DNA of 32,000 nt from Candidatus Thorarchaeota archaeon. GTDB taxonomy: Archaea > Asgardarchaeota > Thorarchaeia > Thorarchaeales > Thorarchaeaceae. The position numbers were made by a program, and so were the translations under genes. The stretch lies in the NCBI GenBank assembly GCA_003345555.1, contig PRDJ01000075.1, forward strand, positions 1 through 32,000. Direction: 5' to 3'. Under the pieces are notes generated by a model. It saw only the letters and a list, made by a program, of their open reading frames with translations, was not told the origin of the DNA and did not search any database. This document shows, piece by piece, positions 1 to 32,000 of this stretch (positions are counted from its first letter, which is position 1; the number at the start of each line of letters is the position of its first letter).

Positions 1-1221
1 TCGTCACTGCCAGAAAGCACGAAGACACAGTTACGTGAAAGATATCCGGTTCGAGGTGAATACAACTCTCATGCATTGTTTGTATACTCAGCCCTGCGTC
101 AGCTCAAAAGAGATGGCGTATTGGCATACTTGGTTCACAAGAACATCCTCACCTTGGACAGTTACAGCGACTTGCGTCGTCTTCTGCTGGAGTCATATCA
201 GTGCGTCAATCTGATTGACTGCGGTCCAAGTGTATTCAAGAGCGTCACTGCTGAGACCGGCATAATCGTTGTGAGAAACATGCGCCCACTCCCAGACACG
301 AGTGTTGGACTCTCGGGATATGCAAGGCCGACAAGCATCGAACTCCCAATGACTTCGATTTCGCAGATCGACTACTTGAGACTCGTGCGTCCTTGGAAAT
401 ACCGCTATCTCTTGAACGTGCGCGAAGAAGACATGCTCCTCCTACACCTACTCGAGGAATTGCCTCGACTGGGCGGTTTCGTGACAATCACGCGAGGAAT
501 TGAGACTGGACATAACAGGCAGTCTCTCTCCTCAATCCCAAAGGAGCACGGGAATTGGGTTCCGGTTCTGCGCGGCAGAGACATATCCGCTTTTAAAGGG
601 ACCCAGCGGTTCTTCTTGGATTACAGCAGGGATGTGCTTTCAAAACCGGGTCCATCAGACCTTCGGGGAAGGCCGAAGCTCGTTGTACAGCAGAACTCGA
701 GGAGTCCCATTGCATTCTTTGACGAGGGTCGGTTCCTAGTTCTGAACTCTGCCACGTACATATCTGAAGCCGCACCGGACTTCCTGAAATCCGTCTGTGT
801 CTTGTTGAACTCGCGACTTGTTGGGTGGTTCTTCCGAAAGGTCATCACAAATGATGCCAGACTGACCGTGAACATACTGCCCAACAACCTTGGTCTCATC
901 CCCCTGCCAGCCCACATCGACAGACAGAATTTCGCATGGCTTTGTGATGCATTGACAGCCCTATATGCAGACTCAGAACAGAGCTATGTGTGGGAGACTG
1001 AGACCCTGCGCAATCTGGCTGATGCCGCCGTTCTTGAGTCATACTTCCCGCACCTTTTCCCGGAGAAGCACGCGACACGAGCCCTCGCTGCTGCCACAAT
1101 CAGGCCCATGACGAGCCAAGAACTCATTCCCGGCGGCAAAGCCCTGACGCTAAGTGCGGTGGCGGCACAAAAGACGCTTGACTCTCCGTTCGTAGAGGAA
1201 ATCGCGAGGCTTTCCATTTAG
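1..1221 (+). CDS. N6-adenine DNA methyltransferase, Eco57I/TaqI-like (type II or IIG), 5'-truncated; end of the MTase domain plus TaqI_C-like target-recognition domain
   Basis: Frame 1 is open from base 1 (SSLPESTKTQLRERY...), so the gene starts left of the window rather than at 76. Recognised segments: 'L..DGVLAYLV..NILT..SY..LRRLLL', 'VF..V..ETGIIV', 'ITRGIETG', 'PVLRGRDI', 'PKLVVQQ', 'LLNSRLVGWFF'. The catalytic NPPY-type motif is not in view. Confidence 0.75.
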   Translation, partial: SSLPESTKTQLRERYPVRGEYNSHALFVYSALRQLKRDGVLAYLVHKNILTLDSYSDLRRLLLESYQCVNLIDCGPSVFKSVTAETGIIVVRNMRPLPDTSVGLSGYARPTSIELPMTSISQIDYLRLVRPWKYRYLLNVREEDMLLLHLLEELPRLGGFVTITRGIETGHNRQSLSSIPKEHGNWVPVLRGRDISAFKGTQRFFLDYSRDVLSKPGPSDLRGRPKLVVQQNSRSPIAFFDEGRFLVLNSATYISEAAPDFLKSVCVLLNSRLVGWFFRKVITNDARLTVNILPNNLGLIPLPAHIDRQNFAWLCDALTALYADSEQSYVWETETLRNLADAAVLESYFPHLFPEKHATRALAAATIRPMTSQELIPGGKALTLSAVAAQKTLDSPFVEEIARLSI

Positions 1222-1337
1222 GCGACGTGTTGTCTTCAAGGCTTTAGAACGATTAGGGAAATAAGCCATGACCTCTGTGATGGAAAGTACCCGACGGCAA
1301 CGGACATAAGGAATGTTCTTCCCTCAGACTCGCAGCC

Positions 1338-1856
1338 ATGACGGATTCCGGAGACTTGCCTCGGCGAGAGATGCACCCTGATGAGATGGATATCGAGGAT
1401 CTGTTATGGAGCAGACGACATCAATTCATTGAGAATGCTCACTCATTGCTTTCTCATCACCCTCCGTCACTTTACGGACATTGCCTTCGACTTTCTCTTG
1501 GGAGCCACTCTGTCTATTTCTGTGGTCGGTGTTCGGGAATCTACGGTGGGCTCGGCTTGGGCATCATCGTTCTCCTGGCAGTCAATGTGCGTCTGGAGCC
1601 ATCATGGGCGTGGTTCTTCGGGGCTGTCGTGGTAGGATTCGCTACTGTGATTGATTGGTCGACGCAGAGACTATCGCCTCGTAAGACTACTGTGAGAACG
1701 AGAGCATTGACCGGTCTTATGAGCGGTCTGTCATTGGCGGTTATATTCGTCTTGGGTGATATAATCTACATACTAGTCGCTCTCAGCATAATGCTGGGGA
1801 CAATCGCCGTCGTCAGCATTGTCGAAAGCCGCATGACAAGAACGTCTTCCTTCTGA
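1338..1856 (+). CDS. DUF2085-like membrane protein
   Basis: 'HH...FCGRCSGIYGG' (CxRCxGxYxG) followed by four hydrophobic segments including 'IDWSTQ' and 'RALTGLMSG'. Confidence 0.75.
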   Translation: MTDSGDLPRREMHPDEMDIEDLLWSRRHQFIENAHSLLSHHPPSLYGHCLRLSLGSHSVYFCGRCSGIYGGLGLGIIVLLAVNVRLEPSWAWFFGAVVVGFATVIDWSTQRLSPRKTTVRTRALTGLMSGLSLAVIFVLGDIIYILVALSIMLGTIAVVSIVESRMTRTSSF

Positions 1857-1974
1857 TGTGACAAGGCGGACAGGCAGATCCAGCGTGCTCACCTGCACCT
1901 CGAAGTGGGCATGGTCCCATGACAGAAAGCAAGCATTTTAACCGGCTCATACCGTTGGGAAGTCCGGTGACCCG

Positions 1975-3111
1975 ATGATTCCAGTAGCCAAACCCCTCGT
2001 TGGAAAAGAAGAGATTGAAGCCGTCAGAAAAGTCTTGGAATCCGGAATGCTCGCTGAAGGAACTGTTGCTCATGAACTCGAACACGAATTCGCGACATAC
2101 ATTGGAACCAAGTTCGCCATAGCAACTTCGAATGGGACTACTGCCCTGAGCACTGCTCTGGACGCCATGAACATCCAACCGGGCGACGAAGTCATAACAA
2201 CGCCCTTCACATTCATTGCTTCTGCAAATACTATAGCCATGCTGGGAGCTATCCCTGTTTTCGTCGACGTCCAACGTGACACATACAACATCGACCCAGA
2301 CTTGATTGAGAAGGCAATCACAAAGAAGACCAAGGCAATAATGCCAGTCCATATCTTCGGAATGCCGTGTGATATGAAACAGATAATGGAGATTGCGAAC
2401 GCGCACAACCTACTAGTCATCGAAGATGCGGCCCAAGCGCACGGAGCTGCAATTGATGGAAGGAAGATTGGATCTTTCGGCCATACTGCCGCATTCTCCT
2501 TCTATGCCACCAAGAACATGATGACAGGTGAGGGCGGCATGATCATGACTAATGATGAGGAGGTTTACGATAAGGCCATGATGATCAAGAATCATGGTCG
2601 AGGCAAGGAAGGGGGGTATAGTCATCATCGGATTGGCTACAACAGCCGAATGATGGACTTGGTCGCGGCCATCGGTTTAGAGCAGTTGAAGAGATTGCCC
2701 GGCGTCTTGACCGCCAGACGAAAGAATGCAGCAGCGTACGACAAAATGTGCTTCGAACTGAAAGGCATTCGCCCCCAAGTGGCCAAGAAGGGTTTCGAGT
2801 CAGCATATCATGTATACGCACCTTGTCTGAACTCCCCCAAGATGAACCGAGACAAAATGATTGAGTACCTGAAGCAGAACGATGTCGGATCTCGTACAGT
2901 CTATGCTCTGCCATGCCACAAGCAAGATACCTACCTGAACATTAGAGACTGGCGTTGGGCTAGATTCGTCAAGTACCCCAATTACGCTGCGTTAAAGCTA
3001 CCAAATTCTGAAGAGGTTGGGGCACAACACTTCGAGATTCCCGTACATCCATCTGTGACGGATCAGGATCGAACTCGAATTGAGCAATTGGTTAGAAAGG
3101 TCCTGTCCTAA
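1975..3111 (+). CDS. DegT/DnrJ/EryC1/StrS family PLP-dependent sugar aminotransferase
   Basis: 'SNGTTAL', 'DEVITTPFTFIASAN', 'IEDAAQAHGA', PLP-lysine motif 'SFYATKNMMTGEGGM', 'GYNSRM'. Confidence 0.95.
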   Translation: MIPVAKPLVGKEEIEAVRKVLESGMLAEGTVAHELEHEFATYIGTKFAIATSNGTTALSTALDAMNIQPGDEVITTPFTFIASANTIAMLGAIPVFVDVQRDTYNIDPDLIEKAITKKTKAIMPVHIFGMPCDMKQIMEIANAHNLLVIEDAAQAHGAAIDGRKIGSFGHTAAFSFYATKNMMTGEGGMIMTNDEEVYDKAMMIKNHGRGKEGGYSHHRIGYNSRMMDLVAAIGLEQLKRLPGVLTARRKNAAAYDKMCFELKGIRPQVAKKGFESAYHVYAPCLNSPKMNRDKMIEYLKQNDVGSRTVYALPCHKQDTYLNIRDWRWARFVKYPNYAALKLPNSEEVGAQHFEIPVHPSVTDQDRTRIEQLVRKVLS

Positions 3112-3746
3112 GCTGTCTCGAAATACGGAAGGATTGTCCGGAGATCCTTCGACCGAATGGTGACCGAAGCTGCCTGGCTAACCCGCTCGGTCTGAGGGTT
3201 GAACGCAATACTTAGAGAGGATAACTTGAACAAATCCAGGTCGTTCTCGCCATCACCTACGCTTGCTAGATTCCGGGAAGAGAACCCTTTGCTCTTTAGA
3301 TACTGAAGGACCTTCGCTGCCTTCTGAGGTCCTTCCATTACGTACTTTACAGTGCCGTCGTGCTTTCCGTCCTTCTCGCCCAGCGTGTTGGAAAAGGCGA
3401 ACTCTAGATTCAGTCTTCTACTAAAAGGCTTCATGAAGAACTGACTAACGCCGCTTGATACACACCCCACTCTGTAACCGAGTTGCCTCAGAGACTTCAC
3501 GGTTTCCTCGGCACCCAGCATCAAGGGGATCTTTTCAACAAGAGGATCCAGTGTTCCGTCCACCGGGATGCCAGTCCATATCCTTGCCCCTTGGATTATG
3601 GAGTCTCTGAGCGACAACTGCTTTCTCACAACGCCCACAAAGGCCTCTTCTAGACCCAACTGTTTGGCAAGAGGATACGCGGCGCTGGGCCCATCAAAAA
3701 GAACGCCATCGAGATCGAGCGCAACCACAGCAATCCGATTCTGCAT
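3108..3746 (-). CDS. serB: HAD-superfamily phosphatase, phosphoserine phosphatase (SerB)-like
   Basis: HAD motif I 'DLDGVL', motif II 'VSSG', 'FSNTL', Lys in 'QKAA', motif IV 'VGDGENDL'. ATG at 3746 is preferred over the 3779 start in the ORF track. The substrate is not proven. Confidence 0.75.
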   Translation of the reverse strand: MQNRIAVVALDLDGVLFDGPSAAYPLAKQLGLEEAFVGVVRKQLSLRDSIIQGARIWTGIPVDGTLDPLVEKIPLMLGAEETVKSLRQLGYRVGCVSSGVSQFFMKPFSRRLNLEFAFSNTLGEKDGKHDGTVKYVMEGPQKAAKVLQYLKSKGFSSRNLASVGDGENDLDLFKLSSLSIAFNPQTERVSQAASVTIRSKDLRTILPYFETA

Positions 3747-3832
3747 CAACGAGTCACGTCGCTTGGATCTTATGGGCATCTAATCCGAAGTAGAAACAGT
3801 ATTATCGGTTTTGGTCTTGTGATGCAATACCG

Positions 3833-4987
3833 ATGAACGTCATCTACAAAGGCAAGCGTGTGGGCACCATAAACGAGATCCGGAAGCTATTGAGCACTAA
3901 GCGTCCTGACCTCTCTCGGACCTATGAGCTTGGCCGCACACCAAGGGAAGTAATCAGTAAGCTAATGATAGTTTGCGGCAGAGTCGGTAACGAGAGTCTT
4001 GGTCTTTACCGAGCGAAAGCAGGGGAACTTGAATCAGATTTCATTGCTGTGGACAGTAACAGCTGGACCGATTTGCTCGCCAGCATCAAGAGGGCTTTTG
4101 ATCCGGGCAGGCATACGGCCATACTGCTCATTGGCTCACGCGACGAGCTTCCCTCGACCCCGATGCGGTTCGGGGGTAATCAGTCTTTCACAGATTGGTT
4201 TCTTCAAGATGTGGACGGTGATGGTGTTCCAGATGTGCCAGTAGGTCGGATATTTGGCTTGCCTCAGACAGTCCTCTATCATATGGACCCACTAATCATT
4301 GACAGCAACATAGCCGTGATTTTCGACAGTCAACCGGGTCGATCCAATCGCCACGTGCAGGCCTTAGTGAAACTGGGATTCGATGTTCAAGTTCTTGAGA
4401 AATTTGCGCCCGGAGACGTGAGGCTAATGTCTCTTACTGAGTTCATTCTTCAGTTCTCTGATGGTGTGTATTCATCAAGGATACATGGTACTCCCGATAT
4501 GTGGGCGTCGCACAACTCGATGATCCTGAGTCATCAGCAGGTTTCTCAAATCGGATTCCAAGGCTATCCCTTTGTCTTCTCCGAAGCTTGCTGTACAGCA
4601 GGGGAAGGCCCGCTCGTGAGAGCATTCCTGAACCAAGGAGCTTGCTACCTAGGCGCAAGCCTCGACACGATGAACAACACGCGTTCTTTCGACGACTGGC
4701 GTTATTGTGCCTATTGCGATGGCTACAAGTATGGGATTCTCGATCTCCTTGACTCATATGAGACGCTTGGACAGGTGAAACTACAAGTGGACCGGGAGAT
4801 CTTCAATCACTTGGATGAAAGTCCAAGACATCAGATTGAGGACATCAAGAATCATCAAAGCCAGGATTTGTCTTCCGAGAATGCGCTGTCGGCAATCGAG
4901 TGGGTTATGCTAGGCAATCCGGTGCGGCGCACAACAGTCGGACCAAATGCAGACTACAACCCCGGAAAAATAACGGTGGATACTTAG
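3833..4987 (+). CDS. Peptidase C25 (gingipain-like, clan CD) cysteine protease, no signal peptide
   Basis: 'ILLIG...LP', 'TDWFLQDVDGDGVPDVPVGRI', putative catalytic 'IHG' and 'SEACCT', 'AFLNQGACYLGAS', C-terminal 'WVMLGNP' (consensus LLGDP). Confidence 0.75.
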   Translation: MNVIYKGKRVGTINEIRKLLSTKRPDLSRTYELGRTPREVISKLMIVCGRVGNESLGLYRAKAGELESDFIAVDSNSWTDLLASIKRAFDPGRHTAILLIGSRDELPSTPMRFGGNQSFTDWFLQDVDGDGVPDVPVGRIFGLPQTVLYHMDPLIIDSNIAVIFDSQPGRSNRHVQALVKLGFDVQVLEKFAPGDVRLMSLTEFILQFSDGVYSSRIHGTPDMWASHNSMILSHQQVSQIGFQGYPFVFSEACCTAGEGPLVRAFLNQGACYLGASLDTMNNTRSFDDWRYCAYCDGYKYGILDLLDSYETLGQVKLQVDREIFNHLDESPRHQIEDIKNHQSQDLSSENALSAIEWVMLGNPVRRTTVGPNADYNPGKITVDT

Positions 4988-5340
4988 TCGTTACGAAATG
5001 CTATCGTGTCATAGTCATAGAGTATCTTGTAACACCCGGGCAGACTGTTTGCACAAATGGTCTTGGATGAAACAGCCAATGTAGAACCACGGGACGTGCC
5101 AGTTCGAGTTCGGTCTTTGGTGCTGAGTTAGAGTATTAATTGCGGGTTGTGCTAATTCAGAATCTAGACGTTCTAGAAAGAAATGACACACGGCAGAAGA
5201 TGACAAGCTACAATTAGCGTGTTCTAGGCCTGCGAATGGATTGCCCCCAAACGAACGACATGGACAAATGATTAAAATACGGTAATGTGTCAACGAACCG
5301 CAGCTACTATGCACTCAAACAGTAGTGTGAGGCGACTAAT

Positions 5341-5439
5341 GTGAGCGAAGACAAGAAGAAGATTGTTCCCAAGATGCATGGCCCAAAGAATCCGTTCAAG
5401 GGTGGAAACCCGTTGAAGAAGGGCGAGAAGAAGGAGTAG
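5341..5439 (+). CDS. Putative 32-aa Lys-rich small protein (MSEDKKKIVPKMHGPKNPFKGGNPLKKGEKKE)
   Basis: GTG start preceded by purine-rich GTGAGG, mostly AAG/GAG codons like neighbouring genes, TAG stop immediately followed by a T9 tract. Below the length cut-off of the ORF track. Confidence 0.55.
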   Translation: MSEDKKKIVPKMHGPKNPFKGGNPLKKGEKKE

Positions 5440-5443
5440 TGTC

Positions 5444-5452
5444 TTTTTTTTT
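5444..5452 (+). terminator. Oligo-T tract, archaeal-type terminator
   Basis: TTTTTTTTT starts 5 nt after the stop codon of the small ORF. It is the longest T-run I noticed in the window. Confidence 0.55.
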
Positions 5453-5547
5453 CACTGCATGGAGGTATCTGCAAGGCCTGAGCCTACGCAGATACTTGTC
5501 TATGCATCTATCACAAACGCCTTGCAGACATCGGACGTCCAGATTGA

Positions 5548-6498
5548 ATGACGCTCTCAATTGAAGTTCCTAGGGCTTACGACCTGCTGTCTTCAGTTCA
5601 CGCTTGGGTGTACCCGGACATTCAACCAGTTCCCGAAGTCACATGGAGTGAAGGTTTCGGACGGGTATTCACATTCAATGAGATTCAAGCACCAGTCATA
5701 GTGTTGCAGGAATCTCCTGGCAATAAGCTGCGATTACAATATGATAACGTGGATGTGAGAGCATCGAGCATCCGAAGCAAGATAAGGCGAGTATTAAGTC
5801 TGGATGTTGATACTAGTAGCGCGATGAAGCATATTATAGAGGATCCTGTAGTATGTTCTGTAGGTCCTGCCGTCGAGAAGATACGTCCGTACTGCACAGA
5901 CACTATTCTTGAGGCACTCATCAAGGCCATCCTGCAACAACAGGTGTCCTATCGGGCAGCCAGTATTCTCACGAAACGTATGATTGTCGGTTTGGTGACC
6001 CCAACTGAGTTTAAGATGCGGCATCTGTATTCCTTTCCCAGCGCTTTAACTTTGGTCAACGCCGGGAGGCCGAGGCTGTCTGATTTTGGCTTCGGATTCA
6101 AAACTGACTACGTATATGATGTTGCCTCAGCAGCCAACACCGGAATGCTGAATGTCGAGGTGCTCTCAGGAAGGACATCCGCAGACGCAAGGGAGATGCT
6201 CCAGTCTTTTCGAGGCATAGGCAACTGGACGATTGATGCCCTCGCCATATCTGGTCTCGGCGACTTCTCTGTTTTCCCTTCAGGTGACCTGGGCATGAGA
6301 AACCTTCTTGGCAGACTGTACAACAAAGGAATCCGCGTGTCACAAGCCCAGGTTGTCAAGAAAATCGAATCATGGGGGACGGATGGTCCGTTGGTCCTCT
6401 ACCTGCTCATGTGCGCCGATGTTCTGGGTATGCTAGGCCAATCAGGACGCCCGAAAACGCATAAAAGGGAACCTTTGAAGGCTCAATCAGAGTCTTAG
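5548..6498 (+). CDS. alkA: AlkA-like DNA-3-methyladenine glycosylase (HhH-GPD superfamily)
   Basis: 'EALIKAILQQQVS', 'FPSA..L', 'GFGFKTDY', HhH 'FRGIGNWT' and 'VFPSGDLGMR'. Confidence 0.85.
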   Translation: MTLSIEVPRAYDLLSSVHAWVYPDIQPVPEVTWSEGFGRVFTFNEIQAPVIVLQESPGNKLRLQYDNVDVRASSIRSKIRRVLSLDVDTSSAMKHIIEDPVVCSVGPAVEKIRPYCTDTILEALIKAILQQQVSYRAASILTKRMIVGLVTPTEFKMRHLYSFPSALTLVNAGRPRLSDFGFGFKTDYVYDVASAANTGMLNVEVLSGRTSADAREMLQSFRGIGNWTIDALAISGLGDFSVFPSGDLGMRNLLGRLYNKGIRVSQAQVVKKIESWGTDGPLVLYLLMCADVLGMLGQSGRPKTHKREPLKAQSES

Positions 6499-7674
6499 GT
6501 GAGGCCCTTGTCTCAGCACCCTCGTGTAACTCAGGAGAAGAACACCAAGACATGGCGAATAAGGTCCATGCTTCTGAAGGAACTGAGGCTCATCGAAATC
6601 GACAAGTTTGCACTGCTAATGGTGTTCGCGCTGCCCGGCATGATAATGGGGACACTATGGGTTGCCCGGTTGCAGGCTAATGCCTCAACCGTTGGAACAG
6701 ACACTGGCAAGGACTCTGATGCCCTAACAATAGGAGTCGTGGATCTTGACCCAACTGATACGTATCCGGGTCAGGATTTGTCTGACAATTTCACGTGGTA
6801 CCTAGAGGAAAGTCCTGACTTCATCGTCGTGCGGTTCGCCACCGAACAAGATGCTCTCAATGCATTGTACGAAGACACTATCAAAGCATACGCCGTCATT
6901 CCCTATGGCTTCGAGGGAAACATAACTGGAGACATACCAGCATTCGTGCCCATACACATCAGCAGCACAGACTTTCAGAGCCAAGCGACAGTATTCGGAG
7001 CATTCCAGACTGCGGTGGCAGACTTCCGGTCCGACCATGGATGGGTAAAGGGTGAGATTAACGTCGACACGATTCGTGAATTTGAGCCGGTAGGCGACTA
7101 TGCCGCGGCGTCGTTTGGTGTGTTCTTGATTGTTTTTTCATCATTCATAGCAGTTGCCGCGACCGGCGCCCAAGCGATAGTGGGCGATGTGCCATTGAAC
7201 AGGATGCTATTGACACCTGCAACAAAGATGGAGGCAGTAATAGCGAAAGTTCTAGCGTACTTCATATTGGGCATGATACAAGCGCAGTTCTTATTGTTGC
7301 TTTGGATGGGCCTGTTTGGAATTGTTCCCAATACAGACTATCTGACGCTCAACGGGGTGTTGGCGTTGATGTCTATTTCAGGGTCCGCCTTGGGAGTCTT
7401 CATATCAACGATGTGTAGAACAAGACTGCAGGCAAATCAATCATTCCTACTCATTCTGTTTAGCTCTTTCATCGTTGGAACAGGATTCATGGATGTAGGA
7501 CCTGTCGACGATTTGTATCCTCTCAACCTAGGACGAATCATGATAATCGACACGGCATTCAAGGGTGTGTCATTGGCGACCTTCTCAAGCGAGATATTTC
7601 GGATATTGGCTTTCACTCTAGTTATGATAGTACTCGCATGGGGAGTACTAGCAAAAAGAGCTACACTGGCGTAA
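6499..7674 (+). CDS. ABC-2 type transporter permease
   Basis: N-terminal 'RIRSMLLKELRLI' plus a TM segment, large extracellular domain ('IGVVDLD', 'AYAVIPYGF'), 'RMLLTP...AK' and about five further TM segments. Start is 6499 (GTG) or 6568 (ATG). Confidence 0.85.
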   Translation: MRPLSQHPRVTQEKNTKTWRIRSMLLKELRLIEIDKFALLMVFALPGMIMGTLWVARLQANASTVGTDTGKDSDALTIGVVDLDPTDTYPGQDLSDNFTWYLEESPDFIVVRFATEQDALNALYEDTIKAYAVIPYGFEGNITGDIPAFVPIHISSTDFQSQATVFGAFQTAVADFRSDHGWVKGEINVDTIREFEPVGDYAAASFGVFLIVFSSFIAVAATGAQAIVGDVPLNRMLLTPATKMEAVIAKVLAYFILGMIQAQFLLLLWMGLFGIVPNTDYLTLNGVLALMSISGSALGVFISTMCRTRLQANQSFLLILFSSFIVGTGFMDVGPVDDLYPLNLGRIMIIDTAFKGVSLATFSSEIFRILAFTLVMIVLAWGVLAKRATLA

Positions 7675-7787
7675 AATCCACCAAGGTCTCTGCCATGGGC
7701 TGGATTCGCGGGCTGCCAACCCAATTGAACGACCTGAGACTAACACTCTCGGACTCCTAGTGCTCCTTATTGTGGATACCATCTCAA

Positions 7788-8609
7788 CTAGAATCCGAAG
7801 AGAGTTGCAAGAACAACGACTGCGGCGTTGTTGAAACCATGGGCGACAGCGGGTCCAAGCACGGAGTACCTTCTCTTCTCTGCAAGGTATCCCAGAAAGA
7901 GACTGAGAACAAACAGAGATGGAAGCCCGGTCAAATCCAGATGAGCGGCCGCGAAGACTAAAGAAGTGATCAGAATGGATTTGGTGCCGCTTCTACTTGA
8001 ACGTGTTCGAAAGTACATCTGAACTCGTCTCTGCAGGAAACCTCTGAATACGGTCTCCTCGCTCAATCCTACAACAACAAACATCACCGCAATCCACGCT
8101 ATTAGCTCCTGTGTCCCTGAAGCGATGAAAGCACTTGGACCTGTGGAGATCTGTGTCCCGGTCACGGTATTGATTAACCAGCTCACAAATCCCGTCACGC
8201 CAATGTTAGCAATCAGCATGACTATGCCGACCAACAGACCCAACGCTATATCGGTCGCCGGGGCGGATGACTTAAGCCCAACGGACGCGAGCGGCAGAGC
8301 CCGCCTCTTCGCATACAGCATAGGAGGCACTATGAATCCAATCTCTGAAAGCGATACCAGTAAGAGCGCCCAAGGTTTGAAGGTAACCCCGAAAGTCACT
8401 ACATTGATTACAATCATCCCCGCATTGATCAATGGTATCATGATGAATAGAAGCAGACCCATAGCGAGAACGAAGGAACCGCCGGTGAAGAGAAGTACGC
8501 GAAATAGAGTGTCCCAGTTAACCTCTCGCTCTAGCTTCGTCCCCGGCTCATAGATATCAATCCCTCTGAATTCTTCGAAGTCGTAGCGATCGGGATCTTC
8601 GATAACCAC
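7788..8609 (-). CDS. CPBP family (Abi / type II CAAX) intramembrane metalloprotease
   Basis: Motifs 'GLSEETVFRGFLQ' (EExxxR), 'FAAAH', 'HGFNN'; multiple TM segments. Confidence 0.9.
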   Translation of the reverse strand: MVIEDPDRYDFEEFRGIDIYEPGTKLEREVNWDTLFRVLLFTGGSFVLAMGLLLFIMIPLINAGMIVINVVTFGVTFKPWALLLVSLSEIGFIVPPMLYAKRRALPLASVGLKSSAPATDIALGLLVGIVMLIANIGVTGFVSWLINTVTGTQISTGPSAFIASGTQELIAWIAVMFVVVGLSEETVFRGFLQRRVQMYFRTRSSRSGTKSILITSLVFAAAHLDLTGLPSLFVLSLFLGYLAEKRRYSVLGPAVAHGFNNAAVVVLATLFGF

Positions 8610-8748
8610 AAACGTGACCTACTGGAGCTGGCAGGCGGGTTCGTGATAAAGTTGCTGATGTACCATTCTTTATCAGTATTGCAGCCTGTTGTCTTCGGTA
8701 GCGAAAGCGGAAGGGAGCAGTGTGGTCTCAACTTACGAAGACTACGAA

Positions 8749-10746
8749 ATGCCTTCAGTCCCGAGAAGAGGAACCGCTTTGCTCTTAGGCACAATTATCG
8801 TCGTCGCAGCTTTCACTCTCGCTTATCTGGCTCCGGGGGGCATAGGTCCTTCTGGGAAGTCTGTCCGAGTAGCAGTCATTGACTCTGGCATGAACACTAA
8901 CGGGATTCTTTGGAACAAGTTAGCTGCCGCTAAGAGCTTTGTAGACAAAGCGTACGGCTATCCCTCAACTGACAACTCCACCGAAGACAGTGCGCCCCAT
9001 GGATATCTGCATGGTTCCTACGTGGCCAAGATCATAGTCGAGAATGCGCCGAACGCGCTGGTTGTCAATGCGAAGGTCGTAGATGCAAATAACACAGCTC
9101 TTGAACTGGCAATCGTTGCGGCCATTCATTGGGCTGTAGTCGAGGAAGACTGCACCATAATCAACCTCAGCCTTGGGAGTCTGGCTTCGAACCACGATAT
9201 ACTCAGTGATGCCGTGAAGTGGGCATTTGAGAGAGGAGTCACGGTTGTTGCTGCGGCAGGCAACAACGGTCAGGCGGGTGTTGCAGGCAGTTCGGTCGAG
9301 TCTCCAGCGGCGTATGTTCAGGCAATCGCCGTTGGAGCTGTGGATGAGCATGGGTTTCCGTATCCGTTCTCGGCGTGTGGCCCATTGAGGAATGGTAGCT
9401 TAAAACCAGACATCTCAGCAGACGGCTGGTATGCAGACCGTGAAACCTCCGCGACGGTGCTGGGTACGAGCTTTGCTGCACCACGGGTCACTGCGGCAGT
9501 CGTCACTCTGATTGCCCACTGCAAAGAAAACGGATGGGAATCGACACCCGGGATGATTAAGGCCACTCTAATTGCGAGTGCACACTACTTGCCTTCGGAC
9601 TCTTGGGAGGTTGGCGCCGGGTACTTAGATACTTATTCGGCAGTAATGTACTTGGACGCTGCACCCAAATCAGATAGCCTTCCTCTAGCCGTCTGCGTCC
9701 TTCCGGGCATCCGACCTTATAGCTTCGAGAGATGGTTCGTGAATTCCACTAGCTTTGTAGACTTCTCTGTCTTCGCAAGCAATAGTGCCACGTTCAGTCT
9801 GGTATATGGTGGTTCTGCCGCGCCATGGGTTACCGGACCTGACAGCATTGTGGTCAATCAGACTTCCTCTTTCTCGTTGAAAGTATGCGTGGTGTCAAAC
9901 ATTTCTGTTCGCAACCTCAGAGCGTCGATAACCCTTGTTGCTCCTGAGTATGTCACAATCACAGCCCAGCTCAAATTCAACGCATCCGTAGGACTCGCAA
10001 TCGTCGCTTTTGACACAAGCCACTCTCCTTGGTGGACTGATTCAATCTATGGTCAATACAGGGAATTCTACGAACTGCTGACTAGGCTGGGCATAGCTGT
10101 AGAGGAAATCACAGACCCCGAATCCTTGCAGCTCAATACAATGCTGAGATATGATGCCATTGTGATTCTTGACCCTTGCTCGTGGGACTATTTCACCGTA
10201 AACGGCAGTCCTGTGAACGCCGGGTCGACTCGGTACTCACAAGATGACATAGAATCATACACTTCTTACTGGGAAGCAGGAGGAGGCATACTGGTTGTCG
10301 GTCAGCAAAACTCAAGCATTGACGTCGAAGGAGCCAATCAGCTTCTATCCGCGTTTAATGTCAGCATGAACTACGATAGTATGCCGCCCATCACGATTGT
10401 TGTGAACGGAATTGCATCTACGATTGCAGTGACGAGACTGGTTGCTCACAACGTGACCCAAGGCGTGGAATCGTTTGACTATAATGGGTGCTCGCTCAAC
10501 TTCTCTGGTGCGTGTTTTGAGCTTGCATGGACCGAGGTGACTTGGACAGATATGGAAGGCATTCCTCATAATGAGAATAAGACGGTAGTCGTTGGACTTG
10601 AAGGCGAGAGCGGCAACAGGCTGGTTGTCGTCGGCAGCAACTATCCCTTTGATAATTGGGGAATCAGCGGTCTATACACATCAACTCAAAACTCGAAACT
10701 AGCTCTGCAAGCAATACTGTGGTTGACCAATCTCACTTGGCCTTAG
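8749..10746 (+). CDS. Membrane-anchored S8 subtilase with Site-1-protease-like C-terminal domains
   Basis: Catalytic triad 'VAVIDSG', 'HGSYVA', 'GTSFAAP' and oxyanion 'AAAGN'. ATG 8749 gives an N-terminal hydrophobic anchor (the ORF track starts at 8689). Beta-rich middle domain, C-terminal 'FDTSH...YDAIVILDP...GGGILVVG' domain, many NxS/T sequons. Confidence 0.85.
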   Translation: MPSVPRRGTALLLGTIIVVAAFTLAYLAPGGIGPSGKSVRVAVIDSGMNTNGILWNKLAAAKSFVDKAYGYPSTDNSTEDSAPHGYLHGSYVAKIIVENAPNALVVNAKVVDANNTALELAIVAAIHWAVVEEDCTIINLSLGSLASNHDILSDAVKWAFERGVTVVAAAGNNGQAGVAGSSVESPAAYVQAIAVGAVDEHGFPYPFSACGPLRNGSLKPDISADGWYADRETSATVLGTSFAAPRVTAAVVTLIAHCKENGWESTPGMIKATLIASAHYLPSDSWEVGAGYLDTYSAVMYLDAAPKSDSLPLAVCVLPGIRPYSFERWFVNSTSFVDFSVFASNSATFSLVYGGSAAPWVTGPDSIVVNQTSSFSLKVCVVSNISVRNLRASITLVAPEYVTITAQLKFNASVGLAIVAFDTSHSPWWTDSIYGQYREFYELLTRLGIAVEEITDPESLQLNTMLRYDAIVILDPCSWDYFTVNGSPVNAGSTRYSQDDIESYTSYWEAGGGILVVGQQNSSIDVEGANQLLSAFNVSMNYDSMPPITIVVNGIASTIAVTRLVAHNVTQGVESFDYNGCSLNFSGACFELAWTEVTWTDMEGIPHNENKTVVVGLEGESGNRLVVVGSNYPFDNWGISGLYTSTQNSKLALQAILWLTNLTWP

Positions 10747-11153
10747 AGCAGAGGGGCTATCCGATCGCATGCAGTCTTCGCGGCGTAGACCAAGAGGCCT
10801 GTCTTCAGACTCTTGGCTGCTGCTAGCACAAGAATGGCCTTCTCGCCTGCGCTTTTCATGAGCATCATACCATCCTGGTTGGTCACTAGGACTTCCTCCA
10901 GCGATCCCTGCTCCATTCTTTCTGCCGCTAAATCCGCGACCCCCAGAATCGACGCAGCCATTGCTGCGATTTCGGCTTCCTCTAACCCCTGCGGCACAGC
11001 AGACGCAATGGGAAGTCCCTCCTTCGAAAGGAGCATCCAAGCGCGAACTCCTGCAGCCATAGCTGTGGCTTCCTCCATAATCTGCCTCAGCTTGCCCTGC
11101 AGTTGTTCGAACTCGGGGTTAAGGATGGCTGCCACTCTCCGAACGCGGCGCAC
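10743..11153 (-). CDS. Roadblock/LC7 (MglB/LAMTOR-like) domain protein
   Basis: 'LLSKEGLPIAS', 'IAAMAASILG', 'LEEVLV', 'AILVLAA...GLL'. The exact start is uncertain. Confidence 0.9.
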   Translation of the reverse strand: MRRVRRVAAILNPEFEQLQGKLRQIMEEATAMAAGVRAWMLLSKEGLPIASAVPQGLEEAEIAAMAASILGVADLAAERMEQGSLEEVLVTNQDGMMLMKSAGEKAILVLAAAKSLKTGLLVYAAKTACDRIAPLL

Positions 11154-11177
11154 TGGCCTGTGGGTGGGATATGCGCA

Positions 11178-11185
11178 TTAATAAA
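11178..11185 (-). promoter_or_regulatory. Putative TATA box for the roadblock gene
   Basis: The minus strand reads TTTATTAA about 25 nt upstream of the GTG at 11153. Confidence 0.45.
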
Positions 11186-11300
11186 GTTTGGTTGACGGGC
11201 AGTGAAAATCCTGCAAGACTGGGACACACTCAGAGTAATAAGCAGTCTTTCGAGTAGTACGACTACTATTGCCTGAGGACCTATCCTCTGGTGGAAATCC

Positions 11301-11918
11301 ATGACCGAACACGTACACGATCTCGCGTCATCGGATGTTCGCATAGATAACACCGGTTGGAAAAGTGGCGTCAGGGTTCTTGGGATTGCAGAAAGTTTCG
11401 AACAATCGGATAAGTCCAGCACCGTGGCTGGAGTCGTGATGCGAGGCGATATCAGAATTGACGGGTATGGATTCTGTCGTCCAACGATTGGCGGGTTGGA
11501 TGCCACCGACAGGCTAGCGTCCATGTATGAGTCGCTCCAAAGGCAGGATATCAGAGCTTGGATGCTTGGAGGGAGCGTGATTTCTTGGTTCAATGTTGTC
11601 GACCTGCAGGAGTTGCATGAGAGAACAGGGACACCTGTTGCGTGCGTATCCTATCGTCACTCTGAAGGCATCGAGAAGTACGTGAAAGAGTACTTCCCGG
11701 ATGACTGGAAAAAGCGGATAGACGTGCTGGACCGAACAGGCGAACGAGTCCAGATACGCCTGAGCACGGGTTACCAAGTCTACCTCTCCGTTGCGGGAAT
11801 GACTGTCAATAGAGGACGTCGCTTGATTGACTTGTTCACTCTCGATGGTGCAATACCTGAGCCAATCAGAGCTGCGCGAATCCTAGCAGCATCAATACGA
11901 CATTCCGGCTCCTTCTAG
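11301..11918 (+). CDS. DUF99 family (endonuclease V-like fold) protein
   Basis: 'RVLGIAESF', 'GVVMRGDIRIDG', 'TIGGLDATD', 'WFNVVDL..L...TG.PV', 'IPEPIRAARILA'. Confidence 0.85.
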   Translation: MTEHVHDLASSDVRIDNTGWKSGVRVLGIAESFEQSDKSSTVAGVVMRGDIRIDGYGFCRPTIGGLDATDRLASMYESLQRQDIRAWMLGGSVISWFNVVDLQELHERTGTPVACVSYRHSEGIEKYVKEYFPDDWKKRIDVLDRTGERVQIRLSTGYQVYLSVAGMTVNRGRRLIDLFTLDGAIPEPIRAARILAASIRHSGSF

Positions 11919-12535
11919 CGGCTCTTCTTAGGAGAACCTAGGCGCGTCTTGTGAAGTCTGAACAGTTCTGAGAAGAGCTCTTGGGCCAAATCCAAGTGGA
12001 GGCTATTGATTTCGCTCTCCACATGCTCAAAAAACCGTTCAAGGTTCTGCGGGGGAAAACCACGATTCTCCATACTCACCGCATGCGCCAGCATATCGAG
12101 CCGGTCAGAGGCAACGGCGATTTTGGCCTCAAGAGTGTCTGGCCCCTCGAATTCCTCCAAAGCCTTGCTTAAGGACTCACCCAGAGCTCCCAGCGGGGTC
12201 AGTATCTGTTTTGCCGCAACTCGCTCTGTCTCTTTCTTCGCTGATTTCATGGCAATTCCCCCCAGTTCAACGGCTCTGTAGGGAATATCCGAGACAATAG
12301 ACTCGGGCAAGTCATGCAGAATTGCCATCGTCAACAGCCGCTCCAAGTCGACACTCTTCCCTTCGAATCTGAGTTGAAGCGCCAAAAGAAGGGCAATGAC
12401 AGAGGTTCCCCAGCAATGAGATGCAATCTTCTCACATCCTGAGTAGTCCTCTCCAGCAAGTATCCAACCCGTGCGCGGAAGCCGTTTGAGAGACTCCGAT
12501 TTCAGACAGAATTCAATAATGTCATCTGCGCTCAT
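11915..12535 (-). CDS. HD-domain phosphohydrolase (YfbR/HDDC2-like 5'-deoxynucleotidase family)
   Basis: 'LKRLPRTGW', 'EKIASHCW', 'ILHDLPESIVSDIP', 'ASDRLDML'. Confidence 0.9.
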   Translation of the reverse strand: MSADDIIEFCLKSESLKRLPRTGWILAGEDYSGCEKIASHCWGTSVIALLLALQLRFEGKSVDLERLLTMAILHDLPESIVSDIPYRAVELGGIAMKSAKKETERVAAKQILTPLGALGESLSKALEEFEGPDTLEAKIAVASDRLDMLAHAVSMENRGFPPQNLERFFEHVESEINSLHLDLAQELFSELFRLHKTRLGSPKKSR

Positions 12536-12601
12536 ATGAAGACACCTCGGTGCTTCGTGACTTCAGAATGCTCTTGCTCGGTACCATGGCGGTCCTGCCG
12601 C

Positions 12602-13693
12602 TCATGGAGAAACTACGATGGTACCTGCAACGATTGCGTCCTTGTAGCTATGAATGATGTTCATAACGGAAGCTGGAATGTAGGTGGAACTGTAAGCAAA
12701 CGTCGTGACGTTGGCACCACCATTAGCAAGATTGTACTGGTAGTGATAACCAGAGGGGAATGTGTCCCAGAGTGTTGCATTGATTATTGTGTAGAACACC
12801 CAGTCTGTGCGAGATACAACACTCGTGACAATCCAGCTCGGCGCGACTGGAATGAGAGGGTCAGCACATCCGTAGTAGTCCTGATCGCCTTCGGCAGCTA
12901 TCACAAGCGGCATCCTATCTTCGGAATAGAGGATTGTGCTGTTGGCGAATAGCATTCCTTCCCGCACGCCGACGATGCTGGCCCGGACTGGAGCGAACAA
13001 TACGGAGACCCCATCGTTGACAAACAAATGAAACGTGCTATTGCTCGCGGCGCTGGAGTCGTTGTAGCTCCCAATGAATTCAGTCGGCAAAAGCGTTACA
13101 TTCAGCGCATAAGTCGAATTGGCCGCCACTACACCCTGCACGAAACCATTGACCAGACTGATCACGTCCGGGTCATCATCCATGGAAGCAAGTATCCCAA
13201 CTTTGCTTGTGTAGTTCTCTTGAGTCGAAAGTAGCGCGGCAAGAGCACCTGCTAAGAAAGCAGCCTGTTCGGATGCATATGATCCGGATGCCACGTTTAA
13301 CAAATCAACGAACCCCCCGATCATCCCGAATTTCTGGTTTGGGTAAGCAACTGCTGCATTGTGCACTGCCGTTGTTAGCTTTTGTCCAGCCGCCAGAATG
13401 AGCTCATAATGGCCAGAGGATGCGAGGCTTTCCATCAGAGTCTCGGCCTCAGCTGATGTCTTTGGGTATGGATTTGCTATGTAGTACTGAACCGTGAAAT
13501 TCGCAGAGACTTCATTCATACCTATGCCGACTTGGTCGGCCATGCTGAGGTCATCGAAGCCCGGGTCCAATACCACAACTGCAATCTCAGGAGGCCTGTA
13601 TTGATTCGAGACAAATAGAAACGTACCCACAGAACCGAAGATGACAATGACAATCACTATCGAGGATATCAATGAGGTCGTTGAACTCGGCAC
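12602..13693 (-). CDS. BMP (Bmp/PnrA-like) substrate-binding protein with N-terminal membrane anchor
   Basis: N-terminal TM segment; 'GFDDLS', 'YPNQKF..IG', 'EQAAFLAGALAA', 'F..G...AN', 'TSVV.R.D'; many N-glycosylation sequons. Confidence 0.85.
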   Translation of the reverse strand: MPSSTTSLISSIVIVIVIFGSVGTFLFVSNQYRPPEIAVVVLDPGFDDLSMADQVGIGMNEVSANFTVQYYIANPYPKTSAEAETLMESLASSGHYELILAAGQKLTTAVHNAAVAYPNQKFGMIGGFVDLLNVASGSYASEQAAFLAGALAALLSTQENYTSKVGILASMDDDPDVISLVNGFVQGVVAANSTYALNVTLLPTEFIGSYNDSSAASNSTFHLFVNDGVSVLFAPVRASIVGVREGMLFANSTILYSEDRMPLVIAAEGDQDYYGCADPLIPVAPSWIVTSVVSRTDWVFYTIINATLWDTFPSGYHYQYNLANGGANVTTFAYSSTYIPASVMNIIHSYKDAIVAGTIVVSP

Positions 13694-13739
13694 CGTACTT
13701 CCTCCAGCATCGAACGGGAGCGAAGCGCCTAGGGCTTGA

Positions 13740-13878
13740 TTTAAACTTGTTGTTCAAAGAGTCTCAAGTTGTGCGGCGCAAGTCAAATATGAATGACGTT
13801 CGCCTGTATGTTTTCTCTGAAACAGCTGCCACCGAACTCCCTTAGGTCATGCCGCAGCGCTTGACCACAGCTTATATA
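13740..13878. promoter_or_regulatory. Divergent promoter region with TATA-like boxes
   Basis: TTTAAA at 13740-13745, with a minus-strand GGAGG at 13701-13705 before the BMP gene. TTATATA at 13872-13878, about 42 nt before the ATG at 13920. Confidence 0.45.
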
Positions 13879-13919
13879 GCGGCAGTGAGCTACACGCTTG
13901 AAAGCAGAGGCGCAAGATT

Positions 13920-14645
13920 ATGGCTGGAGAAACGCTTGGCAAGGTCGCAGACTTGCTTGGAGACGCCTTGAAGGTACACCGCTCTGTCAAGAATGTTATA
14001 CTTTGTACAAAGGAAGGTGTGGTTGTCGCGGCGGTGTCCAGGAAGAACGAGAGTATTGACCCCAAAGTCCTCTCCACTGTATCAGCTGCACTTGTATGGG
14101 CGGGAACGAATGTGCTCGGGCGAGTAGGAAAAGCAAAGCCAACCTACCTAATGCATTCCACACAAAGCGAGACGATACTGACGGTATTGCAGCCGCACTA
14201 TCAGCTGGTAATTGTACTAGTAAGAGCTGAACAGGCCGCGATGGAGCCCGGATCGTTGGTGCCGAAGTTCCAATCCATTGCCACGCGTATTGAGCTGCTT
14301 ATGGGTTCAAGTGCAGCGCCCCCGAAGGAAACACTTCTTGGAAACATTGTAAAGACTTTCCCAGAGATAACTCAGGCCATGCTTCTGACAATTGAGGGCT
14401 TGCCTTTGGGTTCGGTCGGGCTAGAAGACCATATAGAGATTGCCGCACTTGTGAGCTCGATATTCGCAAACGGGCTCACATACTCCAATCGCACAGAGAC
14501 CATCCTGATAAACTCTGAGCAGGCGGACCTTTTGGTTACTCGAGTCGACGAAGCGCGTCTGCTTGCAGTCGTGTGCAGGGGAATGCAACCGGATTCGCTT
14601 TCGAAGAAGATTATAGCATTTATCCAAGAGAATGTCGCTGGCTAG
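13920..14645 (+). CDS. Tandem (two-domain) roadblock/LC7 protein
   Basis: Two repeats of the roadblock pattern: 'VILCTKEGVVVAA...VLSTVSAAL' and 'AMLLTIEGLPLGS...IAALVSSIF...LLAVV'. Confidence 0.8.
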   Translation: MAGETLGKVADLLGDALKVHRSVKNVILCTKEGVVVAAVSRKNESIDPKVLSTVSAALVWAGTNVLGRVGKAKPTYLMHSTQSETILTVLQPHYQLVIVLVRAEQAAMEPGSLVPKFQSIATRIELLMGSSAAPPKETLLGNIVKTFPEITQAMLLTIEGLPLGSVGLEDHIEIAALVSSIFANGLTYSNRTETILINSEQADLLVTRVDEARLLAVVCRGMQPDSLSKKIIAFIQENVAG

Positions 14646-15343
14646 TGAACCTTCGTCGGTTCTTCAATTTCGGGAGGGCCTGTTTCTTCATCACTGATCA
14701 TATCTAGTTGCCACTCCCTGAGATTGATCTTTATGTAACAGTCCTTTCCTCTTTCAGGACAGTCAATCCTGATAGTCACGTGGTCTTGCGTCTTCTCTTT
14801 GATTTCGGGATTCAGACATCCATTCTCCAGCTTCTCCATGAGCCACATGACGTAGGCTTCTGTTATTGAATTCAGACTTCCGTCCAGCAGCGCCTGGCCG
14901 AGATGCGCGAGGAAATGCCGCTTCTTCCGGCCCTGCTTTTCCACACGGACCAGCCCGACTTCCTCCATGCGTGAGATGTGCCACCTCACGGTGTCATGAT
15001 GAACACCTAGGGTCTCGGCCATCTGTTCCTGATAGCACCCCGGGTTGTTTACAATGTACGAAAACACCCTTCTAGCGGTCTCACTGCGCATTGTCAGGTA
15101 GGCCATTTCTGCTTCCTGAGACCGTAACATACGAGGATAGTAGAGCCTCTTGCCGGCGAACTTGATTGACTTCACAAGCCCTTCGCGCTCAAGGATTCTC
15201 AGATGCCACGTGAGGGTCCCAAGAGGAGATTCGAGCATCTCCACAAGTTCGAGAAGATACGTACCAGGATTCTCACAGAGGACTTGGTAGAGGTCGCGCC
15301 TAAACGGATGAAGAAGCAGCGTCAAGCGTTTTTGCTTTCCCAT
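14642..15343 (-). CDS. Double winged-helix transcriptional regulator (archaeal ArsR/MarR-like)
   Basis: Two wHTH units: 'NPG.YL.EL...L....GTL.WHL..LE..GLV' and 'NPG.YQ.QMA..LG....TV.WHI..ME..GLV'. Confidence 0.85.
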   Translation of the reverse strand: MGKQKRLTLLLHPFRRDLYQVLCENPGTYLLELVEMLESPLGTLTWHLRILEREGLVKSIKFAGKRLYYPRMLRSQEAEMAYLTMRSETARRVFSYIVNNPGCYQEQMAETLGVHHDTVRWHISRMEEVGLVRVEKQGRKKRHFLAHLGQALLDGSLNSITEAYVMWLMEKLENGCLNPEIKEKTQDHVTIRIDCPERGKDCYIKINLREWQLDMISDEETGPPEIEEPTKVH

Positions 15344-15503
15344 CAGCCAGTCCTCTTGCGTCGGCGTCTATTCGGATGGGCTGAAAGGTCATAAAAGGTC
15401 TTCGACAAGTTGGGTGATGCTTGACATTGGATGTAAGCTTCGCAACCTTTTTGGGCGTCCAGTAACAGCCCCACATTAGAATCTGGGCTCAGAAGGGTCT
15501 GAC

Positions 15504-17336
15504 TTGTGCGGCATAACTGGTATTGTGAGCCTCAATCGCGAGAACATTGGTGAGGTTCTTGTCAAGTGTGGACGCAAACTGACCTACCGGGGGTACGATT
15601 CCGTTGGTCTTGCAGCTGTTCACGAAGGCAAGGTCGACCTTAGGAAAGATGTCGGGACAGTGGATGCTGTAGACAAGTTACTTGGATTGTCCAAGATGAA
15701 GGGAGACAGAGGAATTGTACAACTCAGATGGGCTACATACGGTCCGCCAACAAAGCTGAATGCCCAACCACATTTCGCATGTGATGATTCAATCTATGGG
15801 GCTCACAACGGCAATATCCACAATTACGTCGAGTATCGAAGGGAGCTTGTAGAAACAGGTCATATCGTGCGTTCTGAGAATGATGGAGAGCTTTGTGTTC
15901 ACGCGGTAGATAAGTACTACGAACAGACAGGCGACATGCTTGAAGCCGTGAGGCTTTCTACACGCGATTTGAAAGGTGCCTTTTCATTTGCTGTTGGCAG
16001 GGCAGACAGCAGGGAGATCTATGCCGTCAAGATGGGCTCTTCGCTTGTTGCTGGTGTGGGTAACGAAGAAACGATCGCATCAAGTGACTTGCCTTCAATA
16101 CTTCCAGTTACTAACAACATCATCTACCTTGCCGACGGAGAAATGCTGGCGCTCTCTCCAGAGAAGGTCGAGGTGTACAGAATCGAAGATGGGAAGCGAC
16201 TCACTCGGAAGCCCGAACCCACAACCATCGACGTGCATGCCGCAGAGAAGGGCGGCTTTCCGCACTTCATGCTCAAAGAGATTAACGAACAGCCGAAGGT
16301 TGCTCAAGACGTAATGGGAGTTCTTCAGGGAGCCAAGTCCGATGAATGGCTGAATATCATAGAAGAATCAAAGAATCTGTACCTCGTGGCTTGTGGGTCG
16401 TCCTACAATGCGGGAGTGGTAGGGGCCTATTACTTCAATCGACTGGCAGGCATACCTCTTGTTCCCTCCATTGGTGGCCAGTTCGAGTCCATGTACGGCA
16501 GGGCCTTGGATGAAGACAGCCTGTCCATCTTGGTTTCCCAAAGCGGAGAGACCAAGGATATACTCAACGTCCTGAATCTCGTGAAGAGTCAAGGCAGAGG
16601 GAAAACACTGGGCATTGTCAACGTCATAGGGAGTACCCTAATGTTCAATGCCGACGCGTACATACCTATGGCCTGCGGGTACGAAGTGAGCGTCCCAGCC
16701 ACAAAGACGTACTTCTCTCAGACAGTCATCTTTGCCTATCTGGCAGCGATGCTCGGCGAGAGAAATGGCACCTTGGACAGACAAGAAGCCAAGTCCATTG
16801 TTCGGATGTTAAGTCAGGACCTTCCAACACAGGCCCAAGCAACAATCGACCACACTGGAATCCTTGCAAAGAATCTCGCAAAGACCTTGATCGGTGTAAA
16901 GGATCTTTACTGTTTAGGCTACGGCATGACCGATGGAGTAGCCCGTGAGGGAGCACTCAAAATAAAGGAGATATGTTACAATCACTGTGAAGGAATGTAC
17001 AGTTCCGAGTTCAAGCACGGCCCACTAAGTATCGTCACAAGAGACTACCCTGTGATATTTGTAACGACACCCGAAGACAGCTGGATGGTAATCAACCACA
17101 TCAACGAGGTCAAGTGCAGGTTTGGTCGTGCGATAATCGTGGGTGAGCGGGAGAGCAGCCTTGAGCCGTACGTCTCAAACGAGGTTGACTACTTGGAGGT
17201 CCCGAAAGGGAACATAGTACTCAATCCGATGATAGATGTCATCCCACTTCAGCTTCTTAGCTATTTCCTGTCAGTGGACCTAGGCATAGATCCGGATTTG
17301 CCGCGGAATCTATCCAAGACACTCACAGTTGACTGA
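15504..17336 (+). CDS. glmS: Glutamine--fructose-6-phosphate aminotransferase (isomerizing)
   Basis: TTG start giving 'MCGI' (Ntn Cys1); 'YRGYDSVG', 'HNG', 'SQSGETKD', 'VPATKTY', 'EGALKIKE', 'EFKHGP', 'PRNLSKTLTVD'. Confidence 0.95.
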   Translation: MCGITGIVSLNRENIGEVLVKCGRKLTYRGYDSVGLAAVHEGKVDLRKDVGTVDAVDKLLGLSKMKGDRGIVQLRWATYGPPTKLNAQPHFACDDSIYGAHNGNIHNYVEYRRELVETGHIVRSENDGELCVHAVDKYYEQTGDMLEAVRLSTRDLKGAFSFAVGRADSREIYAVKMGSSLVAGVGNEETIASSDLPSILPVTNNIIYLADGEMLALSPEKVEVYRIEDGKRLTRKPEPTTIDVHAAEKGGFPHFMLKEINEQPKVAQDVMGVLQGAKSDEWLNIIEESKNLYLVACGSSYNAGVVGAYYFNRLAGIPLVPSIGGQFESMYGRALDEDSLSILVSQSGETKDILNVLNLVKSQGRGKTLGIVNVIGSTLMFNADAYIPMACGYEVSVPATKTYFSQTVIFAYLAAMLGERNGTLDRQEAKSIVRMLSQDLPTQAQATIDHTGILAKNLAKTLIGVKDLYCLGYGMTDGVAREGALKIKEICYNHCEGMYSSEFKHGPLSIVTRDYPVIFVTTPEDSWMVINHINEVKCRFGRAIIVGERESSLEPYVSNEVDYLEVPKGNIVLNPMIDVIPLQLLSYFLSVDLGIDPDLPRNLSKTLTVD

Positions 17337-17337
17337 A

Positions 17338-17721
17338 TCAGTCTTGACCTGTCTCGCCAATTCTGATTAGCCTCATAGCAGATGATGATACGTTTCCGGC
17401 ATCAAAACCTTCTCTGATGTTGACCAACTCATCATCGCCCACTTGAAGCACGGCAGTGAGCTTGGTCTCTTCGGCCAAAGCCCACTGGCCAAAGATGTCG
17501 AGATTGCTGCCGACCTTACATTCGAGAAGACCCGCAGTACCGGAGCTCGACCACCAGCTGAGGCATCGGCCGGAATGCCCAAGACTCTCAAGCATCTCCT
17601 TCCACAGCTTCTTGAGCTGCGTGGGGCCATGGCTGTTCCGGAACGTTATCAGAACGTTGCCTTTCCGTTGGTTGAGCTCTTGGCGGATTGTCCCCATCTC
17701 AGAATCTGAAAACAGCGTCAT
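17338..17721 (-). CDS. Hypothetical protein (127 aa)
   Basis: Fills the gap between glmS and the RimK-like gene exactly, ATG start, globular composition. No family recognised. Confidence 0.65.
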   Translation of the reverse strand: MTLFSDSEMGTIRQELNQRKGNVLITFRNSHGPTQLKKLWKEMLESLGHSGRCLSWWSSSGTAGLLECKVGSNLDIFGQWALAEETKLTAVLQVGDDELVNIREGFDAGNVSSSAMRLIRIGETGQD

Positions 17722-17798
17722 TTGACTGTCTGCTTATGCTATGCTGGTTAAAAGCTCCGCGCTACGGATAAAAGGAATTCGAGAATCGTTGAATTGAG

Positions 17799-18704
17799 TT
17801 GGATATCTTGGCCAAACCGCATTTCGAAGTGGGACTCTTCTCGTCTGATCCGTACTCTCCCCGGGTGCAAAGCTTGACCACGGCATTTCAGAATCGTGGT
17901 GTCAATGCCATTCAGGTGATTCCGTGGAAGATTGCCCGAACGGGCTCAACCAACACCCATCGTGTTGCGACAGGTGGTAAGGATTTGACGGACCTAGACT
18001 TGCTGCTCGTGTTGGATCTCGGCGCCACTGAAATCGGAGCGTTCTTCAACCGAGTGGGGCTCCTATCGGCTCTGGCAGAGTCGGGCGTCGAGATCATCAA
18101 CTCCGTTTCGTCTATACTCCTTATGCGAAACAAAGCCGAAACCATGCGTAAGCTAATTTCAGCAGGGCTACCAGTCCCAGAGACTCTCATTACAGAGTCC
18201 ATCGACATCGCTGTTGATTTCCTTAGATCACACACGCCTTGTGTATTGAAGCCCATAACAGGCTTTGGAGGTCAGGGTGTTCAACTAGTCAAACGCGAGT
18301 TCGATCTTGAGAACATACATGATTATCTCAAGATTCACAGTCAGGCTTACGGAAAAGGGGCCTTTCTTCTTCAGGAGTACATCGAGAATCCCGGGTATGA
18401 TGTTAGGGCTCTGGTTGTCGAAGGCGAAGTCATCGCGACAATGAAGAGGATCGGGGGAGAAGGTATCACTAGAAATATCCACGCGGGTGGGCTACCCCGC
18501 AAGAACGATATAGACGTGGCTGAGCTGGCAATCGGTGCCGCAAAGTCGGTTCGCGGTAGATTGGTGGGGGTGGACATCATTCCAGATCTCTCAGGACAAC
18601 TCTGGGTGCTGGAAGCGAATGCGACTCCGGGCTGGTCGGGCTTACAGCAAGTGACGGATTTCGATATCTCCGACAGAATAGCAGGTGTATTCAGTCGCGA
18701 CTAG
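17799..18704 (+). CDS. RimK/LysX/MptN/CofF family ATP-grasp amino-acid ligase
   Basis: 'RNKAET...L..AGLPVPET', 'VLKP..GFGG.GV', 'LLQEYI', 'DVRALVV', 'GVDI', 'VLEANATPGW'. Confidence 0.92.
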   Translation: MDILAKPHFEVGLFSSDPYSPRVQSLTTAFQNRGVNAIQVIPWKIARTGSTNTHRVATGGKDLTDLDLLLVLDLGATEIGAFFNRVGLLSALAESGVEIINSVSSILLMRNKAETMRKLISAGLPVPETLITESIDIAVDFLRSHTPCVLKPITGFGGQGVQLVKREFDLENIHDYLKIHSQAYGKGAFLLQEYIENPGYDVRALVVEGEVIATMKRIGGEGITRNIHAGGLPRKNDIDVAELAIGAAKSVRGRLVGVDIIPDLSGQLWVLEANATPGWSGLQQVTDFDISDRIAGVFSRD

Positions 18705-18846
18705 CCAGTTATTTCCATAAGCTTAAAAGCGGGCTAGATGGCGTCCCATTTACCCGCTCGACGGGGTCACCCCGGTCGGGTGAGAATGTCGTGGAATCCT
18801 TCCTGCTTTGCAGGACAGCAAGACGAAGTTCTGAGGTTCAATTGGT

Positions 18847-19860
18847 TTGACAGAAGCCGCTGAAACAATTCCAGAAGACCTCGAGTTTCTACGAGCTAAG
18901 CTCAGAGAACTCAAAACGCAAGCACGAGAAGATTTGGAGCAGTTGCGGAGAGACCGCGACAAGATGCGGGAATACAAGACAATCCGAGACGAACACAACA
19001 AGGAAGTCCGTGCCCTGATAGAGTCCGTCAAGGCCGAACGTGAGGAACGTGACCGCATCAATTCTGAGATAACAGAAGCTAAGGACAAACGTACAGCCAT
19101 ACATGCACAGCTGAAGAGTGTGTACGACGAAATCCGTGACTTGAGGGACAAGATAGTGGGCAGTCCCTCGACAGACCAGAGAAGAATGATGCGGAGTGTC
19201 GAGGAACTGGAATGGAAACAGCAGACAGAACAACTCTCCATGGACGAGGAGAGACAAATCGTTGATGAGATTGCGAAGATAGAAGCCCAGCTTGTGAAGA
19301 TTGGTCAAGAGAAAGAGAAGCAGGATAAAATAAGCGAACTTCGCAGATTGGCAAGGAGACTCAAGGAGGATGCCACAGATGCTCATCAGAAGGTACTCAC
19401 GCTTTCCGAACAGTCCCAAGTCCATCATCAAGAAGTCGTGAGAATCAGGCCGCAACTGGAGCAGTATAAGAAGTCGGCCGACACAGCACACCAGAACTTC
19501 GTGGAATGGCTGAAGAAGGTCAAGGACGGGGAGACGAAACTGAAGGACGCCCGCACCCAGATTGATGATCTTCACGAGAAAATCAGGAAGCAGATGTCGG
19601 AGAGAAAAGAAGCAGAGAAGACCGGCAAGAAGGCCCAGCAGAGAGAGCAAGATAAAGAACGGCTTGATCTCGCAGTTGAGAAGCTGACTAGCGGCAAAAG
19701 AATGACGTTCGATGAGTTCATCATGGCGCAACGTGTTGTGAGTGATGATAAGAAGCGGTCCAAGAAGAAGCCCGCAACAGATGAAACTCAAGAGACAACC
19801 GCTGAAGCACCAGAAGAAGAACCGACGACTGATCAGCAAGCCGAGGAAGAGAAAGAGTAG
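18847..19860 (+). CDS. Archaeal coiled-coil protein (COG1340-like)
   Basis: Long E/K/R-rich heptads, 'LEWKQQTEQL..DEERQIVDEI', C-terminal 'EKLTSGKRMTFDEF' and an acidic tail. TTG start. Confidence 0.8.
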   Translation: MTEAAETIPEDLEFLRAKLRELKTQAREDLEQLRRDRDKMREYKTIRDEHNKEVRALIESVKAEREERDRINSEITEAKDKRTAIHAQLKSVYDEIRDLRDKIVGSPSTDQRRMMRSVEELEWKQQTEQLSMDEERQIVDEIAKIEAQLVKIGQEKEKQDKISELRRLARRLKEDATDAHQKVLTLSEQSQVHHQEVVRIRPQLEQYKKSADTAHQNFVEWLKKVKDGETKLKDARTQIDDLHEKIRKQMSERKEAEKTGKKAQQREQDKERLDLAVEKLTSGKRMTFDEFIMAQRVVSDDKKRSKKKPATDETQETTAEAPEEEPTTDQQAEEEKE

Positions 19861-19909
19861 CTGAGTTGGTCTTTACGCTGGCTGGCGCAAGAACGGTGGG
19901 ATTGGAGCT

Positions 19910-21181
19910 TTGAGCAGCACAAGCGAAAGGCCCGTTAGTCGCCATTCCGTTGTTTCTATCTTCTACTTTCTGGCTCTGGGAGCCGGAGTGATGCGTACAT
20001 TCTCTGTCGGTTTTGACATTGTCGCTCTCAACAAGATAATCCCTTCTGAGTACTCCATGGAATATGGTCTCATGGCACAGTGGGTCAGCTTTGTGGTCAC
20101 AAGCCTACTCGTGCTATTCCTGAGTGCAAAGAAGAGAATCGACGAGAAACCAAGACCATTGGGCTACTTGGTCGACCCTGATTTTGGCAGAATAGGTGTG
20201 CTCCCGAAGAAACCCATGATCTATACTTTCATTGGTGGTGTCTTCGCTGGCATTTCGACATTTTCCTACTACTGGTTGGTGGGAACCAATCCAGACGCAT
20301 CCGCTGTGCTACCCTTTGGTCAACTCGCCGTCATCTATCTTCTGATAGGGGATTTGATGGCTGAAAAGGACACGCCCACAATCATCGAAGTTCAGTGCAT
20401 TATGTCCATAATGTTCGGAGTGCTTCTTGTGGGAGTCTCTCCTGAAGGGGAGTTCAGTCCCCTTACATTGCTCGTGGTGCTCGTGCCAATGAACATGTCA
20501 TCTGCAGTCTTGACCTACTATCAACGGAAGACTAAGCGCCACGAAATCAGGCCCGGACTTCAGGTGGACACTCTCAACATGCGTCTCTGGTCGCTGCTCT
20601 TTCTTAACACAGTGTTCAGCCTCCTCGCAATCCCCTCTTTGAATGCCAGTTCATGGCAGATAATGACAGTGACATTTGTGCCCTTGCTCTGGGCAACCAT
20701 CGGCGGGTCCCTGACGGCATTCTTCTCGATCGTGATGTACTCAAGAGCCCTCGGACGGGGATCGATGGCTATCGTCAACTCATTGTCCTCGATTTCGGTC
20801 GTGCTCGGGATACCCTTGATGCTGATTGGCAACCTAATTGTCCCCGGATCCTTCGGGACGATTAGCACCGCTGCTTCCTTATGGACTTTGAAGATCTTTG
20901 GTGTTTCCCTTGTCATGATCGGAGTAATTGCTCTACAGGCATCAGATGTGAGAGCGATCATCATAATCAGAGTCAAACCACAAACCGGAGACCTACTGCC
21001 CCTTCTCTTCAATATCAAGGGAGTTGAGAGCGTTTCTGGGATTGCAGGTGACATTGATTACCTTCTGAGTATCAAGGCTCGTAGCCTCGCGAAGACACGG
21101 TCTCAGATACTAAGTCGGGTTCAGAAGGTTCCCGGTGTTGAGAGCATTCACACGCTCATTGTCCTCAAGGATTACAGATAA
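19910..21181 (+). CDS. EamA/DMT family transporter fused to a C-terminal Lrp/AsnC ligand-binding (RAM) domain
   Basis: About ten TM segments in two repeats with DMT hallmarks ('GGVFAGISTFSYY', 'YSRALGRGSMAIV..LSSISVV'), then 'AIIIIRV...IKGVESVSGIAGDIDYLL.I...VPGVESIHTLIVL'. Confidence 0.8.
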   Translation: MSSTSERPVSRHSVVSIFYFLALGAGVMRTFSVGFDIVALNKIIPSEYSMEYGLMAQWVSFVVTSLLVLFLSAKKRIDEKPRPLGYLVDPDFGRIGVLPKKPMIYTFIGGVFAGISTFSYYWLVGTNPDASAVLPFGQLAVIYLLIGDLMAEKDTPTIIEVQCIMSIMFGVLLVGVSPEGEFSPLTLLVVLVPMNMSSAVLTYYQRKTKRHEIRPGLQVDTLNMRLWSLLFLNTVFSLLAIPSLNASSWQIMTVTFVPLLWATIGGSLTAFFSIVMYSRALGRGSMAIVNSLSSISVVLGIPLMLIGNLIVPGSFGTISTAASLWTLKIFGVSLVMIGVIALQASDVRAIIIIRVKPQTGDLLPLLFNIKGVESVSGIAGDIDYLLSIKARSLAKTRSQILSRVQKVPGVESIHTLIVLKDYR

Positions 21182-21222
21182 CAATGTGGATATGATTAGT
21201 AAAACCAGTTCGAGGTGGAAAG

Positions 21223-21477
21223 ATGGGTAACTCAATCCAAGCGTATGTGCTTATGGACATCGAAATAGGGCAGTTGGACAAAGTTGTCGAACAGCTGAGA
21301 CTCATTCAACAAGCCAACAAGATTGCCGTAGTAACAGGACACTACGACATCATAATGCGAATTCAGGTCGAAAGTCTGGAGCAGCTATACGATATCACTG
21401 TCCAAAGAATTCATACGATACCAGGAATTAGGGAGACAACCACGGCAGTGATTGAGAAAATATACGTAGTACACTAG
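21223..21477 (+). CDS. Stand-alone Lrp/AsnC ligand-binding (RAM) domain protein
   Basis: 'AYVLMDIE.G....VVEQL', 'VTGHYDII', 'IPGIRETTTAVI'. 84 aa with no HTH. Confidence 0.9.
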   Translation: MGNSIQAYVLMDIEIGQLDKVVEQLRLIQQANKIAVVTGHYDIIMRIQVESLEQLYDITVQRIHTIPGIRETTTAVIEKIYVVH

Positions 21478-21597
21478 TTCATTGCTGGAGCGGCGCTAGT
21501 GCTGTTGTGACCCATCACCTTTTATGTTGATGACCCTCGCTCCTGATGTCGGCATGCCATCATTACGTAGGATTGGCTGGCCCTGTCATAGTCGCTC

Positions 21598-22554
21598 ATG
21601 GTGGTCTGCGTGTCAGAAGAAGTCGAGATACTCGGATTGACAAAGAACTTCGGAGAACTTGTCGCACTTGACCATATTGAAGAATCAGTTCCCGAAGGAT
21701 CCATCTTCGGGCTACTTGGGCCTAATGGCGCAGGAAAGAGCACTACCATAAGGCTCCTTTGCACGCTACTGAAGCCTACTGATGGGACGGCCAAAGTAGG
21801 TGGACTGGATATCAGAGAGAGCCCTGTAAAGGTGAGAGAGATTACTGGCGTTCTTCCAGAGGAAGGAAACCACACGCTTTACCCCTCATTGACTGTCTAC
21901 GAGAATCTCGAGTACTTCGGACGGCTATACGGTGTGCCAGATGATGAGATACCGGGCCGAATACAAGACCTCCTGACTTTCATGGAGCTCTGGGAAAGGA
22001 AGGACGACAAGACTGGTACCCTCAGTACAGGCAACAGACAAAGGGTCGCACTCTGTAGAGCGCTGCTTCATAATCCGAGAGTGCTACTGCTTGATGAGCC
22101 AACTTCTGCGCTCGACCCGGTCGCGGCAAAGCGTGTTCGCGAACTCATCATGAGCCTGTCCCAGAAATACAGACAGACATTCTTCATCAACTCACACAAC
22201 TTAGCTGAGGTCCAACGAATCTGTGACAGGATAGCGATTATAGACAAGGGCAAAATCATACTGACTGGAAAAACAACAGAGTTACGTGAGAAGCTGCACG
22301 GACAGCAGGAATACAGAATAAGAATCGTTGGTGATCCAAGCAAGGCAGAATCGTTAGTCCGGTCTGTTGATTACGTCGAATCTGCAAGTACGGAGGTTGA
22401 CACGATCGTTGTCAGAATCCGGGATCCTCTTCAAAATAACTCGAAGCTGATACGCAAACTGCTGGATGCTGGCGTCAATGTCGTGGAGTTCTCCGAGGAA
22501 GAAGCATCGCTCGAAGATCTGTACTTGGAGACGATCAAAGGAGGTTCTTCGTGA
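21598..22554 (+). CDS. ABC transporter ATP-binding protein (ABC-2/drug export type)
   Basis: Walker A 'GPNGAGKST', signature variant 'LSTGN', Walker B and D-loop 'LLLDEPTSALD', H-loop 'SHNL'. Confidence 0.95.
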   Translation: MVVCVSEEVEILGLTKNFGELVALDHIEESVPEGSIFGLLGPNGAGKSTTIRLLCTLLKPTDGTAKVGGLDIRESPVKVREITGVLPEEGNHTLYPSLTVYENLEYFGRLYGVPDDEIPGRIQDLLTFMELWERKDDKTGTLSTGNRQRVALCRALLHNPRVLLLDEPTSALDPVAAKRVRELIMSLSQKYRQTFFINSHNLAEVQRICDRIAIIDKGKIILTGKTTELREKLHGQQEYRIRIVGDPSKAESLVRSVDYVESASTEVDTIVVRIRDPLQNNSKLIRKLLDAGVNVVEFSEEEASLEDLYLETIKGGSS

Positions 22555-23315
22555 TGGCTTTTAGCAAGGCGATGTTGGTTGCCAGAGCAGACCTGAAGAT
22601 GGCACTTCAGGTCAAGTACGTCAGGCTGAGCCTAATAGGGATGGGGGCTTTCGGCCCTATTATAGCGCTGCTATTGATTGTCTTGGTTGTTGCATCGGTG
22701 CCCTTGGGAGCTGACTATTACATCCTGATGGCCTTCTTCCCTCCGATGGGGGCAACTCTCCTCGCCATGTTCTCAGTCATACCGGCGACCATGATTTCTG
22801 CAAACGCGCTTGTTGGCGAAAGAGAACAGAATACGTTGGAGCCCATCCTGTCGACGCCCCTCACAGATCGTGAGCTCCTCCTCGGCAAGACACTGAGTTC
22901 TTTTATCCCAAGCATAGCGCTTCTACTCGCTGGCACATGTGCGGTCTTGCTGGGGTCGACTATTGCGTTTGTAGTCACTGGGAAACCTTGGATGATGATT
23001 CCCGATGTTCCAGGCCTGTTCTTGATTCTTTGTGCAGCACCGTTAGTGATACTGACCGCTGTCTCAGTAAACATCATAATCAGCGGGAAGGTCAAGAGAG
23101 TCTATGAGGCCTATCAGTCGTCAGGCATGATAATCCTCGTGCTCATGATCCCGATGCTCGTTCCCATCGTCACTTTGGAGGCCGATATGCCGAATCCCAA
23201 CGTGATATGGTTAGCTAATCTCTTCACATTTCTCATTAGTATCATTCTCGTGACCGTCACATGGGCATTGGCATTGAAACGGTTCAACCGCGACACAATG
23301 GTGTCCCGAAGATAG
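22551..23315 (+). CDS. ABC-2 transporter permease
   Basis: GTGA overlap with the ATPase gene; 'VGEREQNTLEPILSTPLTDRELLLGK'; six TM segments. Confidence 0.92.
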   Translation: MMAFSKAMLVARADLKMALQVKYVRLSLIGMGAFGPIIALLLIVLVVASVPLGADYYILMAFFPPMGATLLAMFSVIPATMISANALVGEREQNTLEPILSTPLTDRELLLGKTLSSFIPSIALLLAGTCAVLLGSTIAFVVTGKPWMMIPDVPGLFLILCAAPLVILTAVSVNIIISGKVKRVYEAYQSSGMIILVLMIPMLVPIVTLEADMPNPNVIWLANLFTFLISIILVTVTWALALKRFNRDTMVSRR

Positions 23316-23327
23316 TAGCTGTGTCCC

Positions 23328-23346
23328 AGGTGGGTCTGAACCACCT
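23328..23346. terminator. Small hairpin between convergent genes
   Basis: AGGTGG-gtctgaa-CCACCT, a 6-bp stem with no adjacent U-run. Confidence 0.25.
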
Positions 23347-23397
23347 TCGTAGAAAAGTCATTTCTGCGGCCGTGCCCCCTGAAAGCCCCATCTCGGG

Positions 23398-23925
23398 TTA
23401 GTCACGAATCGACTTCAGCCCGGTTGGATACCTTGCTGCTAGGTCCTTGTAAATCGATTTGAATCTCGAAAGCTCATCCTTGTGCCGTTGTTGAACGTCA
23501 CCAATTACCTTCGCAGGTACACCAACAGCAATCTTCTCATCTGGCACCTGGAAGCTTTGCGTGATTACTGCGCCTTCTCCAACGATGGCCCAGCGTCCAA
23601 TCACGGCATAGTCTGACACTATCGCGCCCATCCCTATCACTGCCTCGTCCTTCACGGTCGCATTATGTATGATGCAGCCGTGACCAAGAGTCACATTCTT
23701 GCCGACGGTTGTCTTCTCACCGGGTCTCGCATGTACAACCACATTGTCCTGAACACTCGTTCCGTCACCAATCGCCACCTCTCCGTAGTCACCTTTGACA
23801 ACAGCCCCAGGTGCGATGTAGCAGAGGCTGCCAATCGAGACCTTTCCAATCACTGTGGCAGAATGACTGACGTATGCCTTATCACTGATAGCGGGGACCC
23901 TACCTTCGAATTCGTAGACTGTCAT
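23398..23925 (-). CDS. Gamma-carbonic anhydrase family (YrdA/CaiE-like) hexapeptide-repeat protein
   Basis: Hexapeptide repeats; 'VKGD', 'QDNVVVH', 'LGHGCIIH' (three His ligands); 'GVPAKVI'. Confidence 0.93.
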   Translation of the reverse strand: MTVYEFEGRVPAISDKAYVSHSATVIGKVSIGSLCYIAPGAVVKGDYGEVAIGDGTSVQDNVVVHARPGEKTTVGKNVTLGHGCIIHNATVKDEAVIGMGAIVSDYAVIGRWAIVGEGAVITQSFQVPDEKIAVGVPAKVIGDVQQRHKDELSRFKSIYKDLAARYPTGLKSIRD

Positions 23926-24059
23926 GCAGAATCACGAAAAAGGCAGGTACTAACATCGATATTAGTGTGGAGGTCGATTCCACCGCGACGGTCAAGTCTG
24001 GCGAAACGTTAAATGCCAGCGCGGCGGATTGATTACTGACCGCATTCTGTAAAACAGGG

Positions 24060-24467
24060 ATGGCTCACATGACAAAGAAGACACCCAAGACTGAGGAGCC
24101 GCACGTGTTTCCGATTCTGAAGGGGGAATCAGTGGGACGCAGTGGTGAATTCACTGGTCGAGCAGTCGTTGTTGTAAATCCTAAGAGCCTGAAACGACGC
24201 TGGGCATCGGACGAGATCCCAGTTCTAGGCATGAATCTGGAAAAACACCTCAAGACAAACGCTCGTGAACTGAACAGCCTCTTCACCAAGGTGTCAGCAG
24301 TACTAGCAGAGTTCGGCGAATCAATCGGGGAGTTTGCCTCAGTCGCCTATGCGCAGCAGGCAATCGGAATCATAAAAGTTCAAGATGCATCACACGTTCT
24401 TGAAACTGACATGCACATCCGTCTCCATGCATCCGAGAACCTGGGAGAGGTCTTCTTCATCTCGTGA
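24060..24467 (+). CDS. Stand-alone PEP-utilising-enzyme mobile (swivel) domain-like protein lacking the phospho-His
   Basis: 'GESVG..G.FTGRAVVV', 'EIPVL', 'AVLAEFGESIGEFASVA', 'IGIIKVQDASHVL', 'GEVF' follow the swivel-domain consensus in order. Confidence 0.65.
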   Translation: MAHMTKKTPKTEEPHVFPILKGESVGRSGEFTGRAVVVVNPKSLKRRWASDEIPVLGMNLEKHLKTNARELNSLFTKVSAVLAEFGESIGEFASVAYAQQAIGIIKVQDASHVLETDMHIRLHASENLGEVFFIS

Positions 24468-24597
24468 TTTCCGGACAGAAGAATCATAGCACTGCTCCCT
24501 ACGACAGAACTTTGCTTTCATCCTAGTGGAGTACTGTACGAATGATGGAAACTGAAAGCCTTTATCGAGAGGTTGCTTCGAAGCCTCTTGGAGATAT

Positions 24598-25614
24598 GTG
24601 ATGCCCAAGTCAGAGGAGCCGACAAGGCAGTTCCTGAAGCTGGACCTCTGGGCAATCCGAAGGCGCACCTTTTCGGTAGTGCTTATCAGCTTACCAGTAT
24701 TCGCAGCCTATTGTGGGGTTCTCTTACTGCTGTTTCCTGCATCAGGGACGCCCGAAGGAGCCGTCGTTTTGATTGTTGTCGAAGGCGCAGTCGGCCTCGC
24801 GGCCACACGCAAATACAGTGGTCTTGGAGCAGGAACCAGGTCCCGACTAGGTTTCGTAGACCCTTCGATTCTAGGCTCAGGCTGGAAAGAAGTAACGGCC
24901 GACATGCATCGAGAGGAAATCTCGCGCCTCTTCGAAAGGACATACGCCGAAATCGACGAACACGAAAGCTCGAGAGCAGACGATTTGAACGATGTTGCAT
25001 GGTTCGCTGTACTAGCCTACTCAGTCACCAGCATGGGGATAGCAGTCGCCACCGGACCCAAGATGTATCTGGTACTAGGTGCAGCCGGTCTTCTTCTCGT
25101 ACTATGCGGTGTCTGTTATGTTGCGGGCTATCGAAACTATCGGATTAGACTTCTGGAAGAAGATGTGGATCAGCTTCAGCATCATGTAATGGCTCGATTA
25201 TCTGCCCTTGAGATCATCATCACAAAAGGTCGAAGCTGCGTACAGTGGCTTGAGAAGGAAAAGCTCAGAGTCCTTTCTGATGTAGGATTCGTTGTTGAGT
25301 CACCTAATACCACAGTATCCTATTGGTTTGGAATTCCATCTCAACAGTCTGAACGGTTTGAAATCATCGGACCTCATGAGCTCTCGCCGGGTCTTCTCGC
25401 CAGACTGAGAAATGCTCCAATCATGACACAATCAGGCTGGCAACTTTCTACCCGCCAACAAGAATCGAATCTCATGATTCAGATATTCAACCCCGTGAAG
25501 TTGGTGAGATTCCATCCAGACTGCTCAGTCGTACTGAATCCCACTTTTTCCTCTGCGGCATCCGCCGTTCTGGTCGAGAGCATGTCAATGCTTGTTGGCC
25601 TCTTTGTAATATAG
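24598..25614 (+). CDS. Hypothetical membrane protein (two TM hairpins plus C-terminal soluble domain)
   Basis: 338-aa ORF with four hydrophobic segments arranged as two hairpins. No family recognised. Confidence 0.7.
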   Translation: MMPKSEEPTRQFLKLDLWAIRRRTFSVVLISLPVFAAYCGVLLLLFPASGTPEGAVVLIVVEGAVGLAATRKYSGLGAGTRSRLGFVDPSILGSGWKEVTADMHREEISRLFERTYAEIDEHESSRADDLNDVAWFAVLAYSVTSMGIAVATGPKMYLVLGAAGLLLVLCGVCYVAGYRNYRIRLLEEDVDQLQHHVMARLSALEIIITKGRSCVQWLEKEKLRVLSDVGFVVESPNTTVSYWFGIPSQQSERFEIIGPHELSPGLLARLRNAPIMTQSGWQLSTRQQESNLMIQIFNPVKLVRFHPDCSVVLNPTFSSAASAVLVESMSMLVGLFVI

Positions 25615-25736
25615 CTTGGGCCCCCGGCTCGTCAGACAGGGCCGCAATTGAGGCGTGGCCAAACACACAGCGCCCTCGAGATGCCTGTCGCTAGATTCAA
25701 TAAGACCCTTTGAAGGTAGCCAATCCGAACAGAAAA

Positions 25737-26930
25737 ATGGCTAGAACCATCGGCATCATCGGCAACGGCGTGGCCGCCATTACTGCGACGCGTGAGATCG
25801 CCCATATCGACCCAAGTGTGAAGATTGAAGTCTTTACCGACGAACGTCACGCTTACTACCCAAGACCTAGGCTTATTGACTATATTGCAGGTCGTGTGAA
25901 CGAGAAGGATATCATTCAGTATGATCAAGACTGGTATGAGAAGCAGGGCGCGCAACTGCATCTCTCTGAGGCCGCTGCAAAGGTCGACTCGCAGACAAGA
26001 AGTATAGTCACTCATTCTTCCACTCATTCTGGTTTCGGTGCCGTGCTGGTCGGCGTCGGGAGCTACCCATTCATCCCTCCCATTCAAGGTACAGACAAAC
26101 GAGGGGTTTTCGTTCTCAGGACCCTGGATGATGCGACGATAATTCGAGACTCAATAAGAGGCGCGGGTCAAGTAGTAATCGTGGGAGGAGGCATCCTTGG
26201 AGTGGAACTCGCCGCTGCAGTCCGGGAAGCGGGCCAAGAACCAGTGGTTGTCACGAACATCGACACACTGCTGCCTGCACAACTCGACCACAATGCAAGC
26301 GGATTGTTGACCAAGAGACTAAGAGAGATGGGCATTAGGGTCTTGATGAATTATGCATGCAAGGAAATCACCGGAGGCGACCGGGCAACCGGTGTTGTGC
26401 CCACGACGGGAAACTCCATTGCAGGTGATATGATTGTCGTTGCGACTGGCGTTAAGCCCAACGTTGAGCTCGCCAAAGCAACGGGCATTGGGGTCGGCAG
26501 AGGAATCATCGTCGACGAACGAATGCAGACTTCGGTTCCAAGGGTTTTCGCTGCGGGTGACTGTATCGAGTGGAAAGGGACGTACTATGGAATAATACCT
26601 GTGGCCCTAGAAAGTGCGAAGGTCGCTGCACGCAACATGCTCAAGCCAGACAGCGCAAGATACGAGGGTACAATTCCATCGAACACGCTACAAGTTGCTG
26701 GCATAGACTTGACCTCGATTGGCGTTTTCAATCCACAGACTCCGGAGTACGAGTCGTTTGTACGAACGGATGCTCAGAGGGGAACATATCTCAAAGTAGT
26801 GACCAAGGATGGCACGGCAGTTGGCGGTATTGCATTTGGTGACAGGAAGTTCGCGGTGAAGTTGAGAGGCTTGGTGATGAATCACAAGGACTTGTCGAGG
26901 CTGAAGGATGCAGTCTTCGACGCTGATTGA
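25737..26930 (+). CDS. FAD-dependent NAD(P)H oxidoreductase (rubredoxin reductase / NirB N-terminal-like)
   Basis: 'IGIIGNGVAA', 'FVLRTLDDA', 'VIVGGGILGVE', 'VATGVKPN', 'FAAGDC', and a C-terminal dimerisation domain. No redox-active Cys motif seen. ATG at 25737 preferred. Confidence 0.9.
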   Translation: MARTIGIIGNGVAAITATREIAHIDPSVKIEVFTDERHAYYPRPRLIDYIAGRVNEKDIIQYDQDWYEKQGAQLHLSEAAAKVDSQTRSIVTHSSTHSGFGAVLVGVGSYPFIPPIQGTDKRGVFVLRTLDDATIIRDSIRGAGQVVIVGGGILGVELAAAVREAGQEPVVVTNIDTLLPAQLDHNASGLLTKRLREMGIRVLMNYACKEITGGDRATGVVPTTGNSIAGDMIVVATGVKPNVELAKATGIGVGRGIIVDERMQTSVPRVFAAGDCIEWKGTYYGIIPVALESAKVAARNMLKPDSARYEGTIPSNTLQVAGIDLTSIGVFNPQTPEYESFVRTDAQRGTYLKVVTKDGTAVGGIAFGDRKFAVKLRGLVMNHKDLSRLKDAVFDAD

Positions 26931-27087
26931 TTACTCACTCCTGGATTTCAACCAATGATTGACGCCCCTTGCCCTGTGGCACTAGCGAAATCACACTCTC
27001 CGCAGACGCCCGCAGCTCGTCCATATGCGTTACTACTATGACCTGATCCAGAGATTCGATATCTACGACAGCTTGAGGAAACCATCA

Positions 27088-28632
27088 TCAATCCTGAGCA
27101 GCGAGTACCTGAGTATCGGTAGTGAGAGTCACTGGTTTGGCCTGGATGTGTGTTGCTCGAACGACATTCTCGAAGTACGATGATTTCATGAGCGTTAATG
27201 TAGTCGGGCCGAGTGCGCCTGACTCCCTGACTATACGGAATTCCTCGCTGTCCGACATCAATGCCTCTTCAAGAGCTGTGAGAAACTCGACTGCATCGAT
27301 ATTGTTGTTACCCAACATGAGAGCTAGCGTGTAATGCGGTATTCCGTTTTCAACCAAACCGACCATACAGTAGTCTGACACCTGAACGCCAGTCTTCAAG
27401 CAGGCTGCGGCCATGGCATTGGATACATGCTTGTCGGATAGCTTTTCGCCCGACATGTTGACAATCTTGCCTTTTCTACTGATTGATCGTATTGTGTAAG
27501 GATTGGTGTTTGTGAAGGTCAACATATCACCGAGTCGATACCTATAGCACCCTGTGTTATTCGTCAGAACCATCTCATACCTGAATCCCTTCCTGACCTC
27601 CGACAAGGGCACTACAGTGGGATTGAGAACTTCTACTTCACTCTCGGGGATGAACTCAAGGTAATTAAGACTCGGAAGCAGCTGAATTCCCGGTTCTTCG
27701 AAGAGCTGACCTCCATAGAAGCCCTCAGACCCTCCGTACATATCAAGAATCCTCGCAGTCGGCAGTGTCTTGCTGATCCATTCTCTGTAGGGGTCACAAT
27801 CTATTCCAGAAGTGGTAAGCAGCCGCAGATTAGGCCATAGGCCTTGTACGTCCATCATGCCTTCGTCGTTCACGAGCCGTCTGATTCTCTGTTCGTGCCG
27901 GGTTCCCTTCAAAGAGTCAAGCAACCATGGACCGTATTGAGTCTGCATCCTGCGGACAAGCGCTAGCAACAGTGTGCTTATGCCCAGCAAGCCCGTCACG
28001 TTGGTTGTTGCAAGAAGATTGGCATAACGTTTCATCTTCTCATCAACGTCAGTTATGTTGAATACATCCTCTCCGGGTTTCATCAGTCTCTTGAGAAGCG
28101 GATTGAAGCGTCTAATCATTGCACCTGTAGCATATCCTACGGGGATTCCATTAATGTGATCGATAACGGCTGGCGCGCCCAGTGTTACGAGGGTACCGTC
28201 GAATATCTTGGCATTGTCTGAATCAGCATTGACAAATGCCAACCACACAAGCATCGTTCCTTTCGAAGTGTCCTCAGCTCCACTCTCCGTCAAGGGAATG
28301 TACTTCGGCTTTCCTGTCGTTCCTGAAGTCTTCAGATACCATATTACCGGGTCGGCAGTCAACACTTGTCCGTTCGGATTGTCGTACGTCATCTTCAGGT
28401 ACGGTTCCATGCCATGGTAGTCGAAGAGCGGGACATTGGACGAATACTCTTCCGAGTTCCTTATGGATTCAAAGTCGTATCTCTTACCAAAAACAGTACC
28501 TTTGTGACGTGCGAGCACGGACATGAGCTTCTCTTCTGTAAGCTCAATGGGGTTGCTCAGAATATGCTCTACTTCCTTGGCCTTTCTTCTGGCCATCAAT
28601 GAAACAAGCCGTCTCATGATTGACATCTGCAT
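27088..28632 (-). CDS. GH3 family acyl-acid amido synthetase (ANL adenylating superfamily)
   Basis: 'T.FG.RYDF', 'VP..DY', motif I 'TSGTTGKPKYIP', motif II 'YGGSEGF', 'YLEFIP', motif III 'YRYRLGD', 'GEKL'. Confidence 0.92.
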   Translation of the reverse strand: MQMSIMRRLVSLMARRKAKEVEHILSNPIELTEEKLMSVLARHKGTVFGKRYDFESIRNSEEYSSNVPLFDYHGMEPYLKMTYDNPNGQVLTADPVIWYLKTSGTTGKPKYIPLTESGAEDTSKGTMLVWLAFVNADSDNAKIFDGTLVTLGAPAVIDHINGIPVGYATGAMIRRFNPLLKRLMKPGEDVFNITDVDEKMKRYANLLATTNVTGLLGISTLLLALVRRMQTQYGPWLLDSLKGTRHEQRIRRLVNDEGMMDVQGLWPNLRLLTTSGIDCDPYREWISKTLPTARILDMYGGSEGFYGGQLFEEPGIQLLPSLNYLEFIPESEVEVLNPTVVPLSEVRKGFRYEMVLTNNTGCYRYRLGDMLTFTNTNPYTIRSISRKGKIVNMSGEKLSDKHVSNAMAAACLKTGVQVSDYCMVGLVENGIPHYTLALMLGNNNIDAVEFLTALEEALMSDSEEFRIVRESGALGPTTLTLMKSSYFENVVRATHIQAKPVTLTTDTQVLAAQD

Positions 28633-29241
28633 GCATAGCCTCCTTGTGCTTGGAACCGACGGCCCAAGCGATGCTTCGCTATGCGTTACTCTCTGATTGA
28701 TAGCCCCAACGAATCATCACTCCAAGACGGAAGCGTTCATCTTACCGCGTTTCGAGCAACCATAATCCTCTGATTCGTATAATTTCATCCAGAAGTGTCG
28801 TTTCTTGCGTCATCGGTAATATAGCTGGCCCTTGCAGAATGATAATACGGAATTTCCTGATTCGCAAGTATGCATTTGCCATGATAGTTCGTGGGAAGTG
28901 ATCAGTCAGGACAAGATGCCGGAGAGGAAGACTCAGGCAGACACGCTTCTGACACCTTCAGAGGTCCTGCAGGAGCACACGGGCAGAGAACCTAGCAAGA
29001 AGGCATACGCTTGACATCACGGTAGTATCGAACCATATTGCAGGACCTAGACTTTTCCGTAAGGATATATCTGGCGGGCCAATTTTGCTGTCCCATTTTA
29101 TGACCAGAGCATCCATAGTTTCCCGTTTTGTATCGCAAGGTTAGATGTTGAGTATTTCTGTTCTTACGGCTTTATGGGTTCCCGTGGTTCTTCATGCCAA
29201 CACCCAAGAGTTCTGTGACCTAGCATGACAACGATGCAAAG

Positions 29242-29991
29242 ATGATCGCCAAGATAGAGGCGCAGCTGTTGTCGGCAAGCGCTGTTCGTAGAAATAACAT
29301 CGGCACTGTGGATGTCACTGGCCCACTCCAAGTGATATTCAACAACGGTGACCGCTGTATCGTCAATGCAAAGCTCCGATATCATGGCCCCGAGAGCAGC
29401 TCATGGTTAGCACTTGTGGTGGGCCTAAGGAGCCGGATCCTCTCTCCGTTCAGCAGGTTTGAAAACGGAAGAGACCGATACATTCCCTGCGACATCCCCG
29501 GCTTGGTTCCCGCTCTAGCGCTCACTCTGGCGCATCAAGATTGTGGACTCGCAGTGAGCGCCATAGCGCACGACGCATTCACTCACCTAGTCCTTGTATT
29601 TGAAGGAGATGTAGCTGCCAAGGGCGGCAATCTCAGATCACTTGCCGCTTCGGTATGGACTTTCATGAAAAGGTGGACCGACTGGACCGATGTTCTGCTG
29701 GCCACCGCTTCGCACGACCCATCGGCGGCTAAATGGAACTTAGACTGGCGAGAATTCCTTGCAGGCGAATCCGGATTTGTAACCATGCCTTGGTTCAGAC
29801 CCATGAACTACCTCGACCGAGCCCTTAGTCTGGAGAGAATTGTTGCGGCCTCCAAATCGCTCTTGGCTTCTGTTCTGAACCAAGCTCAGATGGAGGATCC
29901 CCGGATTCGGACACTCACTTCCTGGCTAGACCAGCTGGCACCCCTTTCAGAGGTCGTCGGTGGAATGGAAGCAGCGGAGGCTGAAGTTTAG
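29242..29991 (+). CDS. Hypothetical protein (249 aa), first gene of the RadA-paralog operon
   Basis: Clean ORF with an ATG start; the next ATG follows 1 nt after its stop. No family recognised. Confidence 0.8.
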   Translation: MIAKIEAQLLSASAVRRNNIGTVDVTGPLQVIFNNGDRCIVNAKLRYHGPESSSWLALVVGLRSRILSPFSRFENGRDRYIPCDIPGLVPALALTLAHQDCGLAVSAIAHDAFTHLVLVFEGDVAAKGGNLRSLAASVWTFMKRWTDWTDVLLATASHDPSAAKWNLDWREFLAGESGFVTMPWFRPMNYLDRALSLERIVAASKSLLASVLNQAQMEDPRIRTLTSWLDQLAPLSEVVGGMEAAEAEV

Positions 29992-29992
29992 T

Positions 29993-30460
29993 ATGATGTG
30001 TAACGATCTATGTCGAAGCTTTTCGAGGTTGACTGTGGAAATCATGGGACCTTCGTGGATAGCCGGTGCTGTGACAGGCATTAGAGCTTCCACAAGGCGA
30101 GAATCGGATTGGATTTGGGACCGATTCATCGAGGAACTCTATGACGCCGCCGAAAGGCTAGGAGACATTCAACCAGCTGAGCCAGCAACCTCACTGGCAG
30201 ATGAATATGGCTTCGCGGGTTCAGCATACGACACTCTCGGGGGTTATGTCAGCACAGCAGGTGAAGTCCGTTCTCAGGGATTGTACTTCAGTGTCTCTCC
30301 GGAACAGTTGGAGAACGTCATAAGACTGCTTCCGGATTTCACAGTGCTCAGGGCAAAGGGCGGCCTCATTGTACCACGTTACGAACTGGGTTCTTTCTTG
30401 AATCTCGTACCTGTGAACGGACCATTGTTGGATCAGCTGACGGAGGGGAGCTTGCAGTGA
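29993..30460 (+). CDS. Hypothetical protein (about 155 aa)
   Basis: ATG at 29993, directly after the upstream stop (the ORF track starts at 29960); GTGA overlap with the RadA-like gene. Confidence 0.75.
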   Translation: MMCNDLCRSFSRLTVEIMGPSWIAGAVTGIRASTRRESDWIWDRFIEELYDAAERLGDIQPAEPATSLADEYGFAGSAYDTLGGYVSTAGEVRSQGLYFSVSPEQLENVIRLLPDFTVLRAKGGLIVPRYELGSFLNLVPVNGPLLDQLTEGSLQ

Positions 30461-31533
30461 CAGAGCTTGAGGCAGTGACAGGTGTCGGACCCGCAGTGGC
30501 GAAGAAACTCCGAGAGGTGTTTGTGACGACTGCGGAGCTTCTCGCTGTTCAGAACCATGTGGACCTGCAGAACAGGACCAAACTTGGAGAAGGCACCGCT
30601 CTAAAAATCATACGGAATGCTAGACAACTTGTAGGGCTTTGTGGTTTCAAGTCGGGTCTCGAAATGGAGCAAGAGATGGCAGGTAAGCCCCGCCTTAGCA
30701 CTGGCATAGATAGAGCCAATGCAGCACTCCTCGGTGGTATAGAGACAGGCTCGGTAGTAGAATTCTACGGTGCTGCACGAAGCGGAAAGACGCAATGGTG
30801 TGGTCAGCTAGCTGTCATGGTTCAGCTGCCTCTGGAAAAGGGAGGGCTTGAAGGTCGAGTGCTCTGGCTGGATACAGAAAATTCCTTCAAACCATGGATC
30901 ATTAGAGCGGACGCAGTCCGGTTTGGATTGGACCCGGACGTTGCCCTCGGGAACATTGGCCACGCTCACATCGTAATGACTGAACAGATGACACAGCTCT
31001 TCGAGAACATACCGCAACTCTGTGCGGAGGAAGACTACAAGCTCGTGGTTATTGATTCATTGACCGGGCTTTTCAGGGCCGAATACACAGGACTTGAGCT
31101 CCTAAGAGTAAGACAGCAGGAGATGAATGGCCTTCTCAACCTGATGAGACGTACTGCGACCGCAACTGGAACAATCTTCTGCTACACCAATCAGGTCATG
31201 TCTAGCATGGGGACATTCAAGTCCAATCCCAACTCTCCAGTCGGAGGACACATCATCTCACACGCCTCCGATTATCGATTCTATGTAAAGAAGAAGCTAA
31301 AGGATGTCAGGGGCCTTCAGCTCCAGGACAACGCAGGTATACCTGAGTTTGACATTGATGTAGTGATCGGATGGGGCGGCTTCTACACAGATGCGAAAAC
31401 GAAGAAGAAAGTCGAGGCGGATGTTCTGGAGTACTTCAGAAAGACCGGTTGGAATCCCGAGATGACAGAGGGTCATGAGGAGCCTGGAGAAACGAAGGGA
31501 GAAACCGAGGAGATTGTGGAGGAAAGCGATTAG
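30457..31533 (+). CDS. radA: RadA/Rad51-family recombinase, divergent full-length paralog
   Basis: N-terminal HhH 'VTGVGPAVAKKL', polymerisation motif 'FKSG', Walker A 'GAARSGKT', 'DTENSF', Walker B 'VVIDSL', 'RQQ', 'TNQV', 'VGGHIISH'. The symbol refers to the family; orthology to the main RadA is doubtful. Confidence 0.85.
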   Translation: MTELEAVTGVGPAVAKKLREVFVTTAELLAVQNHVDLQNRTKLGEGTALKIIRNARQLVGLCGFKSGLEMEQEMAGKPRLSTGIDRANAALLGGIETGSVVEFYGAARSGKTQWCGQLAVMVQLPLEKGGLEGRVLWLDTENSFKPWIIRADAVRFGLDPDVALGNIGHAHIVMTEQMTQLFENIPQLCAEEDYKLVVIDSLTGLFRAEYTGLELLRVRQQEMNGLLNLMRRTATATGTIFCYTNQVMSSMGTFKSNPNSPVGGHIISHASDYRFYVKKKLKDVRGLQLQDNAGIPEFDIDVVIGWGGFYTDAKTKKKVEADVLEYFRKTGWNPEMTEGHEEPGETKGETEEIVEESD

Positions 31534-31979
31534 TGCTCACCAAAGAGAGAGGCATGTTCCGCATCTACGAGTGTCCCCGTTGCAGGAACATCGGTTTCGC
31601 ACAAGTCGAAAGCGAGGAGTGCGTTTCGCGATGTAGCTTGTGCCAAGGTCCCATCGCACATGCCCCCGCGATGCAATATGCTGCAACCATTCAGGAAGCA
31701 GAATCCTGTGTCAGAGAGGCCGTGGTCGGAACTAAACTGAAACCAAAATCATCAGGAAGTTCGAGGACCATAGGGCTGAAGAAACGGGTATTGAACATAG
31801 TTGAAGCTCTGGTTGATATGAACAAGGGACGCCCCGTCAGCCTCAAGGACATTCTTCGCGAATGCACAGACGCAGGTATTGACAAGGACAGGGCAATGGA
31901 TTTCATCGAGGCTCTTCTCGGCGAGGGGATTCTCTCAGGCGACGACCTCGGTATGAGACCTTCTGGGAGGCCTTCGTGA
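31533..31979 (+). CDS. Zn-ribbon plus winged-helix protein (DUF1922/DUF5817-like architecture)
   Basis: CPRC...CSLC in the N-terminus; C-terminal 'VLNIVEAL...VSLKDILREC..AGI...RA..FIEALLGEGIL'. 1-nt overlap with the RadA stop. Confidence 0.75.
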   Translation: MLTKERGMFRIYECPRCRNIGFAQVESEECVSRCSLCQGPIAHAPAMQYAATIQEAESCVREAVVGTKLKPKSSGSSRTIGLKKRVLNIVEALVDMNKGRPVSLKDILRECTDAGIDKDRAMDFIEALLGEGILSGDDLGMRPSGRPS

Positions 31980-32000
31980 CGTGCCCGATACTGAGGTTAC
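31976..32000 (+). CDS. Possible start of a fifth operon gene, 3'-truncated
   Basis: GGGAGG at 31965-31970, a GTGA start/stop overlap at 31976-31979, and an open frame to the window edge (MTCPILRL...). Confidence 0.4.

Follow-up and report, generated by a model that had tools for sequence, protein, structure and literature searches.

A conserved Thorarchaeota operon headed by a second, divergent RadA and a candidate zinc-ribbon partner

Why does a thorarchaeal genome that encodes a canonical RadA also carry a second, divergent RadA within a string of tightly packed genes, and which process could such a recombinase serve? This question is raised by the distal part of a 32,000-nt stretch of Candidatus Thorarchaeota DNA (i.e. 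positions 1 to 32,000 of contig PRDJ01000075.1, assembly GCA_003345555.1; hereafter the window). A sequence-only reading of the window had proposed a dedicated recombination cassette of four to five genes comprising two orphans, a RadA paralog, a zinc-ribbon/winged-helix protein and a fifth gene.

Gene organisation and orphan products

Four co-directional, tightly coupled genes lie at positions 29242-32000, where a fifth also begins (Table 1). The three junctions originally read between the first four genes were confirmed in the sequence, with a gap of 1 nt between A and B, a 4-nt GTGA overlap between B and RadA2 and a 1-nt overlap (TAGTG) between RadA2 and D. The fifth gene had been assigned a second GTGA overlap; however, the GTG at 31976 does not share the reading frame of gene E, which starts instead at GTG 31981 after a gap of 1 nt from the D stop codon. 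Gene starts are preceded by GGAGG-like motifs located 9-16 nt upstream. The intergenic region is presumed to be the candidate promoter region of the operon. Among the public runs listed, no RNA dataset contained the stretch. It was carried by contigs assembled from wetland metagenome DNA, and the assembly itself may derive from some of these metagenomes.

Table 1. Features at the head of the operon and immediately upstream (contig numbering)
Feature	Coordinates	Strand	Length	Basis or remark
GH3 gene	27088-28632	minus		diverges from gene A
Intergenic region	28633-29241			between divergent GH3 gene and gene A; position alone
Gene A	29242-29991	+	249 aa	ORF
Gene B	29993-30460	+	155 aa	ORF; ATG start at 29993 backed by ortholog alignment
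RadA2	30457-31533	+	358 aa	ORF, Pfam, alignment, trees
Gene D	31533-31979	+	148 aa	ORF; Cys pattern, PDB profiles, complex prediction
Gene E	31981-32607 (31981-32000 inside the window)	+	208 aa	ORF and ortholog alignment
XPD-like helicase gene (sixth)	from 32580			truncated by contig end at 33099

The order A-B-RadA2-D-E-XPD is kept across the family, in 17 loci from about 16 genera, and the overlapping junctions are kept with it. As protein identities range from 25 to 90%, preservation of the same order and the same tight junctions is far beyond chance. The RadA2-D-E-XPD portion is also retained in the sister family.

Genes A, B and E match no known family or fold. The products of A and B, unrecognised in the initial reading, gave zero matches in Pfam, NCBIfam, PHROGs, PADLOC or PDB profiles, and fold searches (Foldseek included) likewise placed none of the orphans in a known family. 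Orthologs of gene A were found in 19 of 24 genomes of the same family and in none of 16 outside it, with just 42 representatives among 1.84 billion clusters. An AF2 model of A (pLDDT 87.7, pTM 0.86) consists of an alpha/beta sandwich with long helices and had no convincing fold match, the best hits being to the YbjN family with Foldseek (E 0.011) and at Z 5.5 with VIA-align (rmsd 3.6, 100 aligned). Gene E is order-restricted, its profile being found in 54 of 85 family genomes, the single sister-family genome (1/1) and none of ~314 other Asgard genomes. The AF2 model of E (pLDDT 80.9) gave no fold match (VIA-align best Z 4.8, rmsd 8.9, 117 aligned). Searches of Atlas folds with A and E reached a TM of at most 0.54, too weak to name a fold, and resemblances to type III secretion chaperones, YbjN or ACT-like alpha/beta folds were also too weak to be accepted. 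A relationship between A and E as mutual paralogs was rejected (hhalign probability 0.3%).

Gene B is family-restricted, with no relatives detectable beyond the family. Its ESM Atlas model is poor (pLDDT 0.39) and the associated fold matches are meaningless. The gene was not found by tblastn in three loci (i.e. G004, G007 and G011), in the last of which an unassigned ORF occupies the slot; in G009 this slot contains a duplicate of RadA2. Derivation of B as a RadA remnant, to which this duplicate had pointed, was not supported (hhalign of B against RadA2, probability 0.2%).

RadA2 and its predicted partner

The third product proved to be a full-length and divergent RadA/Rad51 homolog, as had been proposed, with matches to PF08423 (Rad51; E 2.4e-54) and HHH_5 (E 1.7e-5). 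The protein comprises a HhH domain, a RecA core, a conserved C-terminal extension (GWGGFY...) and an acidic tail. A separate canonical RadA of 313 aa is encoded on another contig of the genome (G000:C6) and shares 37% identity with RadA2. Scores for RadA2 fell below the cut-offs of both RadA equivalog models (i.e. 254 versus 259 for NF003301 and 231 versus 361 for TIGR02236), whereas the canonical protein scored 474 and 463 bits, respectively. The score for the radB model was also below its cut-off (58 versus 172), and the TIGR02237 (RadB) alignment covers solely residues 90-277. RadB and aRadC are not known to carry an N-terminal HhH domain. RadA2 resembles these proteins in being an extra RecA-fold protein beside the canonical RadA, to which the operon adds two RadB-like proteins, but differs from RadB in retaining the N-terminal HhH domain and filament motifs that lie outside the NCBIfam RadB models.

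In an alignment of 19 sequences, the Walker A residues (G110-K111-T112), the Walker B aspartate (D200) and the catalytic glutamate (E141) of RadA2 were invariant. The L2 loop is kept; in L1 the first arginine ('GRG') is replaced and the second (RQQ) never varies. RadA2 has FKSG as its polymerisation motif, and its orthologs have FxxG or FxxA. Inclusion of the operon RadB-like proteins as an outgroup produced long-branch artefacts, and the RadA tree was rebuilt without them. In this tree, sampled without eukaryotic Rad51 and Dmc1, RadA2 formed a separate clade with paralogs from two other Asgard families (f7 and f21) with an SH-aLRT support of 100, and the canonical RadA of Thorarchaeota was set apart from this clade by branches with a support of 99. 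The f7 and f21 paralogs in the clade are those linked to genes resembling g11, a membrane-anchored HerA/VirB4-like gene of the operon. RadA2 shares with RAD51 and RadA the HhH domain, the RecA core and the hydrophobic pocket for oligomerisation, which is conserved. It differs from them in forming a paralog lineage of its own, marked by an FxxG/A motif, an altered L1 loop and a C-terminal extension. A literature search found no description of a second RadA in Thorarchaeota, nor of an Asgard cluster of RadA, XPD and Hel308.

Gene D encodes a four-Cys zinc ribbon, possibly DUF1922-like, followed by a C-terminal winged helix that is probably of the MCM type, in agreement with the ribbon and MCM-like fold suggested by the sequence-only reading. 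Four cysteines (i.e. C14, C17, C34 and C37) were invariant in an ortholog alignment. Matches of the winged helix to PDB profiles were weak but repeated (MCM WH 2m45, E 0.008; Mcm7, 0.087; SsoMCM, 0.18), and the ribbon matched MTH1184 (1gh9) at E 0.16. No Pfam match was obtained at E up to 1, including to PF21100/PF21120 and PF09082. In the ESM Atlas, one structural neighbour of D was a cluster of MCM C-terminal winged helices (TM 0.73 by target, 0.48 by query) and the language-model neighbours were DUF1922-labelled clusters (scores 0.91-0.96).

The proposal that the recombinase is a dedicated one, served by private partners, gained support from controlled complex prediction. RadA2 and D gave ipSAE values of 0.66, 0.62 and 0.61 across runs as compared to a best control of 0.00, the controls being two unrelated partners that each scored 0.00. 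Of 80 solved complexes, 58 reached the ipSAE mark applied, as did 2 of 110 mismatched pairs. Contacts agreed between runs to 68% or more, and the pLDDT of the partner was at least 77. The zinc ribbon is the part of D seated on RadA2 in these models. In RAD51, the equivalent pocket is occupied by an FxxA phenylalanine, which is supplied either by the adjacent protomer or by the BRC repeats of BRCA2. The predicted interface residues of RadA2 (L136, A170, L181 and L188) align with M158, A192, L203 and M210 of RAD51, which are four of the five residues forming the pocket for Phe1524 of BRC4 (PMC4855620). The contacting residues of D (16-21 and 35-38) lie within its most conserved loops. Unlike a BRC repeat, D is a zinc ribbon joined to a winged helix, its alignment contains no FxxA motif and its binding is a prediction. 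D is thus predicted to be the direct partner of RadA2, with its ribbon at the FxxA-type pocket, and may act like a BRC repeat although it does not belong to that family. Because the FxxA pocket is a familiar hot spot, a structure predictor could be drawn to it by memorised examples, although the two unrelated partners scored 0.00. The pairing of the two genes recurs on another contig, where a stand-alone RadA2-like gene overlaps a D-like gene, and D-like zinc-ribbon proteins occur within RadA2/g11 clusters of two other families.

The complete operon and its occurrence in Asgard archaea

The genes of the proposed four- to five-gene cassette were upheld but its extent was not, as reading downstream revealed that they form the head of a ~15.5 kb operon of 15 genes, including membrane proteins, with the remaining genes located on contig C37 of the same genome. 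The likely biology consequently shifts from a soluble recombinase with loaders towards DNA handling at the membrane. The operon is translationally coupled. Genes A, B, RadA2, D, E and the XPD-like helicase gene (genes 1-6) are followed by genes for a small membrane protein, a small protein and the HerA/VirB4-like g11 (genes 7-9), a Hel308-like helicase, a 2-TM protein and a RadB-like ATPase (genes 10-12), and a multi-TM protein, a second RadB-like ATPase and a FEN1-like nuclease (genes 13-15). Every operon enzyme misses the NCBIfam equivalog cut-offs, while canonical RadA, FEN1 and XPD are encoded elsewhere in the genome, indicating that the operon enzymes are extra copies.

Transmembrane segments were conserved in four operon proteins across four genera, and the membrane proteins g09, g14 and g16 matched no Pfam or NCBIfam family. 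In language-model features g11 resembled HerA, VirB4 and CedB, with CedB clusters among its nearest neighbours, and its best PDB profile was a HerA-type NTPase (8j4u, E 0.0013), with matches to three more HerA entries. The Walker A lysine is missing in nine of nine g11 orthologs (GGxxxER), and DNA pumping cannot therefore be assumed; as judged from this motif, g11 is probably not an ATPase.

The operon is a single-copy locus with a constant chromosomal context in 15 of the 16 genera of the family, its flanks are syntenic between genera and the RadA2 tree mostly tracks genera; these patterns point to vertical inheritance in Thorarchaeota. In the sister family, a gene for a giant surface protein is located inside the cluster. 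The g11-like genes of seven other families adjoin Hel308-like, RadA-like or FEN-like genes. These clusters of other Asgard families are looser and shorter, suggesting that the thorarchaeal operon may combine modules with separate roles.

Candidate function and alternative explanations

Considering its composition, the operon appears, with moderate confidence, to encode a membrane-associated machine for DNA processing and recombination with the RadA2 module at its head. RadA2, with its retained ATP-binding and filament motifs, would be active in strand exchange and dedicated to this machine. Docking of the D zinc ribbon in the hydrophobic pocket, as predicted in the models with controls, would keep RadA2 capped and non-polymerised, and the winged helix of D could deliver RadA2 to DNA or to another subunit in the fashion of a BRC-like mediator. 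A, B and E may be lineage-specific accessory subunits. The presence of four membrane proteins, one of which is probably built on an inactivated ring of the DNA-translocase/secretion type, makes processing of DNA at the cell membrane the most likely activity of the assembly. The favoured form of this activity would be handling of DNA entering or leaving the cell followed by recombination. Membrane anchoring could instead signify localisation or regulation and not transport.

Several known systems offer partial parallels. In bacterial natural competence (i.e. ComEC, ComFA, DprA and RecA), a recombinase that has its own mediator works together with membrane components and helicase-like ATPases. 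The logic of the operon may be analogous in function alone, homology to competence proteins not having been detected. Archaeal DNA-import systems are represented by Ced in Sulfolobales and Ted in Thermoproteales, and the Ted loci adjoin recombination genes (HerA, Rad50), tying DNA transport to homologous recombination; Asgard archaea go unmentioned in that study (PMC9905601). The operon resembles Ced and Ted in being archaeal and in combining membrane proteins with a VirB4/HerA-like protein. It differs in that the g11 HerA-like core lacks the Walker A lysine, whereas CedB and TedB have an intact P-loop. No CedA/VirB6-like channel or CedA1/VirB2-like pilin was identified among the operon proteins with Pfam and NCBIfam. 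Conversely, the Ced and Ted loci contain no paralogs of RadA, XPD, Hel308 or FEN1. The HerA-NurA-Mre11-Rad50 end-resection operon similarly combines a HerA-family ring with a nuclease and feeds the RadA recombinase. By contrast, the thorarchaeal HerA-like protein is membrane-anchored and probably no ATPase, the nuclease is FEN1-like and no NurA, Mre11 or Rad50 domains were found in the operon proteins scanned with Pfam and NCBIfam.

As judged from the literature searched, no DNA-handling machine has been described that combines a second RadA, a predicted zinc-ribbon partner, spare repair enzymes and membrane proteins. The locus exhibits a second full-length RadA lineage that is common to several Asgard families and whose genes are linked to those for a membrane-anchored HerA/VirB4-like protein, for spare helicases and for a flap nuclease. 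It also supplies a concrete predicted contact between the oligomerisation pocket of a recombinase and a small zinc-ribbon protein. If this contact is true, archaea would control a recombinase through the FxxA pocket using an unrelated protein scaffold; if DNA is handled at the membrane, DNA exchange in Asgard archaea would become accessible to experiments. A minimum of eight operon proteins fall outside all known families and represent new protein biology to be found. A wider proposal is unlikely and is put forward as speculation, namely that recombinases of the RadA2 lineage, together with the zinc-ribbon partner and the HerA-like membrane protein, constitute an Asgard-wide apparatus for uptake or exchange of chromosomal DNA between cells with dedicated Rad51-type recombination. 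Were this so, prokaryotic membrane-coupled genetic exchange would be present in the closest archaeal relatives of eukaryotes, and BRC-like control of recombinases would be older than BRCA2.

The alternative with the most in its favour is a specialised cytoplasmic pathway for repair or replication restart (e.g. at collapsed forks, crosslinks or double-strand breaks) with its own recombinase, helicases and flap nuclease, in which the membrane proteins merely anchor or regulate and DNA never crosses the membrane. Every recognisable operon enzyme is a paralog of a repair or recombination protein, archaeal end resection pairs HerA with nucleases (PMC9905601), active pumping by g11 is doubtful in the absence of the P-loop lysine and a channel or pilin homolog was not detected in the operon. 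Four conserved membrane proteins interleaved in a translationally coupled operon would, however, be unusual for such a pathway. The giant surface-protein gene within the sister-family cluster also speaks against this explanation, which is considered possible but doubtful.

Defence against viruses or plasmids, with the helicases, nuclease and RecA-like ATPases sensing and destroying invading DNA, is very improbable. HerA-, DinG/XPD- and Ski2-type helicases are known from defence systems, the best PDB match of g11 is a HerA-type NTPase and the operon helicases gave generic PADLOC matches to type IV DinG and HamB models, with a marginal LmuB stretch in D. PADLOC 2.0, however, matched no system and no known effector in the operon, and A, B, E and the remaining orphans had no PADLOC match. 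Additionally, the single copy, constant context and genus-following RadA2 tree described above indicate vertical descent, unlike patchy defence islands. The lowest probability of all is assigned to a domesticated or resident mobile element, in which the genes would serve an integrated plasmid or virus for replication, recombination or transfer. Recombinases, helicases, flap nucleases and VirB4/HerA-like proteins are frequent on conjugative elements and viruses, and RadA2 matches UvsX-like PHROGs. This match, however, is generic RecA-fold similarity, and PHROGs gave no match to A, B, D or E. A Pfam scan of operon ORFs and flanking ORFs revealed no integrase, the GC content equals that of the surroundings and the flanks are syntenic at a constant chromosomal position.

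The membrane-associated machine favoured here includes two helicases that are each in two pieces in one genome of the same genus, G003. Splitting of the XPD-like and Hel308-like helicases was rejected as a feature of the system. In eight other genomes, including that of the sister family, these helicases are single ORFs of ~650 and 730 aa, respectively. Across the XPD break, G003 and a contig assembled from the metagenome of the window are unequal in length by a single base (222 and 221 letters, respectively), indicating that the split arose from a frameshift or an assembly error found in G003 alone.

The operon at the end of the window

The co-directional genes at the end of the window are the head of a much larger operon. 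Genome G000, a Candidatus Thorarchaeota assembly of 2.28 Mb in 82 contigs, is 93% complete, and its contig C75 extends beyond the window to 33099, allowing the fifth gene to be resolved. The sequence-only reading had described a 1-nt gap between A and B, a GTGA overlap of B with RadA2 and a 1-nt overlap of RadA2 with D, all of which match the sequence. Its start for the fifth gene at a further GTGA was not borne out: the GTG at that site is out of frame, and ortholog alignment confirmed a start 1 nt past the stop codon of D. GGAGG-like motifs lie upstream of the starts of A, B, RadA2 and D.

Gene order, whose conservation the same reading had proposed to test, was examined in 17 fetched loci from ~16 genera, and A-B-RadA2-D-E-XPD was kept in these loci. 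B and RadA2 overlap by 4 nt in 10 of 13 loci and RadA2 and D by 4 nt or 1 nt in 13 of 17. In related genomes, co-directional and mostly overlapping genes run on for ~15.5 kb. In G000 the operon is divided between contigs C75 and C37, with the middle (i.e. the rest of the XPD-like gene to the Hel308-like gene) unassembled. A 36.8-kb metagenome contig (public run X1, probably the source sample) reaches ~3.7 kb past the end of C75 and is collinear with the same-genus genome G003.

Genes of the operon in consensus order from G022 (98% complete genome), with G000 coordinates (window numbering unless a contig is named); lengths marked ~ belong to the consensus
Position	Gene	Coordinates	Strand	Length (aa)	Remarks
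	GH3-family acyl-amido synthetase	27088-28632	-		divergent, upstream of operon
1	A	29242-29991	+	249	ORF
2	B	29993-30460	+	155	ORF
3	RadA2	30457-31533	+	358	ORF; RadA homolog
4	D	31533-31979	+	148	ORF
5	E	from 31981	+	208	ORF; GTG start
6	XPD-like helicase	from 32580		~652	truncated by end of C75
7	g09			~198	N-terminal TM
8	g10			~105
9	g11			~784	N-terminal TM
10	Hel308-like helicase			~736
11	g14			~490-600	two TM
12	g15				RadB-like
13	g16			~305-331	3-5 TM
14	g17				RadB-like
15	FEN1-like nuclease
11-15	g14 to FEN1-like	C37, ~53104-58226	-		operon tail

All recognisable enzymes of the operon fall below the NCBIfam equivalog cut-offs. As canonical RadA, FEN1 and XPD are encoded elsewhere in G000, the operon represents a parallel, divergent enzyme set.

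The GH3 gene is also the upstream neighbour in G003, G022, G012 and G006, lies farther upstream in G004 and has the opposite orientation in the single sister-family genome, G025. In G003 the XPD-like and Hel308-like genes are each in two ORFs (L018:6369-8325 and L018:11516-13730), as against single ORFs in eight other genomes; between G003 and a metagenome contig of the window's population, the length across the XPD break differs by a single base, and the split helicases are probably due to a frameshift or assembly error. In G025 (contig C1; L044/L045), the genes for the 2-TM protein and the RadB-like proteins are separated, within the cluster, by a g20-like membrane-protein gene and by an ORF of 2599 aa that matches the Ig-like surface proteins. 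Homologous surface-protein genes come after the operon in the window's own family, with synteny kept in eight genomes.

The RadA2 lineage and its reach among Asgard archaea

A separate canonical radA was found on contig C6 of G000, in agreement with the earlier view of RadA2 as a paralog. Its product (313 aa) is 37% identical to RadA2 and exceeds both NCBIfam RadA equivalog cut-offs (474 versus 259 and 463 versus 361), whereas RadA2 is under both (254 versus 259 and 231 versus 361). An alignment of 18 RadA2 orthologs with canonical RadA showed an intact HhH domain, Walker A GKT, Walker B, the catalytic Glu, a conserved L2 loop and the second L1 arginine. The first L1 arginine is gone, the polymerisation motif is FxxG/A, and the C-terminus carries a conserved extension (GWGGFY...) with a variable, acidic tail after it.

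In maximum-likelihood trees RadA2 formed a single long-stemmed clade (SH-aLRT 100), with the Thorarchaeota canonical RadA placed apart, among canonical Asgard RadAs. RadA paralogs from three genomes (two from family f7, one from family f21), each adjoining a g11-like gene, fell within the Thorarchaeota RadA2 clade (24 rows, SH-aLRT 100), a phylogenetic placement indicating that RadA2 is an old Asgard paralog lineage and not a recent duplicate.

Proteins resembling g11 were detected in 153 of 400 Asgard genomes, including families f21 (6/6), f7 (3/5), f23 (2/2) and f24 (2/2); matches in f9 were weak (72/135 genomes). At the tblastn and Pfam level used for neighbourhoods outside Thorarchaeota, loci from seven other families had, close to the g11-like gene, one or more of a RadA paralog, a FEN-like nuclease and a Hel308-2-like helicase (31-42% identical in the matched region). 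The f7 clusters contain D-like zinc-ribbon proteins, one collinear with D (hhalign probability 52%, E 1.5e-4, 115 columns) and another recognised by its CxxC pairs and length only; f24 has a further zinc-ribbon ORF matching the D profile. The spread of g11-like genes, their enzyme-gene neighbours and these D-like proteins argue for an Asgard-wide core of RadA2, a D-like protein, a g11-like protein, Hel308-2 and a FEN-like nuclease. Thorarchaeota have elaborated it into the strict 15-gene operon that includes A, B and E.

Many other Asgard genomes encode two to four full-length RadA homologs each (e.g. four matches each in G028, G032 and G039, and three each in G033 and G038). Outside Thorarchaeota these extra homologs spread over several separate clades, and Asgard RadA paralog diversity seems larger than usually assumed. 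Additional RadA2-like genes occur on small contigs away from the operon, at L079:1693-3230 (minus strand; G023:C144), followed by an overlapping D-like gene, and at L080:224-1315. Both cluster with RadA2 of other genera and may derive from a co-binned relative or constitute a true second pair. On contig C26 of G000 (12380-15687), the genome's canonical XPD gene has a RadB-like gene ~1.5 kb away, whose core is 26% identical to that of RadA2, and the two may form another small repair cluster.

Predicted partners and likely role

D has four invariant cysteines. Its profile weakly matches the MTH1184 zinc ribbon and MCM C-terminal winged helices, and searches by language-model features and by structure place it next to DUF1922-labelled proteins and MCM WH domains; by sequence profile the family was found in Thorarchaeota only. 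D was chosen for complex prediction on two grounds: the sister family retains it but has no detectable A or B, and a separate locus of two genes pairs it again with a RadA2-like gene. The suggestion that the paralog has dedicated partners gained support from this model: three RadA2-D runs gave ipSAE values of 0.66, 0.62 and 0.61, as compared to 0.00 for the best control. Among solved complexes 58 of 80 attain this ipSAE mark, as do 2 of 110 mismatched pairs, counts that are only approximate here as custom alignments were used. Contact agreement between runs was at least 68% and partner pLDDT at least 77.

In the predicted interface, D residues 16-21, 35-38 and 60-65 face RadA2 residues 136 and 165-192. 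An ungapped HMMER alignment of this region (RadA2 n = human RAD51 n+22) equates RadA2 L136, A170, L181 and L188 with RAD51 M158, A192, L203 and M210. As the BRC4 Phe1524 pocket on RAD51 consists of Met158, Ile160, Ala192, Leu203 and Met210 (PMC4855620), the zinc knuckles of D are predicted to occupy the RadA2 pocket into which the next protomer normally inserts its FxxA phenylalanine. This modelled position suggests that D could be a BRC-like cap or mediator on an unrelated scaffold; unlike BRC repeats, D has no FxxA motif. The FxxA pocket is a known hot spot that the structure model may favour. New here are the predicted interface at this pocket and the extension of the RadA2 lineage and its g11 linkage to other Asgard families; a literature search found no published description of the system.

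No Pfam match was obtained for g11. In language-model space all its nearest neighbours are HerA, DUF87, VirB4, TraG or CedB clusters (scores 0.91-0.92), and the best named neighbour families share 181-182 features. A profile of nine orthologs matched PDB HerA-type chains (8j4u, E 0.0013; 8xau, 0.026; 8ziq, 0.043; 8yho, 0.095) from Walker B to the arginine-finger region. The P-loop reads GGxxxER, its lysine missing in 9/9 orthologs, and the C-terminal segment is winged-helix-like. We read g11 as a membrane-anchored, probably non-catalytic HerA/VirB4-type protein, with a ring form assumed by analogy with that family.

From the conservation, composition, motif states and membrane segments, which were directly seen, and the one controlled contact model, we infer a membrane-associated assembly that would process DNA and then recombine it with a private recombinase. 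The favoured reading is that this DNA enters or leaves the cell, the analogy being with bacterial competence and with Ced and Ted DNA import, whose loci adjoin recombination genes (PMC9905601). Membership of Ced or Ted is itself not supported, since the ATPase P-loop of g11, in contrast to those systems, is dead for want of its lysine and the operon proteins revealed no homolog of a channel or pilin. The main rival reading is a pathway for repair or fork restart that works in the cytoplasm and has the membrane only as a tether. A defence system or mobile element fits poorly with a vertical, syntenic and near-universal distribution and with the lack of specific PADLOC and PHROGs matches.

The orphan proteins A, B and E

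The sequence-only reading had recognised no family for A and B, and searches of these two and of E against Pfam, NCBIfam, PHROGs, PADLOC and PDB profiles indeed gave no match. Only 42 representatives of the A family were present among 1.84 billion protein clusters. A was found in 19 of 24 genomes of the window's family and 0 of 16 sampled outside it, and E in 54 of 85 family genomes, the one sister-family genome and none of ~314 other Asgard genomes. AlphaFold models of A and E were confident (pLDDT 87.7 and 80.9), and no convincing structural neighbour was found for either; the best VIA matches had Z 5.5, rmsd 3.6 and 100 aligned residues for A and Z 4.8, rmsd 8.9 and 117 aligned for E.

A second, solitary A-like gene (34% identity) lies at L029:2941-3690 (G017:C12), with no other operon gene near. 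In G009 the B slot between A and RadA2 is filled by a 370-aa degenerate RadA2 duplicate (L033:11000-12112, minus strand), which retains the HhH domain, GKT and the RadA2-type GYGGFY C-terminus and has a decayed L2 loop.
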